Part shown: in pieces, positions 1 to 64,000 of the stretch
Layout of the letters: each line of letters begins with the position of its first letter
How positions within the stretch are numbered: the first letter of the stretch is position 1
Virus record (IMG/VR): IMGVR_UViG_3300044638_007100
Direction: 5' to 3' (one strand)
DNA length: 64,000 nt
Source of the DNA: a virus
Program-made: the position numbers and the translations under genes
Notes under the pieces: generated by a model
What the model was told of the DNA's origin: nothing
What the model saw: only the letters and a program-made list of their open reading frames with translations
Databases searched by the model: none

Positions 1-127
1 GCTTAGTAATAAGTCTTGCTTTGTCCTTGAAAAGAAGAACAATTGCTCTTTTCCAGTTTGTAAAATGTAATGGTTCATAAGAACTGTTTAGAACCAGTAT
101 TGTACTATGTGGTTCTATGGATTCCAT
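1..127 (-). CDS. HNH endonuclease (McrA/HNH_5-like), 5' part only; runs off the window start
   Basis: ATG at 127 reads MESIEPHSTILVLNSSYEPLHFTNWKRAIVLLFKDKARLITK. This matches the 'VLVLNASYEPL...W.RAI.L' N-terminus of HNH proteins. Not in the ORF track. Confidence 0.7.
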   Translation of the reverse strand, partial: MESIEPHSTILVLNSSYEPLHFTNWKRAIVLLFKDKARLITK

Positions 128-159
128 TTGTTTTGTTGCACCTCATTTTATTTAGATTA

Positions 160-234
160 TGGCACCCTGAGAGGGATTTGAACCCCCGTCTTCTTCGTTC
201 GTAGCGAAGCACTCTTCCACTGAGTTACCAGGGC
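160..234 (-). tRNA. trnR: tRNA-Arg(ACG), CCA encoded
   Basis: Cloverleaf by eye; anticodon arm CTTCG-CTACGAA-CGAAG; ends GCCA. Confidence 0.95.
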
Positions 235-308
235 TGGCACGGGATGTAGGAATCGAACCCACATCAAAAGGTTTGGAAGCTCTTGTCTTACCATTAGACC
301 AATCCCGT
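235..308 (-). tRNA. trnW: tRNA-Trp(CCA), CCA encoded
   Basis: Loop TT-CCA-AA; C31:C39 mismatch; its CCA abuts the tRNA-Arg 5' end with no spacer. Confidence 0.9.
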
Positions 309-331
309 ATATGTTTGGATATAAAATCCAA

Positions 332-405
332 TACCGAAGGTGGGATTCGAACCCACAACATTTCGCTTTTGAGGCGAACACCTCTACCAATTGGATCACT
401 TCGGC
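332..405 (-). tRNA. trnL: tRNA with CAA (Leu) anticodon, short variable loop
   Basis: TTCGC-CTCAAAA-GCGAA; 5-nt variable loop ATGTT; A73. Confidence 0.85.
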
Positions 406-408
406 ATA

Positions 409-482
409 TGGGCGTGAGAGGATTCGAACCTCCACTGTACAGATTCTAAGTCTGGTGCCTCCTACCATTGCGCTACACGCCC
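409..482 (-). tRNA. trnL: tRNA with UAG (Leu) anticodon, short variable loop
   Basis: CCAGA-CTTAGAA-TCTGT; variable loop ACAGT; A73. Confidence 0.85.
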
Positions 483-506
483 ATAAAAACTTGATTGAAC
501 AAACAA

Positions 507-1031
507 TCAAGAATTTATCCAAGTCATAACCTCTTCAAGAAGAATCGGACGAAAATTAGTATGCTCAACACATACACATTGATATCGGTTATCAATGTTC
601 CCGAACGTATTCTTCACTCTATTGGAATGAAGATGTCCGTGAATGTTTACCCCAAATCTATCAAGTTGAGATTCATGAAGAGGAACATGACTAAGAATCA
701 TATTGTTTAGAACATGATATGCACGAATATCGTAAAAATGTTCTGCATATTCACTGAGTCTAAAAATATCATGATTCCCTTTAATGAGACACTTCTTTCC
801 ATTAAGTTTGGAAGCAGTTCCCATTGATCTACGATTGATTACATAATCTCCAAGATGATAAACTTTATCATTCGGTGAAACAGTTTCGTTCCAGTAATCA
901 ATCATAGCCTCATCCATTTCATCGGGATGATTCCACGGACGAAGTTTTTGTCCGTCTTCTCTCAGAAACTTACACACACCATGATGTCCAAAGTGTGTGT
1001 CAGATACCAGAAATACTCTAGATCTACTCAT
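507..1031 (-). CDS. Calcineurin-like metallophosphoesterase (174 aa)
   Basis: Motifs SDTHFGH, HLGD, GNHD, SHVP and HGHLH. Start moved to MSRSRV at 1031 (GAGG upstream) because the longer ORF runs through a tRNA. Confidence 0.85.
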   Translation of the reverse strand: MSRSRVFLVSDTHFGHHGVCKFLREDGQKLRPWNHPDEMDEAMIDYWNETVSPNDKVYHLGDYVINRRSMGTASKLNGKKCLIKGNHDIFRLSEYAEHFYDIRAYHVLNNMILSHVPLHESQLDRFGVNIHGHLHSNRVKNTFGNIDNRYQCVCVEHTNFRPILLEEVMTWINS

Positions 1032-1063
1032 TTTTTCCTCAGGTGTGTTTGATTTGTTTTCAT

Positions 1064-1120
1064 AGAATAGCAGGTAAAACCCAAGAATTCTAGGAATGTG
1101 TGCCAGTTTTGGAACTGGCA
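1064..1120 (-). promoter_or_regulatory. Palindrome + -10 early-type promoter (copy A)
   Basis: TGCCAGTT-CCAA-AACTGGCA, then 31 nt, then TATTCT. Confidence 0.6.
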
Positions 1121-1121
1121 A

Positions 1122-1196
1122 TGTCCGTGAGAGGATTTGAACCTCCACTGTCTACCCCCTCAAGGTAGTGCCTCCTACCAATTGCGCTACACGGAC
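1122..1196 (-). tRNA. trnL: tRNA with GAG (Leu) anticodon, short variable loop
   Basis: CTACC-TTGAGGG-GGTAG; body nearly identical to the UAG tRNA at 409-482. Confidence 0.85.
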
Positions 1197-1199
1197 GAG

Positions 1200-1272
1200 T
1201 TCCAGAAATAGGATTCGAACCTATATTATACATCTTCAAAGGATGGTGTCCTGCCAGTTAGACGATTCTGGA
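1200..1272 (-). tRNA. trnQ: tRNA-Gln(UUG)
   Basis: Loop CT-TTG-AA; acceptor TCCAGAA/TTCTGGA. Confidence 0.9.
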
Positions 1273-1293
1273 TTAAAGTGGAATACTCCACAG

Positions 1294-1369
1294 AGTCTAG
1301 TGTGGGATTCGAACCCACGGTGAAAGAAGTTTTGCAGACTTCCGCATTCGGCCACTCTGCCAACTAGAC
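1294..1369 (-). tRNA. trnC: tRNA-Cys(GCA)
   Basis: GAAGT-CTGCAAA-ACTTC; U73. Confidence 0.92.
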
Positions 1370-1373
1370 ATTA

Positions 1374-1444
1374 ACGTGAAACCTATTCAACATAGTGTTG
1401 GAGCGACCAACTGTTTCACGCTGTCGGATTAATTACTTCCGACA
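1374..1444 (-). ncRNA. Candidate structured RNA (hairpin + three-way junction)
   Basis: TGTCGGA/TCCGACA hairpin; GCGTGAAAC/GTTTCACGT stem enclosing GTTGG/CCAAC and CTAT/ATAG hairpins. Confidence 0.45.
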
Positions 1445-1445
1445 A

Positions 1446-1516
1446 AGCCCCTAGACAGAATTGAACTGTCGTCTCCGCTTTACAAGAGCGGTGCATCACC
1501 ACAATGCTTTAGAGGC
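1446..1516 (-). tRNA. trnT: tRNA-Thr(UGU)
   Basis: CCGCT-CTTGTAA-AGCGG. Confidence 0.92.
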
Positions 1517-1551
1517 AATATTGAACTATTTGGAAATACCGGATAGTTCAA

Positions 1552-1623
1552 AGCCCTTAGTGAGAATCAAACTCACGACCTCATTCTTACCAAGAATGCG
1601 TTCTATCACTGAACTATAAGGGC
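1552..1623 (-). tRNA. trnT: tRNA-Thr(GGU), deviant D and T loops
   Basis: CATTC-TTGGTAA-GAATG; D loop has GA in place of GG; T loop TTTGATT. Confidence 0.85.
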
Positions 1624-1625
1624 GG

Positions 1626-1699
1626 GGTGTAGGACGGGACTTGAACCCGCATAAACCAGATTCACAATCTGGCGCATTAACCAATTATGCTACCTACAC
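1626..1699 (-). tRNA. trnH: tRNA-His(GUG), no encoded G-1
   Basis: CCAGA-TTGTGAA-TCTGG; C73; position -1 is T. Confidence 0.92.
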
Positions 1700-1701
1700 A
1701 G

Positions 1702-1774
1702 TGGCTGTAGGTGGAGTTGAACCACCGACGACTTCCTTATGAGAGAAGCGTTCTACCAACTGAACTATACAACC
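1702..1774 (-). tRNA. tRNA(CAU): Ile2 (lysidine type) or elongator Met
   Basis: CTTCT-CTCATAA-GGAAG; G1:C72 paired, so not an initiator. Confidence 0.85.
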
Positions 1775-1778
1775 AAAG

Positions 1779-1863
1779 CGGAGAATAGAGGGTTCGAACC
1801 TCTGGTGGTTTTATCCACACAAACTTTCCAAGTTTGCACCATAAACCTCTCGGACAATTCTCC
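1779..1863 (-). tRNA. trnS: tRNA-Ser(GGA)
   Basis: CAAAC-TTGGAAA-GTTTG; long variable arm; G73. Confidence 0.93.
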
Positions 1864-1864
1864 A

Positions 1865-1959
1865 GGTTTGAGAGAAGATGGAATCGAACCACCATTGCCA
1901 AGGGACGGAATCGAACCGCCTCTAACACCGTCGTGCTCACCACCAAGGTGCTCTCTCAA
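1865..1959 (-). ncRNA. tRNA-like RNA with acceptor stem and two TpsiC arms, no anticodon arm
   Basis: TTGAGAGA/TCTCTCAA + ACC; GGCGG-TTCGATT-CCGTC and GGTGG-TTCGATT-CCATC. Confidence 0.6.
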
Positions 1960-2050
1960 CGGAAGTGACTGGATTTGAACCAGTGGTGCCAATTACTTGA
2001 CACGGAATCTTAGCAGGATTCTGCAATAAACCGGACTCTGCCACACTTCC
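1960..2050 (-). tRNA. trnS: tRNA-Ser(GCU)
   Basis: GAATC-CTGCTAA-GATTC; long variable arm. Confidence 0.93.
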
Positions 2051-2073
2051 TTATAAAATACCCCGAAGGGTAA

Positions 2074-2146
2074 TTGGAACGACGAGATTTGAACTCGTGA
2101 CCGCACGGTTATCAGCCGTGTGCTCTACCAACTGAGCTACGTTCCA
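2074..2146 (-). tRNA. trnI: tRNA-Ile(GAU)
   Basis: CACGG-CTGATAA-CCGTG. Confidence 0.95.
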
Positions 2147-2149
2147 TCA

Positions 2150-2263
2150 AGGTAGGAGTCGATATCAACAATCTACCAGTTTCAGTTTTCGGACTGAAAA
2201 ACCTATCACCAACCAACCGAAGTTTCATAACGGAGGAAGTGAATCTCCGTGACCATAAAGGTC
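2150..2263 (-). ncRNA. Candidate multi-hairpin spacer RNA
   Basis: Four hairpins: GACC/GGTC, ACGGAG/CTCCGT, TTTCAGT/ACTGAAA, GGTAG/CTACC. Confidence 0.35.
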
Positions 2264-2266
2264 AAG

Positions 2267-2340
2267 CGGGAACACCCGGAATCGAACCGAGACCTCATGT
2301 TCTTCAGACATACGTGCCGACCAACCTACACCATGTTCCC
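2267..2340 (-). tRNA. trnF: tRNA-Phe(GAA)
   Basis: TATGT-CTGAAGA-ACATG; G73. Confidence 0.9.
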
Positions 2341-2418
2341 ACACAATGCAGTCTATGTACGATAGACTTTTATCCGACGCATGTAAAATCGGTTGGAGTT
2401 TTACTAGTATTCTCCAAA

Positions 2419-2489
2419 TCGGGATAGAAGGTACTGCCCCCTCTTCGCTGCGTCCCAAACGCAGAGTTATACTTTTCTACTATATCCCG
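2419..2489 (-). tRNA. trnP: tRNA-Pro(UGG), atypical
   Basis: CTGCG-TTTGGGA-CGCAG; T loop GGCAGTA; D loop lacks GG. Confidence 0.8.
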
Positions 2490-3036
2490 TTGTTTTTATG
2501 TAATCCTCAATTAAAGGACTTACCAAGTGTCTATGTCTAGAATGAAACATCCTATGATGATTTGGACATAATGGTATTAGATTTTCTGGATTGTTATTTT
2601 GTTTATTGTAGTCATTATGATGAACTTCAACAATTAAATCAAAACCACAAACACAACACTTTTTTGGATGGTGTGTAAAGCATATTTTGCGATAGTGTGC
2701 ATCGCCATCGAATCCATCCTTATAGTTTGGGTTGTTTTCCCCACTTCTAAAAAAAGTATTAGAGCAAGACCTTGAACAAACCGTTTTTTCGTCTTTACTC
2801 CCTTTTAGAGTTTCAAATAAAGTACTACAAACTGGACATTCTTTTTTAATTAATTCATATTTTCTTGGAGGTTCATATTTTGGAACTTTTATTCCAAATT
2901 GGTTTTGAAGAAATTTAATTTTTCTCCTCCAAGTTCCATTATCACAACCTCCAAGTTTTTTAATAACTTGTCCAGGACCGTTTGATGTTGAACAAGCAAC
3001 TTCAAATTGTTCTTTAGTTATGATTTTGTTTTTCAT
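2467..3036 (-). CDS. Free-standing HNH (homing) endonuclease, 189 aa
   Basis: CPVC...CSRSC zinc motif; CCVCG...VHH...NNPENLIPLCPNHHRMFH HNH motif. Confidence 0.85.
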   Translation of the reverse strand: MKNKIITKEQFEVACSTSNGPGQVIKKLGGCDNGTWRRKIKFLQNQFGIKVPKYEPPRKYELIKKECPVCSTLFETLKGSKDEKTVCSRSCSNTFFRSGENNPNYKDGFDGDAHYRKICFTHHPKKCCVCGFDLIVEVHHNDYNKQNNNPENLIPLCPNHHRMFHSRHRHLVSPLIEDYIKTTGYSRKV

Positions 3037-3075
3037 TTTAGTTTCGTAGTATTAGGTTTTGAGATACACCCAAAC

Positions 3076-3083
3076 TATTTATA
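3076..3083 (-). promoter_or_regulatory. T4-type late promoter
   Basis: TATAAATA upstream of the HNH gene. Confidence 0.6.
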
Positions 3084-3089
3084 TACGAC

Positions 3090-3118
3090 AATATAAAAGA
3101 TAAACATAAAATTGTCAA
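3090..3118 (-). promoter_or_regulatory. sigma70-like promoter
   Basis: TTGACA-17-TATATT. Confidence 0.5.
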
Positions 3119-3138
3119 GTATGCTTCATAAGAAGCAA

Positions 3139-3210
3139 CTCCCCCGACTGGATTCGAACCAGTGACAAACGGATTAACAGTCCGCGATTCTACCGCTGAA
3201 CTACAGGGGA
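3139..3210 (-). tRNA. trnN: tRNA-Asn(GUU)
   Basis: GCGGA-CTGTTAA-TCCGT. Confidence 0.95.
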
Positions 3211-3237
3211 TTATAAGTATCCTCAATTAAGAGGAAG

Positions 3238-3313
3238 AAGCGTAGACGGGCATCGAACCCGCAAAATATCCATCTTGAAAGGATGGTGACTTTACCAATT
3301 TGTCTACTACGCC
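3238..3313 (-). tRNA. trnE: tRNA-Glu(UUC)
   Basis: CCATC-CTTTCAA-GATGG. Confidence 0.9.
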
Positions 3314-3316
3314 AAG

Positions 3317-3402
3317 CGGAGAGAACAGGACTCGAACCTGCGAAGGGTTTTACCCCCCGACCGTTTTCAAGACGGCGTCCTCGACCGAACCGGACTCTCT
3401 CC
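3317..3402 (-). tRNA. trnS: tRNA-Ser(UGA)
   Basis: Loop CT-TGA-AA; long variable arm; G73. Confidence 0.92.
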
Positions 3403-3486
3403 ATAAGAAATATCTATTATAATAGAGATATTTCTATCAGTTTATCAATACTGCCCACATACAAAACTGAAAAAGTATAGGGACGA

Positions 3487-3559
3487 CGACCTCTAGGGGA
3501 TTTGAACCCCTGACTTTCTGCTAGACAGGCAGACACTCTAACCGCTGAGTTAAGAGGCC
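3487..3559 (-). tRNA. trnD: tRNA-Asp(GUC)
   Basis: TCTGC-CTGTCTA-GCAGA; G73; U at position 37. Confidence 0.92.
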
Positions 3560-3562
3560 AAA

Positions 3563-3637
3563 TGGAGCGAAATATCGGATTTGAACCGATGACATCAACC
3601 TTGGCAAGGTTGCGTTCTACCACTGAACTAATTCCGC
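3563..3637 (-). tRNA. trnG: tRNA-Gly(GCC), CCA encoded
   Basis: CAACC-TTGCCAA-GGTTG; ends TCCA. Confidence 0.95.
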
Positions 3638-3689
3638 AGGTTAGCACTCATTCTGTTATCCCCCGTTAAAAGGCAGATATAAGCACCAA

Positions 3690-3763
3690 TGGACCCAAGG
3701 AGAATCGAACTCCTCACAGTTTGCTTGCAAAGCAATCTCGCCAGCCTTGGTACATGTGAGCCC
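3690..3763 (-). tRNA. trnA: tRNA-Ala(UGC), atypical D arm
   Basis: Loop TT-TGC-AA; G3:U70 and A73; D region CATGTACCAAGGCTGGCGAG pairs poorly. Confidence 0.8.
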
Positions 3764-3764
3764 G

Positions 3765-3838
<74 letters not shown>

Positions 3839-3897
3839 GTAAACTAGATGATTGTTTTTTCTACCAAAAAGAAAGTAAGAATTGCTGAATCATCTAA

Positions 3898-3986
3898 TGG
3901 GAGAAGAGGGAATTGAACCCCCGAGGCTAAAAAACCACTCCAGTTTTACAGACTGGTACTACGTTGCCAACAGTAGACATCCTCCC
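3898..3986 (-). tRNA. trnY: tRNA-Tyr(GUA)
   Basis: CCAGT-CTGTAAA-ACTGG; long variable arm. Confidence 0.88.
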
Positions 3987-4022
3987 ATTCAGTTTATATT
4001 TAATGACCGAACTGACGGTCGA

Positions 4023-4096
4023 TGGGTCTGGCGGGACTCGAACCCGCAACTTCCAGGTTAAAAGCCCGTTACTGCTACCAGTTGAGTTACAGACCC
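4023..4096 (-). tRNA. trnK: tRNA-Lys(UUU)
   Basis: Loop CT-TTT-AA; acceptor GGGTCTG/CAGACCC. Confidence 0.92.
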
Positions 4097-4156
4097 ATAT
4101 AATATAGGATTTCTATTTAATTGTCAAGGTTCTGGTGGTCTCTCAACCACCCTTTT

Positions 4157-4214
4157 AGAATACCACCGAATCAAGTTTGAATCAAGTGGTGTGTGCCAGT
4201 TTCAGAATTGGAAC
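4157..4214 (-). promoter_or_regulatory. Palindrome + -10 early-type promoter (copy B)
   Basis: TCCAATT-CTGA-AACTGGCA, 31 nt, TATTCT; also TTGATT-17-TATTCT. Confidence 0.6.
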
Positions 4215-4251
4215 TTGGCGTTTGGGGTCTCGTTCCCCCACCGATTTACTT

Positions 4252-4307
4252 AGAATACCACTGCTTCAAACTTTTGGGAAGAAGAGTGGACACTTATGAA
4301 ACTGTCC
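4252..4307 (-). promoter_or_regulatory. Palindrome + -10 early-type promoter (copy C)
   Basis: GGACAGTT-TCAT-AAGTGTCC, 30 nt, TATTCT. Confidence 0.6.
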
Positions 4308-4313
4308 CAAGCA

Positions 4314-4352
4314 ACAAAAAAGGGGAGGAAACTTTTAGTTTCTCTCCCCTTT
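4314..4352 (-). terminator. Intrinsic terminator
   Basis: AAGGGGAGAGAAAC/GTTTCCTCCCCTT hairpin followed by a T run. Confidence 0.7.
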
Positions 4353-4365
4353 TGCTTTATGTTAG

Positions 4366-4487
4366 AATGACTTCATTCTTTCATAATAGCAGAAGGGGAC
4401 TCACACGCAATATGCCCGCATGAATTCCAATCAGACATATTGCTGAGTGGATATGTAAATTGGGGTTTTGCGAACGAACGAGTCATT
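4366..4487 (-). ncRNA. Candidate rod-shaped late ncRNA
   Basis: Outer stem AATGACTCGTTC/GAATGAAGTCATT; inner stem ACTCAGCAATATG/CATATTGCGTGTGAGT; bracketed by a late promoter and a terminator. Confidence 0.5.
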
Positions 4488-4507
4488 TTTGTTTTACAAG
4501 TATGTTT

Positions 4508-4515
4508 TATTTATA
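4508..4515 (-). promoter_or_regulatory. T4-type late promoter
   Basis: TATAAATA. Confidence 0.6.
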
Positions 4516-4539
4516 AGACTTTTTTGGAAAAAAGTCAAG

Positions 4540-4613
4540 CGCCTCAGGTAGGATTCGAACCTACGGCTAACCGCTTAGAAGGCGGATACTCTAGTCCACT
4601 GAGTTACTGAGGC
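4540..4613 (-). tRNA. trnR: tRNA-Arg(UCU)
   Basis: Loop CT-TCT-AA; acceptor GCCTCAG/CTGAGGC. Confidence 0.93.
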
Positions 4614-4687
4614 ATAAACCTTCCAATATTGGAAGGTATTGGACTTACAATAACGGTGGTTGAATCCCCTCCGCTGCCTATGAGATC

Positions 4688-4716
4688 ATTATAGGGTCTT
4701 TGTGCTCAGGTGTCAA
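4688..4716 (-). promoter_or_regulatory. Consensus sigma70 promoter for tRNA-Arg(UCU)
   Basis: TTGACA-17-TATAAT; the -35 contains the TGA stop of the upstream ORF. Confidence 0.8.
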
Positions 4717-4907
4717 CCTGCTGCCTTTGCTTCCTTACGTGCTGCCTTCTCTTCAGTGATCTCTCCCCTCCGTGCCTTGACGAGTTTGGCAACTTCCTGA
4801 AGTGCCTTACGAGCACGAGTTCCTGCTGCACTATTGCCAGCAGCAAACTTTTCGTCTTCTACTTTCCATGCTTCAACGGCATTTAAGAGTTCTTGTGATA
4901 CAGACAT
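4713..4907 (-). CDS. Histone H1-like (Hc1-type) small basic protein, 64 aa
   Basis: GNSAAGTRARKALQEVAKLVKARR resembles the Hc1 core; GGAG RBS before MSVSQ. Confidence 0.6.
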   Translation of the reverse strand: MSVSQELLNAVEAWKVEDEKFAAGNSAAGTRARKALQEVAKLVKARRGEITEEKAARKEAKAAG

Positions 4908-4941
4908 GATAATCTCCAAAAAATAAGATATGATTATATAG

Positions 4942-5358
4942 TCAGTTTTTTGGACAATCTTCTACCCAAACTGCACAAATTCTCATTGGAGGTGCAAGTG
5001 CCTTACATTCATCAGTATAGCAGACACTTTCATCATTCTTTTCATCAACATATTTTGGTTTATATTTTTGATCTGCTTCTTCAATAATACGATCATATTC
5101 TGAAGTTACATTTTGAATTGCTCTATCAACATCTCTGCCAATTCTGCGATTCAGTTTTTCAGGATCTTTAATTATAAATTCATTAAGAATAGTTTGTGGG
5201 AAATATTTTCTTTGAATCTCATCAAATAAATCCCAAAGTCCATTTTCAGATACTCCAGTACACTGGGAGAGTATTGCAATCATAGAACTCAGTACAATTC
5301 CTATAATTGCATACTGCTTTATATCTGGTTTTTTATTTCCAAAATTGAAATTAAACAT
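4942..5358 (-). CDS. Hypothetical membrane-anchored protein
   Basis: Hydrophobic N-terminal segment; 4-Cys C-terminus. Confidence 0.7.
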   Translation of the reverse strand: MFNFNFGNKKPDIKQYAIIGIVLSSMIAILSQCTGVSENGLWDLFDEIQRKYFPQTILNEFIIKDPEKLNRRIGRDVDRAIQNVTSEYDRIIEEADQKYKPKYVDEKNDESVCYTDECKALAPPMRICAVWVEDCPKN

Positions 5359-5400
5359 AAATGGGGAGATCTAACCCTCCCCACTATTTATTCTATTGTG

Positions 5401-6042
5401 TCAAACTTCTGCTAGGATCAGTCGGTTGGCATAATTATAAGCAAAATCAGTTCTTGCTCCGTGATGACCCCAACGGATCCACTTTCTAGCAAGTCTCATA
5501 TAATCATTAATAGACTTACCAGGAGTTTTCATTTGATTCTCAATCATCTTCCAATCACCTTCGTGCAGCATATAGTCAAGTTGTGCATCCAGTGAGGAAG
5601 GATTAGCACCAATACGAGCAGCATGTCTTCCTAGTCCATAAAAACGAGGAGCATTAGTCCATTGAATAATGCCATACCCCCCACCACAGTTAGGATAGGA
5701 AGTTCTAGCACCACCTTCACAGATATTAGGAGTGAAGGTAGATTCTTGTCGGATATTGCCCATAATGGTTGCTAGGGCGTTTTTGTCACTGATTCCTCGT
5801 TTCTGTAAGAATTCCAGAGTACGGGACTCATTGGTATTACATCCTTTACAAACTAATCGTTTTACTTTAGGTTTCTCGGGAACAACCTCTTTGGTCTCTG
5901 TCTCTTGAGTAGGCGCTTCAGGAATAATCGCAAATGGCGGTTTTACTGAAGATGTTGCCATACTCGGTGCTGGCAGTGTTGCCGCTGATGTTGCAACCGC
6001 ACCTAAAAGAGCTACGGTTACATTTGTTAGGTTTTTAAGCAT
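5401..6042 (-). CDS. Cell-wall hydrolase (phage tail lysozyme-like domain) with signal-like N-terminus, 213 aa
   Basis: ALATIMGNIRQES...GYGIIQWT motif; start moved to MLKNLTN. Confidence 0.7.
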   Translation of the reverse strand: MLKNLTNVTVALLGAVATSAATLPAPSMATSSVKPPFAIIPEAPTQETETKEVVPEKPKVKRLVCKGCNTNESRTLEFLQKRGISDKNALATIMGNIRQESTFTPNICEGGARTSYPNCGGGYGIIQWTNAPRFYGLGRHAARIGANPSSLDAQLDYMLHEGDWKMIENQMKTPGKSINDYMRLARKWIRWGHHGARTDFAYNYANRLILAEV

Positions 6043-6049
6043 TAATTTT

Positions 6050-6125
6050 AATTGAATTCGGCATCCGTTTAGAAAGGGGGTACACCCAACCTCTCGGAGG
6101 GCACTTTCCACGGCTCTAAGTGTCA
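6050..6125 (-). promoter_or_regulatory. Structured 5' leader of the hydrolase gene
   Basis: Nested CCGT/ACGG, GAAAG/CTTTC, CCTC/GAGG and GGGT/ACCC pairings. Confidence 0.4.
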
Positions 6126-6172
6126 CATCAATGACTCATAGTAAAAAACCCACCATTTGAGTGGGTCTACGC

Positions 6173-6201
6173 ATTATAAGTGATTATTTAGGATCTGTCA
6201 A
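6173..6201 (-). promoter_or_regulatory. Consensus sigma70 promoter
   Basis: TTGACA-17-TATAAT; the -35 overlaps the upstream TGA stop. Confidence 0.8.
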
Positions 6202-6389
6202 GCCTCTGGATCTTCGGTCTCCTCTACCTCCTCGGCAGGGTCAGGTTCGGGAAGAGTTACGCCAATTTGAGTAAGATACTCAATTGCTCCCTGAACTTTA
6301 AGTAGAAGTTCTCTTTTCTCAGTCGTTTCCTGAGAAAGAGACTGCCTTTGTTGAAGTAAATTAATGAGATGTTCTTGTTGTTCAGTCAT
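6198..6389 (-). CDS. Hypothetical coiled-coil protein
   Basis: 63-aa ORF preceded by TATAAATA (6412-6419) and TTGACA-16-TATAAT (6436-6463). Confidence 0.7.
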   Translation of the reverse strand: MTEQQEHLINLLQQRQSLSQETTEKRELLLKVQGAIEYLTQIGVTLPEPDPAEEVEETEDPEA

Positions 6390-6456
6390 AATTTTAAATA
6401 AAAATTCGTTTTATTTATAATGGGTCAATAAATACATTATACTACAAAATCGAAAA

Positions 6457-6570
6457 ATGTCAAAGTCACCAAATAAGGGTAAAAAAGGTTCTGCTGGTGG
6501 CAAGCAATCCAAACAAAATCAGGGTAATGCGACTGCCAAAAAAGCAAAGAACGGAGGTAAGAAAAAGTGA
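6457..6570 (+). CDS. Small Lys/Gly-rich basic protein, 37 aa
   Basis: MSKSPNKGKKGSAGGKQSKQNQGNATAKKAKNGGKKK; AATAAATA late-like box upstream; not in the ORF track. Confidence 0.6.
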   Translation: MSKSPNKGKKGSAGGKQSKQNQGNATAKKAKNGGKKK

Positions 6571-6576
6571 GGTATT

Positions 6577-6768
6577 ATGCCAAGAGAATGGAATACTCCT
6601 AATAGAGAACCTTGGAATACGCCAATACACAACATCCTGAAGGCAATTGATAATCATACTCAAGAGTATTTCAAAAGTGGTGATACTTGGCATCTAGAGA
6701 AAGCAGATATATTAAGAACTTATATTCACGAACTTAAAACTTGGATTCATAATCAAGAAAAAAAATGA
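6577..6768 (+). CDS. Hypothetical protein
   Basis: 63 aa; GAGG RBS; no credible minus-strand gene here. Confidence 0.7.
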   Translation: MPREWNTPNREPWNTPIHNILKAIDNHTQEYFKSGDTWHLEKADILRTYIHELKTWIHNQEKK

Positions 6769-6805
6769 AAGAATGTTAAATGAGGGTATTGCATATCCTT
6801 ACGTC

Positions 6806-7279
6806 TTATAATTTTCTCCAAAGTTTTCCTTCAGCAATTCTTCTTCTCAATAATCCTGCTTCTACATCACTTCCAGGATTTTTGTAAAGTTCAAGAGCAG
6901 CAGGAACTTTACCCCATTCTTTATTCTTAAGAACTCTAGTTATGGTCACATATCCTCGACTACCATAAAAATTAGCACCAAGGTTATAAGCAAAAGACAA
7001 TAAAGCACCGCGCTGATAATCATTCATCTCACTCCAATAAGGTATTTGTTTCAGTGCTGAAAGAAATTCATTTTGTATCTGCCAATCAAACAATTCATCT
7101 GCTTCTTTCTGAGTAATCTTTTCTCCTAACTTAAAAGGACTTCCATCCTTCTTACGAGTGCTTCCCCATCCTATAGTATAAGGTTTTCCTTTAGTATAAG
7201 GATCTGGATATGCTACTAATTTACATTTTTCAAATTCTTTAATGAGTTCTATTCCTTCTTTCAGAATAGAACTTTCTAC
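6806..7279 (-). CDS. GH24 lysozyme domain with no start codon, proposed -1 frameshift extension of the peptidase
   Basis: Open frame from 7288 reads VESSILKEGIELIKEFEKCKLVAYPDPYTKGKPYTIGWGST...GLLRRRIAEGKLW. The E-D-T catalytic region lies upstream of the first possible start (TTG at 7093). Confidence 0.8.
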   Translation of the reverse strand, partial: VESSILKEGIELIKEFEKCKLVAYPDPYTKGKPYTIGWGSTRKKDGSPFKLGEKITQKEADELFDWQIQNEFLSALKQIPYWSEMNDYQRGALLSFAYNLGANFYGSRGYVTITRVLKNKEWGKVPAALELYKNPGSDVEAGLLRRRIAEGKLWRKL

Positions 7280-7285
7280 TTTTTT
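7245..7285 (-). other. -1 programmed ribosomal frameshift signal
   Basis: In-phase A-AAA-AAG (7285-7279), 5-nt spacer, perfect 10-bp hairpin AGTTCTATTC/GAATAGAACT with 9-nt loop. Confidence 0.75.
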
Positions 7286-7971
7286 ACATCAAAGATTCTT
7301 CCCCATCCAGTCCTATCTTTTCCTTTCTCTAACCAACGATACATCAGATCAGACTTTTTGTAAACAGCACCTTTGCCATTTGTTGCAGGACCAGTATATC
7401 CATCATTCAGAGAACCATAAGGATCATTTACCACATAATCTTCACCCTTCTTACCGATGACTACAACCATGTGCCCACCAGAAGGAGCAGATAGAGTACC
7501 CCTGTGATAGATCCCGATAACAACAGGTCTCCCAGCAGCAAGCTCACGATCAAGATCAGCAAAAGAAAGATTATAACTAAAGTGTGACTTAACTCCATAA
7601 CCTTCCAGAACTTTTGTCTGAACGGTATGATCAGTTGTGTCACCAATTGCAAATACTTTCTGAATATAAGAATCATCACCCTTTGCTCCCTTAAGAGTCC
7701 CTGGTTTAAAGTATTCCAGACACATCGCACAAGAAGATGAATTACAGGTTCTTTGAGCATCTCTGTAATTATCTGTTTGTGGATAATAAGGAACTGCGAG
7801 AACACCAGGAACTGCTGGTTTTGTTCTGAAAATACGAACCCAGTTTGAAGTATCATCAATCAAATCTGGATTCTTATCTGCAAGATCCACTTCAAGTTGC
7901 TCTACTGCAGCAACGTGTTTTGGATTATTAGGATCGAAATGTTGAAAAAAGTTATGAAGATCAATTTTCAT
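7276..7971 (-). CDS. C39-like cysteine peptidase (endolysin-associated), 231 aa
   Basis: VPYYPQ...TCNSSSCAM, GHMVVVIG and VNDPYG motifs. Confidence 0.8.
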   Translation of the reverse strand: MKIDLHNFFQHFDPNNPKHVAAVEQLEVDLADKNPDLIDDTSNWVRIFRTKPAVPGVLAVPYYPQTDNYRDAQRTCNSSSCAMCLEYFKPGTLKGAKGDDSYIQKVFAIGDTTDHTVQTKVLEGYGVKSHFSYNLSFADLDRELAAGRPVVIGIYHRGTLSAPSGGHMVVVIGKKGEDYVVNDPYGSLNDGYTGPATNGKGAVYKKSDLMYRWLEKGKDRTGWGRIFDVKK

Positions 7972-8004
7972 AATTATTATCCCAAGATATTTTACTTGAA
8001 ATAT

Positions 8005-8199
8005 TTAGTATTTCTCACCAATATATTCAAGAGAAAAAATATCATGCTCCTCAATTTTAGGATCTAACCATTCATTAAATTCTTGTTGAATTGAATAAGC
8101 ATTATGATATTCATGCTCCTCATGAATATCACAAAGAACATGAATACGTTCTATTGCCCAATCATGATTAATACGAAGAGTTTCAATTAAAGTTTCCAT
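8005..8199 (-). CDS. Hypothetical protein
   Basis: 64-aa ORF overlapping the upstream gene end. Confidence 0.6.
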   Translation of the reverse strand: METLIETLRINHDWAIERIHVLCDIHEEHEYHNAYSIQQEFNEWLDPKIEEHDIFSLEYIGEKY

Positions 8200-8611
8200 A
8201 GTCTTTTTTTAGATACCTGCCTAGGATATTGCTATTGTAGTATGCTGGACTACCATCGTCAAGTGCTTCCTTCAACACATTATTTAAAAAGAGTTGCTTT
8301 GTTTCTTCATAATTACAATCACCTCTTGTCTTATGAAGACTTATAATTTCTCTAGTAAAAAATTCTTTACCATATTTTTTAATATCTTCTTTAAGTTCTG
8401 GGCAAGAACCATAATACTTTTTCCAATCAGATTCTTGTTTAACTTTTCTTTTTTTTCCTGGAGGAGTTCTAAAAGACCAAAAATATTTCCTACCCCAATA
8501 CTTTCTTTGAGTCTTAGAACAAATTATTAAATATACAAATCCAAAATAGTCTTGAATATCTTCAGTTTCAAAAACTTTTCCTTTGAATCTCCAAGGATTC
8601 TCATAGCTCAT
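8183..8611 (-). CDS. GIY-YIG (Seg-like) endonuclease family protein
   Basis: GFVYLI...RKYWGRK...YYGS...E...YNSNI motifs. Confidence 0.75.
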   Translation of the reverse strand: MSYENPWRFKGKVFETEDIQDYFGFVYLIICSKTQRKYWGRKYFWSFRTPPGKKRKVKQESDWKKYYGSCPELKEDIKKYGKEFFTREIISLHKTRGDCNYEETKQLFLNNVLKEALDDGSPAYYNSNILGRYLKKDYGNFN

Positions 8612-8659
8612 ACTTAAGTCTCAGAGAGCTATTATTTATCCTTCATCCTTAGCAAAGCG

Positions 8660-8689
8660 ATTCTAGCAATAAAAAGGGGGTCTTGTCAA
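8660..8689 (-). promoter_or_regulatory. sigma70 promoter inside a terminator hairpin
   Basis: TTGACA-18-TAGAAT; hairpin GGGGG-TTGACAAGA-CCCCC-TTTTT. Confidence 0.6.
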
Positions 8690-8716
8690 CCCCCTGAGAA
8701 TTATGTTATAATAGGA

Positions 8717-9694
8717 TCAATGCTTTCTTGATTCACTTACATAATACTCAATGATGTCATCCCAAGTGTACTCAGAAAGATCATATCCTTCTTCTAAAAG
8801 ATCATCTACCCATTCTGAAACTTCTTCAGCAAAAATATAATTTTGATATTCTTCAATAATTAAACCAACAGCAGATTTATCCATTTCTAACATGATATAA
8901 TGTGCTTCTTCGAGACTATCTGCATGACCACGACCAATCAAGTAATCTAAAAGAATATCATAAGGTTCATAATCATATGATTGTTTTAAAGTTGAGTTTT
9001 TTTGCATAGTTGTTGAAGTAGCAGTTGGTTTTGTTGTTGATGGTGTTGCTGCTTTAAATGCATTTGGATTTTGAGTTAGTGATTGATTGCCTAATTTCAA
9101 TTTTGCAACATCAGGCGATTGAACTGAAGGTGAATTCATAGGAAGTCTAGACTTCATATCTTTCATTAAAGGATTATCAGTTTGTTGAGTTCCACGAATT
9201 CTTGCTCGTTCAGCAGCAGCACTAGCAAGTTTTTGATTTGCCAATTCCCATGTTGATTTACCAGTTTCTTCTGCACCTTTAATATTACCAGTCTTTATTT
9301 GTTGCTTATACAATCCCATTCCACCTTTAATCTTATCTGCAGTTGATGCAGATGCTGATGAGGTTGATTTTGGTTTTGCTGCTTCTGGTTTTGGAGGTCT
9401 TGGTGTGGGTACTGCTGATGGAGTTGGTTTTTCTGCTTCTGGTTTTGAAGGTGTTGTTGGAGGCGTTGCTTCTGGTTTTGGAGAATCTTTCTTTGTAGCA
9501 TCTATGGTTGCTTTAGATTGCCAACCATAATCCTTTCCAGTCCAAACTTTTGTTCCTATACCGGGAAGAGTTCTAGTTTCTCCAGGTTTAGATCCTGGTT
9601 TTTCACCTTTCCAAACAGTCTGTGGATTTTGCCATCCATAATTACCACCAATCCAGACTTTTCCCCCAGGGCCTATTTCTCCAAGTTTTGGCAT
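8717..9694 (-). CDS. Low-complexity protein with conserved acidic modules (putative internal head protein)
   Basis: Two KVWxGxxYGWQ repeats; P/K/T-rich middle; YDILLDYL...EGYDLSEYTWDD modules; TATAAATA at 9725-9732. Confidence 0.8.
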   Translation of the reverse strand: MPKLGEIGPGGKVWIGGNYGWQNPQTVWKGEKPGSKPGETRTLPGIGTKVWTGKDYGWQSKATIDATKKDSPKPEATPPTTPSKPEAEKPTPSAVPTPRPPKPEAAKPKSTSSASASTADKIKGGMGLYKQQIKTGNIKGAEETGKSTWELANQKLASAAAERARIRGTQQTDNPLMKDMKSRLPMNSPSVQSPDVAKLKLGNQSLTQNPNAFKAATPSTTKPTATSTTMQKNSTLKQSYDYEPYDILLDYLIGRGHADSLEEAHYIMLEMDKSAVGLIIEEYQNYIFAEEVSEWVDDLLEEGYDLSEYTWDDIIEYYVSESRKH

Positions 9695-9732
9695 TTTTAT
9701 TTTTAATATTACTATCTGTAAAAATATTTATA

Positions 9733-9758
9733 AAAAAAAGAGGGTCAAAAGACTCTCT
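9733..9758 (-). terminator. Intrinsic terminator fused to a late promoter
   Basis: AGAGAGTC/GACCCTCT + T run running into TATAAATA. Confidence 0.65.
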
Positions 9759-9782
9759 AGTGTATTATTTTGAAAAGTGGTC

Positions 9783-10619
9783 TCACCTTTCACCACGCAT
9801 ATGTCTTTCAGATTCTCTTGCTTTTTGAAGTGCCTGACTAGTATTTTGTTTTCCTGGAATATAAGTATGGGCAGATCCAGATTTTCTTTCATTCTCTTTA
9901 TTAAACTTTTTCTGAAGATATTTTGCTCTTCTAGTTTCTTCAATAATACTCTCTCTCCACTCATCATTCATATTTACCATCATGGCAAGTGCTTCTTCCT
10001 CAGTTTCAGCATATCCTTCATCAAGAAGATAACCTTTAATAACATCAAAAATATCAAAATCTTGATTTAATCCATAAGGATTTCTTTCTTGTGATGGTTT
10101 AGATGGTTGGGGTTTTGCTGTTTGTGGTTTTCTTGGACTTGGAATACTACCTGCCGCCTCTCTACCTTGTTGTAAAGCATGACCAGCCCATTCTCTACCT
10201 TTACCCCCAAGAAGAGCCTGATCAGCTGCTGCTGCTAATCCCACCCATGGTAAAACATTACCAGTTTTTGCAAGTATTTCCTTGGTTGTCTGTTTTGCTC
10301 CAGGAATAAATTTAGGTCCTTCTTTAGTTTGTTTAACTGATCCTTGCCAAGCAGTTTTTATAGCACCTTTTCCAGATTCCAGTGCTTTACCAGCAACTGT
10401 TTTTAATACACTTCCTAAACCACCTTCACTAAGATACTCTTCATAGAGTTCATCATAAGTATACTCACTTAAATCATATCCTTCTTCAACTAATTCATCA
10501 ATTACTTGTAGAAATTCTTGAATATTTTCTTGCTCTTGTAAATCACCAGTACAATTATTATAGATAGAAACATAAGATTCTATTAAAGATCTACAGTTTC
10601 CGGCAGTTAATCTTTCCAT
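9783..10619 (-). CDS. Paralogous putative internal head protein
   Basis: EEGYDLSEYTYDELYEEYLSE and FDVIKGYLLDEGYAETEEEALAMMVNMNDEWRESI modules. Confidence 0.8.
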   Translation of the reverse strand: MERLTAGNCRSLIESYVSIYNNCTGDLQEQENIQEFLQVIDELVEEGYDLSEYTYDELYEEYLSEGGLGSVLKTVAGKALESGKGAIKTAWQGSVKQTKEGPKFIPGAKQTTKEILAKTGNVLPWVGLAAAADQALLGGKGREWAGHALQQGREAAGSIPSPRKPQTAKPQPSKPSQERNPYGLNQDFDIFDVIKGYLLDEGYAETEEEALAMMVNMNDEWRESIIEETRRAKYLQKKFNKENERKSGSAHTYIPGKQNTSQALQKARESERHMRGER

Positions 10620-10650
10620 TAGAAATAATACCTTTACTATTATTTATTTA

Positions 10651-12039
10651 TTAAACTGGTCTTGCCATCGTTGAAGAAGATGGTTTAATACCAGTTCCCA
10701 CTTTTTTAGGTCCTACAAGTTTTGGACCTACAATCTTAGGTCCAACCTTTGCCTGACCAACACCACGACCAGGAAGTTTCTGTGCAGTTGCTGCTTGTGG
10801 ATTAATTCCAAGTTGTCTCTGATATTGTTGAGTTCCTCTAAGAGCAGTTCTATATTCTTGTTTTGCTGCCTGGGATTCTGCTGCTTTAGAATATCTACCA
10901 ATATTCAACGCTCTTCCAACTCTTGCTCCAAGACTTGTATCTCTAGATTGAATTGAAGGTCTTGCAAGATAAACTGCCCTTCCTCCTTTATATGCCAAAT
11001 CCCCAACAACTTGTCTACCAGTTTTTGGATCACGAACTAATTGAGTGGAGGAAAGTTTTGCAGTTTTTCCACCAGAAGTAAGAGTTCCTGCTTGTCTATT
11101 AACCGTTGTAGGTCCTCCTACACCTGTAAGAGCGGATCCTTGTCTTGTACCATAGGCACCAGATTGTGATGCAACTTGTCTTGCTCCTCTGGTATCAACT
11201 GTTTGTTGTGCTTTTTGTAGTCCAGATCCTCGATTGATTAATCCACTTCTCTGCTGAAACTTATCAAATCCAATTGATCTTGATACTGCTTGTCTTGCTG
11301 GGCGTGTTTTATTTGCTGCCCAGTCATATGCTTTTCCTGATGTTTCTGCTCCCACCAATCCTGCAGTGATTGCAGCGGCACCTTTAACAATTGGTGGTCC
11401 CGGAACCATGGCACCAAATTTTGCTGCAGCAGCATATCCTGCTAGTTGTGAAGCAGCACCACCTGCTGCTCTTGCTCTAGATTGTCCAGTATCTCTTCTA
11501 TCTTTATAATCTAGTGCAGCACCAGCAACGTTTGCTGCAGGTCCGACAGCATTACCTAAACGTGAACGAAGTCCTGGACCATTTGTTGCTGCTGTGGGGG
11601 GTTTTGCTGTAGGTGCTGGAACGTTACTGGTGGGTGGTTTTGGTGGTGGTGGAGTAGATGCCTTAGGTTGCTTAGGAGGTGCCTGAGTGGTCTTAGGTTC
11701 CGCTTTAGGTGATGGTGGAGTAGATGCCTTAGGTTGTTGTTTAGGAGGAGTTTGAGAGGTTCCAGAAGGTTGTTTAGGCGGTTTTTGTGTGGTTCCAGTT
11801 CCTCGTACATCTTGCCCAGAAACCTTAGTATTTTTAACTTCAAATCCAGATGGAGGTTTACCAGTCTTCATATATCCTTTCATAAATTCTTTGGCAGCAG
11901 CAGTTGTTTTTTCACTACTATTCCTTTCGTAAAATCTTCCACCTTTAGTAAATTCTTTTGGATTTGCATTCATCCAATCTTGCCATGCTTTTTGCGCTTT
12001 TACAGCATCTTCATTCAAAAACTCGCTAAAAGTCTTCAT
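10651..12039 (-). CDS. Basic low-complexity protein with capsid-targeting-like N-terminus
   Basis: Starts MKTFSEFLNE (cf. T4 IP MKTYQEFIAE); TATAAATA at 12060-12067. Confidence 0.8.
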   Translation of the reverse strand: MKTFSEFLNEDAVKAQKAWQDWMNANPKEFTKGGRFYERNSSEKTTAAAKEFMKGYMKTGKPPSGFEVKNTKVSGQDVRGTGTTQKPPKQPSGTSQTPPKQQPKASTPPSPKAEPKTTQAPPKQPKASTPPPPKPPTSNVPAPTAKPPTAATNGPGLRSRLGNAVGPAANVAGAALDYKDRRDTGQSRARAAGGAASQLAGYAAAAKFGAMVPGPPIVKGAAAITAGLVGAETSGKAYDWAANKTRPARQAVSRSIGFDKFQQRSGLINRGSGLQKAQQTVDTRGARQVASQSGAYGTRQGSALTGVGGPTTVNRQAGTLTSGGKTAKLSSTQLVRDPKTGRQVVGDLAYKGGRAVYLARPSIQSRDTSLGARVGRALNIGRYSKAAESQAAKQEYRTALRGTQQYQRQLGINPQAATAQKLPGRGVGQAKVGPKIVGPKLVGPKKVGTGIKPSSSTMARPV

Positions 12040-12080
12040 TTATTTCTTACTTTTTTAGATATTTATAAAAAAAGAGGATC

Positions 12081-12233
12081 TCAACGACCCTCATTATTCA
12101 TCCATTCTTTTTCATAATCATAATCGCCAAACAGAAACTCATCACTTTCTGCTGCCTCTTGGTATGCGTTCAGGATTTCCTGTTCGCACCATTCATCATA
12201 GTTGGAATCCTGAGAAAGTATCTTTGGTAACAT
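12081..12233 (-). CDS. Small acidic hypothetical protein overlapping the nrdB end, 50 aa
   Basis: ATG at 12233 (MLPKILSQDSNYDEWCEQE...) with GGAGG upstream. Confidence 0.55.
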   Translation of the reverse strand: MLPKILSQDSNYDEWCEQEILNAYQEAAESDEFLFGDYDYEKEWMNNEGR

Positions 12234-13377
12234 CTTGCTTGATTCCTCCAACAATGTACGATTCAACTTCGGTTTCTTGTGGCGCCACTTGAAGACCCTT
12301 AGAACTAATCCAATGTTCAGTCCAAGGAAGGGGATTATTCTTTGCCGGAATATCATAAAGAGGTTTCAGTCCGATTGCCTTCATTCTACGGTTAGCAATC
12401 CATTCAACATACTGCTGTAACAGTTTGTCATTTAGACCAATCATAGAACCATCTTTGAACAGATACTCTGCCCAAAGTTTTTCTTGATTGACAGCATTCT
12501 CAAAGGTCTTGTAGACCCACTGTTCTTCTTCTCTTGAAATACGTGCCATATCAGGATCATCACCCTCTTTCCATTTGTTTAGAATGTTCTGAGTAATGAC
12601 AAGGTGTTGATTCTCATCACGGGCAATTAGACCTATGATTTTTGCACTTCCTTCCATAAGCTTGAGTTCGCCAAATGCAAAACTGCAAGCAAAACTGACA
12701 TAAAAGCGAATACCTTCAAGTATATTAACATTTGCAACTGCTCTGAATAATTTGCGTTTGAGTTCATATCTTTCTTCTTGTGCGTAGGGAACTTGTTCTT
12801 GGGCATGTTTCCAAAGTTCAGAAGTTCCATAATGTTGAGCACTATTAATGAAGTCATTATATGCCTCAGTTACACTGACAGCACGTTCCATAATACGTTC
12901 GTCTTTCAGAATCGTATCAAAGACTTCAGAAGGATCTGAATAAACATTTTTGATAATATATGTATATGAACGGGAATGGATCATCTCCATAAACTCCCAC
13001 ACCTTCATACATGCTTCCAGTTCAGGAAGAGAACAGTAAGGAGCAAATGCCATACCAGGACCTCTTCCCTGAACAGAATCAAGCATAACCTGATACTTCA
13101 GATTACTGGTGAAAATATGCTTTTGTTCTGGGCGAAGAGATTGATAATCTCCTCTATCCTTTTGAAGAGAAACCTCTTCAGGTCTCCAAAAATATCCTAG
13201 TTGTTGAGTTGTTAATTTATCGAAGATTGGATATTTGTAAGAATCGTATCTTTGAATTCCTAGTGGTTGTCCAAAAAACATAGGAGATTTTTTTGTATCA
13301 ACTTCTTCAGAATTGAAAACTGTCATTTGATTGACCACATTCTTCTCCGCTAGTTTTGTCTTAAAGTTAAAATCCAT
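12196..13377 (-). CDS. nrdB: Ribonucleotide reductase class Ia beta subunit
   Basis: FWRPEEV, EMIHSRSY, DENQH and VAPQETEVESY motifs. Confidence 0.97.
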   Translation of the reverse strand: MDFNFKTKLAEKNVVNQMTVFNSEEVDTKKSPMFFGQPLGIQRYDSYKYPIFDKLTTQQLGYFWRPEEVSLQKDRGDYQSLRPEQKHIFTSNLKYQVMLDSVQGRGPGMAFAPYCSLPELEACMKVWEFMEMIHSRSYTYIIKNVYSDPSEVFDTILKDERIMERAVSVTEAYNDFINSAQHYGTSELWKHAQEQVPYAQEERYELKRKLFRAVANVNILEGIRFYVSFACSFAFGELKLMEGSAKIIGLIARDENQHLVITQNILNKWKEGDDPDMARISREEEQWVYKTFENAVNQEKLWAEYLFKDGSMIGLNDKLLQQYVEWIANRRMKAIGLKPLYDIPAKNNPLPWTEHWISSKGLQVAPQETEVESYIVGGIKQDVTKDTFSGFQL

Positions 13378-13423
13378 AATTTTTTCTTCTCTAAATTAAC
13401 TCACACTTTTATATTTAATCAGG

Positions 13424-15721
13424 TCAGATTTTGCAACTTTCACAATCGTCTTCGCCAGAACTCATAATGTCATCAAGAAGAGATTGAAGTTGTTGTTTTG
13501 GTTCTTCAACTTCATCTGTCTTATTATCATAAGTGTTTTGATAGTATGCTGTTTTATGCCCCAATTTGAAACAAGTAAGCATATCCTGTGCCATTACGCT
13601 AACAGGAACCTCATTGTTCTCATAATTCTCTGGGTTATATGACCAGTTTCCAGAAATCGCCTGATCAAAGAATTTTTGCATAACAGCAACAATATTGATA
13701 TAACCACGATTGCTAGGCATATCCCAAAGAAGCGTATAATTGTTCTTAAGAGTATGATACTGTGGAACAATCTGCTTGAGCGGTCCCTTCTTCGACTTCT
13801 TAACGGACAGATATCCTCTGGGAGGTTCAATTCCGTTTGTTGCATTTGACACAACGGAACTACTCTCCGATGGCATCTGTGCGGACAGTGTTGAGTTCCT
13901 AACTCCATACTGTTTGACCTGTGCTCTAAGACTTTCCCAATCATACTTCAGATTATTTGGAACGATTTCATCAACGTCAGTTTTGTATGTATCAATGGGC
14001 AAAATACCATTACCATACTTGGTGCGATGAGAGTATTCACAGGCACCCTTTTCTTTAGCAAGATTGACAGTTGCCTGAATGAGATAGTATTGGAATGCCT
14101 CAGTCAGATCGTGAACTAATTGCCATGCCCCAGGATCGGCATAATTCTGCCCGTGCTTGGCAAGATAATGTGCCAAACCAATATAACCTACGCCAAGTGA
14201 CCTACGTGCTCTGGTGGCGATTTCTGCTGCTTTGACGGGGTATCTTTGAAAATCAATAAGTTCATCAAGACTCCTAACAGCAAGATCACAAAGAACTTCA
14301 AGATCTTCATTACTTTTAATTTTACCAACATTAATAGCAGAAAGAATACAAAGAGCAATTTCCCCATTTGGATCATCAATATGTTGAATCGGTTTTGTTG
14401 GAAGTGTGATTTCCTGACAAAGATTACTCATCTCAACTTTATCCATAAAGGAAGAGTGAGAGTTGCAGTGGTCAATATTCATAATGTAAATACGACCAGT
14501 TTCGGCACGTTCTTTTAGAAGATCCAGAAATAATTCTTGAGCGCCGATAGTTTTTCTTGGAATAGATCCATCTCGTTCATAACCCACATAAAGGTCGTCA
14601 AATCGATCAGTGCCAAAAGCATCATAAAGACCAGGAACGTCGTGTGGGGAGAAGAGTGTGATTTCTCCGTTTTGAATGAATCGTTCATAGAAAATTTTGC
14701 TGATTTGGATACTGTAGTCTAACTTACGAACACGGTTATCTTCGGTTCCTTTGTTATTTTTTAATACTAGGATGTCTTGGATTTCTTGGTGCCAGATTGG
14801 AAAGTGGACAGTTGCTGATCCACCACGGATGCCGTTTTGAGTGCAAGATCTGACAGTTGCCTGAAACTTTTGGAGGAATGGGATAACACCTGTATGAATA
14901 ACTTCTCCCCCTCTGATTTTACTGTTGATGCCACGGATTCTACCTGCATTGATGCCAATTCCTGCTCTTTGAGCAACATACCTAAAAATTGCAGAATCAC
15001 TAGACTCGATACTAGGCAAGGTGTCATCGACATCAACAAGAACGCAACTTGCATATTGGCGAAGTGGGGTTCTAACACCTGCCATGATTGGTGTGGGAAT
15101 GTTGATTTTATGTTTGGAGATTGCGTCATAATATCTCTTAACGTAATCTAGACGAGTTTCTTTTGGATACTTAGAAAAAATAGTTGCTGAAATCAAAAGG
15201 TACATAAACTGTGGGGTCTCATAAAGAGCACCACTACTCCTATCTTGAACAAGATACTTGTCCACTACTTGTCTAAGTCCTGCATAAGTGAACAAGTAGT
15301 CACGATCATGATCAATAAACGACTCAAGTTTCTCAAATTCTTCATCTGTGTAAAGATCAAGAATTTCTGAATCATAAACTCCGTCATCAACACAATCAAG
15401 AACGTGTTGCTTTACGGTTGGGAATTCATGCATACGTCCAAACAATTGCTTGCGAAGAGCAAACAGAAGAAGACGAGCAGCAACAAATTGATAATTAGGA
15501 TGATCCAGATCAATCAAATCAGAAGCAGAACGAATCAGAATTTCCTGAACCTCTGCTGTAGTAATTCCATCATAAAACTGAATTCCAGATTGCATTTCAA
15601 CTTGAGATGCAGAAACTCCAGCAAGATCCTTACAGGATTCTTCCACCATAACATGAAGTTTATTCAAATCAAGTGGTTCAGTATTTCCATTTCTTTTAGT
15701 GACTTTTGTTCCGTTGCTCAT
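13424..15721 (-). CDS. nrdA: Ribonucleotide reductase class Ia alpha subunit
   Basis: ATP cone, SCV, SNLCQEI, MPSESSS and C-terminal CxxC; ATGA overlap with the primase. Confidence 0.97.
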   Translation of the reverse strand: MSNGTKVTKRNGNTEPLDLNKLHVMVEESCKDLAGVSASQVEMQSGIQFYDGITTAEVQEILIRSASDLIDLDHPNYQFVAARLLLFALRKQLFGRMHEFPTVKQHVLDCVDDGVYDSEILDLYTDEEFEKLESFIDHDRDYLFTYAGLRQVVDKYLVQDRSSGALYETPQFMYLLISATIFSKYPKETRLDYVKRYYDAISKHKINIPTPIMAGVRTPLRQYASCVLVDVDDTLPSIESSDSAIFRYVAQRAGIGINAGRIRGINSKIRGGEVIHTGVIPFLQKFQATVRSCTQNGIRGGSATVHFPIWHQEIQDILVLKNNKGTEDNRVRKLDYSIQISKIFYERFIQNGEITLFSPHDVPGLYDAFGTDRFDDLYVGYERDGSIPRKTIGAQELFLDLLKERAETGRIYIMNIDHCNSHSSFMDKVEMSNLCQEITLPTKPIQHIDDPNGEIALCILSAINVGKIKSNEDLEVLCDLAVRSLDELIDFQRYPVKAAEIATRARRSLGVGYIGLAHYLAKHGQNYADPGAWQLVHDLTEAFQYYLIQATVNLAKEKGACEYSHRTKYGNGILPIDTYKTDVDEIVPNNLKYDWESLRAQVKQYGVRNSTLSAQMPSESSSVVSNATNGIEPPRGYLSVKKSKKGPLKQIVPQYHTLKNNYTLLWDMPSNRGYINIVAVMQKFFDQAISGNWSYNPENYENNEVPVSVMAQDMLTCFKLGHKTAYYQNTYDNKTDEVEEPKQQLQSLLDDIMSSGEDDCESCKI

Positions 15722-16716
15722 ATTTTCTTCCAATTGTTAAATTTGATTTTTGCTTCTAAACCTGAATATGTACTTGATTTTAACATATCCATAACGTTAT
15801 GTCCAGCGAGCACCATATCATTAATATCCTTTTGCTCTATGAATAATGGCCAAATAATTACCTTGTCTCCTCTGTTGATGGTTTTTGATATTCGGTTGAC
15901 GATTTCTCGATTACGTGGTTCGTTATCATAAACGTAAATATAATCGCACCAACCAAACGACCTAATATCAATATCGGACCCACACATAGCAATAGAGTTT
16001 TGTATGAACGTAGAGTCGAAAGGTCCTTCAACGATGTAAATGGGTTCCGAAGAATCCACTTGGTTGAGTCCATAAATTTTTGGTGCATCATCAGAAATCA
16101 TTACAGTGATGTATTTATTTGGAGAATAACCAAGTGCTCTTCCCTGAAATCCAATCAACTTAGAGTCAATTCCATATAAAGGTATAATAATGCGACTCTC
16201 ATCTTTATCAGTAGAATCAAATGTCTGTTTTTGAGTATTTGTCCACTCTTTAAATTTGTGAGCAAAGTAAAACTTTTCTGGGTTTATCTTTCTCTTCTCC
16301 AAATACTCTCTGGCAACTGGAATCTCTGATGCCTTTGGTAGATCCAACTTTTTCACGTTTTTGGAATTTTCACGTTTTATGAAAAAGTCTGGTTTCTGAA
16401 AATTGAACTTGGGTTCCTCGACCACAAAGTTCTTACCAGTATGCCCCTCCTTAAACTTCTCCATTGTATATTGCTTATGAAGAGTTGGATCTAGTTCTTT
16501 TAGAAAATTATTGAACGATAAACTAGCACCACAGTTGTGACACTTGAAATTAGTATTGTTCTTTACGGGATATAAGTATCCTCTAGTCTTATTCTTGTTC
16601 TTCTGAGAATCGCCACAAATAGGGCAGCGGAAGTTGTAGAGATCCGCCTTGACCCTTTTGAATTTCTGCAATCTTGAAGAAACTAGTCCGATGTATTTTG
16701 AGTCAATAAAATCCAT
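15718..16716 (-). CDS. gp61: DNA primase
   Basis: CPICGDS...CHNCG zinc ribbon; VEGPFDS TOPRIM. Confidence 0.95.
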   Translation of the reverse strand: MDFIDSKYIGLVSSRLQKFKRVKADLYNFRCPICGDSQKNKNKTRGYLYPVKNNTNFKCHNCGASLSFNNFLKELDPTLHKQYTMEKFKEGHTGKNFVVEEPKFNFQKPDFFIKRENSKNVKKLDLPKASEIPVAREYLEKRKINPEKFYFAHKFKEWTNTQKQTFDSTDKDESRIIIPLYGIDSKLIGFQGRALGYSPNKYITVMISDDAPKIYGLNQVDSSEPIYIVEGPFDSTFIQNSIAMCGSDIDIRSFGWCDYIYVYDNEPRNREIVNRISKTINRGDKVIIWPLFIEQKDINDMVLAGHNVMDMLKSSTYSGLEAKIKFNNWKKI

Positions 16717-16738
16717 TCACATGGTCATCAGGACTCCT

Positions 16739-16767
16739 AGTTTAACACAAGATTATGAGGTTGTCAA
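16739..16767 (-). promoter_or_regulatory. sigma70 promoter for primase-nrdAB
   Basis: TTGACA-17-TAAACT; the -35 overlaps the upstream TGA stop. Confidence 0.7.
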
Positions 16768-17201
16768 TCGGAAACATTTTGCTGATGCAAGTGCCCCTGG
16801 CGCTGCATTTGCATTTCTGATGGTGTCCACCAACCTGATAAGAGAGAAGCAAATGCTCCAATTAAAACAACTAAAAGAACTCCACAACCTGCAGTCATCC
16901 ACTTAATTTTTGAAACATCATCAATTTCGTTTTCAAGATCATCCATTCTTTTAGATAATGCGGCAGAATTTTCTTTATTTTCAGATTTCAAATCTTCAAT
17001 CATTTTGATAATAATTTGATCATTCTTATAATTCTGATCAATTCTTTCGTCATGCTTAGTAAGAATCGTCGCTATCCGATTATTACTTTCGGATATTTTG
17101 TCTACTGCCGATTCTAGCTTTGATAGCATCTCGCGGGAAAGATCTTCGTACATACTGAGTTTTGATTCAAGAACCGCTAATTTTGATACTTGACTGAACA
17201 T
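16764..17201 (-). CDS. Coiled-coil protein with C-terminal TM segment
   Basis: Heptad-rich sequence; hydrophobic GVLLVVLIGAFASLL. Confidence 0.75.
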   Translation of the reverse strand: MFSQVSKLAVLESKLSMYEDLSREMLSKLESAVDKISESNNRIATILTKHDERIDQNYKNDQIIIKMIEDLKSENKENSAALSKRMDDLENEIDDVSKIKWMTAGCGVLLVVLIGAFASLLSGWWTPSEMQMQRQGHLHQQNVSD

Positions 17202-17254
17202 CTCTCTAAAGTTGTAAGTTACTTTTTAATAATGTAACCCATTTCTTATATTTA

Positions 17255-17464
17255 TTATGGTTTTCTTCTTTGCATCCTGGCAAGATTTTTAAAGAAGGGA
17301 TTCCAACTTCTATGTTTTCTTAAATCAACTGGGGGACTGTCCCCAGCTTGACTAGTTCCTGCTATTTTACCACCAGAAAGAGAATTTGTTGGCCCTCCAG
17401 AAACAACTCCACCTTCCTCTTTCAAATTGTGAATAATTTGTATCAATTTATCTACTTTATTCAT
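17255..17464 (-). CDS. Hypothetical protein
   Basis: TAATG coupling to the upstream gene; starts MNKVDKL. Confidence 0.65.
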   Translation of the reverse strand: MNKVDKLIQIIHNLKEEGGVVSGGPTNSLSGGKIAGTSQAGDSPPVDLRKHRSWNPFFKNLARMQRRKP

Positions 17465-17835
17465 TAGATTATTTGGAGTTGAGAAAGACATTCTTCATCT
17501 TCTATAATATCGTGAATTTGAGTTTTCGGATATTCGGGAAGACGATTTAAAAATAAAAGAAAACTTTTTATAAAAGGCCAAAGTTCTCTATCTAAATTAT
17601 AAAAAAGCAATGGAACCGCAGCATCATTAAAAACATTAAAAAGAACGGTAAGGTGATTTAATATTAAATGAGTCTTTAAAATTCCAGTATTTTTGTATTT
17701 TTTTAAAAGTCTTTTAATGTATTTAATTCTCTTCAAATCATCCTCAAAATCTTCTTTTGTTAAAGCTTGAGGATTATTATAGAATTTTATAGCAAATAGC
17801 AAATAATTATCTTGATTCAATTCATCAAATCTCAT
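17464..17835 (-). CDS. Conserved T4-like hypothetical protein
   Basis: MRFDELNQDNYLLFAIKFY...EDLKRIKYIKRL family recognised. Confidence 0.8.
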   Translation of the reverse strand: MRFDELNQDNYLLFAIKFYNNPQALTKEDFEDDLKRIKYIKRLLKKYKNTGILKTHLILNHLTVLFNVFNDAAVPLLFYNLDRELWPFIKSFLLFLNRLPEYPKTQIHDIIEDEECLSQLQII

Positions 17836-17844
17836 ATGTTATTA

Positions 17845-18411
17845 TCAGCTATCTGGATATCTGGTATCGTCATCAGCATCGCCAGTAATACTACTACCAG
17901 CAACTAATGTTTCGGTTTTAACTCTGAAGTTTCCGTGACTATCAATATATGTAGTAACACCAACCCAACCAGCGTGAGTGGGAGCATACTTACGAGCATC
18001 TCCAGTTGCAGCATTTGCAACACTTACTTCTTCTGTACTTACACCGACAACGGCAGTGAATACTGGACTTGTTGAATATCCGACAGTCTTGGACTGTGGT
18101 GCTCTATAAACCGAATCTACAACGGCATAAAGTGGTTCTTCGGAAATAAAGTATGAAGTTCCGGCAGGAACAGTTGTAAGACCAGAAACAAAACCTTCGG
18201 TAGAAGCAATTGAAATAGTTGTGGAAGTAAATCCGGTTATTACTGCATAACCATAAGTTGCTCCAGCACCAACCGTAATCACATCACTAGTTGAAATACC
18301 TGAAGTTGTAAATGTAACAACACCAACAGTACCAGTTACTGTTTTGGTGCCAAGATTAACGGCAACAGTACCGTCAGAATAAACTAAATCTTTATTACCC
18401 CAAAGAGACAT
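17845..18411 (-). CDS. Putative virion structural protein
   Basis: MSLWG...GWVGVTTYIDSHGNFRVKTETLVA; TATAAATA at 18441-18448. Confidence 0.75.
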   Translation of the reverse strand: MSLWGNKDLVYSDGTVAVNLGTKTVTGTVGVVTFTTSGISTSDVITVGAGATYGYAVITGFTSTTISIASTEGFVSGLTTVPAGTSYFISEEPLYAVVDSVYRAPQSKTVGYSTSPVFTAVVGVSTEEVSVANAATGDARKYAPTHAGWVGVTTYIDSHGNFRVKTETLVAGSSITGDADDDTRYPDS

Positions 18412-18498
18412 GTGTCTTACCCTTAATTCTTTTATATTGATATTTATAAAAAAAGGAGACCTTAAGTTTGGTCTCCCTGTTTATTTAAAGTAATATTA

Positions 18499-18687
18499 TC
18501 ATCCAGCACTTTTGGACTTCAAGTATTTTTGTACCTGAATAATAACAAAGGAAACAATTCCATTTGCCTTAACTCTTGAATCTGCTCCAAGAACCTCAGA
18601 AATTGCCAAAAGAATACCAAGAATAAGTTGAACATTTGCTGCACTTAATCCATTACCAATAGTTGCTAGTAAGAATGCGGTAGTCAT
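18499..18687 (-). CDS. Small membrane protein
   Basis: Hydrophobic 62-aa ORF. Confidence 0.6.
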   Translation of the reverse strand: MTTAFLLATIGNGLSAANVQLILGILLAISEVLGADSRVKANGIVSFVIIQVQKYLKSKSAG

Positions 18688-18728
18688 AATAATCTCCGTG
18701 TGAAAGAGTATCCTGTACTATTTAGGAA

Positions 18729-20294
18729 TCAATCAAATCTTGAGTGCATCATGTCGTCATTTGCTGCTAGTGATCTTCTTCTTCTTCTTTCTGCAACGTT
18801 ATCTGCCGGAGTCACTGCTGGTCTTTGAGGTTCTACAGGACCTGTACGATCTTTTTTTACTCCTCTTCCTTGTTTATGCTGAGCAACAGTCCCACCACTT
18901 CTAGTCATAAATCCTGTTTCATTTTGACCTCTTACAATCATCAAAGCTGGATCTGGTTTACGTCTTGGTTTACCTTCTTCCTTCCTTTGTCTTGTTCTTT
19001 CATCAATTATTTCACCTTCTGGTTCATAAGATGCTGCCATCACAATAGGATTTTTTACTCCCATTGATTGCAATTTACTAGCAATCAAACTTTTGGTTGT
19101 TGGAAGTGATCTTTTATCAATTTCCTTTTTATTATTTTCACTACCACATTCAGATTCTTCTTTCATTGCTTGCTTACGAATTGAAGCAAAATAAACTTTT
19201 TTTCCATTTTCTGTACCATATTGGTCTTGCATTGATGCTTTCATGCCAGAAGAGTCATACTTTTTCTTTAGTTTTTTTTCTTTTGTTTTTGCTGCTTTTG
19301 TCATCTTTTTTTCCTGAAGCATTCCAAGAAACTTAGAATATCCAGTTTCAGAAATTACTTCACCACTCAATTCAGTATGTGCCAACACAGTATTGTTTGG
19401 ATTTACTGTAATTTTATTTTTTTTATTCGCAGGTAAAATATCTATTTGAACATTATTTGAATCTTGATTCAAATATTCTGAAGCATCAGTTTGAGGTAAA
19501 TTTGACATTTTTGATACTTCACCAATAAATTCTTCCTTTACACTTGAAGTATCTTTTCCGTCAGGTTTTCCACCTCTTCTACGTTGAATTGCATTATGAA
19601 CTGCTCCAGCATGTTCCTTTGCACCACTTTCAACTTTACCATCACCATCATAATCTTTCTTTGCTCTTTTACCAAGAACTTCGGCAGTTTTTTCACCTTT
19701 AGTTCTTTCACCTTCATATGGATCTCCATATTCGGTCATTTCAACCTCTAGTCCTCGTGCTCTAAGTTGACTAATTTTTTCACGAGTTGCATATCTAACA
19801 TAAGTAACACTATTTTCCTTATCAGTGACTCTTACCTTATACTTTTTAGATTCTGAGGTTTGATTTGCGTCTTCCTCTAATCTACTCTTAATTTCATCAA
19901 TATCAATGACTTCATTTTTCTTTTCTACAAATACTTTATAAAGTGCTTTTGCCATTGAACTGGATGCAGATTCTTTCATATCCATACTAAAGTCTTCTGC
20001 TTGCATTCCCTCAGATCCACCAAAAAGTTTTTTTCTTACTTCCGATTTTTCTGCTTCGCCCATTGAACTATTTTGCATAAACTGAGAGTATGCAGATCTC
20101 AATGGAATATTTTCTCTTCTTGCACGATAACGAATATCATATACTGCTTGTCTAATTTTTTGTTCTGGCGTTTTTTCTCCCCCCTTATCATCATCTCTAC
20201 CAGAATCTCTACTTTCTGGTTTCTTATTTTGGGAAGATAATTGTGCCTGGGGATGACTTCTTGCAGGAAGATCTTCAGCAATATGTTTTTTCAT
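18729..20294 (-). CDS. Modular charged protein (putative head-associated)
   Basis: 521 aa; EQKIRQAVYDIRYRARRE and KKDYDGDGKVES modules separated by xxE sites. Confidence 0.8.
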   Translation of the reverse strand: MKKHIAEDLPARSHPQAQLSSQNKKPESRDSGRDDDKGGEKTPEQKIRQAVYDIRYRARRENIPLRSAYSQFMQNSSMGEAEKSEVRKKLFGGSEGMQAEDFSMDMKESASSSMAKALYKVFVEKKNEVIDIDEIKSRLEEDANQTSESKKYKVRVTDKENSVTYVRYATREKISQLRARGLEVEMTEYGDPYEGERTKGEKTAEVLGKRAKKDYDGDGKVESGAKEHAGAVHNAIQRRRGGKPDGKDTSSVKEEFIGEVSKMSNLPQTDASEYLNQDSNNVQIDILPANKKNKITVNPNNTVLAHTELSGEVISETGYSKFLGMLQEKKMTKAAKTKEKKLKKKYDSSGMKASMQDQYGTENGKKVYFASIRKQAMKEESECGSENNKKEIDKRSLPTTKSLIASKLQSMGVKNPIVMAASYEPEGEIIDERTRQRKEEGKPRRKPDPALMIVRGQNETGFMTRSGGTVAQHKQGRGVKKDRTGPVEPQRPAVTPADNVAERRRRRSLAANDDMMHSRFD

Positions 20295-20311
20295 ATGAAG
20301 AATTTAACGTT

Positions 20312-21538
20312 TTACTTTTTCCTATTTTTATTTATCATATTTACACTATAAGGTTTTCCAGGAAGTCTCATCAATTTGGACATATACTTTTCAGAGTATG
20401 ATTCCTTAACATCTTTGATCCAGGATTTAAACATCATACCACCTTCAGATACGCAAATTAAATAATTTGTTCCTCTACGAGTTATCTTACCTATCATTCC
20501 AGTATTTAAATTTTCTACAAAAGTTCCAAGTTTAAAAATATTTCCATCAATATAATTTTCTCTTAAAGATTGTAAATCATATTCTGGAGCAATTTCCCAA
20601 ATATTATATCCTTCTTGTTGCATTTCCAAAATTCCCATTCCTTGACGAACCAAATCAAAAAGTTGCAACGCATCTTTATTTTTAATTTTAGGAGGAAGTC
20701 CAGAACGAAATGTCATAAAATCACCTTCAGCAGCAGCAAGTCTAAGTCTAGATGAAGATAATCCTTCTACATTTTTAGTATCTGGATCCTCATTTTCCAA
20801 AGGCAATACTTCAATTACATCAAACTGATATAGTTGCCCATTATAATTATTTGCCAATTTTTCAAATTCTTTTGATCTATCAGATCCACATACAATCCTT
20901 ACATTAGTATAACCATCATTATGAACCTTTTTTAAAACATCAAAGATTGATATAAAATTTGCATCATTTACAATTCTTTCACTATGATCTGGAAAAATCT
21001 TTCTCATAAATGATATTTTGGTATCAGGATCTAATGGATTCTTTTTTGCATCATAACTTCTAGATGGTACAACAATATAATCCCCATCCTCTTCCATTGC
21101 AATCATTGCAGCAGTATCCATCAATTGCTGATGCCCCACGGTTGGAGGATTGAAACGACCAAAAGCAATTGTTAGAGTTCCTTTAGTTTTTGGAACTGCT
21201 GGAGGAGTTATAACTGGTTCTTGTTGAGGAACAGGTTCTTCTTGAGGAACAGGTTCTTGCTGAACTGCCTGCTGTTCTGGTGGAATCTGAGGTGTTTGTT
21301 GAGTAGGATAAGAAGATCCCAATGGGATATTTTTTTCAAATTCAGATTGAGATGGATCTTTTCCACCAATAATTTGCCTTTTATTAAAATACTTTAATTG
21401 TCCACTGACAGTTTTTGCTTCAAACTCGCCAGTGGCTCTATTATACCATCCACCATGGCCATCACCAACAAGTCCAAGTCTTTTTGCTTGAACTGATGCT
21501 GAGGTTGCTTCAGTTATAAACTGGAGAAATGTTTTCAT
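20312..21538 (-). CDS. Cytidyltransferase-family (HxGH) protein with capsid-targeting-like N-terminus
   Basis: FGRFNPPTVGH, GSDR and SSSRLR motifs; starts MKTFLQFITEA. Confidence 0.85.
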   Translation of the reverse strand: MKTFLQFITEATSASVQAKRLGLVGDGHGGWYNRATGEFEAKTVSGQLKYFNKRQIIGGKDPSQSEFEKNIPLGSSYPTQQTPQIPPEQQAVQQEPVPQEEPVPQQEPVITPPAVPKTKGTLTIAFGRFNPPTVGHQQLMDTAAMIAMEEDGDYIVVPSRSYDAKKNPLDPDTKISFMRKIFPDHSERIVNDANFISIFDVLKKVHNDGYTNVRIVCGSDRSKEFEKLANNYNGQLYQFDVIEVLPLENEDPDTKNVEGLSSSRLRLAAAEGDFMTFRSGLPPKIKNKDALQLFDLVRQGMGILEMQQEGYNIWEIAPEYDLQSLRENYIDGNIFKLGTFVENLNTGMIGKITRRGTNYLICVSEGGMMFKSWIKDVKESYSEKYMSKLMRLPGKPYSVNMINKNRKK

Positions 21539-21603
21539 TCTTTAATATATTATAAATCTAATAAGATCTGTATAATATATTTATTCATTAATGAAAACTG
21601 CGT

Positions 21604-22011
21604 TCATCTTATAGGCATAAGATCAAATAGTTCTGGGTGTAGGGAACCATATTTTCTCATGATTTCACCTGCTTTTGCATTTGCTTGATTCTCTAATGGA
21701 CTTCCGGCATGAGAACTTCTATGATGAATACTTCTTTCCGTATGTTGTTTATAATGAACAAACTCATGAGCAAGGGTTCTTAAGATATCCATGGGATGAC
21801 GATTAACAACGCTTAGATGAATTGCATTTTTGTTTGATATTTGACCAAATGCTTTAATTGTTTTTGCGAAGTCTGCATCATCCACAAGAATAACTGGAAT
21901 ATCATAAGTAAGTTGAAGTTCTCTTTTAAGGAAGATCTTAAAACTTTTAAGAATTAAATCAAATTGAATTCTTGTAGTTGGTCTTCCTTTTCTTTTTCCA
22001 ATCAAGGACAT
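21604..22011 (-). CDS. HExxH metallopeptidase-like protein
   Basis: RTLAHEFVHYKQ...ENQANA. Confidence 0.65.
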   Translation of the reverse strand: MSLIGKRKGRPTTRIQFDLILKSFKIFLKRELQLTYDIPVILVDDADFAKTIKAFGQISNKNAIHLSVVNRHPMDILRTLAHEFVHYKQHTERSIHHRSSHAGSPLENQANAKAGEIMRKYGSLHPELFDLMPIR

Positions 22012-22026
22012 TTTTTGAAATATTTA

Positions 22027-22443
22027 TTATCTATCGTCAGCAGCACGGTTTTCTGAAAAATAAACATCAAAAGCACCTTCAGGATAACGCTTGAGAAGTT
22101 TTTGTACGTTACGAGCAACGACATCATCAAGAGTTACATTAAGTGCAATACAAGCTTGAGCAACATACCACATAATATCACCCAGTTCAATGATCAAGTG
22201 CTCGCGGTTGTCTTCATTATAAGGTTTCCCCTGAAAGACCATTTTCTTAATGATCTCAAGGAATTCTCCACCTTCGGCATTGATACCAACACCTGCGGTA
22301 AGAAGACGTTCAATATTAGCACCTTTCTCATCCAGTTGAACCAAACGATCAGAAAGAGCAAGAAAATCTTTAGATGCGTCACTTGTGACTATATCTACAA
22401 ACTCAGCATATTTATTAAAATTAACGTGTCTAGCAGTTTCCAT
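22027..22443 (-). CDS. mazG: MazG-like NTP pyrophosphohydrolase
   Basis: EGGEFLEIIKK...ELGDIMWY...KLLKRYP. Confidence 0.9.
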   Translation of the reverse strand: METARHVNFNKYAEFVDIVTSDASKDFLALSDRLVQLDEKGANIERLLTAGVGINAEGGEFLEIIKKMVFQGKPYNEDNREHLIIELGDIMWYVAQACIALNVTLDDVVARNVQKLLKRYPEGAFDVYFSENRAADDR

Positions 22444-23822
22444 TAAAATTTAAATCCCTCAAATGATTTTTTTAGTTTCTTTTCTTCACTATCATTATAC
22501 TCCTCTTCTTGTCCAGTGTCAACTATGTCTTTTTGTGCAGATTGTTCGCAGTCATAGAGACGCATTTTAGCACGATCAATACCAACAACAAAACGCTTGT
22601 AAATGGTTGGATCATTATATCGGTTCTTAAGTTGTTTCACCATAATTTGCCCCAAACCTTCTAGATCTTCGGTACTAATAAGGGCAAACATAAGATCAGC
22701 AGTAGCAGGAAGACCAAAGGATTCAGAAGTATCAGTAAGTTCAACATCAGAGTTACCAAAACCACTACGAGTGGTCTGAGTAGCGGAGACAATTGGGACA
22801 TTAAACTCAACGGCGAGTCCTCTAAGTTCTTCCGCAATTGATTTGATATATGAATAAGAATTGATAGAACTGTTTGCCTTGTGCCTAGAGGAAGCACAAA
22901 TATTAAGGTAATCAATAAAAATAATATCAGGTCGGAATGACTTCTTAAGTGCAAGTTCATTAAGTAATGCCTTAAAGTGTCCACTATGAGCAGAAGCAGT
23001 AGGATATTCTTTGATGATCAAAGTTCCTTGAGTTTTCTTTGCAAGATTTGTAACCTTAGTTTCAAAAGTAGAACGAGGAAGATCTGATAACTCCTGAATA
23101 TTTACATTCAGAAGGTTTGCATCAATTCGTTCAGCAATTTTCTCTTCTGCCATTTCAAGCGTAATGTACAGAACATTCCGTCCTTGGAGCAAGACGGAGC
23201 TAGCCACATGGCACATGAATAGAGATTTCCCGACACCCGTACCAGCAAGTGCGATATTGAGAGTTTTGTTAGGGAGACCACCTTTTGTGATTTTGTTAAA
23301 GTATTCAAGATCAAATTCAATTTTATCCTCCTTTCTGTGATAGTACTCATATCGCTCTTCATAGTTATTTAAGTAATCGTGTCCAATATTATTGTCAAAA
23401 CTGACAGCAAGAGCATCAGAAAGAATACTGGGAATAGCATCACGATTCTTTTTTTCATTATTTCCATCAGCAATGTGAATGGATTCCATAAGTGCCAGAT
23501 AAATGGCACGATCACGACACCACTTCTCAGTAGTATCTATCAACCAAGTCTTATCGACAGGAGCATCATTTAAACTCTTGTTGATCTCCCTGATCTCTTT
23601 GATTTGATCTTCTGTTAAATCAGTTCGGTTCTCGACTTCGATTCCGAGTGCTTCGATTGTGATTGCCGAACCATATTTAACAATAAACTGGACAATTTCC
23701 TCAAAAATGACCTTTTCGGATTTTTGCTCAAAATAATCTGGTTGTATGAAAGGTATGACCTTACGCGAGTAATCTTCATTAAATACTAGGTTTCTGAGAA
23801 TAGTTGTTTCAATTTTTTCCAT
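22443..23822 (-). CDS. gp41: Replicative DNA helicase
   Basis: AGTGVGKS, IFIDYLN, SATQTTR and QLKNRY motifs. Confidence 0.96.
   Translation of the reverse strand: MEKIETTILRNLVFNEDYSRKVIPFIQPDYFEQKSEKVIFEEIVQFIVKYGSAITIEALGIEVENRTDLTEDQIKEIREINKSLNDAPVDKTWLIDTTEKWCRDRAIYLALMESIHIADGNNEKKNRDAIPSILSDALAVSFDNNIGHDYLNNYEERYEYYHRKEDKIEFDLEYFNKITKGGLPNKTLNIALAGTGVGKSLFMCHVASSVLLQGRNVLYITLEMAEEKIAERIDANLLNVNIQELSDLPRSTFETKVTNLAKKTQGTLIIKEYPTASAHSGHFKALLNELALKKSFRPDIIFIDYLNICASSRHKANSSINSYSYIKSIAEELRGLAVEFNVPIVSATQTTRSGFGNSDVELTDTSESFGLPATADLMFALISTEDLEGLGQIMVKQLKNRYNDPTIYKRFVVGIDRAKMRLYDCEQSAQKDIVDTGQEEEYNDSEEKKLKKSFEGFKF
22494..22522 (-). promoter_or_regulatory. Consensus sigma70 promoter inside the gp41 coding sequence
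   Basis: TTGACA-17-TATAAT spelled by codons V-D-T-G-Q-E-E-E-Y-N. Confidence 0.7.
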
Positions 23823-24379
23823 TACTTATAATGTAAATAGGCACTCATAATATACTTTGGATTTCCGATAGGAGGATTACCTTTATGAGGAAACATCCAA
23901 AGTGGTGGAAACATCACTAATGTTCCTTTTTTTGGTTGAATTACTAAATCCTTGAAGACAGTTTCTCCACCAGAATCAACATCATTTAAATACCACATAA
24001 AAGATAAAAATCTTCTTGATGATGAATATTCAATAACATCTACATGAGTATCGAAACGATCTTCTCCCCCAGGATTGTACTTCTTTATTCTAAATTGTTC
24101 AAGTGCATGTTCTTCTGGAAAAACTCTTGAATCAGTAAATTCATAATACTTATCACGATATTCAAATATTTTTCGAATGATGTGATTATGAACTTGATTG
24201 ACTTCTGAGGTTATATCTCTGTTTTCAGTTAGATTAAATTGAGTAAAATTTGGTTTCCCTTCATTATTATAACGTTCATGCTTATCTGGAACTTGATCAA
24301 AAAGAGAAATCAAAAAATCACAAATATTTGCTTCTAAAGCATTTTCATACACATGAATAAAATCATTCAGTTCATCCAT
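23822..24379 (-). CDS. 2OG-Fe(II) oxygenase
   Basis: HVD...YLND...GGET...H...KY motifs; start at MDELND. Confidence 0.85.
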   Translation of the reverse strand: MDELNDFIHVYENALEANICDFLISLFDQVPDKHERYNNEGKPNFTQFNLTENRDITSEVNQVHNHIIRKIFEYRDKYYEFTDSRVFPEEHALEQFRIKKYNPGGEDRFDTHVDVIEYSSSRRFLSFMWYLNDVDSGGETVFKDLVIQPKKGTLVMFPPLWMFPHKGNPPIGNPKYIMSAYLHYK

Positions 24380-25373
24380 AAGAGAATTGTTGTTTTGCGA
24401 TGGCGTCAAGTTTGTTCATAATTTCTTCAGTGAAATATTCCTCTGGATTAGCAAGGATCTGTTTGGCATAAATCTTCTTACCATTCATCTCATAACGACC
24501 CGCTACATTCTTCCAGAGTCCACCAATCTCACCAAGTTCTAGAAGACCATAATAACGATCAAGACCTCGCTCATCATAATACAGACGGACTTCAACATCT
24601 TGATTCTCCTTACTCAAACGTGATTTATGAGTCTTTGCCTTAATAATGTTTCCGATGACTTCTGTTCCGTCTTTCTCCTTTTTCTTGCTGAGATAGATGA
24701 TAGTAGAAGCGGCATACTTAAGACCACTACCACCACCCATTTCTTTTGTGGGAACATAAGCGCCGATAACATCATAGGTGTGATTAGTAACGATCATAGG
24801 AATATTTGCCTTACCCAACTTCAGAGTAAGCATACGAAATGCCCCCTTAATTAGTTGAGATTTGGTCATGTCACGAACTTCCTTATCATTCAGAGCATCA
24901 TTAATCTCTTTACTGGTTGAAAGCATTCCCAGAGAGTCTAGCACGAACATACAAGGATTACGTTCCCCTTCTGGTTTCTTCATATACATATCAACTGCCT
25001 TGAGTGCCTTACCACGAAACTCTTCTACAGTTACAACATTAACCACGACAAGGCGTGATGTGTCGATGCCGCGACTCTCCAAGAGTGATTTTGTAATGGC
25101 AGCTTCAGTATCAAAGTAGAGACAATAACCATCGGGATTATTATTGAGAAAATTCTTAACCACGGCGAGGCTGAAGAAAGTCTTTCCAGTAGAAGACTCT
25201 CCAGCAATAGCAGTAATCTTATTGCCAGATACACCACCAAAAATACTACCTGAAACCAGTGCGTTAAAAATGTACGAACCCGTGTCAACATAAGTCTCTG
25301 TCTCATCAATATCAGATGCTAATTTTGTATAATCATCACCGATTTCTTTTACAATATCTTTTAAAAAATCCAT
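24372..25373 (-). CDS. uvsX: RecA-like recombinase
   Basis: GESSTGKT, LDSLGML and MGGGSGLKY motifs. Confidence 0.95.
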   Translation of the reverse strand: MDFLKDIVKEIGDDYTKLASDIDETETYVDTGSYIFNALVSGSIFGGVSGNKITAIAGESSTGKTFFSLAVVKNFLNNNPDGYCLYFDTEAAITKSLLESRGIDTSRLVVVNVVTVEEFRGKALKAVDMYMKKPEGERNPCMFVLDSLGMLSTSKEINDALNDKEVRDMTKSQLIKGAFRMLTLKLGKANIPMIVTNHTYDVIGAYVPTKEMGGGSGLKYAASTIIYLSKKKEKDGTEVIGNIIKAKTHKSRLSKENQDVEVRLYYDERGLDRYYGLLELGEIGGLWKNVAGRYEMNGKKIYAKQILANPEEYFTEEIMNKLDAIAKQQFSYG

Positions 25374-27874
25374 TAGAAGAAAAATAAATCAAGGTTTACA
25401 GTTTTTTCCACATTCCACCCAATTGCATCGAGAATAGATTTGAGAGGGTCAATAAAACTCTTCTCAAATTGTAATTCATAGTCGATGTATTTGTCAAGAC
25501 CAAGTTCCTTAGGAAAAACTTGAATGAAAGAGATCACATTTTCCTGAATGATATTTGGTTTCTTAAGAAAAATATATTTAACCTTTTCACCATTATTAAT
25601 CAGCGAATATTTATTAGTAAGTTTTTTCTGCTTGATATAATGATTGAAAAGAAGTGCTCCACGAACCTGAATTGGAGTTTTGGGTGCATAGATGTTTGAT
25701 GATGAATAATATTTACGAATATCAGAAGCAGTTCTGGGAAAAGCAATCTGTTCTGGTGGAAGTTTCCTAAACTCATCACGACATTTATCAATGAACTGAA
25801 TCACATCATCCTCAGTTCCACTCATCAGAATCTTAAAGGAATCTTTCAGCATCTTACGACAAGGCGCTGGAGTAGAAGACTTAATTGCCTCAATACCCTT
25901 GATTTTCAATTTAGGTTCCTCATAACGAACACCTTCACTATCCCACACGCTCAGAATGTATCGTTTCTTCGCAGTCCAAATACCACGTTCAGCAATACAT
26001 TCACGCTTCATGATCATCTTTTGATCATAGGCATTTACATAGTCTGCCAATTTTTGGTAAGAACTTTCAATATATTTTTCAAATTCCACTTGACAGACCT
26101 TATCAAGGAACGACACAACGTTTTGAGTAATTTTCTCTCTTCCCTTGAATACAGTTTCAACCAAAGGGCCCATATGGACATAAAGAGAATCGGTATCAGA
26201 AGCAATAACATAATCAACATCATCGGTTTTAAGAACTTTGTTTAAATACCTATTCATAGAATTCATAATCCACTGAATAGAAACCTGCCCAGACAGAGTG
26301 ATTGCCTCTGCATTTGCTAGTTTAAAATATCGGAAATATTGATTGCCGATAGCACCATAAGCAGAGTTAAGTTGAATCTTCCTTGCCATCTGAATATTAT
26401 TGCAACGGGAGATTTCTTTTAGAAGTTGTTTGTTCTTTGTCTTCTCATATTCCTGCTCCGCAGCAAGCATCTTCTTTTTGAAGATCACACGTTCATTATA
26501 GATCTTTTCCATCAATTCTGGAAGAAATCCACGCACATCTTTACGATACATCGCTCCGTTCGCACAAACGGCATAATCCTTATAGAGTTCAAAATTCAAT
26601 TGCTCATTCAGAATCTTATCAACATTTACGGACGGATGTTTCTCTTCCAGAAGAGTTTCTGGCGAGATGTTGTATTGCATAATGAGATGAGGGTATAGGG
26701 AGTTGAGGTCAAAAGACACAACCCAGTCATACTTTCCAGGAATAGGTTCTTTAACATACGCACCAGCATACTTTGAATCCTTATCAGAACGTTCTTTAGG
26801 AGGAATCGCAATATTCCTCTTCTTCAGGTAGTTATAAATGATTGTATCCCACATCCGAACCTGAGAGAACACATCAGCATAGTTCGCCTTTGCGTCATAT
26901 GCCATCGTGATCGCAAGTTCAATCAGTTTCATCTTGTCTTCCAAACGGTCAACAAGTTCTACGTCAACGATGTTATACTCTACGAACTTCTGCCAACCCT
27001 TTGTATAGAAATCCTTGAAGGTTTCATACTCAGAGTGATCCAGTTTCTTCTGTCCCAGTTCTACTTCGGCAATATAATCCAGTCGATAAGATTCCTGTGC
27101 CTTATAGGTGAATTTCTTATAAAGATTCAGGTAATCGAGTTGAGTAATTCCACCGACATCGTAAGCAATGTGCTTACGCCCAGAGATGTAAACCTCAGAT
27201 TCAGTAACAAGACCCCAAGGAGACATACGCTTCATCAGTTTCTCACCGAGAACACGATCCAAACGGCGAACAAGATATGGAATATCATACAGTTCAATAT
27301 TCCAACCAGTCACAACCTCAGGAGCATTTTCCTCAACCATCCACCAGTTAATAAAGTCCATCAGAAGATCCCGTTCATTCGTGAAGGATCTATAAATGAC
27401 GTTCTTCTGTTTGTTCTGAAAGGGACCAGATCCCCAAGTGCGAATTTGCTTGGAAGAATAGTCCTGAATAGTAATCAACAGAACTTCTTCGGCAGCAGAC
27501 TCTACATCTGGGAATCCGTTTTCGGAAGCAACCTCAATATCCAAAGTAGAAACCTTGATTTTACTGATATCAAATTTGACTTCCTCTTCAGGATACATTT
27601 CAGAAATGTATTGATAAATGTATCCTGTATTTCCATGAATTTTAAAGTTTTCTACGTTCTCATACTTCTTAATAAACTCACGACAGTCACGAACACATCC
27701 AGGTTGAACTGCTTCAACATACTCGCCATTTAGAGTTTGATATTTAGTTTTTTTATTAGAAGGGACAAAAAGAGTCGGGTTAAACTTCTCACGAGTCATG
27801 AAATGTTTTCCATTTTCATAACCACGAACCAAGAAGTGATCCCCGACCATTTGAACGTTTGTGTAAAATCTCAT
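25373..27874 (-). CDS. gp43: Family B DNA polymerase
   Basis: DIEV exonuclease; SFDLNSLYP, KIQLNSAYG and SDTDS motifs; uninterrupted. Confidence 0.97.
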   Translation of the reverse strand: MRFYTNVQMVGDHFLVRGYENGKHFMTREKFNPTLFVPSNKKTKYQTLNGEYVEAVQPGCVRDCREFIKKYENVENFKIHGNTGYIYQYISEMYPEEEVKFDISKIKVSTLDIEVASENGFPDVESAAEEVLLITIQDYSSKQIRTWGSGPFQNKQKNVIYRSFTNERDLLMDFINWWMVEENAPEVVTGWNIELYDIPYLVRRLDRVLGEKLMKRMSPWGLVTESEVYISGRKHIAYDVGGITQLDYLNLYKKFTYKAQESYRLDYIAEVELGQKKLDHSEYETFKDFYTKGWQKFVEYNIVDVELVDRLEDKMKLIELAITMAYDAKANYADVFSQVRMWDTIIYNYLKKRNIAIPPKERSDKDSKYAGAYVKEPIPGKYDWVVSFDLNSLYPHLIMQYNISPETLLEEKHPSVNVDKILNEQLNFELYKDYAVCANGAMYRKDVRGFLPELMEKIYNERVIFKKKMLAAEQEYEKTKNKQLLKEISRCNNIQMARKIQLNSAYGAIGNQYFRYFKLANAEAITLSGQVSIQWIMNSMNRYLNKVLKTDDVDYVIASDTDSLYVHMGPLVETVFKGREKITQNVVSFLDKVCQVEFEKYIESSYQKLADYVNAYDQKMIMKRECIAERGIWTAKKRYILSVWDSEGVRYEEPKLKIKGIEAIKSSTPAPCRKMLKDSFKILMSGTEDDVIQFIDKCRDEFRKLPPEQIAFPRTASDIRKYYSSSNIYAPKTPIQVRGALLFNHYIKQKKLTNKYSLINNGEKVKYIFLKKPNIIQENVISFIQVFPKELGLDKYIDYELQFEKSFIDPLKSILDAIGWNVEKTVNLDLFFF

Positions 27875-28128
27875 CAGGCAGTTAATTCAAGATACTTTTC
27901 AATAATTTCTGGTTTTGGATCTACAATAGTAAGAATACTATCCGAATGAATCATCATTTCTCTTTGCTCTGTAATATCAGGCCAAGGAGTTAGATTACCT
28001 TGAATATCGATTTTATAAGGATTAATGAGTTTACAATCTGGTTCTCCAAGTTCGGAACCAATTTCAATAATCTCAGTAACAATTACGTTATCAACTTTCA
28101 GTAAAAGACACTTGATCGATTTGTCCAT
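27874..28128 (-). CDS. Conserved hypothetical protein
   Basis: 84 aa, coupled to gp43; resembles the neighbouring ORF. Confidence 0.75.
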   Translation of the reverse strand: MDKSIKCLLLKVDNVIVTEIIEIGSELGEPDCKLINPYKIDIQGNLTPWPDITEQREMMIHSDSILTIVDPKPEIIEKYLELTA

Positions 28129-28423
28129 TTAATTTTTCCTCATACATTTCTTTGATGGTTTGAATAGGTTCCACAATTGTAACAATCCAATCAGGTGGAA
28201 CTGGTATTTGATTATCACTTGTTAAAATAATCCAAGGAGATAAGGAAACTTCTAAATCCGCTTTTGAATTCTCATTTTCCTCAACTAAAAGAAAACTCTT
28301 TCTAGTTTCAATCTTATGTGGATGATTGAATAAGAATCCACAAACTTTTTCTTCAGAAATTAGTTCTTTGATATCGGAAATAATTGTTTCTCCAGATTTT
28401 AATAACGCTAATTTAATTGACAT
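28091..28423 (-). CDS. Conserved hypothetical protein
   Basis: MSIKLALLKSGETIISD...LSPWI...VTIVEP. Confidence 0.75.
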   Translation of the reverse strand: MSIKLALLKSGETIISDIKELISEEKVCGFLFNHPHKIETRKSFLLVEENENSKADLEVSLSPWIILTSDNQIPVPPDWIVTIVEPIQTIKEMYEEKLNGQIDQVSFTES

Positions 28424-28445
28424 GTCTCAAATCATTCCTCATTCC

Positions 28446-28474
28446 ATTATAGCAAAAAAAGAGGGAGGCGTCAA
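28446..28474 (-). promoter_or_regulatory. sigma70 promoter inside the hsp20 terminator
   Basis: TTGACG-17-TATAAT. Confidence 0.7.
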
Positions 28475-28521
28475 CTGGTTTTTACCAGTTGCCCCCCAGC
28501 GCCGACAATAGTCAATTATAT

Positions 28522-28962
28522 TTAGAGATAGTCTTTCCTCTTATGATGTTCTGGAATAATTCTACCAAGAGTAACCACCAAAAGACCATTCTCAAAATCA
28601 ACTGACTTAACTTCAGTGTCATCAGAAAGTGTCCATGCTCGTTTAAAGGATCTTTGCGCTAATCCCTTATGAACATAATTGGTTTCTGTTTCTTTGTCTT
28701 CTTTCTGCCCCTCCACAAAAAGTTTTCCGTCTTGAGTGTAGACAAAGACTTCTTTTTTCTTAAATCCAGCAAGTGCAAGTTCTAATCTTGATTCCACATT
28801 ACTTACTTGTACAAGATTATAAGGTGGGTAATTAGATGTAGTTTCGTGAAGATTAAATAGACGATCAAAATACTCATCCATTCCAATGCTATGACGAGTA
28901 ATCCTGTCCATCAAAGCAGGCAAATCCGCAGATGTAAACCGCGAGGTTGCAAGGTTAGTCAT
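28522..28962 (-). CDS. hsp20: Small heat-shock protein
   Basis: YPPYN...LALAGF...HKGLAQRSF...NGLL. Confidence 0.93.
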   Translation of the reverse strand: MTNLATSRFTSADLPALMDRITRHSIGMDEYFDRLFNLHETTSNYPPYNLVQVSNVESRLELALAGFKKKEVFVYTQDGKLFVEGQKEDKETETNYVHKGLAQRSFKRAWTLSDDTEVKSVDFENGLLVVTLGRIIPEHHKRKDYL

Positions 28963-29070
28963 TATAGTAGCTCCTTTTTAAGCGAGTTTGTGTTTTGTGG
29001 ATCCTTTTTGGCATCCAGTACTAATTATACAACAAATACAAAAAAAGGGAGTGTTGAACTCCCTAATAAA

Positions 29071-29511
29071 TCATTCGGTTTCTTCACCTCTTTTTTTCTT
29101 GGAACCAATATTATATTTGGTTTCCAAAATCCAATCTCCTTTATCCTTATAGGCAAGGACTTTAATTTGATTTAGTGGTGCAATATCTTGAATTTTTTTA
29201 ACATCAATAATTGTAATTAATCCCCAATCTGCAAGAAGTTGGGCAATACGATTACGACGTTGAACATCATTTACAGTCAGATTGGCATGTTTACCATCCA
29301 ATGCAAAAAGTTCCTTAAAATGTACAAGATAATATCTACCCTGCTTGTGCAGAATATGACAAGACTGATAGATTTTCTTTTCCTTTCTTGAAGCAACTCC
29401 AATACGGGTCAAAGTCTCACGAACCTTTAAAAAGTCATCAGGTTCATTAAGAATCACTTCCACCATTTGATCGGGCGTCCACTTTACTTCAGGTTCTTGA
29501 ACGACACTCAT
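29071..29511 (-). CDS. regA: Translational repressor
   Basis: DDFLKVRETLTRIG...CHILHKQGRYYLVHFKELF. Confidence 0.95.
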   Translation of the reverse strand: MSVVQEPEVKWTPDQMVEVILNEPDDFLKVRETLTRIGVASRKEKKIYQSCHILHKQGRYYLVHFKELFALDGKHANLTVNDVQRRNRIAQLLADWGLITIIDVKKIQDIAPLNQIKVLAYKDKGDWILETKYNIGSKKKRGEETE

Positions 29512-29888
29512 TTTGTTCCTCCAGTTTCAAATTTTGATTTTATAAAAGTAAGTTGTTCTTTTGTAAGAATCCTCAAAGCCTGTTTTGCCTTTTCATTACT
29601 ATAACCATAGTAACGTTTAACATAATCAAGATCTTTGATTGTATCTTTACGGAGCCAGGGAGAAAATCTCTTCTTTTTCCTCAGACTATTTATAAAAAAG
29701 TCATATTGCATTTTCTTTGAAAGGAATGAGTACATATTCATTTCATTCGCAAACATAATAGAATCAATATGACCAGAAAAACAACGATTAATAATATACG
29801 GATTGTATTCTTTTTCTAAAGATGGATCCTCATCAATTAGATTTTTTTTCGTTTGATTGATTGAATTTAACCAGTCTTTTAATTCCAT
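29508..29888 (-). CDS. gp62: Clamp loader small subunit
   Basis: MELKDWLNSIN...YYGYSNEKA. Confidence 0.92.
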   Translation of the reverse strand: MELKDWLNSINQTKKNLIDEDPSLEKEYNPYIINRCFSGHIDSIMFANEMNMYSFLSKKMQYDFFINSLRKKKRFSPWLRKDTIKDLDYVKRYYGYSNEKAKQALRILTKEQLTFIKSKFETGGTK

Positions 29889-29889
29889 A

Positions 29890-30948
29890 TTATCTAATAA
29901 TTTCCAAGTTTGAATGTGCTGTCCACAACTCAAGTTCTGTTCTTAATTTATGTTCTGACTTGAGTTTTTCATACCTTTTAGATGCTTTTCTTTTCCACCA
30001 TTCGATGACTTCTTGTGGTTCGTATCCAAACTTAGAGATATAATACCTTTTCTTTTCAGTGAGTGATTTTGCATGTTCGATGCAAGATTTAAACTCAAGT
30101 AGTTTTGAGGCATCACAAAGAGACTTTGTGATGATTGAAATCATCTTGGTTTGAATTTTTAATTTCTTAGATGATTTATCTGCAGAAATTAATCGTTCTC
30201 CACCGTTTGCATTATTATTGAACCACCAAAACATATCTCTAAAATAATCATCATGAAATAATGGAAGAAAATTACTTTCAGTATCTCCTATGTGTCGAAT
30301 ATAAGGTTTAAGACCATCATACATGGATACTCCTTTTGTTGTACCGTATAATGAAGTTGTTTCAAAGTATTGAAGATCAGTTCCATACTTTGCATTAAAT
30401 TGTCGTTTGAGTTCATTAGATGATGCTAGTAGTGCAAGAAGTTTTCCACCAAGATAATTATATCCAAAAGGTTGTACTGGGACAATATTAAATCCCATTA
30501 CAAACTCATGATTAATTTTTGATAATGATAATACTTCACCAAAATAATCATTTCTTGGTTTCGAATTAATAGTTGGTGATCCAAATCTAACTACACCAAC
30601 AATTTTTTTAGTTGTATCTTCAGTTACAATCCATTTAATTGTTCTTCCAGGAATTGCTTCCTCAATTGGATTTGATGCAGTCATGTTCAAAATTTCAGAA
30701 TATAATTCTTGATTATATTTTGTTTTTGGTTTTGAACTAGTATCAACTTCATGAATTGAAAAAGACATGTCATTGGGATGAATACTAAAATTTGAAAAAA
30801 TCTCATCCTCAGGCCCAAATAATTTTCCAGAAGAATTAGAGATTCTACTTTGTTTTACAAATCTTAGATAATCATCAATTCTATTGAATTTTGAATAATA
30901 CTCAATAAATTGATCTGCCGCCCAAATGGCATTTTCTGGAGATAGCAT
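29890..30948 (-). CDS. DUF4338 / DruA-like domain protein
   Basis: PFGYNYLGGKLLALL and ETTSLYG...SMYDGL motifs. Confidence 0.6.
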   Translation of the reverse strand: MLSPENAIWAADQFIEYYSKFNRIDDYLRFVKQSRISNSSGKLFGPEDEIFSNFSIHPNDMSFSIHEVDTSSKPKTKYNQELYSEILNMTASNPIEEAIPGRTIKWIVTEDTTKKIVGVVRFGSPTINSKPRNDYFGEVLSLSKINHEFVMGFNIVPVQPFGYNYLGGKLLALLASSNELKRQFNAKYGTDLQYFETTSLYGTTKGVSMYDGLKPYIRHIGDTESNFLPLFHDDYFRDMFWWFNNNANGGERLISADKSSKKLKIQTKMISIITKSLCDASKLLEFKSCIEHAKSLTEKKRYYISKFGYEPQEVIEWWKRKASKRYEKLKSEHKLRTELELWTAHSNLEIIR

Positions 30949-30950
30949 AA

Positions 30951-31502
30951 TTAAACCAAAAACCTTTTTTCATATTCTAACAGGTCTTTTGGTGTTTCAA
31001 TAACATTTGTATCTAAAGAAACTGCTTCGCTCCAACGACCATGCTTTTGGGGACGAAACCAAAGATTAATTCCCAAATAATTATATTTTTTATTTGTAGG
31101 AACATGAATTAAATAATCTTGTCCATTATTTTCTGTGAGCGCCGAAAGAGCAATGTTTTCTTGTTGAGTTACCATAACCGTTTTACAAGATTCCCAAAAA
31201 ATCTCTTCAAAAACAGAATATTTAGAAAGATATTTATCTGGATTATCCATAATCATTCTTCCAATAAATTGGGGAGAAAGACAGTGATCATAAACAACCT
31301 TTTTACGATTAATTTTATTCTTTAATGCTTCTTCACTTACAAAACCTGTAAAATTAGAAAGACCACAATCAAAAACATTAATATAATAAATTCTAGTAAT
31401 TGGACGGTAAAATTCTACTTTACCCCAATATTCAAGATTTGCCTTCAAGGAATTGAATGAAGTTTTGCAATATGCCTTCCAGTCTTTTTTAATTTTTTTC
31501 AT
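30951..31502 (-). CDS. Hypothetical protein
   Basis: 183 aa from MKKIKKDW; VVYDHCLSPQ may be a nuclease-like motif. Confidence 0.7.
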   Translation of the reverse strand: MKKIKKDWKAYCKTSFNSLKANLEYWGKVEFYRPITRIYYINVFDCGLSNFTGFVSEEALKNKINRKKVVYDHCLSPQFIGRMIMDNPDKYLSKYSVFEEIFWESCKTVMVTQQENIALSALTENNGQDYLIHVPTNKKYNYLGINLWFRPQKHGRWSEAVSLDTNVIETPKDLLEYEKRFLV

Positions 31503-31698
31503 AATCAGGTTTATTATACTTAAGGTATTCAAAAAAAGTAAGTTTCATTTCTTTCTGCGTCATGCCACAATGTTTAGCAGCAGCAGGAAGAGTCATTTTA
31601 GCACGAAAGAGACCTTCGTTTGCTTCTTTAACATTTTCGGGAGTCGTTTTAACTGGATTCTCCTTTAAGGATTTATAATCAATTTTATAGGGATTCAT
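31489..31698 (-). CDS. Conserved small HTH-like protein
   Basis: MTLPAAAKHCGMTQKEMK; ATGA coupled to gp44. Confidence 0.7.
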   Translation of the reverse strand: MNPYKIDYKSLKENPVKTTPENVKEANEGLFRAKMTLPAAAKHCGMTQKEMKLTFFEYLKYNKPDYEKN

Positions 31699-32639
31699 TG
31701 GAACTCACACTCACACATTATTTCAGTTAATGCTGCCAAAAGATTTATCTCCTGATCAACACAAAAAGCTGACTGATACTGATACTTAGCAATAATGAGA
31801 ACAGCAGCAGGAATAGATTGGGCAAGTAAATAATCATAAGAAGCGTCATAAATCCTACGAAGTAAGACCGGAGCATCGTTATCAAGGTTGGAAACCACCC
31901 ACTTACGGACTTCTGTGAAATTCTTTTCTTTGAGATTCTTGATGAGTTCATTTACTGAAACGTCTGAGAAAGATGCAAGAATTCCAGTGTCAATTTTCCC
32001 ACCAGTAGAATACCTTTGACATTCGTTGAGAACACGACGAAAATCTGGAAAATGTTTTGAGACCAGTTCTGCAACGACCTTTTCATCATATTCAATCCTT
32101 TCTTGATCAAGGATTTGAAGAACTCTTTTGAAGAATGCTCCAGCAAGTTGTTGCTTCTGTTTTCCTTTGATTGTGAAGTCAATGACGGCACAACGGGAAT
32201 GGAGGGGTTCAATAATTTTGTTCTTGTAGTTACAGGTGAAGATGAATCTGCAGTTATTATAAAATGCCTCAATATTCGCCCGTAGTAGGAGTTGAACATC
32301 CGAAGTTGTATTATCTGCTTCGTCTACAATGATGACTTTGTGTTTAGAAGATCCCGTAAGTGAGACAGTAGAAGCAAAGTTCTTTGCTTGGTTCCGAACA
32401 GTATCCAGGAAACGTCCTTCGTCGGATCCATTGATTACATAAAAGTCTGCTCCCAACTCATTACACAACGCCTTTGCGATTGTAGTTTTACCAATACCGG
32501 GAGGTCCAGAAAGAAGGAGATTTGGAATCTCACCCTTCTCCACAAACTCCTTAAAGGTTTTTTTAGTATCATCGGGAAGAATACAATCCTCAATCACTTG
32601 AGGTCTGTATCGTTCCACGAAAAGAAATTCACTTGTCAT
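31695..32639 (-). CDS. gp44: Clamp loader large subunit
   Basis: ERYRP, GPPGIGKTT, DEAD and SRC motifs. Confidence 0.96.
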   Translation of the reverse strand: MTSEFLFVERYRPQVIEDCILPDDTKKTFKEFVEKGEIPNLLLSGPPGIGKTTIAKALCNELGADFYVINGSDEGRFLDTVRNQAKNFASTVSLTGSSKHKVIIVDEADNTTSDVQLLLRANIEAFYNNCRFIFTCNYKNKIIEPLHSRCAVIDFTIKGKQKQQLAGAFFKRVLQILDQERIEYDEKVVAELVSKHFPDFRRVLNECQRYSTGGKIDTGILASFSDVSVNELIKNLKEKNFTEVRKWVVSNLDNDAPVLLRRIYDASYDYLLAQSIPAAVLIIAKYQYQSAFCVDQEINLLAALTEIMCECEFQ

Positions 32640-32961
32640 AATTTATACTTCAATATTAGGTTGAATAATTGACCCATTTAAACGGTTATTTGGATTTGTT
32701 GAATCATAATACCGTCTAATCATTTTTTTATCAACAATGGTTGGTTGTTTTGTAACTGCCACCCCATCAGCAAACCAAACATTATACTCTTTGCAATTAT
32801 CATCAAAATGCTTTGCCAACTGCCAATTTGTTTGGATATGTAGAGTATCTCTTTCTAATTCTTCAGCAGAAGCATATTCCAAAAAAATAGAATAAAGATA
32901 GGAGTCCAACTCTTTTGAAGGATGAAAAAAATAATCTTCCATTACATTCACTTGTCATAAT
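32627..32961. repeat. 16-bp direct repeat (32627-32642 and 32946-32961) flanking one ORF
   Basis: ATTCACTTGTCATAAT occurs twice. Confidence 0.8.
32643..32951 (-). CDS. Hypothetical protein (moron-like)
   Basis: GTG start, or ATG at 32942; fills the space between the direct repeats. Confidence 0.65.
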   Translation of the reverse strand: MNVMEDYFFHPSKELDSYLYSIFLEYASAEELERDTLHIQTNWQLAKHFDDNCKEYNVWFADGVAVTKQPTIVDKKMIRRYYDSTNPNNRLNGSIIQPNIEV

Positions 32962-33103
32962 CTATATAAAAAGAATCTTTTTCAAGAAAGTGGATTTTGT
33001 CATGAATTGCATTTAACGCATTCTGTTTTATTTCCCAGTGGTCTTCATCGTCATTAACGAGAATATTTACCGTTGTTTTTACTTCAACCCTTAGTGCTTT
33101 CAT
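32948..33103 (-). CDS. Small hypothetical protein, 51 aa
   Basis: MKALRVEVKTTVNILVNDDEDHWEIKQNAL...YIDYDK; ATGA overlap with the upstream gene; not in the ORF track. Confidence 0.65.
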   Translation of the reverse strand: MKALRVEVKTTVNILVNDDEDHWEIKQNALNAIHDKIHFLEKDSFYIDYDK

Positions 33104-33627
33104 ATCCAATCAGGTTTTCTTGACGGCATACGAAGATAATTAGATGCAACCCAAGGTTTGGATGCGATATACATCTTGTAAGCAGTAAAAGTGTCAATGC
33201 TTGTGTCAAATTTATACTCATCAGGCATTGCCCTCGTAAATTCTACCACATTTTTGTAGATGGAAATTTCTTTTCCACTTTTAGTAGCAAAGATATTCTC
33301 CGCAACTTCAAGACTTTTCATACAAGAGTGTTCTTTTTCATAACGATGCCGATACTCATTACAAAGAGCATAACCGTGCCGAATCAACCAAGCAAGGTTC
33401 TCATGGGATTTTGCTGCCCATTGAGTACAGGGATGATTGCGGAAGGCACCCTTTTCAGTGTCATATGGAAGACCATCTTTCTTGGGAATGTATCCCCAAT
33501 CATAATACCATTTAGAGAAAATGATAGAAACCATCTGACAGGTCTCCAGAGGCATTTTCACAATATGCTTGTCTGGAAGTACCGCAGCAGAAAGCACAGG
33601 ACATTTATCAGTCACAAAAATGTTCAA
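33100..33627 (-). CDS. Pyrimidine-dimer DNA glycosylase / DenV-family protein
   Basis: MNIF...DKHIVKMPLETCQM...NHPCTQW...EYRHRY. Confidence 0.8.
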   Translation of the reverse strand: MNIFVTDKCPVLSAAVLPDKHIVKMPLETCQMVSIIFSKWYYDWGYIPKKDGLPYDTEKGAFRNHPCTQWAAKSHENLAWLIRHGYALCNEYRHRYEKEHSCMKSLEVAENIFATKSGKEISIYKNVVEFTRAMPDEYKFDTSIDTFTAYKMYIASKPWVASNYLRMPSRKPDWI

Positions 33628-33710
33628 GGTTAGTTCCTCAAAGTTTTCTAATAATTAAAAAGTTGTTCTAACTATTCAAATATATTATCTCTTTTAGAAA
33701 GTTTGCTCTT

Positions 33711-34130
33711 CTAGAAACAATACTTTTGAATTACATACTTAACTTGTTCTGGTTTATCTTCCATCCAATAGGCTTCGTGTTCTATCTGTCTGGATGAAGT
33801 AGACATTCTAACAGAGTTTTCAATATCTTGAAGTTTATTTTGTGGAAGAGGCATATCTTTTAATGGAATATAAAAAGGTTTATATCCTCTGCACATATGA
33901 GCAACATGAGTTGCTTCGTGATATACAGTTTCATTTACATAAAACTTAACATCATTCCCACTATGTTTAATGTTATTCGTACAAATAACTAATTTGTTAG
34001 TATTAACATATCCAAAAAAGTTTTTGTCCCTACAAAACTCAACATTTTCTTTAACTGAATACTTTGCACGAATAACATTTTGAATAATCTCACGACCTAT
34101 AGGAGTCAAATAAAGAAGAAATTCCATCAA
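33711..34130 (-). CDS. HExxH peptidase-like hypothetical protein
   Basis: YHEATHVAHMC...EHEAYWME. Confidence 0.65.
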   Translation of the reverse strand: MMEFLLYLTPIGREIIQNVIRAKYSVKENVEFCRDKNFFGYVNTNKLVICTNNIKHSGNDVKFYVNETVYHEATHVAHMCRGYKPFYIPLKDMPLPQNKLQDIENSVRMSTSSRQIEHEAYWMEDKPEQVKYVIQKYCF

Positions 34131-34819
34131 CCAAAAGTACTATCTGGTTCCAAAGCAATCCAGTAAGAAAGATTATACTTTGTATTCTTGAACTGTGACA
34201 GTAGTTTTTCTGACACAACCACATCATAAGATCCGGGAATGATCTTGATGTTCTCAACCTTGAAGTTGAAGGTAAATTCCTTGTTCGTTTCACCAACAAC
34301 GATGGAGTATTCGTTAGAAGTATCGTTTTTCTTGTCCCGAACCACCAGACGGATCACTCCTGCCTCACCGACCGCAGAAAGATCGGGAAGTTGATAAACA
34401 CCTGCTGCCTTGACCAGTTTCTCCAGAGTTACACTATCAACTTGGAAACAAACGTCCTTTGAAGGAAGTTGGATCTCCTTTTCGGGAGGAGAAATGATCA
34501 CATTAGGATCGGCATAGAAATACTTCACCCTACGCTTACCTTCACGAATAGTGATATAAGATTCTTCAGTAAAATCAAGATCGGGATCCTGATGAAGACT
34601 AATACCATTTAGAAACTGGTTCAGATCATAAATGGCAAAATCACGGGGGAACTCTTCGGTGATCTCTGCCTCTGCCAGAATGTTTTTGGCAACAGAAATA
34701 GTACGAAGACGATTACCCTTTTTCACAAGAATTGAATTATTAATACCAGCAAAGTTCTTGAGAAGAGCGCAGGTATTGTCAGAGAGTTTCATAGTTTTGT
34801 CTTGGATTTTCATAATCAA
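34127..34819 (-). CDS. gp45: Sliding clamp
   Basis: MKLS...LKNFAGIN...FAIYDLNQFL...WIALEPDS; start may be slightly downstream. Confidence 0.95.
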   Translation of the reverse strand: MIMKIQDKTMKLSDNTCALLKNFAGINNSILVKKGNRLRTISVAKNILAEAEITEEFPRDFAIYDLNQFLNGISLHQDPDLDFTEESYITIREGKRRVKYFYADPNVIISPPEKEIQLPSKDVCFQVDSVTLEKLVKAAGVYQLPDLSAVGEAGVIRLVVRDKKNDTSNEYSIVVGETNKEFTFNFKVENIKIIPGSYDVVVSEKLLSQFKNTKYNLSYWIALEPDSTFG

Positions 34820-35127
34820 TATTGGTATTGGTCAGATTTGTTTTCATGAAGACCAGCAAAATTATAAAGAAGAATGCAGTAATGAATTGCCTTCAAAATA
34901 TCCATCTTAGATTTGCCATTTTTCTTACCAAAGCGAGAAAGATACTTGATTGCATTTGAACGAGTAAATGCTTCGGCATCACCAATACTTTCAATCAAAT
35001 CAAGAGTTTGAGTTTTGGATTGCTCAGAAGTATAATGTGAATGGTAGGTACTGGCAAGATACTCTTCAATTTCTTTCAGAGTCTTATCTTCGTTGTATTT
35101 CCAAAAATGATCTTTGTTATCTGCCAT
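34816..35127 (-). CDS. DUF3310-like protein
   Basis: TYHSHY...SNAIKYLSRFGKKNG...DILKAIHY. Confidence 0.75.
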   Translation of the reverse strand: MADNKDHFWKYNEDKTLKEIEEYLASTYHSHYTSEQSKTQTLDLIESIGDAEAFTRSNAIKYLSRFGKKNGKSKMDILKAIHYCILLYNFAGLHENKSDQYQY

Positions 35128-35170
35128 AGTAAAAATAAAATAAGGGGGAAGTCATAATTAACCTCCCCCA

Positions 35171-35199
35171 ATTATATCAGAATTGAGGTTGCTCGTCAA
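35171..35199 (-). promoter_or_regulatory. sigma70 promoter inside the cobS-like 3' end
   Basis: TTGACG-17-TATAAT. Confidence 0.7.
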
Positions 35200-36298
35200 C
35201 CTTGAGTTCACTTTGAACAGGCATCACGAAGTCAGCATCAACCTTATCGTACAGTTCCAAGAAGGCAGTCTTGGTCTCATCGTCAAAACGATTGATGCAA
35301 ACCTTAATTGCCTTTGCTTTATCAGTGAAGATGCTATAGGCACGGATGATATGAACCAGGCGGCGAGTGCTGATGATTTCCTCAATACCACCATCATAGA
35401 AGGTCTTACGGATCACGTCCGCCCAATCAACTAACCGCTTACAGAAATCACGATCCTCAAGACCAAGATCCAGAGAAATACCCTCAAGGATCTTCTGTTC
35501 GGTGGCAACGGCAGGATAATCCTGTTCCAGAGTTACAGGGAAACGCTCTAGGAACGCTTCGTTGAGAACGTTAGTGCCGATAAATCGCCCATCATCAGAA
35601 CCCTTACCCTTAGTGTTTGCGGTGGCAAATACGTTAAATCCTGCAGCAGGTTTCACGAAACGTCCGATCTTCTTCAGGAAGATACCTTTTCCTTCAAGAA
35701 CAGATTGAAGGCACAGAATCTTGTTAGAAGCAAGGTCAATCTCATCCAGAAGCAGAATTGCTCCTCGCTGCAGTGCCTCAATCACGGGTCCATTGTGCCA
35801 AACAGTTTCACCATTGACCAGGCGGAAACCACCAATCAGGTCATCCTCGTCAGTTTCAATTGTAACGTTAACACGAATCAGTTCACGCTTCAGTTGAGCA
35901 CACGCTTGCTCCACACTGAACGTTTTACCATTACCCGAAAGACCCGTAATGAACGTAGGATAGAAAAGACGGGACTGAATAATTTTTTTAATATCGTTAA
36001 AGTTACCAAACTTGACGAAGGTATCATCTTTATCAGGAATCAGGTTTTGTTCGACAGCAGGAAGAGCAGCAGGAGATTGGAAAGTGCGTTCAATCTCTTC
36101 AACACGCTCTTGAGTCACTTCAAGGTTCCAGCGACCACGATCTGTCTTGAAGGATTCAAGGCGACGAGTAACAGTCTGATAATTGAGACTGCGAGAGGCA
36201 CAGAATCCGCGAATGTCACCAGCGGAAATTTCAGTACCAAAGGAAGATCGGAGATCAGAAATCAGTTGTTCGTCAGTCACGGAAATTTTGCGAGGCAT
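35177..36298 (-). CDS. cobS: CobS/MoxR-like AAA+ ATPase
   Basis: GLSGNGKT, LLLDEID, ATANTKG and AFLERF motifs. Confidence 0.88.
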   Translation of the reverse strand: MPRKISVTDEQLISDLRSSFGTEISAGDIRGFCASRSLNYQTVTRRLESFKTDRGRWNLEVTQERVEEIERTFQSPAALPAVEQNLIPDKDDTFVKFGNFNDIKKIIQSRLFYPTFITGLSGNGKTFSVEQACAQLKRELIRVNVTIETDEDDLIGGFRLVNGETVWHNGPVIEALQRGAILLLDEIDLASNKILCLQSVLEGKGIFLKKIGRFVKPAAGFNVFATANTKGKGSDDGRFIGTNVLNEAFLERFPVTLEQDYPAVATEQKILEGISLDLGLEDRDFCKRLVDWADVIRKTFYDGGIEEIISTRRLVHIIRAYSIFTDKAKAIKVCINRFDDETKTAFLELYDKVDADFVMPVQSELKVDEQPQF

Positions 36299-36332
36299 AA
36301 TGTAGTTAGGTGTGTTTCATTTGAACTCTCAT

Positions 36333-36390
36333 ATTATACACATAAAAAAGGGGCAGGTAAGTGCCCCATGTGACGGTTTGGAAAGTGGCA
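36333..36390 (-). promoter_or_regulatory. Palindrome + -10 early-type promoter (copy D)
   Basis: TGCCACTT-TCCA-AACCGTCA, 32 nt (contains a terminator hairpin), TATAAT. Confidence 0.6.
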
Positions 36391-36404
36391 TCACCTTCTC
36401 AGAT

Positions 36405-38348
36405 TCAATTAATATTTGGTCTGGTTTTTATTTTTCTCAAATCTTGACCATGCATGGTATTTCTTGGATCACCACCAGCATCGACAGTAGATTTAATCGC
36501 TCTCATTTTTTTAGATTTTAACTTAGAGCTTTGTCCAACATAAGAATTTGGTCTTTTGAGATAATCACGCTCATGTTTAGCAGCCTTCTTATTTACTTTA
36601 TCACTCGGAAATTCTTTTTTTTCCTCACCAAAGATTTCTTCGACAATACTATGTCTCCACTCTTCACTCATATTTGTCATAATTACTAATGCATTCTGAT
36701 TGGTATCAGCATAACCTTCGGCAACTAGGTACTCAAGAATATAATCAAAATTATCTACAAATTCTTCTGCCATTTTAGTAGTATAAGTTCCTGCTTTTCC
36801 AGTTGAAGGATTTGTCCATTTAAAAGTACCTTTCGACCCTTTTAATCTTCTTTCTGTTGCAAAAGCAGCATCAAAACTCTTTCTTACATCTTCACCAGTA
36901 AATTTTGTCTTTGGTTTTTCGATATTTGATACACCTGATGGGGATGTTGCTTTTTGTTGTTTCTTTTGCTGCCTTTCAGAATCAGCAGCGGCTGCTCCAG
37001 CTGCAGCAACTCCAATTGCTGGACCAAGTAAGGATTTTTTAGATGGTTTTGCTCCACCAGTTCCAGGTCCAGATCCAGTTGCATATTTTTCTAAACCTGG
37101 ATATCTCATATTTCCAGTTTTTTCTGTTGGTGATAAAGTTGCACGAACAGTATGAGTTAATCCACCTCCTCTTGGTGGTTTACCTCCACCAGTAGGTGGT
37201 TCTGGAGTTTTTTGGGATGGTTTGGTTGCTGGTTTAGTTGAAGGTGCTACAACGCTTCTCTGTGCTTGTCCAGGAGTAGTTTTAGATTTGGATGAAGAAT
37301 CTGATCCCCATGCTGGTTTTGGTGCTGCAGTAGATTTTGGTAGTTTTCTAGTTCCTACAATACCACCACCAATCATTTTATTTAATCTTTGAATTTCCTG
37401 CCCTTGAGGTGATAATCCAGTTTTTAGAGTAGTAGTTGTTGCTAATTTTCCTCCTGTTGTTGCTGAAGGTGTTGGTTTTGGAAGTGCTTCAGGTTTAAAT
37501 TTTGGTTTTGGACCTCTAGTTGTTGCTAATTTTCCTCCTGTTGTTGCTGAAGGTGTTGGTTTTGGAAGTGCTTCAGGTTTAAATTTTGGTTTTGGACCTC
37601 TAGAAGTTTGACCAGCAGCAGGAAGTGCTTTTGGAGCAGATTTAGGTACAGATGCCGCAACAGTTCTGACAATAGGAGTGGTCATTTGCTTTAAGGCATT
37701 AGTAACAGGTTTAAGTCCTGCCATATGACCCATACCTAATGCTAAGCTTGTTGCTAAAGTATCAGTAATTCCTCGTTTTGCAACATAACTAGGAGTCATT
37801 CTTCCAGATTTTGCTGCTGGTTTTGATGCTGAAGTAGGAGTTGCTGCTTTTTTTTGAGCAAGCATTTCACCATACCTATTTGCCTTTTCTGGTTCTGGTG
37901 GTTTTCTTGCTGCTCTTGCTGCTTGTGTTCTAGCAATATCATCAGTCTTAGCAGCACCACTTAATGCTTTTCCTTTAGAACTTAATCCAGTTGGTCTAAG
38001 TCCTTTCTTGACCATTGTTTTGGTAGAAAGTCCTCTTGCAGCGGGCGTAGTTTTTTTAAAAAGACCACCAGCAAATTTTAATCCTTTCGATATGGCACCT
38101 GCACTAACTTCAGTAATATAAGATTCATCTAATAATTCTTCTTGAAGACAATACTCAAATACATCATCTACAAAAGTTTCTACAAGATCATTATAAATGA
38201 TTAAGTTTGCAAAATATTCAGTTTCTTCAATACTTTCAAAAATATTTGCATCTAAACAAAATTCTACAATATCATCAAATATATTTTCTTGCGTATAATA
38301 TATTGATTCGTATACATCCCTAATATCTTTTATATTATATGAATCCAT
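36405..38348 (-). CDS. Low-complexity paralog of the putative internal head proteins, 647 aa
   Basis: FDYILEYLVAEGYADTNQNAL module; K/P/T/A-rich; TATAAATA at 38370-38377. Confidence 0.8.
   Translation of the reverse strand: MDSYNIKDIRDVYESIYYTQENIFDDIVEFCLDANIFESIEETEYFANLIIYNDLVETFVDDVFEYCLQEELLDESYITEVSAGAISKGLKFAGGLFKKTTPAARGLSTKTMVKKGLRPTGLSSKGKALSGAAKTDDIARTQAARAARKPPEPEKANRYGEMLAQKKAATPTSASKPAAKSGRMTPSYVAKRGITDTLATSLALGMGHMAGLKPVTNALKQMTTPIVRTVAASVPKSAPKALPAAGQTSRGPKPKFKPEALPKPTPSATTGGKLATTRGPKPKFKPEALPKPTPSATTGGKLATTTTLKTGLSPQGQEIQRLNKMIGGGIVGTRKLPKSTAAPKPAWGSDSSSKSKTTPGQAQRSVVAPSTKPATKPSQKTPEPPTGGGKPPRGGGLTHTVRATLSPTEKTGNMRYPGLEKYATGSGPGTGGAKPSKKSLLGPAIGVAAAGAAAADSERQQKKQQKATSPSGVSNIEKPKTKFTGEDVRKSFDAAFATERRLKGSKGTFKWTNPSTGKAGTYTTKMAEEFVDNFDYILEYLVAEGYADTNQNALVIMTNMSEEWRHSIVEEIFGEEKKEFPSDKVNKKAAKHERDYLKRPNSYVGQSSKLKSKKMRAIKSTVDAGGDPRNTMHGQDLRKIKTRPNIN
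36655..36749. repeat. 95-bp dispersed repeat (second copy 40821-40915)
   Basis: 7 mismatches in 95 bp. Confidence 0.85.
37433..37603. repeat. Exact 84-bp tandem duplication (28 aa)
   Basis: RGPKPKFKPEALPKPTPSATTGGKLATT x2. Confidence 0.9.
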
Positions 38349-38417
38349 ATGAGTTGTTAATTTTTTAAATATTTATAAAAAAGGGGGTGAGAATTGAATC
38401 CTCCCCCCATAATGCTA

Positions 38418-40568
38418 TTAAGCAACCAACTCAATAAACTCACCCAGAACTTTTTTGTTCATTTTCTTGGTTTTCAGACTCTTCACAAAGGCACTTTTAA
38501 TTTGTGACTTGGAAGCATCTTCAGACACAGAGAACTCAGTATCTTGAGAAAGGGCACTTCCAGAAAGACCAAAGTAAATGTGATACCCAGCATTTTTGAG
38601 AGAAAATGCCTTTTCTTTCTTCCAACTATTCATCGCCTTGTCGTATTGATCACCATAATACCCACAGTAACGACGGATAAAGGAACCATGATCCCGACTC
38701 TCAAGAACACGAATACCGATGAAGTTAATATCGGTAAATTTATCCCGAAGATTGCGAAGAAGAATATTGGTAATATCCCACCAGTTACCACCAAGATTAT
38801 AGGTGTTTCCAGTTTTACGATCCCGAAGAATCGTGGTGGAATCTAAACTACATGTTCCAAGATAGGGTTCGTTTTCCCACCTACGATTGAATTCCTTGTG
38901 ATAATTAATGGCCTGTCCTTCACCATCAGTAAGAACAACACACTGAACCTTCTGAAGTTTATTCTCCTTCTGAAATTTGGGAAGAATTTCATGAAGGGAA
39001 ATCATCGCCTCATTCAGAGGAGTTCCAGAAAGAGTGAGACCAGGTGGAATGGGATAGGAATAACCCCCAAGAGACTTAGCAACACGAAAGATGTTCTTCA
39101 TTTGCTCCTCAAGAGTTTTACCATTTACTTTACTGGTAAAGAGATTCATCATAGAGAACCATTCACCAATTTGAAGAAGACCATTACGCTTCTGATAGGC
39201 AGTTTGGCGAGTCTTACTAACCTTACCGTCTTCATAGGAAACAACAGGATAGTCATTAGTGAAGGCATAAACCTCAAAAGGAATAGCAACCTTCTTACAG
39301 AACCACATCAGGTTATAAAGTTGCTTGATAGTATCAAGCATAACGTCTTGCATAGATCCAGACCAATCCAGAATAAACACAAGACCGTGATTCTTACCGT
39401 TGGCAAGAGTAGTCACTTTCTTGAACAGATCCTCATTATACTTGTAGGTATGAAGTTTAGAACAGTCCAGAATACCAGTTCGGGCAGTTGTGGCACGGGC
39501 ATAAGAATCTGCTGCCTTACGACATTCAAACTCTTTTACCAGATAGTTGACTTCCTTTTGAGCATTACGCTTGAACTCAAGAAACTGCTTATCAAAATGA
39601 TCAAAAGACACATAAGAAGAATTCTCTTCCCAAGTCTTCTTACATTTATCGTGAATTTCCTTGTTAGAAACGATAATCTGCTTCAGATCAAGTTTAGGAA
39701 TCTCCACATAGGTGTTCTCCTGAACATTATGAGAAACAAGATTCTTAAGAGATTCCTCAAGAGAATTCATCGTTTTCACTTCAGGATCATTCGTTTCTCC
39801 ACCTTCGGAAGAAGTCTTATCGGGTTTTTCAGTTTTTTCAGAAGAAGTTTTCTTCTCACTTTGCTCACCCTGATCTGAATCAGGGCGATTATTACCATCA
39901 GTTTCTTCAGCATCATTCTCACCCTCTTCCAGATTCTCAAAATCAGAGGCACCAGAATTAGAAGAAGACCCGCTGGTTTGATTTTCAGGAGAATTCATAT
40001 CATCAACAGATTCTTCCTGTTTGTCTTGCTTACAGAAATTATACAAAACTTCTGCGGCATCAAGAACCTGTTCAAAGGTTTCGGTGACACCAATCATATC
40101 AACAATTTCTTGCTCATTAGCATTAAAATCAATCTTCAGGAAGTTGCCAACCTTGAAGTAAAGATTTACCTTGTCGGCAAGATTATAGTTGGTGACATTA
40201 TCATCACCAATCAAGAAGAAATCTTGATCCTGAAGTTCCTTATAACCACTGTAGAAGGTCTTGGCAAGACCAGGATAACGACGCTTCATCAGTTTCTCAA
40301 CACGCACATCCTCCACCACATTCACAAACTGCGGAGGAATCTTGCGGTCTTTGATCCAGTCCTCATCGGGAGTTTCAAGAGCATGTCCAACTTCATGCCC
40401 CACCAGAAGGTCATAGACGGTACTACTTGCCTTTTCCCACATAGGAAGCGTGAGCACACGGGTGTGAACATTAAAGCAGGCAGTCTCTACCTTCTTGTGC
40501 TCAACCACAAGGTCTTCGGTAGCAAGCAGGCGGGCAAGGTGGGACTTGATTTCGTGATTGACGGTCAT
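38418..40568 (-). CDS. HExxH peptidase + vWA (CobT-like) protein
   Basis: VGHEVGH; LDWSGSM MIDAS; GTPL; LTDGE. Confidence 0.85.
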   Translation of the reverse strand: MTVNHEIKSHLARLLATEDLVVEHKKVETACFNVHTRVLTLPMWEKASSTVYDLLVGHEVGHALETPDEDWIKDRKIPPQFVNVVEDVRVEKLMKRRYPGLAKTFYSGYKELQDQDFFLIGDDNVTNYNLADKVNLYFKVGNFLKIDFNANEQEIVDMIGVTETFEQVLDAAEVLYNFCKQDKQEESVDDMNSPENQTSGSSSNSGASDFENLEEGENDAEETDGNNRPDSDQGEQSEKKTSSEKTEKPDKTSSEGGETNDPEVKTMNSLEESLKNLVSHNVQENTYVEIPKLDLKQIIVSNKEIHDKCKKTWEENSSYVSFDHFDKQFLEFKRNAQKEVNYLVKEFECRKAADSYARATTARTGILDCSKLHTYKYNEDLFKKVTTLANGKNHGLVFILDWSGSMQDVMLDTIKQLYNLMWFCKKVAIPFEVYAFTNDYPVVSYEDGKVSKTRQTAYQKRNGLLQIGEWFSMMNLFTSKVNGKTLEEQMKNIFRVAKSLGGYSYPIPPGLTLSGTPLNEAMISLHEILPKFQKENKLQKVQCVVLTDGEGQAINYHKEFNRRWENEPYLGTCSLDSTTILRDRKTGNTYNLGGNWWDITNILLRNLRDKFTDINFIGIRVLESRDHGSFIRRYCGYYGDQYDKAMNSWKKEKAFSLKNAGYHIYFGLSGSALSQDTEFSVSEDASKSQIKSAFVKSLKTKKMNKKVLGEFIELVA

Positions 40569-40591
40569 AGTGATTTGCTTTGAATGGGCAC

Positions 40592-40648
40592 ATCATACAA
40601 AAAAAGAGGGTGGTGAGACCCTCTAGTGTGCCAGTTTTGGAAGTGGTT
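40592..40648 (-). promoter_or_regulatory. Palindrome + -10 early-type promoter (copy E)
   Basis: AACCACTT-CCAA-AACTGGCA, 31 nt (contains a terminator hairpin), TATGAT. Confidence 0.6.
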
Positions 40649-41155
40649 TCAGTTATTAGAATAATACTTATCTGGATTTTCCTGTTTAGATAATGGTTTT
40701 TCTTTATTATACTTCCCTACAACATTTCTAATAGTTTGCCTATCTCCAAGTTCCTTTGCCCTTTTTGACCTTTCTTCTTTACTTCTTCTTGGTGGCCTAG
40801 ATTCCTCAACAATACTCTCTCTCCACTCTTCACTCATATTTGTCATAATTGCCAATGCATTCTGATTAGTATCAGCATAACCTTCAGCAACCAGATACTC
40901 AAGAATGTAATCAAATAAATCATTTTCTTCCTTTACTGGACGATAATCTCCACTTGATTTTGTTGGGGTTTTTCTACCTTTACCGACAGGAGCAATTACT
41001 TTACCGATTGCTTTGATTACCGGATTCTTAGCAGCCGCATCAAGTGCTTTACCTACATTCTGCTGAAGATCTTCGGAAAGAATTTCCTGATCTTCGGATT
41101 GAGTGTAGACAGAAGCATAAGCTTCCATCAATCCTAACATTTCTTGATCTCTCAT
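40649..41155 (-). CDS. Short paralog of the putative internal head proteins
   Basis: LMEAYASVY N-terminus; FDYILEYLVAEGYAD module; TATAAATA at 41177-41184. Confidence 0.8.
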   Translation of the reverse strand: MRDQEMLGLMEAYASVYTQSEDQEILSEDLQQNVGKALDAAAKNPVIKAIGKVIAPVGKGRKTPTKSSGDYRPVKEENDLFDYILEYLVAEGYADTNQNALAIMTNMSEEWRESIVEESRPPRRSKEERSKRAKELGDRQTIRNVVGKYNKEKPLSKQENPDKYYSNN

Positions 41156-41179
41156 TTTACACAAAGACTTTTTAAATAT

Positions 41180-41317
41180 TTATAAAAAAGAAGCGTCTCT
41201 AGAGTTGAGACGCTTCTTGAGTGCTTGGCGACGTGCCTTTGCTTGTCGGAGTGCTTGCGGTTTTAGTTTACGCTTCTGAGGTTTCCCAGAGTTGTGTTGC
41301 CAGTTGGGGAGTTTCAT
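41180..41317 (-). CDS. Small basic protein, 45 aa
   Basis: MKLPNWQHNSGKPQKRKLKPQALRQAKARRQALKKRL; ATGA overlap with gp46; not in the ORF track. Confidence 0.7.
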   Translation of the reverse strand: MKLPNWQHNSGKPQKRKLKPQALRQAKARRQALKKRLNSRDASFL

Positions 41318-43044
41318 TTGTCCTCTGTTTCTTTGGATATCATACGAGAAAAACCCTTTACCTTTTCAAACTGAAGGACACTTTCAAATTTGTCATGCAG
41401 ATCTGCCTTATGAGAAATCACAAATATATTAGCATCCTTTATGACATAACGAATAATCTTAAGAAACTCATCGGTTCCAAATCCATCAAGTGAAGAATCA
41501 AATACCTCATCCATAATCAGCAAGTTCGTATTCGCAGAATTCTTAACTCTTGCCACTTCTCTCCAAGTAAAAAGTAGTGCCAAATCAATTCTCATTTTTT
41601 CACCCTCACTGAAGGAACTATAAGAAAAGTCTTCATGAATGGGAGATTTTACAGTTTCATTAAACTCTTCATCAAGATGGAAATTAATATAAAAATCCAT
41701 CATCTGAAGATAACGATTGACCTGCTGATTAATGAATGGAAGATACTTCTTGATGATCTTCGTCTTTACACCATCATCCTTGAGTAAGGAATAGGCAAAA
41801 TCGTAATAAACGATTTCTTCTTTTTTCTCTGAAAGGTCTTCAAATGTTTTTTGGAGATTGTCTTTAAATTCTTCTAACTTCTCATGTTCAGTATTTCGGT
41901 TTTCAAGTTGATTGGCAATTGTTTGAATTTCAGTTTCAAGATCTCGGATTTGTCGCTGGTTAAGTGATATCCGAGTATTGTTTTGAGAAATCTCATGATT
42001 GAGTTTCGTAATCTCCTTAGATAGAACTAGAAATTGACGCTCTCTTTCTTGTTCTAATTTTATAGTCTCCTCAAGTTCATTAAAACCTTTCTGGAGTTCT
42101 TTTGCTTTATTTTGAGCGTCTTCAATTCTATTTAAACGAAATTCATCTTCAATCGTTTGAGTACAGGTGGGGCATACCGTATTTTCAGAGAAAAACTTAT
42201 GGTCTTTGGTAATCACAGATACCTTTTGAGATAATTTGCCCTTAAGATTATTTAATTTTACTAACTTATCACCAGCACCAATTACTTCTTCTTGTTCCTT
42301 TGTGAAAGAAAACACTTCTTCTTCCGTTCTAGAATTTTCCTTTATATAAAGTTCAATTTCAGTATCTAAATCGAAAATTTTCCGTTTATTGTTACTTATA
42401 TTAGTATTGCCACGATTCTCAAGTTCTTCAATAAAGTTCTGCTGCATCTTCATCTTTTCCTTAAGAGTCTCTTTCTTAAGATCAAGAGATTTAATTTGAT
42501 CCTTCTTTTCACGAATTTTATCTTTAATGAGAGAATTCATTGCAGAGAAAATACGAATATCCAGAAGATCTTCAATTACTTCCCGACGATGTGCGGTAGT
42601 TAGTTGCATGAAAGGTACAAAATTACTTGAACCCAGGATTACAATTTGGACGAAACTACGATAATTTACCTTTAAGATATTTTCTTCTAAAATTTTTTGA
42701 TTTGCTCTATCGTCTGCTTCTTTGTGAAGTTGAACACCATTTACTTCAATATCAAATATGTTTGGTTTAATACCCCTACGAACAAGATACTTTCTACTGT
42801 TGATGGAAAACTCAATTTCCACAACACAATCTTTTTCATTTACAGTATTAACTAATTGAGGTTTATTGATCTTACGAAATGGTTTATTAAAAAGAACAAA
42901 CGTAAGTGCATCTAGAACAGTAGATTTACCTGCACCATTTGTTCCAATAATTAAATTTGTATGATGTTTTTCAAAATTAACTTCTGTCCAGTTATTACCA
43001 GTGGAAAGAAAATTTTTCCATTTAATCTTGTGAAATACTAACAT
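41314..43044 (-). CDS. gp46: Rad50/SbcC-like recombination ATPase
   Basis: GTNGAGKS, CPTC hook, SEGEKMRID and DEVFDS motifs. Confidence 0.95.
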   Translation of the reverse strand: MLVFHKIKWKNFLSTGNNWTEVNFEKHHTNLIIGTNGAGKSTVLDALTFVLFNKPFRKINKPQLVNTVNEKDCVVEIEFSINSRKYLVRRGIKPNIFDIEVNGVQLHKEADDRANQKILEENILKVNYRSFVQIVILGSSNFVPFMQLTTAHRREVIEDLLDIRIFSAMNSLIKDKIREKKDQIKSLDLKKETLKEKMKMQQNFIEELENRGNTNISNNKRKIFDLDTEIELYIKENSRTEEEVFSFTKEQEEVIGAGDKLVKLNNLKGKLSQKVSVITKDHKFFSENTVCPTCTQTIEDEFRLNRIEDAQNKAKELQKGFNELEETIKLEQERERQFLVLSKEITKLNHEISQNNTRISLNQRQIRDLETEIQTIANQLENRNTEHEKLEEFKDNLQKTFEDLSEKKEEIVYYDFAYSLLKDDGVKTKIIKKYLPFINQQVNRYLQMMDFYINFHLDEEFNETVKSPIHEDFSYSSFSEGEKMRIDLALLFTWREVARVKNSANTNLLIMDEVFDSSLDGFGTDEFLKIIRYVIKDANIFVISHKADLHDKFESVLQFEKVKGFSRMISKETEDK

Positions 43045-43297
43045 TTTTAGGGGGAATTACAATATCGTCAGGTGTAATCACGGCATAAAGGTAATTATAC
43101 ATCTTACAAGTCTTTATGGCAAGTTCATCATCAACTTCAACCACATCCATTTCAGTTTCTTCTTGATCTTCTAGCATTAAAGCATAACGAGTTGCATCAT
43201 CTTCTTCTTCAAAGAGAAATAAAACCTTATGACCATATTGATCTTGAACTGCATATGCTCCGTCGTCTTTTCTGTCCTTAAGTGTAAGAAGAAACAT
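43022..43297 (-). CDS. Conserved hypothetical protein between gp47 and gp46
   Basis: GAYAV...LFEEEDDATRY...DDIVIPP. Confidence 0.75.
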   Translation of the reverse strand: MFLLTLKDRKDDGAYAVQDQYGHKVLFLFEEEDDATRYALMLEDQEETEMDVVEVDDELAIKTCKMYNYLYAVITPDDIVIPPKNVSISQD

Positions 43298-44334
43298 TAT
43301 TCTATTTCGCAAGCTTGTTGATATAAATCTTGAAAAATTTCTTTGATGGTGTTCTTATCAAACTTAAATTCTGCTTCATCAATATAACGATTTAAAATAG
43401 TAAGAGTATTCTCATCTTCACCAATTTCAAAATCTTCATTTTCTTGTACTTCAAAGTTCTCAATAATTTTTAATTCTTGAACACCTGATGTATAGAGTTT
43501 ATCAATAAATTTTTCAAAATCCTTTGGTTTTGATTTTTTACGAACAATTACCTTCACGATTTTATTTTTATACTCAGTTGGATCAAATAATTGATATGGA
43601 GTGTCCTCGTAATAAATGTTGTAAAATAATTTATAAGGATTGTTAACTGGAGTATGTATAAGGGTTTCCGTATCAAAGATATGAAATCCACGAGTATCAT
43701 TTACATCCGTCCAATACATTTCGTAAGGATTACCAAGATAGAAGATATATCCATTATCAGAACGAGTGTGGTAATGACCAGAAAATACCTTCTTGAACTT
43801 TGCAAAAATATTCGAGTCCAGTCCATGTTCCTCCATAATCAGATTGCGATTTACGCGAAAACCCTGTAGTTCAAGGTGCCCCATCGCAACCTTTGCATTA
43901 GTCTTATTAATTTGATTCAAAGTTTCATCATAGTTTTCACTACAAATCCAAGGAACCATTAGGATATTCAGACCACCAACATTAATAGTTTGTGGAGAAC
44001 TATAAGTTTTAACATTCGGATAGGTTTGAAGAAGCAAACTTGGAGAATTAACGCTATTGGTATTCTTGTAGTAACAATCATGATTACCAATAATCATATG
44101 AACATCATATCCCCGAAGAGGTTCAAATACAACTCTCTTTGCCCATTCAAGACTTTGATAATCAATTGACTTACGACTATCAAAGGCATCACCCATATGA
44201 ATGACTGCTTCTACCCCGTGTTCTTCAAGGGCAGGGAAAAATACATTCTTATAGAAAAGTTCAAAATGATCGTGCAAGTGTTTAGAACCTTTGCGGGCAC
44301 CATAATGAGTATCTGTTAAAATTGCAACTTTCAT
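43297..44334 (-). CDS. gp47: Mre11/SbcD-like nuclease
   Basis: TDTHYG, GDAFD, GNHD and SGHYH motifs. Confidence 0.95.
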   Translation of the reverse strand: MKVAILTDTHYGARKGSKHLHDHFELFYKNVFFPALEEHGVEAVIHMGDAFDSRKSIDYQSLEWAKRVVFEPLRGYDVHMIIGNHDCYYKNTNSVNSPSLLLQTYPNVKTYSSPQTINVGGLNILMVPWICSENYDETLNQINKTNAKVAMGHLELQGFRVNRNLIMEEHGLDSNIFAKFKKVFSGHYHTRSDNGYIFYLGNPYEMYWTDVNDTRGFHIFDTETLIHTPVNNPYKLFYNIYYEDTPYQLFDPTEYKNKIVKVIVRKKSKPKDFEKFIDKLYTSGVQELKIIENFEVQENEDFEIGEDENTLTILNRYIDEAEFKFDKNTIKEIFQDLYQQACEIE

Positions 44335-44807
44335 CGATTACTGCGGTATTGAATATTATCCTTCATTGAATTATATTCCGAATTGTTGCCAGAAAGTAAT
44401 CCGTCATCAATTGTCATAACCTCATCAAACCCAGTACGCTCAATAATCTTAGTTTTAATTTCTAACTGTTTCTTTTCCTTTTGAATTCTTCTCAAAAATG
44501 CATAATGAATAATCTGAGTAAAATATGCAAAAGGATTCTGTGACCTTTCTGGATTGAAATTATGAATATATTGAACACAATTTTCAATCCCGTCAGAAAT
44601 CATATCCTCACGGAACATATAATTCACAAAGTTTGGTTTATATGATAAATGAGTCGCAATCTTTAGAAAACACTCTCCCAAATAGTTTGTAATACGTGGT
44701 TTAGGAAGACCTGCCTCTTTAGCAGCTGCAACCTTTGTACGATATACAATAAGTGCTTCTAATAATTCTTTATTATTTACATAATGTTCTGGTTTTTTCT
44801 TGGACAT
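44331..44807 (-). CDS. gp55: Late-transcription sigma factor
   Basis: HYVNNK...NFVNYMFREDMISDG...NPFAYFTQI. Confidence 0.95.
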   Translation of the reverse strand: MSKKKPEHYVNNKELLEALIVYRTKVAAAKEAGLPKPRITNYLGECFLKIATHLSYKPNFVNYMFREDMISDGIENCVQYIHNFNPERSQNPFAYFTQIIHYAFLRRIQKEKKQLEIKTKIIERTGFDEVMTIDDGLLSGNNSEYNSMKDNIQYRSNR

Positions 44808-44838
44808 ACATCGGACTCATTTACGATAACTTTTGTTT

Positions 44839-44890
44839 ATTATAGCACATCATCAAAGGGCTTGACAAGATGCTCAAATACCAGTAGACT
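44839..44890. promoter_or_regulatory. Overlapping divergent sigma70-like promoters
   Basis: Minus: TTGTCA-18-TATAAT toward gp55. Plus: TTGACA-17-TAGACT, antisense. Confidence 0.6.
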
Positions 44891-44917
44891 AGGTTTGTCT
44901 CCATTGAAGATGAGAAC

Positions 44918-45325
44918 TTAGCTTTCTTTAATACCTTTAAAGATCTTTTCAAGCCTTTCCCTGGCATGTTCAACTGATGATATATATCCCATTTTAGATG
45001 AAGGTTTTACGATACCTGAAGAATTATAAGAGTCAATTGTTTCTCTATCGTTCAGATAATTATTATAAAGTTCAATTATTTTAATATCTTTACTTTCAGT
45101 CATTGTAATAACTTTATCAAGTCTTATGATAAAGAAATCATCAGATGATAAATCAATCCATGGTTTAACTTTTACATATGTATTTTTATATTCTTTTGTT
45201 ATTTTAATTGTAACTGGATTTTGAAGAACAATTAAAGTATCTCCATCATTTTCATCTATAACCACTAGTGAAAATATTTCTTCACCAGACACTAATTTTA
45301 AAACGCAATAAAATTCTTCACTCAT
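44918..45325 (-). CDS. Conserved hypothetical protein
   Basis: EEFYCVLKLVSGEEIF...KVKPWI. Confidence 0.8.
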   Translation of the reverse strand: MSEEFYCVLKLVSGEEIFSLVVIDENDGDTLIVLQNPVTIKITKEYKNTYVKVKPWIDLSSDDFFIIRLDKVITMTESKDIKIIELYNNYLNDRETIDSYNSSGIVKPSSKMGYISSVEHARERLEKIFKGIKES

Positions 45326-46788
45326 TGATCTTTTAGAGGAATATTTACAATTTCATAATTAAAGTTTTCTTCGTTATAAATTTTGATACGTTCCATTAGA
45401 TGATTGAGCGTATAGTTTTTTCTTGACTTATAACTAATATCATCAGCAATATCATATAAAGTTGCTTTTGTCTTTTGATTTCCTTTTCTTAAAACTCTTC
45501 CAATTGATTGAAGGTTTCTAATTCTTGATTTTGATGGTGATGCAAAGATTACATTATGTAAGTTTTTGATATTAATTCCTGTGGAAAAAGTTCCATATGA
45601 AGCAACAATAATTGCATTATTTTCTTTTTCAGTAATTTCTCTTACCTGTTCACGATCTTCAGTAGCAACCCCTCCATGAACAAAAAATATTTGACGATTT
45701 TCAGAGATACTCTTATTTATGAGTTCGTATAATGGTTGACCATGACCTTCAACTCTTGAAAAAAGTATAAGGGTATTTCCTTTAAGATCAATTGCAAGAT
45801 TTTTAATAAATTTATTCCTTCTTTCATGATTGATAATATATTGAACTTCTTCTTCAAAGTTATCAAATCGATGAGGATTATGTTTAAGTAAAAGAATATT
45901 AATATCCAATGTTGCAACATGACCCTTCTGCATTAACTCATCTGTACGAATAATCTTGTAAGAAGGCCCAAATAAACCTTCTAAAACCCACTTATGAGTT
46001 TCTGAACCATCAAGAGTTCCAGTAAATCCAAACCGATACTTTGCATCAGAAAGTTTTGTCATTATAGATACTAATGACTTAGATTTGAACTGGTGTGCTT
46101 CATCTCCAACTACCACATTAAATCTTGAGAAATATTGTCGGGGAAGTTTGTAGATAGATTGCCAGGTTGTGATGATTACCTGAGAGTCTGTTTCTCTTTC
46201 TTTTCCAGCATAGATCTTGTGGCAAAATGAACCCACATCCCATCCATAATCTGCAAAATCTTTATACATCTGTTCTACAAGGGATGTCGTCGGAACGACT
46301 ATCAGAGTATTTTGTCCTTTCTCAACGTAATATCGGACAATCGAATATATCATCAACGACTTTCCAGAAGCAGTTGGAGATATCAGTAACTTGCGATTAT
46401 GTCTTAAAGCGTCGTATACTCCCTCAACTTGGTAATCGCGGGGAGCATACTTGCAAATAGAAGTCATATAGTCTTTTACACCTTCATGTGAAATCATTTC
46501 ATTGACTTCAAATGGAAGACCATAATACTTATTGTTTCGAAACTCATAAGTGTAATTGTGATTCTCACAAAATCTTATAAGTTTATCTAATAAACCAACG
46601 TATATTTCTTTCGTGTTTACATTAAACAAATAAATGATTCCATCCCACCATTTGTTCTTATATGCTGGTGAGAATTTAGCGTTGGGAACATCGAATTGAA
46701 ATGCATCTCTCAATTCATAATATACATGAGGTTCTGCTTCTATTTGCAAGTAAACCTCATTCTTTTTTGATATGACCAAATGAGACAT
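45322..46788 (-). CDS. uvsW: SF2 helicase
   Basis: PTASGKS, DEAH, GFTGT and QSIGRVLR motifs. Confidence 0.95.
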   Translation of the reverse strand: MSHLVISKKNEVYLQIEAEPHVYYELRDAFQFDVPNAKFSPAYKNKWWDGIIYLFNVNTKEIYVGLLDKLIRFCENHNYTYEFRNNKYYGLPFEVNEMISHEGVKDYMTSICKYAPRDYQVEGVYDALRHNRKLLISPTASGKSLMIYSIVRYYVEKGQNTLIVVPTTSLVEQMYKDFADYGWDVGSFCHKIYAGKERETDSQVIITTWQSIYKLPRQYFSRFNVVVGDEAHQFKSKSLVSIMTKLSDAKYRFGFTGTLDGSETHKWVLEGLFGPSYKIIRTDELMQKGHVATLDINILLLKHNPHRFDNFEEEVQYIINHERRNKFIKNLAIDLKGNTLILFSRVEGHGQPLYELINKSISENRQIFFVHGGVATEDREQVREITEKENNAIIVASYGTFSTGINIKNLHNVIFASPSKSRIRNLQSIGRVLRKGNQKTKATLYDIADDISYKSRKNYTLNHLMERIKIYNEENFNYEIVNIPLKDQ

Positions 46789-46820
46789 TCATAAAATATC
46801 AGTTATGAATATTTATTTGA

Positions 46821-47252
46821 TCAATTAAATCCTGCTTGGAACCTATGCCATTCCAGAGCATTTTTTATTTGATAAGTTCGATTAGAAACTGTCTTAATAA
46901 TTTCCTCAAGGAACTTTAAGATAATGTCGTAATATCTGATTTTGAGATCAATTTTATTCAATCTCTCATCGGCGTCCATATGCCTCTGTAACGCCTCTTT
47001 GTCCCGAACTTTATATGGAAAAGGTTCTTCTACATAAACCTCTGCTGGTGCCTTTCCTGTGTAGTAGTTATAGCGTTCCAATCTGACTCTATTATAAGTT
47101 TCTCTTGCCTTTTCACGGAGAAGGGTAATGGTATTATAGATTGTATAATACTTTGAATGTAACTGAGGAATTTTTAAAGATTCATCGTGTAAATTATCAG
47201 GATCGATGACAGAATCTCTCTGCCACATCTCCTGGATTTCATCAAGATTCAT
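46821..47252 (-). CDS. uvsY: Recombination mediator
   Basis: IPQLHSKY...IKNALEW. Confidence 0.9.
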   Translation of the reverse strand: MNLDEIQEMWQRDSVIDPDNLHDESLKIPQLHSKYYTIYNTITLLREKARETYNRVRLERYNYYTGKAPAEVYVEEPFPYKVRDKEALQRHMDADERLNKIDLKIRYYDIILKFLEEIIKTVSNRTYQIKNALEWHRFQAGFN

Positions 47253-47797
47253 AGGGGACTATTGTTTTTGTCTAGGATATTGTAGATAGTATACTTGAAA
47301 ATTACCTCTGCTGTAAAGTACTGAACATCAGTTTTAGTTGCATCAAAATCTAAAGAAGATAAAGAAACTGGAAATAAATCTTTAAATTTTACGACTGCAT
47401 TGGTATTATAATTATTGTCTAAAATATATAAACTTCCATCACTAAATGCTTTTTTTGGATCTTGTAGTTCATCTTCAGTTTGAATTAAATTTTTATATTG
47501 CTCTGTTGTTTCTGGAAATCCAAGTCCTGTAATCCAATTATGAATTGCCATATAATTAACAAGATCTTCATCAACTAAAAATTTTAATGATAAATCACCA
47601 TAAGTTATAATATCACCTGGAACATCAAGAATTTTTAAATATGATGGTTGCATTTCAATACCTAAAGTAATTTCTGGAATTTTTGCACTATTGCAAAAAA
47701 ATGATACTTTAGGATTTTTGGCAAGAGTAAATTTAAATCCTACAGGAGATAAAAAATTTCTGTTTGAAATTTGATTAGCAGAAATTGGATTGGACAT
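47249..47797 (-). CDS. gp3: Tail tube terminator / sheath stabiliser
   Basis: NFLSPVGFKF...YGDL...F.DLFPVSLS. Confidence 0.85.
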   Translation of the reverse strand: MSNPISANQISNRNFLSPVGFKFTLAKNPKVSFFCNSAKIPEITLGIEMQPSYLKILDVPGDIITYGDLSLKFLVDEDLVNYMAIHNWITGLGFPETTEQYKNLIQTEDELQDPKKAFSDGSLYILDNNYNTNAVVKFKDLFPVSLSSLDFDATKTDVQYFTAEVIFKYTIYNILDKNNSPL

Positions 47798-47818
47798 TAT
47801 TTTTATTTGTATTTAGAT

Positions 47819-47844
47819 AAAAAAAGAGGGTCTTTCGACCCTCT
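47819..47844 (-). terminator. gp23 intrinsic terminator
   Basis: AGAGGGTC-GAAA-GACCCTCT + T run. Confidence 0.8.
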
Positions 47845-47864
47845 TGAACAGATTGTGAATTAAC

Positions 47865-49262
47865 TCACATGAGGTTGCTGACCTTAACTCTTCTGTAGTA
47901 AACGTTTGAGTTGGTTGCAATGTTATCTGGGGCAGTAGGAGCAGTAGCACCCTTAGCAAATGGATTCGCAACAACTCCATAACGAGTTTTGAATCCAATT
48001 TTTGGCTGGAAGGTTTGCTCACCTACAGCACGTACCATCTGGAGAGGTACATATGGGCAGTAGAAGAGACCAGCATCATAAGGAGATGCACCCTTATAAC
48101 CAACAACATAGAACTGGTTAGCAGCAACGTTTGCTGCATATGGGTCGATATAGACTCTATACTTACCTTGGAGAACACCAGCAAAAGTATTACCAGTGTC
48201 ATCAACCTGAAGGTTAGCATTGAGTGCTGGGGTGTAGTCAAGAACACCTGCCATGGTGAGTGCCGAAGCAACGTCAGCAGAACAGAGGATCATGTTACCC
48301 TTCCCTCTACGAGTTTGCTGTGCGATAGCGTTAGCATCGCGCTCGATTTGGAAAATAAGACCCTTGAACTTCTCAACTGACCAACGACCGTTGGAGTCAA
48401 CGTCGAGGTCAAAAGTACCCTGAGTAGCAGTGTTAACCTGAGCACCAGGAACAGCAACCTTATAAATGGTACGAATGATTTCGCGGTTGATCTCAGCAAG
48501 AATCTCAGTTGAGAGAATATTTGCAAGTTCCGCTTCAGCATTCAGACCGTGAATTGCCTTGAGGTCTTGTGCGAGTTCTAAACTATACTCAGCCTTGAGT
48601 GCGCGTGACTTAGCAGTAACGGTAAGCTTCTCGATTGAGAAAGCCATTTCGTTAAAGTAATTGGTATTTCCGTCGCCAAGAGCTTCGGAATCACCAGTTG
48701 TCATACCTTCGCCAACATTATATGCTTGCTGGTTAGCATTGGTTGCATCAAGGATTGAAGGATTAGAACCTGCTTGACTGGTAGTACCTAAACCAACAGT
48801 ACCATCAATAAATCCTGCGGTACGATTACGACTGTTGTTCTGACCAGAGAATGCCGAATCTGCTTCGTTGTAGAATGCTTCAGTTCCAGACTGGTTCTGA
48901 TAACGTGAACGCATTGCGAAGATAAGTCCAGTAGGACCATTCATTGGTTGAACGCCACAAAGATCATAAGCGATCAAATTAGGCATTGAACGGCGAATAA
49001 GACTAATCAGAACAGGGTCGAAACCTGCTACTGGGCTTCCAGTGCCACCTGCAGCACTGCCACTAAATCCGCCAGTACCGGCAGAGTTGGTTGGGGAAGC
49101 TTCGTAAAGGAATGAACGCTCTTCACGAAGTTCTCTTTCTTGGTTTTCGAGCAGGATAGCGGTTACCGATCTACGATGTGAATCTTTGATTGGATCCATT
49201 CCTTGATAATCAAGGATTGGTGCCCACTTCTCCTGCAGATATTCTGCGTTGTACATCTGCAT
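47865..49262 (-). CDS. gp23: Major capsid protein
   Basis: EKWAPIL, GVQPMNGPTGLIFA, ELAQDLKAIHG and FKTRYG motifs. Confidence 0.98.
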   Translation of the reverse strand: MQMYNAEYLQEKWAPILDYQGMDPIKDSHRRSVTAILLENQERELREERSFLYEASPTNSAGTGGFSGSAAGGTGSPVAGFDPVLISLIRRSMPNLIAYDLCGVQPMNGPTGLIFAMRSRYQNQSGTEAFYNEADSAFSGQNNSRNRTAGFIDGTVGLGTTSQAGSNPSILDATNANQQAYNVGEGMTTGDSEALGDGNTNYFNEMAFSIEKLTVTAKSRALKAEYSLELAQDLKAIHGLNAEAELANILSTEILAEINREIIRTIYKVAVPGAQVNTATQGTFDLDVDSNGRWSVEKFKGLIFQIERDANAIAQQTRRGKGNMILCSADVASALTMAGVLDYTPALNANLQVDDTGNTFAGVLQGKYRVYIDPYAANVAANQFYVVGYKGASPYDAGLFYCPYVPLQMVRAVGEQTFQPKIGFKTRYGVVANPFAKGATAPTAPDNIATNSNVYYRRVKVSNLM

Positions 49263-49313
49263 TGAAATTTACCTCTTTGAAAAAAAGTTTTGTTTGACTT
49301 TATAATCTAAAAA

Positions 49314-50510
49314 TCAGTTTTTAGCGACTCTGCTAAGAGTTTGAAGATATGCTTCCATTATTGGTGAAACTGAGTGATCAGGTTCATTATAAGAAACTTC
49401 TTCTGATAAATTTTCAGAGTCATTTCTTTGAGCACTAGTATTTGATGAGAAATAAGATTCTCTCAGTGTTACCAGTTTCTCACGATAGTTTTCCTCACCA
49501 TCAAACTCAACATTTTCGGCAAGAGAAGCGAGTTTGTCTTTCTGAGAAAGTGCAAGACCCTCAGCGACATCTGCAAAAATTACATCAGCAACTGACTCTG
49601 CTAATCTTTTATTAAGAGCAACATTTCTTTCGATTTGCTCGTTGAGTTTTTCTTCCATGTCATCAAGTTTATCTACCATACTCTCGATTACATCATATCT
49701 ATCTTCAGGGATTGAAACATAATGATCTTCAAAAAGTTGCTTCATTCCATTAAGGAATGATTCAGTCATTTCGGTTTTAATACCTTGCTCAATTGCAAGA
49801 GCATTTTCTTGAATCCATTCATCAGCAACATACTCAAGATAGGAATCAACTCTTTCAGTTAATTCTTCCTTGATAAATTCAACTTCTTCGATTAAAGCAT
49901 TTTCGTAGGTTTCTTGAAGTTGCTCTTTGATTTCACTAACTTTAGTTTTAATAGCAGCTTCAAAAATAGTACGTGCTTTTTCTTGGAATTCTTCAGAAAG
50001 ATCTTCACCTGCAAGAAGAGCATTTACATCTTCTTCGATGTCGAACTCTTCTTCCACTTTCTTTTTACCTTTTTTCTTATCTTCTTCCTCTTCTTCGTCC
50101 TCGTCTTCTTCGTCTTCGTCTTCTTCAGAAGCTTCAGAAACTACTTCTTCATCTTCATCAAATTCTTCTTCATCAATAAGATCTTCATCATCTTCGGTCT
50201 CTTCTCTCACACCTTGACCTGGAGCAGCAACAGGAGTAGCGGAAGTTCTTGGGCCTTCTGCAGCACTAGCTTTTGCATTAACTACATTCTTAACTTGAGC
50301 AAGAGTTGCTCCAGGAGTTCTTAATGCTGCGGAACTATCATCTGGGCGATAATTCTGTGGAGTTGGACCGCCTAAGTCTTCCCAAGCACCAGTTTGTCCT
50401 GGAATCATTACGCCAGAAGGATTCTGTGCAATGTTGTGCATTGGTTCGGCAGATGCAGCCCCTTTGGTTACTACGTTTTCCATTTCTTGTAAATTTCTAC
50501 CAACGGACAT
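49314..50510 (-). CDS. gp22: Prohead core scaffold protein
   Basis: Acidic; LSEEFQEKARTIFEAA; TATAAATA at 50540-50547. Confidence 0.92.
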   Translation of the reverse strand: MSVGRNLQEMENVVTKGAASAEPMHNIAQNPSGVMIPGQTGAWEDLGGPTPQNYRPDDSSAALRTPGATLAQVKNVVNAKASAAEGPRTSATPVAAPGQGVREETEDDEDLIDEEEFDEDEEVVSEASEEDEDEEDEDEEEEEDKKKGKKKVEEEFDIEEDVNALLAGEDLSEEFQEKARTIFEAAIKTKVSEIKEQLQETYENALIEEVEFIKEELTERVDSYLEYVADEWIQENALAIEQGIKTEMTESFLNGMKQLFEDHYVSIPEDRYDVIESMVDKLDDMEEKLNEQIERNVALNKRLAESVADVIFADVAEGLALSQKDKLASLAENVEFDGEENYREKLVTLRESYFSSNTSAQRNDSENLSEEVSYNEPDHSVSPIMEAYLQTLSRVAKN

Positions 50511-50549
50511 TTTAGATTGATTGTGTTATAATCTATATTTATTTATAAT

Positions 50550-51200
50550 TTAAAGATTTGAAAGAAACTCTTGAAATAAATTAACTTTATGTTCACTGAG
50601 AGTTCTTTCATCTACTAAAGTATTAATTCTACGTTTTGTAGATTCTAGGAGTTTTTCACGAAGTATTCCTCCATCCCAAATCCATTCTTTGCCTTCCATA
50701 ATTCCCTGAACAAATGCATCAGGAGCAGAAGGATCAGCAACAATATCAGCAGCGGTTGCTAACATAAAATCTTCACCAACAATTTTATGACCTTCATTGG
50801 TCATTTTTAATGATCCAACACCGCGAGAAGAAACACCAAGCATTACTCCTTCATCAATGAGAGATTTTGCAATCTTACCCATAGGAGTTTCAAGAAGTTG
50901 TGCTTTTCCTCTAAAGTTTGTTCCATTCTGTTCGAGGGAAACAATCTTATGAGAAACACGATCTAGATTTACTGTAGGTCCATCAGGATGTCCTAGTTCA
51001 CCAAGAGCACGACCTTTATTGATAAAGGACTCTGTATATCTCTTTACCTCACGAGAAAGAGTATCCATTGGATACATTCTTCCATTACGGTTACAAATAT
51101 CACCTTGAAGGAAAACTCCCTCAATGTACAGTTTTTTCTGAGATCCTTTTCCTTCAGTAATAAATTTAACTTGTGATACTTCTTCTGTGATGAGTTTCAT
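50550..51200 (-). CDS. gp21: Prohead protease
   Basis: NRNGRMYP, GELGHP, GVSSRG and DPSAPDA motifs. Confidence 0.96.
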   Translation of the reverse strand: MKLITEEVSQVKFITEGKGSQKKLYIEGVFLQGDICNRNGRMYPMDTLSREVKRYTESFINKGRALGELGHPDGPTVNLDRVSHKIVSLEQNGTNFRGKAQLLETPMGKIAKSLIDEGVMLGVSSRGVGSLKMTNEGHKIVGEDFMLATAADIVADPSAPDAFVQGIMEGKEWIWDGGILREKLLESTKRRINTLVDERTLSEHKVNLFQEFLSNL

Positions 51201-51205
51201 TTTTT

Positions 51206-51733
51206 TTATTCGGAAACTAATTGGACTATTTCTGTTATACTGACATTTGTCGAAGAACTTTCAGCAATAGCAGACACTTTCACACTTCTCGAAACAGTAG
51301 ATCCTGAAGTTGTAATTATTCCAACAATACTTGATGTATTTGCTGATATTGTGATTGATGAATCTGTCAATGATGTAACTAATTGGTGAACTGTATTAAT
51401 TCCAGATGGTTGTGCATTTTCAATTGTTACATAATCTCCCAAGAGAAAGGGATTGCCAGCATTATTTGAAAATAAAATTACAGTTGATGTTCCTGTAGTA
51501 ATACCTGCAATTTGTTGCTTAGCAATTCTTTCTTTCAATACTTCGCTACCATAAGGTGGCAAATGGAAAGAATTATTGGTTACAATTGGATCACCACCAG
51601 TTTCAACATACACTGCAGTGACTCCAGTAGATACTCTAATATATCCACTTTTTAACGCAATAGGATTACTAGTAGCAGCCGTAGAAACTGTGGGGGAAAT
51701 TCTATTGACGTTTTGAACTATTTTTATAGCCAT
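51206..51733 (-). CDS. Putative virion structural protein
   Basis: T/S/I-rich 175 aa in the head operon. Confidence 0.75.
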   Translation of the reverse strand: MAIKIVQNVNRISPTVSTAATSNPIALKSGYIRVSTGVTAVYVETGGDPIVTNNSFHLPPYGSEVLKERIAKQQIAGITTGTSTVILFSNNAGNPFLLGDYVTIENAQPSGINTVHQLVTSLTDSSITISANTSSIVGIITTSGSTVSRSVKVSAIAESSSTNVSITEIVQLVSE

Positions 51734-51900
51734 TATTCATCATCTCCAGAAGTCTCTTCATTATCAAACATTATTGATGCAACTTCTGGACGAACAGCAT
51801 CTATTCTGTTTGCAGTTTTTGCATATAGTAATTCTTTAATTTTTTCGGACACCTTTGAAGGTGATTCATCAGTAGCAATCAAATCGATAAGTTCTTCCAT
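51733..51900 (-). CDS. Small acidic prohead-core-like protein, 55 aa
   Basis: MEELIDLIATDESPSKVSEKIKELLYAK...; TATAAATA at 51915 and 51927; not in the ORF track. Confidence 0.75.
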   Translation of the reverse strand: MEELIDLIATDESPSKVSEKIKELLYAKTANRIDAVRPEVASIMFDNEETSGDDE

Positions 51901-51929
51901 AAAAATTGATTTTATATTTATACGATTAT

Positions 51930-53612
51930 TTATATTTTCCCACCTTTAGGTTGTGGAATTTCTAAAGAGGAAGTATCTACAGATGGTTCCATAGGTACTT
52001 CTCCACTTGCTCCTTGTTGAATATCTTGCGGTTGCTGATCTTGTGGGATTGGATTTCCCATTTCATCTACGGGGGCATTTGGATCTGGTAAAATACCTTT
52101 AGCAATTTCATCTTCAATTTGGAGATCAATTTCAATAATCTCAGAATCAGTCTGACGTAGTATTTTTTTACGAACATACTCCGTAGAATAATATTTTCCA
52201 ATAAATGGTTCTACAGTTGTTGCTAATGTTAATCTGTTTGTAAGTAGTTCTGCTTCTTTTAATTCGGCAAAATGATTATCATATAAAAAGTCATACTGAA
52301 TGTGATCACACATTTGTTCCCAATCTTTTGGGGAAACGACATTTTTTAGTAATAATTGTGTGCGTAAAATATCATTAAATAAATTTGAGAATCTTTTTCT
52401 CAATCTACCTACAAATTTCGAGAACATTAATTCATCACGAAGAATTTCTGAGGATCTTCCAAGATTAAATCCATCACCACCACCAGCAATTCTAGTTTCA
52501 GGAACTCCTAGTGCTCTGTAAAGTTTCTTTTGGAAGTATTCAATATCTGAAAGTTCTCCAAGATTTTGTCCACCTGGAAGAGTAGTGATTTCAGTACCTC
52601 TACCACCTTCACGGCGAGGAAGCCAGAAATCTTCAAGCATACTCATAAACTTTCTATCATCACGAACTTCTCCAGTGTTTGCATCGTAAACAAGTTTATT
52701 ACGATAACGACTCATCACTTCTTTGAGATATTGTTCTGCCTTTACTTTAGGAAGATTTCCAACATCAATATAAAAAATTCTTCTTTCTGGTGCTCTCGAA
52801 AGACGATAAATGACTAAAGAATCCTCAATCATACGAAGTTGATTGAGTGCCTTGATTGCTTTATGTAAATATGAAAGTATTGTACCTTTATTTCTATCTA
52901 CTAATCCTGAAGTACAATAAGTTACTGAATCTTTTGCAATTTTGACTCCTTTTTTAGATCCACCACTAATTGTTCCTGATGGAAAATTGGGAGTTGGAGT
53001 ATAAACAAAATACTCTTCTATTTCTGGAAAAGCATATTGATCTGCATCATTTCCAGATCTTAAATTTAAATTTCTATATCCTTCTAATTGATTTTCAGTC
53101 TTTTTTTCTTGACGAACATGCTTCATTTTCATTGGATCAACATATCTCAATTCCTGAATACCTGATTCTGGATTTTTTTGATCAATGACTTTTAAATAAA
53201 ATAAACGTCCATCAATGTACCAATTTCTAAAAATTTCATGGCACTTTTTATCAAAGTCCATCATTTCTTTAATATATCTAAATTCTGCTCTAATAATTTC
53301 CTTCAAACGATCACTAGCATTTAAATTAGATAATTCAATTTCTACTGGAGAATCATATAAATCACTAACTATTGCTTCATTAACAACACTTTCTATGGCA
53401 TTATCACATTCTGGGTGAAGTGCCATTTCACGATATCTTCTAATTAGATCATATTCTGTTCTATAGACTCCTTCAATATCTACATATTGGCCATAAAATC
53501 CAGATTGAATAAAATAATCAACCCCGTCCTCATTATTTGGAGGTACGGGGGAAACTATAGACTTAGATTTTTTATCATTATTTTCAATTGAAAAACCAAA
53601 AAGTTTCGCCAT
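51930..53612 (-). CDS. gp20: Portal vertex protein
   Basis: RAPERRIFYIDVGN and EDFWLPRREGGRGTEI motifs. Confidence 0.97.
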   Translation of the reverse strand: MAKLFGFSIENNDKKSKSIVSPVPPNNEDGVDYFIQSGFYGQYVDIEGVYRTEYDLIRRYREMALHPECDNAIESVVNEAIVSDLYDSPVEIELSNLNASDRLKEIIRAEFRYIKEMMDFDKKCHEIFRNWYIDGRLFYLKVIDQKNPESGIQELRYVDPMKMKHVRQEKKTENQLEGYRNLNLRSGNDADQYAFPEIEEYFVYTPTPNFPSGTISGGSKKGVKIAKDSVTYCTSGLVDRNKGTILSYLHKAIKALNQLRMIEDSLVIYRLSRAPERRIFYIDVGNLPKVKAEQYLKEVMSRYRNKLVYDANTGEVRDDRKFMSMLEDFWLPRREGGRGTEITTLPGGQNLGELSDIEYFQKKLYRALGVPETRIAGGGDGFNLGRSSEILRDELMFSKFVGRLRKRFSNLFNDILRTQLLLKNVVSPKDWEQMCDHIQYDFLYDNHFAELKEAELLTNRLTLATTVEPFIGKYYSTEYVRKKILRQTDSEIIEIDLQIEDEIAKGILPDPNAPVDEMGNPIPQDQQPQDIQQGASGEVPMEPSVDTSSLEIPQPKGGKI

Positions 53613-53643
53613 TTTATAAACTTAAATTGCTTGTATAAACTAT

Positions 53644-54234
53644 TTAGTTGATGTCTTCCCCACCAGCAGAAGGTGAATTACCTTTAACAGCTTCCCACCA
53701 AAGAATTTGAAACTCTACGGGGAATTCCTGAATTGTACTTGTATTATAATCCAAAGGAATTGCTCCAATTGATGTTGGGAAAATGTCATAGAAATGATAT
53801 GCTCTTAAAGTAGATCCATCACGATCAAGTTGGTATACAAATGCATCTGCAGTATATGATGCTGGATTAGTTTCACCAGTGTTATCAGAAACTCTGTTAA
53901 TTTTATTCATCCAATTTTCCATAGCAGAACGGATTGAAAAATCGGTGTCATTGATTACAGTTACTGTCCAACTTTCAAATGATCTGTCTCCAGCAACTTT
54001 TAAAGTTCTTCCTCTAAATGGAACATCTAGTGGAGCTACATTTGATGCTGGTAAATTTGCACCTTTGACCAAAAATCTTGCTTTATCTAGAACATTAATG
54101 TCTGCTGCAGCAATATCTGGGAAAGAAAGAACGACTTCAAATAAGTTAGAACGAGCACCACCACCAGTTAACTTACTTTTGAAGTCAGTAATCTTTCTTA
54201 GTGGAGGTGGATTTAGTTGTTGTCTAGTTGCCAT
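53644..54234 (-). CDS. gp19: Tail tube protein
   Basis: GGARSNLF...GDRSFESWTVTV.ND. Confidence 0.93.
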   Translation of the reverse strand: MATRQQLNPPPLRKITDFKSKLTGGGARSNLFEVVLSFPDIAAADINVLDKARFLVKGANLPASNVAPLDVPFRGRTLKVAGDRSFESWTVTVINDTDFSIRSAMENWMNKINRVSDNTGETNPASYTADAFVYQLDRDGSTLRAYHFYDIFPTSIGAIPLDYNTSTIQEFPVEFQILWWEAVKGNSPSAGGEDIN

Positions 54235-54253
54235 AGTTTTTTAAACCTCTAAA

Positions 54254-56425
54254 TTAAAAGTTACCGATGACTTCTTGGAAATCAACACCAGTTTTGGTGG
54301 CAATAAAATTAAGTCCAATATAATTGATTGATCTTGATGGTTTGATGTAAATATCGGCAATAAATTCATTATTGTCGATCACTGCACTAGTGTTGTTTGT
54401 TTCATCACAAACAACGATATAATCAAAAATTCCTCTCTTTGATTGAACATCACGAAGGAATGGTTCAATAGTATTTACAAAGTTTGTTCTGGTAATCTCA
54501 TCATTAAATTCAAATAAAACATCCTTTGCTGCTCTTGAAATAGCATCCTCAAGATATACAAAAAGACGACGAACATTAATACGATCAAATGCTGATGCTT
54601 TTGCTAAACCAGTCTTATCTCCAAATAGAATAATTCCAGCTCCAGGTGAGAAGATTACTGGATTGATTCTATTGCTATAAAGAACATCTCTTTGAGATTT
54701 TGTTGGATTGTATGCAAGTTTAACTGCATTTAAAATCGCACCTCTTGTTGTTCCTGCTGGAGAATACCATGGGAAGTTATTAATATCATTACGAGCACAA
54801 AGTCCAGCCATATCACCATTTAATGGGACATATCTGAAAGTATTTGAGAATCTATCATACATGTACTTATATCCACTATCAAATACTCCATATGATGAAG
54901 ATGCTACTGGGGAATAGAATGAAATCAGTTTATCTGTAATATCCGCAGCAGATCTCACTGTCACACTGGTTTGAGAAGAAGTGTCAGTTAGTTGAGAACC
55001 TCTATATGGTGAAACAAATGCAATTGCATCCTTTCTCAATTCTGCAACAGAAATAATTTTATTTGCAAGTGCCTGTGCAGTTTCTTTCTCATATGCGGCA
55101 GAACCCATTAAGAGAAAATCTACTTTAAAGTTTTCAGTATTTTCAAATAAATCATATCCAGATGAAAGACCTGAAAGATCAACTTTAAGGGAATTAGTTT
55201 CTTCAATGTTAGCATTTCCACTATAATCTTTACCTTCAGTTAAAGTGTTTGTTGATGATCCAGAGGCTGCAAAGATTATTCCATCTGCTTCTTGATCCCA
55301 TGCAACATCATCTGCAAGATTAAAATCGGAAGAGTATCCTGTAGTTACAATTCCTGTAGGTGCTCCAAGTCCAAAGATATATGAAGAATTGCTTGAAAGA
55401 TAAGATCTCCAATATGAAGGATCTCCAACGGAGAATGTTGCATTAGATGCTTTAGAAAGACCTGTGTGCTTTTCTAAAATTGCTCCGGCATTACCTGTGA
55501 TTGTTCCAAGAGCATCAATTACAACTACATGAACTTCATCAAATCTTGAGTTTCTTGCTGCAGCATATGCAGAAGTTCCTGGTCTTGGTGCAATATTATT
55601 CCAATAAATTGATGAAGTACTTGTAAGACCTATAGTTTGTTGATCAAACCAATCAAGTGTAGATGTATAAGTAGTTGATCCGAATGAAGTTGTCTGTGAA
55701 GTTGAAGTAAATCCTACTGTCCCAGACGTTGAAAATGCATATACACCAGATGGTTGATAATCTACTACACTTTCATTTCCAACATTAGATACATGATTGA
55801 GAACTTTTACCGAAATGGATGAAGAACCAATTTCGGTAATGATTCCTTTGAGATATCCATCAAGAACAGAAGTAGATCCAACACCTGCAAGTTGTCTTCC
55901 ATCAACTGATTGAGTTACTCCCATTCCAATTGATAAACTAGAGGTAACAATTCCAGATAAAGTTTGATCTGCTTTACTGTCAATAATTGCTACTCTAATG
56001 CCATTAGACCAAGAACCTGGATTTCTTGATGCAACTACAACTCCATTGAGAGTGTTTTCATCATATCCCAGTTCTTTATAGTGCTCTAAACTTTTGATTT
56101 TTACACTAGAAGCAGCACCATCTGAAGTAGGAACAAATCCATTTCTTAAATCAACATCATCTGCTCTTACTACTCTTAAAGATCCACCATATGCTAGATA
56201 TGATGATGCACTTAACCAATGCTCATAATGTTTATCGGTAGCATATGGCTCTCCGAAATTTTTTAATAAATCGTTCTCATTTTCTACTAAAGTTGGTACT
56301 TCTACAGGTCCTTTAGCAAAGGGTGCAACAATTGCTCCAGTTTTATTGGACGATGGTTGTGTTCTTCCAGTGGTTAAATCAATTTCCCTTACTACAATTC
56401 CAGGAGATGCTAAATTTAGCGGCAT
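54254..56425 (-). CDS. gp18: Tail sheath protein
   Basis: SPGIVVREID, WYSPAG, FDRINVRRL; TATAAATA at 56461-56468. Confidence 0.96.
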   Translation of the reverse strand: MPLNLASPGIVVREIDLTTGRTQPSSNKTGAIVAPFAKGPVEVPTLVENENDLLKNFGEPYATDKHYEHWLSASSYLAYGGSLRVVRADDVDLRNGFVPTSDGAASSVKIKSLEHYKELGYDENTLNGVVVASRNPGSWSNGIRVAIIDSKADQTLSGIVTSSLSIGMGVTQSVDGRQLAGVGSTSVLDGYLKGIITEIGSSSISVKVLNHVSNVGNESVVDYQPSGVYAFSTSGTVGFTSTSQTTSFGSTTYTSTLDWFDQQTIGLTSTSSIYWNNIAPRPGTSAYAAARNSRFDEVHVVVIDALGTITGNAGAILEKHTGLSKASNATFSVGDPSYWRSYLSSNSSYIFGLGAPTGIVTTGYSSDFNLADDVAWDQEADGIIFAASGSSTNTLTEGKDYSGNANIEETNSLKVDLSGLSSGYDLFENTENFKVDFLLMGSAAYEKETAQALANKIISVAELRKDAIAFVSPYRGSQLTDTSSQTSVTVRSAADITDKLISFYSPVASSSYGVFDSGYKYMYDRFSNTFRYVPLNGDMAGLCARNDINNFPWYSPAGTTRGAILNAVKLAYNPTKSQRDVLYSNRINPVIFSPGAGIILFGDKTGLAKASAFDRINVRRLFVYLEDAISRAAKDVLFEFNDEITRTNFVNTIEPFLRDVQSKRGIFDYIVVCDETNNTSAVIDNNEFIADIYIKPSRSINYIGLNFIATKTGVDFQEVIGNF

Positions 56426-56484
56426 CTTTATTCTCCGTACTATCCAGAATTATCTAAAAGTATTTATAATTTCCTACCCTTTAA

Positions 56485-58185
56485 TTAATTATATTCCCAC
56501 ATATATGACCTATCACCATATTCATCTAAATTCCATGTCTCTAAAGGATTATTTTCATCACCATTTTTTGTTGCTACAATCCACCTATCTCCCGTTTCAA
56601 CATCAATTGTTACATTCATATCTTCCAACCCATCTGAAATAAATCCAAAAGGTGACATATCTTGTTCAATTTGATTTTTCTGCTCCTCATAAATTCTTTT
56701 ACGAACATCATTGTCCGTCATTTCTTTAAAGTAATCCTGAGCAACCAACCAAGAAAAAATTACAAGGCACATTGCTAAATCATCATTACAACCTTCTTCT
56801 GCCTCAAAAGAATTGTGTTTTTGTGCAAAAGTAGTCAGTTCTGAGATAATATCATAATCATTAGTTAATAATTTATCATCTTCCATCAAAGTTTTCAAGT
56901 TAGAACAACCTAACTTCTTAACTGCGGCAGTCATTCTGACACCTAGTTGAGATTTTTTACCACTAAAACCAGAACCAACAATTTGTCCTGCCCTACCTCT
57001 CATAGAGCACATTAAAACATTATCATACTCTAAATCAAAATGAAGAATATTTGCTACCTGATCTCCAATATCATTGACTTCAATTAATAACCAAGAATTA
57101 TTATATCCCTTTGCAACTTCATGAATAATACTTGGGAATAGCATTGGTTTAATTTCATTATTTCTATATTTTGCAACAGCTTTATATGGAAAATTTGTGA
57201 TATCAAACACAATAAAGGCAGAGTAATCATTACCAATACCGCGAGCAACATCAACCGTAATCAAATAATTATGGTCTTCTTTTGGATGTTCATAAACATC
57301 CAGTCCAGCATTTCTTTTTATTGGATCATCATAAACTAGGTTGCGAAGTTTTGCCGCATTAATTAATGTATTGACCGAACCTAAGAATTCACATTCAAAC
57401 TCAACCTTGAACTGCTGCTCACTAGTGTTTGCAATCGTCTGTGCCTTCCATGCTTCGTCTCTACCGGGCACTTCCGACCAATGGACATCTGTAGGAATAT
57501 ATTCATTCTTACCCCTCTCAGCGTCATGCCACATGCGGTAGAAGTGATTCATACCGCGAGGTGTGGAAACAATAATTACCTTCGTACTCTGTCCAGAAGA
57601 AATAGTAGGATAAACAGATGCAAAGAAGTCATCAGCAATGTGATTTGGAATGAAAGCAAATTCGTCCAAAAAGATGACATTATAAGATCCACCACGAACA
57701 GCAGATGATGAGGTTGAGTTGGATGAAATTTTAGATCCATTTTCTAATTCAAGTGATCCTTTATTCCATGATATAATACCCTGCTGCATCCACTTCGGTA
57801 GATTCTCATATGCAAGTTGCAATCTTCCCAAAAGATCCCTTGCAGTAGATGCTTTGTTTGCTAAGATAGCAATATTCACATTATCATTAAACACGGCATA
57901 GTGGAGCAGGTAGGATACGCAGGTGGTTGATTTACCAGTCTGCCGTGGCATCTTACAAATGTTAAATCTATTTTCGTGGAAGTTCTTTACAAGTTTCTCT
58001 TGAAATGGATACATTTCAAACGGAACAAGACCATGATCCAGAGAAACAATCTTGATATAATTCTTTGCAAAATAAACAGGATCTTCCTTACACTTTAAGA
58101 ATTCAATGATTTGTTCTTCAGTGAATTGTATTTGTGTATTTGCCCTTTTCAGGTTTGGATTTCCCAAATAGATATTATCAGACAT
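56485..58185 (-). CDS. gp17: Terminase large subunit
   Basis: PRQTGKS, LDEFAF, DVARG and DDLAM motifs. Confidence 0.97.
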   Translation of the reverse strand: MSDNIYLGNPNLKRANTQIQFTEEQIIEFLKCKEDPVYFAKNYIKIVSLDHGLVPFEMYPFQEKLVKNFHENRFNICKMPRQTGKSTTCVSYLLHYAVFNDNVNIAILANKASTARDLLGRLQLAYENLPKWMQQGIISWNKGSLELENGSKISSNSTSSSAVRGGSYNVIFLDEFAFIPNHIADDFFASVYPTISSGQSTKVIIVSTPRGMNHFYRMWHDAERGKNEYIPTDVHWSEVPGRDEAWKAQTIANTSEQQFKVEFECEFLGSVNTLINAAKLRNLVYDDPIKRNAGLDVYEHPKEDHNYLITVDVARGIGNDYSAFIVFDITNFPYKAVAKYRNNEIKPMLFPSIIHEVAKGYNNSWLLIEVNDIGDQVANILHFDLEYDNVLMCSMRGRAGQIVGSGFSGKKSQLGVRMTAAVKKLGCSNLKTLMEDDKLLTNDYDIISELTTFAQKHNSFEAEEGCNDDLAMCLVIFSWLVAQDYFKEMTDNDVRKRIYEEQKNQIEQDMSPFGFISDGLEDMNVTIDVETGDRWIVATKNGDENNPLETWNLDEYGDRSYMWEYN

Positions 58186-58190
58186 AGTTG

Positions 58191-59792
58191 TTACCTACTA
58201 ATTTCTTCCCAGTCCATAGAAGCGTGAATATCTGCACCATTAGCATTAGAAGCACATACAATAGAAAGTTCATAAGGTGTTCCTGTTAATGCATCCCTTT
58301 CCAACTGAAACTTAAATAATGCCTCTTTAAGAATATCTACTGATGATGAACCTTGATTGGAACCATACGTATATCCAGATGCTAGTATTCTTCCGCCAGT
58401 ATAAGTTCCTCCACCAATCTTATATTCAACAGCACTATCTAGACCAGCATCAGTCCAAGTTCCACCATTAGACGTTCCACTTGCTCTTACTTGCCAGTTA
58501 TAGGTTGCATTGTTTGTAATACCTAAAATAGAAAGTGCAGTTAGAATTACAATTGCATCTAATCTATTTGGCGTTGTTTTAAGACGAATTGATGAAACTG
58601 TATAATAAGTTCCTGCTGTTGTTAAATCAACTGGTGTTTGAACTGGTGTTCCTATTGCTTGCTGCAATCCACGAAGTTCATATCCACCTTCTGAAATTAC
58701 AGTAGAGCAAACTTGTTTGAGTGTGCTTGCACTGGTTGTAATTCCCGTATTAGCAATTTCATATCTTAAAGGTAGTGATGCTGTTGTGATGTAAGTTGTG
58801 TTAATTCTATTTGCGTGATGAAATGAATGACAATGAATAAACTTACCATCAACTACAAAACCCAATCTAACTGTTCCAAGTCCCAACCATTCAATATCCA
58901 TCCAAAGAATTTGTGCCTTACTAATATCTAATGTGACCTCTGATGGATTGCGGTGCCCTGCACCAAGCATCGTATCAATATTCCAATCTGCTTGTGCTAC
59001 TCTTGTTTCTGTTGTAATTCCCGGAACATAAGTTCTTTCTACAAAATATAAACTACTTCCATCAAGTTCCAGATACATTCCATTATCTGCACCAAAGTAT
59101 CCTACTCTTTGGCGAAGATTTGCTTTTGCTGGGTTCATTACAAAAGTAGTTAAAATTTCTAATGACTTTCCTGGTTGATATGAGAATACTTTTGTCGTTT
59201 CTCTGATGATTGATGCGGTGCTTCCAACACCAACAGTTAAATTTACTAAACCTTGTGCAGTTACAAATCCAACTGTTGAACCAGTACCAACAACTAGACT
59301 ACTCCAAAGATTATTGTCCCTGTATCTGTGGGAACTATCAAAAAGTGTAAGTGGTGTTGAAGTTCTTAAACGACCAAATGCATCAGTTGCTATTGGTGGT
59401 AATTCAATATCAATATTTCCAGTAACAGGAAATGGATTTGTGGTGCTGACTGGTGAATTGTTGAGGTTGATTGATACTTGCCCAGTGGTTCCAATACCTA
59501 CAGTATTCAGTAATGTAGAAATACCGACTGGAAGATATGGAGTTGTTAATGTTCCACCTGTCCCAACTTCAACTATGTGATTATGAACTGGATTATCTGG
59601 AGTGCTTGTAACTGTTACTATTCCTGGAATTGTAATATTACCATTAATAGTAATATTGGAACTTCCAAGAGATACTGGAAATGGATTATCAATTGTAACG
59701 ACTTCGCCATTCTTATTGGCGATCATATTCACTTCAAACAGTGTTCTTTCCTGATTCAGGAAATCTTGTTCATTCTTATTAAATTGTGCCAT
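58191..59792 (-). CDS. Hypothetical beta-rich virion-like protein inserted between gp16 and gp17
   Basis: 533 aa; DAFGRLR...YQPGKS...WLGLGTVRLGF. Confidence 0.75.
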   Translation of the reverse strand: MAQFNKNEQDFLNQERTLFEVNMIANKNGEVVTIDNPFPVSLGSSNITINGNITIPGIVTVTSTPDNPVHNHIVEVGTGGTLTTPYLPVGISTLLNTVGIGTTGQVSINLNNSPVSTTNPFPVTGNIDIELPPIATDAFGRLRTSTPLTLFDSSHRYRDNNLWSSLVVGTGSTVGFVTAQGLVNLTVGVGSTASIIRETTKVFSYQPGKSLEILTTFVMNPAKANLRQRVGYFGADNGMYLELDGSSLYFVERTYVPGITTETRVAQADWNIDTMLGAGHRNPSEVTLDISKAQILWMDIEWLGLGTVRLGFVVDGKFIHCHSFHHANRINTTYITTASLPLRYEIANTGITTSASTLKQVCSTVISEGGYELRGLQQAIGTPVQTPVDLTTAGTYYTVSSIRLKTTPNRLDAIVILTALSILGITNNATYNWQVRASGTSNGGTWTDAGLDSAVEYKIGGGTYTGGRILASGYTYGSNQGSSSVDILKEALFKFQLERDALTGTPYELSIVCASNANGADIHASMDWEEISR

Positions 59793-59795
59793 GAA

Positions 59796-60104
59796 TCAAT
59801 CACTCCATGATAATCTTTCTGGTCTGTATCTTTGTGCGTTTTTAACTGTTAATGAATTTTCTGTTACTGGGTAAATGTTATGAACAATTGCCCCAGGATA
59901 TTCTCTTTGAAGTTGTTCAGCAAGTTCATTCTTGTTCATCATTTTACCTTCAACTTCCATGCGATATAATCTTCCTTTCCAAACTACATCAGCAAGAAAA
60001 GATTCGTTTGCCGTTTCTGGTTCGGAAGAATTCATATAAAGATTGCCGTTAAAATCTCCGGCAATATTGATGCTTTCTGAAATAAACTGTTGAAATGATT
60101 TCAT
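59796..60104 (-). CDS. Conserved small protein with capsid-targeting-like N-terminus
   Basis: Starts MKSFQQFISES. Confidence 0.75.
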   Translation of the reverse strand: MKSFQQFISESINIAGDFNGNLYMNSSEPETANESFLADVVWKGRLYRMEVEGKMMNKNELAEQLQREYPGAIVHNIYPVTENSLTVKNAQRYRPERLSWSD

Positions 60105-60105
60105 T

Positions 60106-61395
60106 TTAGTTACAGTTCCAACGACGTAGTGTTTTATTGATATCTGAATCCGGATTTCTTGCAGTTTTTGCAGAAGTGAGTTTGTCCTTCATTCCAGACA
60201 TACGACTACAGAATCTTTTACGACGCCCTGCCCTTTTTCCTTTTGGATTCTTTTCAGTTACTGCAGTTTGAAGTTTTGAACCTGGATTTTCTTTACGATA
60301 AGCATTAACTGCTTTTTGACTTAATCCATCGGTCTTATCTTTACGATTTACTTTTTGCCAATCTTCAGATAATCCAAATTCTACTCTCCAATTTGAGTAT
60401 TCGTAAGAATCTGCAAGAGGTAATGAAGGTCCAGAAAGTTTTCTTTGTGCAGCAGATTTTTCATTTTGGTTAGTAGTTCTCTCTGCAAGATTTCTAATTT
60501 TTGCCTGTTTTTGTACCTGTTTATGACCAGAACCGATTTCAAAACTAATTTCTTCACGCATACCACGATATATTTGTGCAGCTTGTTTAAGAGCACCTAT
60601 TTTTTGAGAATCTGGTAGTTTTCTTTTTCCAATTGCTTTAATTGCTGTACTAAATCTTTCAATATTTGGGTTATCTGCTGGAGAATCAGTACCTGCAACC
60701 TGCTCTTTCATTTCACCACTATCAACATAATCCGCTGCAGTATCAAGATAATCTGCTGCTTTAGTAATCTTTGATTGAACCCATGCTTCTATATTTCCTT
60801 CACCTTTCATTTTTTTCTTAAGTCTTTTTACTGCAGATGCAATAGTTGAGAGTTCTGATCTTGCCATCGAATGCTCATGATCATAAGATTCTGGAAAGTT
60901 TCCTGGATGAGGCGAATTTGCATGATAATCTTTACCCAAAGTTTTTGGTAAAGAATACATATCCCAGAATTTTGGACCATACTTACACTCTGAACGAGTC
61001 TCATCTTTTTGACATTTGGGGCAATATCTCATCATTCCATTTTCTTCCTTCACTGGAACGCAATTTGGAACCTCTTTACCATTTTTTTTCTTTTTACCAA
61101 CCATCTGATATCCCTTCCAACAAGGATCTTCACCTTTCATTTTTTTTCCTTCAGTAACATCCTTATATTTTTTATGCGATTTCTTTGCTGAGGATTCCAT
61201 TTTTTTTAGTCGTGTATAGTAATCGGGAATTTCATCAAGATGTTGAAGAGCAATGTCAGTAGCAAGATCCTTATCTTTTGTGTGTTCATGCTCAATAGGA
61301 ATTCCCATTTTAAGTTGATTCTTCACAAAAGAAACTTCAAGGCGATGTTTCTTGGCAATTTGTTCAACTGTTTTATGGGACTTTAACTTATTCAC
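60106..61395 (-). CDS. Modular basic protein (putative processed head polyprotein)
   Basis: MGIPIEHEH...IALQHLDEIPDYY, PCWKGY and AWVQSKIT modules separated by xxE sites. Confidence 0.8.
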   Translation of the reverse strand: MNKLKSHKTVEQIAKKHRLEVSFVKNQLKMGIPIEHEHTKDKDLATDIALQHLDEIPDYYTRLKKMESSAKKSHKKYKDVTEGKKMKGEDPCWKGYQMVGKKKKNGKEVPNCVPVKEENGMMRYCPKCQKDETRSECKYGPKFWDMYSLPKTLGKDYHANSPHPGNFPESYDHEHSMARSELSTIASAVKRLKKKMKGEGNIEAWVQSKITKAADYLDTAADYVDSGEMKEQVAGTDSPADNPNIERFSTAIKAIGKRKLPDSQKIGALKQAAQIYRGMREEISFEIGSGHKQVQKQAKIRNLAERTTNQNEKSAAQRKLSGPSLPLADSYEYSNWRVEFGLSEDWQKVNRKDKTDGLSQKAVNAYRKENPGSKLQTAVTEKNPKGKRAGRRKRFCSRMSGMKDKLTSAKTARNPDSDINKTLRRWNCN

Positions 61396-61407
61396 AGAAT
61401 TAAAAAG

Positions 61408-61830
61408 TTACTCTTTATTATTTAGAAAACCTTGCTTGAGTAATTTTGATAATTCTGAAGTTGAACCAACAAAAATAGCATTATTCGTAGTATTAGTTGT
61501 CGTTTTGATGGTATCTTCTTCGACTTCTTTAAGTTTTTTCTGTAAATCTATTAATTTATCTGTTACATCTCCAACACTTTTTATGAGTTGTCCAGCAACT
61601 TCATATGCTCTTGAACTTCCACCTTCTCCAGCAAGTTCCATGATTCCATTAATTGCCTCTTGCCCCTTTTCAATTAAAGAGTATAAATTAGCACGAGTGT
61701 ACTCATAATCTTTTTGAATGTCATCTGGTTTTAATGGAGAAATATTGAGTTGATCATTTACATTCTCTACCTCAACAATTTTACTTTCAATGTTAAAAGT
61801 AGAATCCAAATTTTCATAGTTATTTTTCAT
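61408..61830 (-). CDS. gp16: Terminase small subunit
   Basis: DYEYTRANL...RAYEVAGQL...FVGSTSEL. Confidence 0.88.
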   Translation of the reverse strand: MKNNYENLDSTFNIESKIVEVENVNDQLNISPLKPDDIQKDYEYTRANLYSLIEKGQEAINGIMELAGEGGSSRAYEVAGQLIKSVGDVTDKLIDLQKKLKEVEEDTIKTTTNTTNNAIFVGSTSELSKLLKQGFLNNKE

Positions 61831-61832
61831 AA

Positions 61833-62681
61833 TTAAAAGGGCATAGGACCTTCATTAGCAGTTCCACTACCACTTTGTATATAGTCTATGTCTTGTTGTT
61901 GTGTTGGACTATATTCTTTACCATCAAAGAACATCTCTATTGATTCATTAAATCCAAAGTCTTCATATGGTTCAGCATCTATTGGATCGGGAGTAACAGT
62001 ATATCTCATCTCTCTCTTAGCAGTTTGAGTATCTGTTCCAGTATAATAATCAACTTGAACCTTACGAATAAGTCCATCAGTACTATCAGCAATTGGACCA
62101 AAGAGATAAGTTTTTGCTGTAAAGTTAAAGGTATAAATTAATATTCTTCTTGTAGAAAAATCACCCTCATAATCATCAGTAAAAGATACACTATCCAAAA
62201 CAACTGGTATGTCTCTTTTTTCTCCAATTGAATCTATTAAATTTACAGTTAAGTTGAATGCTGGTTGAAAATATGGTAATATTTGTTCTATAACCTGTAA
62301 AGCATCATCTTGCAATTTACTGATCAAATTAAGTTGAAATCCAATATTATATGGAACTGGTAAAAATACTTTTTTAAAATTATTTCCATCTGAAGCTTTA
62401 AATGTTTGAGTAATATTTGCTTTTCTTGATGGATCATACTGAATTGAGGTCATTTCGAATGCCATTCTTGGCAAAGTCATTGCAATAGGTTTATTTAATT
62501 CTGGTTGTTGTTCAATTCTAGCTAAGAACTTTTGAATTGGTCCGTAGGCAAGAGGAACTTTTATTTCACTTATATTTTCATCTGATGAATTTTTATGCCT
62601 TATATTAATATTATTAAATAAAGTACCAAAAGATATAACAGTTCTTCGTATAATTTCGTGATAAAAATAAGTTCCTAGCAT
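61833..62681 (-). CDS. gp15: Tail sheath stabiliser / completion protein
   Basis: KVPLAYGPIQKFLAR...LPRMAFE...QILPYFQP. Confidence 0.93.
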   Translation of the reverse strand: MLGTYFYHEIIRRTVISFGTLFNNINIRHKNSSDENISEIKVPLAYGPIQKFLARIEQQPELNKPIAMTLPRMAFEMTSIQYDPSRKANITQTFKASDGNNFKKVFLPVPYNIGFQLNLISKLQDDALQVIEQILPYFQPAFNLTVNLIDSIGEKRDIPVVLDSVSFTDDYEGDFSTRRILIYTFNFTAKTYLFGPIADSTDGLIRKVQVDYYTGTDTQTAKREMRYTVTPDPIDAEPYEDFGFNESIEMFFDGKEYSPTQQQDIDYIQSGSGTANEGPMPF

Positions 62682-64000
62682 CAGTAAGTACCAAATGGAT
62701 TTTTTTCTGAGAAGTCTATTATTTGTTCAGCTTCTGTTTCAATTGTTTTATTCTCACTATATTTATCATTATTATCAAAAGAATCAAATGATACCGTAGC
62801 ATAAGACGTATTGGAATCAGATCCAGTAATAATTTCTCCAGGATAAAATCCCTTTGCACTAACATCATCTATAAATGAAACTTTTAAAACTTTAGTATCT
62901 AAATCCCAAGATTTTACTCTTGCAGTTGTTCCTGATATAGATCCAGTTACAATTTCATTAAATTTATAATTGATAATAGAAGTGTCTATACCTGAAGTTG
63001 GTGGTGGAGAAATGGTTATAATCGGAGCAGAACTATAACCTATTCCAGAATTTGATAACAATATTGCCTCAATCTGTCCCATATTTGATAGTGAAGATAT
63101 TCCTATAGGTGTTACTCCAATACCTGGAATTGGGGAAGAAAAGGATATTGAAGGTTTAGACATATATCCAGAACCTTTGTTAATCATAGATATGCTTGTT
63201 ATTCCTGTATTAACAGTTTCTATAGCACATGTTGCCGAAGCACCTACACCACCACCACCAGTTATTGTAATTTTTGGTGGGATAGTATATCCAAAACCTG
63301 GATTAGATAGTATTATTTCCTTAATTGATCTGAAAGAACCATATGATGAAGTAATGGCAACCGCAGATGCATTAGATCCACCAAAAGGTGCTGGAGATAT
63401 TTCTATAGATGGAGTGGAAGTATATCCATAACCATCATTAGTTAAATAAATCTTATTTACATATCCAGTTCCAATAGAAGCAATCGCAGTTGCTGTCTCA
63501 CCACTTCTAGTTAATTGAATTTCAGTAATATATCCTTCATTCTTAATACTGGTATCAATTTCATCAACTGTAGTATCTATTATCTCATCTTCATATTCAA
63601 ATAGTTCACACTTCAATTCATAAACATAAAGTTTTCCAAGTTGATAGAATGAACTTTCATGTTCAACAAATTTAACCTCAAATAATCTTTTTCCTAAAGG
63701 AAAATATACCAAATCACCTTCTCTTGGTCGAGAATTTAACTCTATTTCTGGATCATCTTCGTCTAAGAAATATGAAATAAAATCTTCATATCTTTCTTTG
63801 GAAATTAATAAACTAACTTCATCTTTCAAACTAACTCCAAACTTAGTTAATAAATCACCTTGTCCAGTATATCCATCATAATTAACTAAGTAAGCTTCTA
63901 TTGCAAAATTATCATTGAATTTTGAGGATGAAATTTCTTTAAGTACTGTTTCTTTTCTTACTATTTTTCTTGGAATATAGTATATTTCAATTCCAGCTAA
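62681..64000 (-). CDS. gp14: Neck protein (5'-truncated by the window end)
   Basis: Frame stays open to 64000 (GIEIYYIPRK...DGYTGQGDLLTKFG); RPREGDLVYFP; the ORF-track start at 63829 is internal. Confidence 0.92.
   Translation of the reverse strand, partial: LAGIEIYYIPRKIVRKETVLKEISSSKFNDNFAIEAYLVNYDGYTGQGDLLTKFGVSLKDEVSLLISKERYEDFISYFLDEDDPEIELNSRPREGDLVYFPLGKRLFEVKFVEHESSFYQLGKLYVYELKCELFEYEDEIIDTTVDEIDTSIKNEGYITEIQLTRSGETATAIASIGTGYVNKIYLTNDGYGYTSTPSIEISPAPFGGSNASAVAITSSYGSFRSIKEIILSNPGFGYTIPPKITITGGGGVGASATCAIETVNTGITSISMINKGSGYMSKPSISFSSPIPGIGVTPIGISSLSNMGQIEAILLSNSGIGYSSAPIITISPPPTSGIDTSIINYKFNEIVTGSISGTTARVKSWDLDTKVLKVSFIDDVSAKGFYPGEIITGSDSNTSYATVSFDSFDNNDKYSENKTIETEAEQIIDFSEKNPFGTY

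Follow-up and report, generated by a model that had tools for sequence, protein, structure and literature searches.

The locus at positions 6,806 to 7,971 of the window, the whole 64-kb stretch of DNA analysed here, belongs to a T4-like cyanophage and encodes the two domains of a lysin. Judged from its sequence and that of its relatives, it is very probably expressed by programmed -1 ribosomal frameshifting, which would yield a peptidase and a peptidase-lysozyme fusion. All features of the locus lie on the minus strand:

7276..7971, minus strand: peptidase ORF in the zero frame, 231 aa, stop included; PF13529 Peptidase_C39_2
7822..7971, minus strand: N-terminal helical module of the peptidase, about 50 aa; three helices in the AF2 model
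7289..7291, minus strand: TGA closing the -1 frame upstream, which confines a productive shift to the heptamer
7279..7285, minus strand: slippery heptamer A_AAA_AAG in X_XXY_YYZ phase, which allows both tRNAs to re-pair
7276..7278, minus strand: zero-frame stop codon TAG, adjoining the heptamer on its 3' side
7245..7273, minus strand: putative stimulatory hairpin; 5' arm 7273..7263, loop 7262..7256, 3' arm 7255..7245
6806..7279, minus strand: GH24 (T4/P22-type) lysozyme, continuation in the -1 frame, 157 codons, stop included; PF00959

Both enzymes of the locus are intact. The peptidase matches PF13529 over the entire profile (positions 1-143 of 143; E = 1e-13, 52.5 bits with a cut-off of 24), and it also matches positions 1-235 of phrog_3617 as well as phrog_10051, 'endolysin'. 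None of the residues Q65, C76, H167, and D183 varies among 73 diverse peptidase homologues showing 34-60% identity. Sequence searches of the PDB with the peptidase gave no match; the AF2 model (pLDDT 91.4) found the C39-like peptidase 3erv as its best PDB match in Foldseek (E = 1.6e-5), and further matches were Alr0975, the peptidase domains of PCAT/ComA, and the pseudomurein endoisopeptidase PeiR. Profile, Gln/Cys/His/Asp residues, and fold all agree in assigning a papain-like cysteine peptidase. Its N-terminal module is 46% identical across 50 aa to L004:2408-2557 (E = 4e-14), and a second copy of the module is present on the separately encoded lysozyme in DSL-LC02/03. A profile-profile comparison of the module with the N-terminal extension of about 50 aa in ATGA-coupled lysozymes gave a weak match (probability 10%, E = 0.003), for which homology is not claimed. 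A near-identical phage record was not found by megablast.

In the -1 frame no stop codon is met from 7288 until 6808..6806, and a full-length GH24 lysozyme is encoded there, as had been predicted. It matches the Phage_lysozyme profile PF00959 from end to end (positions 1-125 of 125; E = 1.2e-19, 71.3 bits with a cut-off of 22.3) and phrog_3617 at positions 243-404, and the family profile retrieved GH24 lysozymes from the PDB with E values down to 3.6e-14. The catalytic arrangement EFE...YPD...YTIGWG, of the E-x-D-x-T type, is present. No ATG, GTG, or TTG precedes the catalytic Glu, also in accordance with the prediction; the first such codon of the -1 frame is a TTG at 7093, far past the EFE...PD...TIGWG region. 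The AAGGA stretch before the residues L-I-K is created by Lys-Gly codons.

The peptidase ORF ends with GAT GTA AAA AAG TAG, and the heptamer proposed within this sequence was located at 7285..7279 in the correct phase. Three codons ahead of the zero-frame stop the -1 frame becomes open, giving a short overlap, and in most of the heptamer-bearing relatives listed a -1-frame stop is found at the position of the TGA. Translation reproduced the sizes given in the original prediction for the two presumptive products, 231 aa and 388 aa, and likewise the junction of the latter, ...IFDVKK-VESSILK.... Eight in-phase A_AAA_AAG sites are present in the ORFs of the window; the heptamer alone is therefore unremarkable, and the case rests on the combination of signals and on their conservation. 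Among the genes of the 64-kb window no avoidance of in-phase A_AAA_AAG elsewhere was seen, which counts against the proposal, because a heptamer that was very slippery by itself might be expected to be avoided. The GGGGA motif claimed to lie about 14 nt upstream of the heptamer is indeed there (7304..7300, 14 nt upstream), but the role of an internal Shine-Dalgarno sequence ascribed to it found no support. The motif results from Trp-Gly-Arg codons, and no selection beyond these codons was apparent, the third base of the Gly codon being A or G in 48% of the frameshift loci versus 62% of the others. The window contains a gene for tRNA-Lys(UUU) and none for tRNA-Lys(CUU). According to work in E. 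coli, tRNA-Lys(UUU) alone fits slippage from AAG to AAA. To our knowledge, frameshifting at A_AAA_AAG has not been measured in Synechococcus or on cyanobacterial ribosomes.

Comparison of about 190 related loci revealed that the signal is conserved at the nucleotide level. The lysozyme is found in the -1 frame together with an in-phase A_AAA_AAG and a zero-frame stop at most one codon later in 94+3+1 loci, 74 of them distinct, including that of the isolate S-PM2, a model phage. At the slippery site Lys-Lys is always encoded by AAA-AAG; the 76 other Lys-Lys pairs in the same ORFs are AAG-AAG (31), AAG-AAA (27), AAA-AAG (12, i.e. 16%), and AAA-AAA (6). The codon before the heptamer specifies V, A, T, or I and is always xxA (GTA, GCA, ACA, or ATA). 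The zero-frame stop follows the heptamer directly in 60 of 69 distinct relatives and after one codon in the other nine. All 23 distinct loci without a heptamer have an ATG or GTG overlapping the stop, and L151 reads GCA GCA AAG at the heptamer position. Every split locus with overlapping ORFs had a heptamer, a start codon at the stop site, or both. In the lineage of isolate S-CAM7 the junction carries T_TTT_TTT, the lysozyme again lies in the -1 frame, and an 8-bp hairpin begins 5 nt 3' of this heptamer. Natural A7 variants (L105 to L109) are in frame and encode the predicted junction, ...DVKKVE.... An AF2 model of the L105 in-frame fusion, based on an alignment of 15 sequences (pLDDT 56), was too poor for domain packing and was not used. 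In phages of the ACG-2014f type, heptamer and hairpin are kept inside an in-frame fusion. Lineages gaining a start codon lose heptamer and hairpin.

The hairpin predicted 5 nt past the heptamer, a spacing within the range of about 5-8 nt expected of bacterial -1 sites, was also recovered, with a 7-nt loop and a stem of 11 bp consisting of 10 Watson-Crick pairs and one U-G pair. Its free energy is -12.6 kcal/mol (z = -3.95), and one of 200 shuffled sequences gave an equal fold. The median free energy of the best hairpin was -13.5 for the heptamer loci, -6.8 for their shuffled versions, and -7.5 for other architectures; S-SRM01, in which the lysozyme has its own ATG, lacks a hairpin (z = +0.94). 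The hairpin is not terminator-like, and no Rfam family, including those of frameshift elements, matches the region. Hairpins were analysed family by family; the register of pairing differs between the stem families, for which reason a single alignment was discarded. Stems of at least three kinds, unrelated in sequence, preserve the hairpin, and each kind shows compensatory changes. In three stem families 92-99% of the positions are paired versus 1-52% with the partner slid (96.8% of cells versus 31-52% in the family of the window), and 5, 3, and 3 pairs show double compensatory changes; these statistics overstate independence, because the compared sequences are related, and part of the pairing conservation is coding conservation, because the 3' arm sits in conserved lysozyme codons (G-[IV]-E-L), so that variation is left to the 5' arm. 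Heptamer invariance, hairpin covariation, the dichotomy between heptamer and start codon, and the in-frame junction variants all speak for the frameshift reading put forward in the original prediction.

An identical product (...KKVE...) could be obtained by transcriptional slippage, if RNA polymerase added an A within the A6 run, or a U within U8 of S-CAM7, so that a minority of the mRNAs were in frame. S-CAM7 does possess a T8 run, a length at which slippage of bacterial RNA polymerase becomes plausible, and A7 variants occur in nature at the DNA level. A run of six A residues is short for efficient slippage. Moreover, the G at position 7 of the heptamer never varies and the phase is constrained by xxA, as is characteristic of tRNA re-pairing, and a conserved, co-varying hairpin 5 nt downstream is typical of ribosomal shifting, while slippage by the polymerase requires none of the three. 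This explanation is thus considered unlikely. Even smaller is the chance that the split arose by a homopolymer error in one ORF or that the lysozyme is decaying into a pseudogene. Runs such as A6 are well known for indel errors and A7 is seen in a few contigs, but metagenomes assembled independently show the A6G split in about 100 loci, the genome of isolate S-PM2 has it too, and an analogous split occurs at the T8 run of the isolate S-CAM7. An assembly error, one of the objections foreseen in the original prediction, is contradicted by these contigs and two isolate lineages; a second objection, that relatives would lack heptamer and hairpin, fails as well, since they keep both. Decay is at odds with the relatives, in which the -1 ORF is open over 157-173 codons, the catalytic motif is kept in all 67 members of the frameshift class, and linker indels always preserve the -1 relation; changes are mostly at third positions, and by this pattern the lysozyme ORF is under purifying selection. 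Artefact and decay are effectively refuted.

The lysozyme might also be produced alone, by reinitiation after TAG or from a near-cognate start such as the ATT of L-I-K, with heptamer and hairpin being incidental or serving another role. In the window and in a related stem family, AAGGA or AAGGAG is located 8-9 nt before the ATH Ile codon, some relatives have an in-frame TTG or GTG in the linker, and free-standing short lysozymes exist in S-SRM01 and in L053, L066, and L075. These natural forms have 12-13 residues before the catalytic Glu, however, whereas a start at the Ile codon would leave three, and the Shine-Dalgarno-like motif is missing in the other two stem families. Start codons of the types ATG, GTG, and TTG are missing ahead of the catalytic Glu in 40 of 69 distinct sequences, so that the objection of a nearby start codon also fails. 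Loci whose stop is overlapped by a start codon can do without the heptamer (all 23 distinct ones that lack it, and L151), the hairpin is absent from S-SRM01, and the constraints on xxA, on AAA-AAG, and on hairpin pairing would be left unexplained. Separate synthesis of the lysozyme therefore appears very improbable.

By programmed ribosomal frameshifting, most ribosomes would stop at TAG and release the 231-aa papain-like cysteine peptidase with its N-terminal module. A fraction would stall with tRNA-Lys on AAA in the P site and on AAG in the A site, because the 11-bp hairpin, 5 nt downstream, would then be placed at the mRNA entry channel. Both tRNAs would re-pair one base back on A-AAA-AAG, and translation would go on in the -1 frame to give the 388-aa fusion with the junction ...FDVKK-VESS.... 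We infer from the signals both that the slipping is ribosomal and that it has some efficiency; the two products would act in host lysis. If this mechanism applies, the muramidase of this phage is made only as a fusion. A set ratio of the two products, as originally suggested, is not supported. In relatives with other architectures the two domains are purely fused, encoded by separate genes, or arranged in reverse order. Their very different stoichiometries weaken a precise ratio as a selected trait and suggest that the ratio is not tightly constrained.

The junction could, tentatively, be regarded not as a single fixed frameshift but as a switch of expression that can evolve, and a need of both catalytic domains for the N-terminal module may underlie it. 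One state passes into another by the gain or loss of a single base, as between TCT TGA and TCT GA or between A6 and A7. Heptamer and hairpin appear to be used as a cassette in both polarities: slipping would lead to the fusion in most phages, and in those of the ACG-2014f and L110 types it would yield a truncated peptidase. Frameshifting may let one copy of the N-terminal module serve two enzymes, and the duplicated module of DSL-LC02/03 may be an alternative solution to the same need.

If so, a form of recoding known from textbooks would operate in lysins of this family, for which no annotation or description of it was found; the literature searched was mostly that outside subscription journals, so that this absence is not proof. 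Gene callers split the peptidase-lysozyme locus everywhere. S-PM2p157 and gene 00215 of S-CAM7 are annotated as lysozyme fragments of 72 aa, and the best 120 of 1763 database homologues are all peptidase-only (226-237 aa) and, where named, are called 'hypothetical protein' or 'YvpB'. The predicted lytic enzyme of these abundant cyanophages would instead be a trans-frame protein of 388 aa. Cyanophage lysis may accordingly use an excess of peptidase along with a bifunctional peptidase-muramidase, and attention is drawn to the N-terminal module common to both predicted lysis products. The relatives form a large natural series suited to study the origin and decay of -1 signals on cyanobacterial ribosomes: there are hairpins of at least three families, heptamers of two kinds, and shifts of either polarity, and fused as well as uncoupled loci can serve as controls.

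Among known systems, dnaX of E. coli, encoding tau and gamma, has A_AAA_AAG, a stem-loop a few nt downstream, and two products sharing the N-terminus. The locus of the window has the same heptamer, a 3' stem-loop, and a shared N-terminus, but differs in gene family, host (cyanobacteria), and hairpin sequence, and shows no sign of selection for the upstream Shine-Dalgarno stimulator, which dnaX has and which is optional in this class of sites. The shift would produce the long protein here and produces the short one in dnaX; the dnaX polarity, with the long protein in the zero frame, is common to ACG-2014f and L110, in which the -1 frame stops one codon further on, after KKV. In IS elements of the IS3 family (IS911, IS150), A_AAA_AAG and a 3' structure fuse two overlapping ORFs by a -1 shift (OrfA/OrfAB). 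The downstream domain exists there, and would exist here, only as a trans-frame fusion, there in the transposase of a mobile element, here in a phage lysis enzyme with a minimal ORF overlap of three codons.

For lysin genes, one precedent was found in the literature searched: a slippery sequence and a -1 frameshift were proposed at the endolysin gene of Alteromonas virus vB_AspP-H4/4 (genes 39/40), a one-sentence prediction in a genome announcement without comparative or experimental support (PMC5658483). That phage is a podovirus, and its trans-frame product is said to be a protein of the virion interior and does not add another lytic domain. Homologous domains are encoded by single ORFs in ACG-2014f (gp207), in the same order as in the window, and in S-CREM1 (gp9), in reverse order, and the two halves of the locus in the window together cover the profile phrog_3617, 405 positions long, from end to end. 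The tail assembly chaperones of tailed phages (G/GT of lambda and analogues) likewise depend on a conserved -1 shift, by which two forms are produced, the short one major and the long one minor; in divergent phages it is the position of this frameshift, not its sequence, that is maintained. Compared with these chaperones, function (cell-wall hydrolase) and heptamers of the lysin locus are different, and the extension is a complete and independent enzyme domain.

Re-analysis of the window locus gave the picture drawn in the original prediction, which had described both open reading frames, the heptamer, the hairpin and the lysozyme lacking a start codon accurately. The elements are as follows.

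7971..7276, minus strand: peptidase ORF, 231 aa, with the 3' end GAT GTA AAA AAG TAG
7291..7289, minus strand: TGA closing the -1 frame, which is then open to 6808..6806
7285..7279, minus strand: slippery heptamer A_AAA_AAG in X_XXY_YYZ phase
7273-7263 and 7255-7245, minus strand: arms of the hairpin, with a loop of 7 nt, 5 nt 3' of the heptamer

Pfam searches assigned the peptidase ORF to Peptidase_C39_2 (PF13529, E 1e-13) and the -1 ORF, over the entire profile, to Phage_lysozyme (PF00959, E 1.2e-19). A single PHROG profile of 405 positions, phrog_3617, spans both domains (peptidase 1-235, lysozyme 243-404), and therefore fused homologues exist. In the lysozyme frame of the window, the earliest potential start codon (ATG, GTG or TTG) is a TTG at 7093, beyond the catalytic Glu. 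Products of 231 aa and 388 aa are predicted. Folding yielded a dG of -12.6 kcal/mol for the hairpin (z -3.95). In RNAfold predictions, the hairpin was lengthened by an outer helix of 9 bp (UCUUUGAUG/CAUUAAAGA; window 7287-7295 with 7236-7244, minus strand), placing the slip site inside an internal loop (65-nt fold, dG -18.3, z -4.3); its arms are conserved coding sequence on both sides (IFD and LIKE).

About 190 loci were gathered from IMG/VR scans and GenBank records, and classes were assigned by script.

Architectures of the peptidase-lysozyme locus among relatives
Split, lysozyme in -1 frame, in-phase A_AAA_AAG: 94 loci, 70 distinct
The same, plus GTG at the stop: 3 loci, 3 distinct
The same, plus ATG at the stop (S-SRM01): 1 locus, 1 distinct
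Split, -1 frame, T_TTT_TTT (S-CAM7 lineage): 3 loci, 3 distinct
Split, -1 frame, without heptamer, stop overlapped by ATG or GTG: 34 loci, 23 distinct
In-frame fusion without heptamer: 22 loci, 16 distinct
In-frame fusion, A7G run: 5 loci, 2 distinct
In-frame fusion retaining A_AAA_AAG: 6 loci, 5 distinct
Separate genes: 4 loci, 4 distinct
Reversed-order fusion (S-CREM1): 1 locus, 1 distinct

Among these ~190 loci, every split one with overlapping ORFs had a slippery heptamer, a start codon at the stop, or both. As to the set product ratio suggested in the original prediction, the range of architectures argues against a narrow optimum. In S-CREM1 (locus L003, 1438-2619), the domain order is inverted, a single ORF of 394 aa specifying lysozyme and then peptidase.

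Codon usage at the slip site was counted in 69 distinct heptamer loci. Lys-Lys at the site is encoded by AAA-AAG in all 69; elsewhere in the same ORFs, AAG-AAG (31), AAG-AAA (27), AAA-AAG (12) and AAA-AAA (6) are used. The preceding codon is GTA (33), GCA (31), ACA (3) or ATA (2), specifying four amino acids but always with A in the third position, and synonymous positions of the flanking codons vary freely. The zero-frame stop follows the heptamer immediately in 60 of the 69 loci and after one codon in nine. In 40/69, no ATG, GTG or TTG is present from the upstream -1-frame stop to the catalytic Glu. Linker length differs by up to 16 codons among relatives, and the -1 relation is kept in all. 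Avoidance of in-phase A_AAA_AAG elsewhere in the window was not found; seven more are located in its long ORFs (minus strand, near 53105, 46767, 23453, 21046, 20932, 19310 and 2664). No support was found for the GGGGA proposed as an upstream Shine-Dalgarno stimulator: Trp-Gly-Arg codons account for it, and the base that varies is not more Shine-Dalgarno-like in frameshift loci than in other loci.

Hairpin stability was determined for the best hairpin beginning within 10 nt after the heptamer in 67 distinct heptamer loci. Their median dG was -13.5 kcal/mol; dinucleotide shuffles had a median of -6.8, and the other architectures one of -7.5. Among the fifteen strongest hairpins of the latter are those of five in-frame variants retaining the heptamer or the A7 run (L087, L090, L108, L109 and L110). 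The stems belong to at least three unrelated sequence families.

Pairing in three stem families (cells paired; cells paired with the partner slid; pairs with double compensatory changes)
AGTTCTAYTCC/GGARTAGAACT, including the window and S-PM2: 96.8%; 31-52%; 3
TCRACAYCACA/TGTGGTGTYGA: 92.0%; 30-52%; 5
GCCAACYAAY/RTTRGTTGGC: 98.6%; 1-49%; 3

Since the sequences share kinship, these pairing counts are not independent trials. Even so, three different stems at one position are hard to explain otherwise. In every case the 3' arm coincides with the first conserved codons of the lysozyme, and the 5' arm falls in the variable linker. The expectation that relatives retain heptamer and hairpin with compensatory changes was borne out in all three families. 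No hairpin was found in S-SRM01, where the lysozyme is provided with an ATG of its own (z +0.94).

A sequencing artefact and a pseudogene were weighed as alternatives. An A-run is missing from S-CAM7 and two metagenomic relatives; GTT TTT TTT is present four codons earlier, again with the lysozyme in the -1 frame, and a hairpin of 8 bp (GTAGAACC/GGTTCTAC) starts 5 nt downstream of T_TTT_TTT. In five contigs (L105-L109), A7 replaces A6 and the frames are joined. These in-frame fusions, which the original prediction had suggested looking for, have ...FDVKKVE... at the junction, identical to the prediction for a -1 shift. Because heptamer-less in-frame fusions read ...FDAKVE..., the frameshift form seems to have arisen from an ancestral AAA by gain of two As. 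In all 67 complete relatives the lysozyme ORF is intact, extending 157-173 codons from the slip site with the catalytic motif present, and its changes show a third-position excess. Together, these four observations exclude artefact and pseudogene. Heptamer invariance, covarying hairpins and the heptamer-or-start-codon pattern uphold the frameshift reading; judged by these comparisons, the locus contains a real programmed -1 frameshift that is widely conserved and has the classical combination of A_AAA_AAG and hairpin.

In the peptidase, Q65, C76, H167 and D183 are invariant among 73 homologues (34-60% identity). Its confident AF2 model (pLDDT 91.4) resembles a Bacillus C39-like peptidase (3erv), glutathione-cleaving Alr0975, the PCAT and ComA transporter peptidase domains and the pseudomurein endoisopeptidase PeiR; it likely cleaves stem peptides or cross-links of peptidoglycan. 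For the lysozyme, matches to GH24 enzymes of solved structure were obtained. Peptidase residues 1-50 form a separate helical module. DSL-LC02 and DSL-LC03 (L004 2408-3079; L005 2151-2819) have a separate lysozyme gene with its own N-terminal copy of the module, 46% identical to the peptidase module in L004 (E 4e-14). This second copy hints that both catalytic domains may need the module. Short free-standing lysozymes without it in S-SRM01 and another relative (L053) indicate that the requirement is not absolute. Of the 23 distinct loci with ATG or GTG over the peptidase stop, about 20 (L050, L122 and similar) specify a longer lysozyme. In the ones inspected, it has a conserved N-terminal extension of ~50 aa (MSIKFIDAV...HQ..AW.FLQ...EF.R.YR) that is only weakly similar to the module (hhalign probability 10%).

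A near-identical record was not detected in the phage collection searched; at the DNA level, the window is ~70% identical to T4-like cyanophages (Kyanoviridae), S-SRM01 and S-PM2 among them. It carries an array of 24 tRNA genes including tRNA-Lys(UUU) (4021-4097, minus strand), and tRNA-Lys(CUU) was not found within it; hypothetically, this could aid AAG-to-AAA re-pairing at the slip site. Downstream of the lysin, at a distance of ~680 nt, a second cell-wall hydrolase is encoded (5401-6126, minus strand); this protein of 241 aa has a hydrophobic N-terminal region and a domain of the Phage tail lysozyme family (PF18013, E 8.5e-19). A SegE-type GIY-YIG homing endonuclease (PF19835, E 3.2e-52; 8183-8611, minus strand) is specified two genes upstream of the peptidase, with an ORF of 64 aa in between. 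By eye, an ORF of S-CAM7 (L167 440-877) ending at the peptidase gene start looks similar in sequence to this endonuclease, and annotations adjoining the locus read 'homing endonuclease' in S-SRM01 and 'GIY-YIG endonuclease' in S-CREM1. This locus could be a hotspot for homing endonucleases.

Many Synechococcus phages, among them myo-, sipho- and podophages, have the peptidase domain annotated as 'endolysin', and the best 120 of 1763 database proteins are all peptidase-only. In GenBank, the lysozymes of S-PM2 (S-PM2p157, L002 2457-2675) and S-CAM7 (CC030809_00215, L167 1899-2117) comprise the C-terminal 72 aa only, starting at an internal ATG far past the catalytic residues; both records need a ribosomal-slippage join. 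No description of this peptidase-lysozyme frameshift was found in the full-text literature searched, and according to these searches the frameshift is neither annotated nor described in this lysin family. The natural-variant set is unusually rich, and two cultured phages allow the frameshift to be tested.

The closest earlier case is an Alteromonas podovirus (PMC5658483), for which a single sentence predicts a -1 frameshift linking an endolysin gene and the gene of an internal virion protein. Within the set of relatives, the ACG-2014f-type loci (L006, L087-L090) and an unrelated contig (L110) are in-frame fusions with A_AAA_AAG and a hairpin 5-6 nt later, and their -1 frame reads AAA AAA GTC TGA. 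A single base separates these loci from frameshift variants ending AAG TCT TGA. Given the low diversity within each group, this is no more than suggestive of a flip in polarity. Slippage would here give the peptidase alone; such an arrangement, in which slipping yields the short product, is shared with E. coli dnaX.
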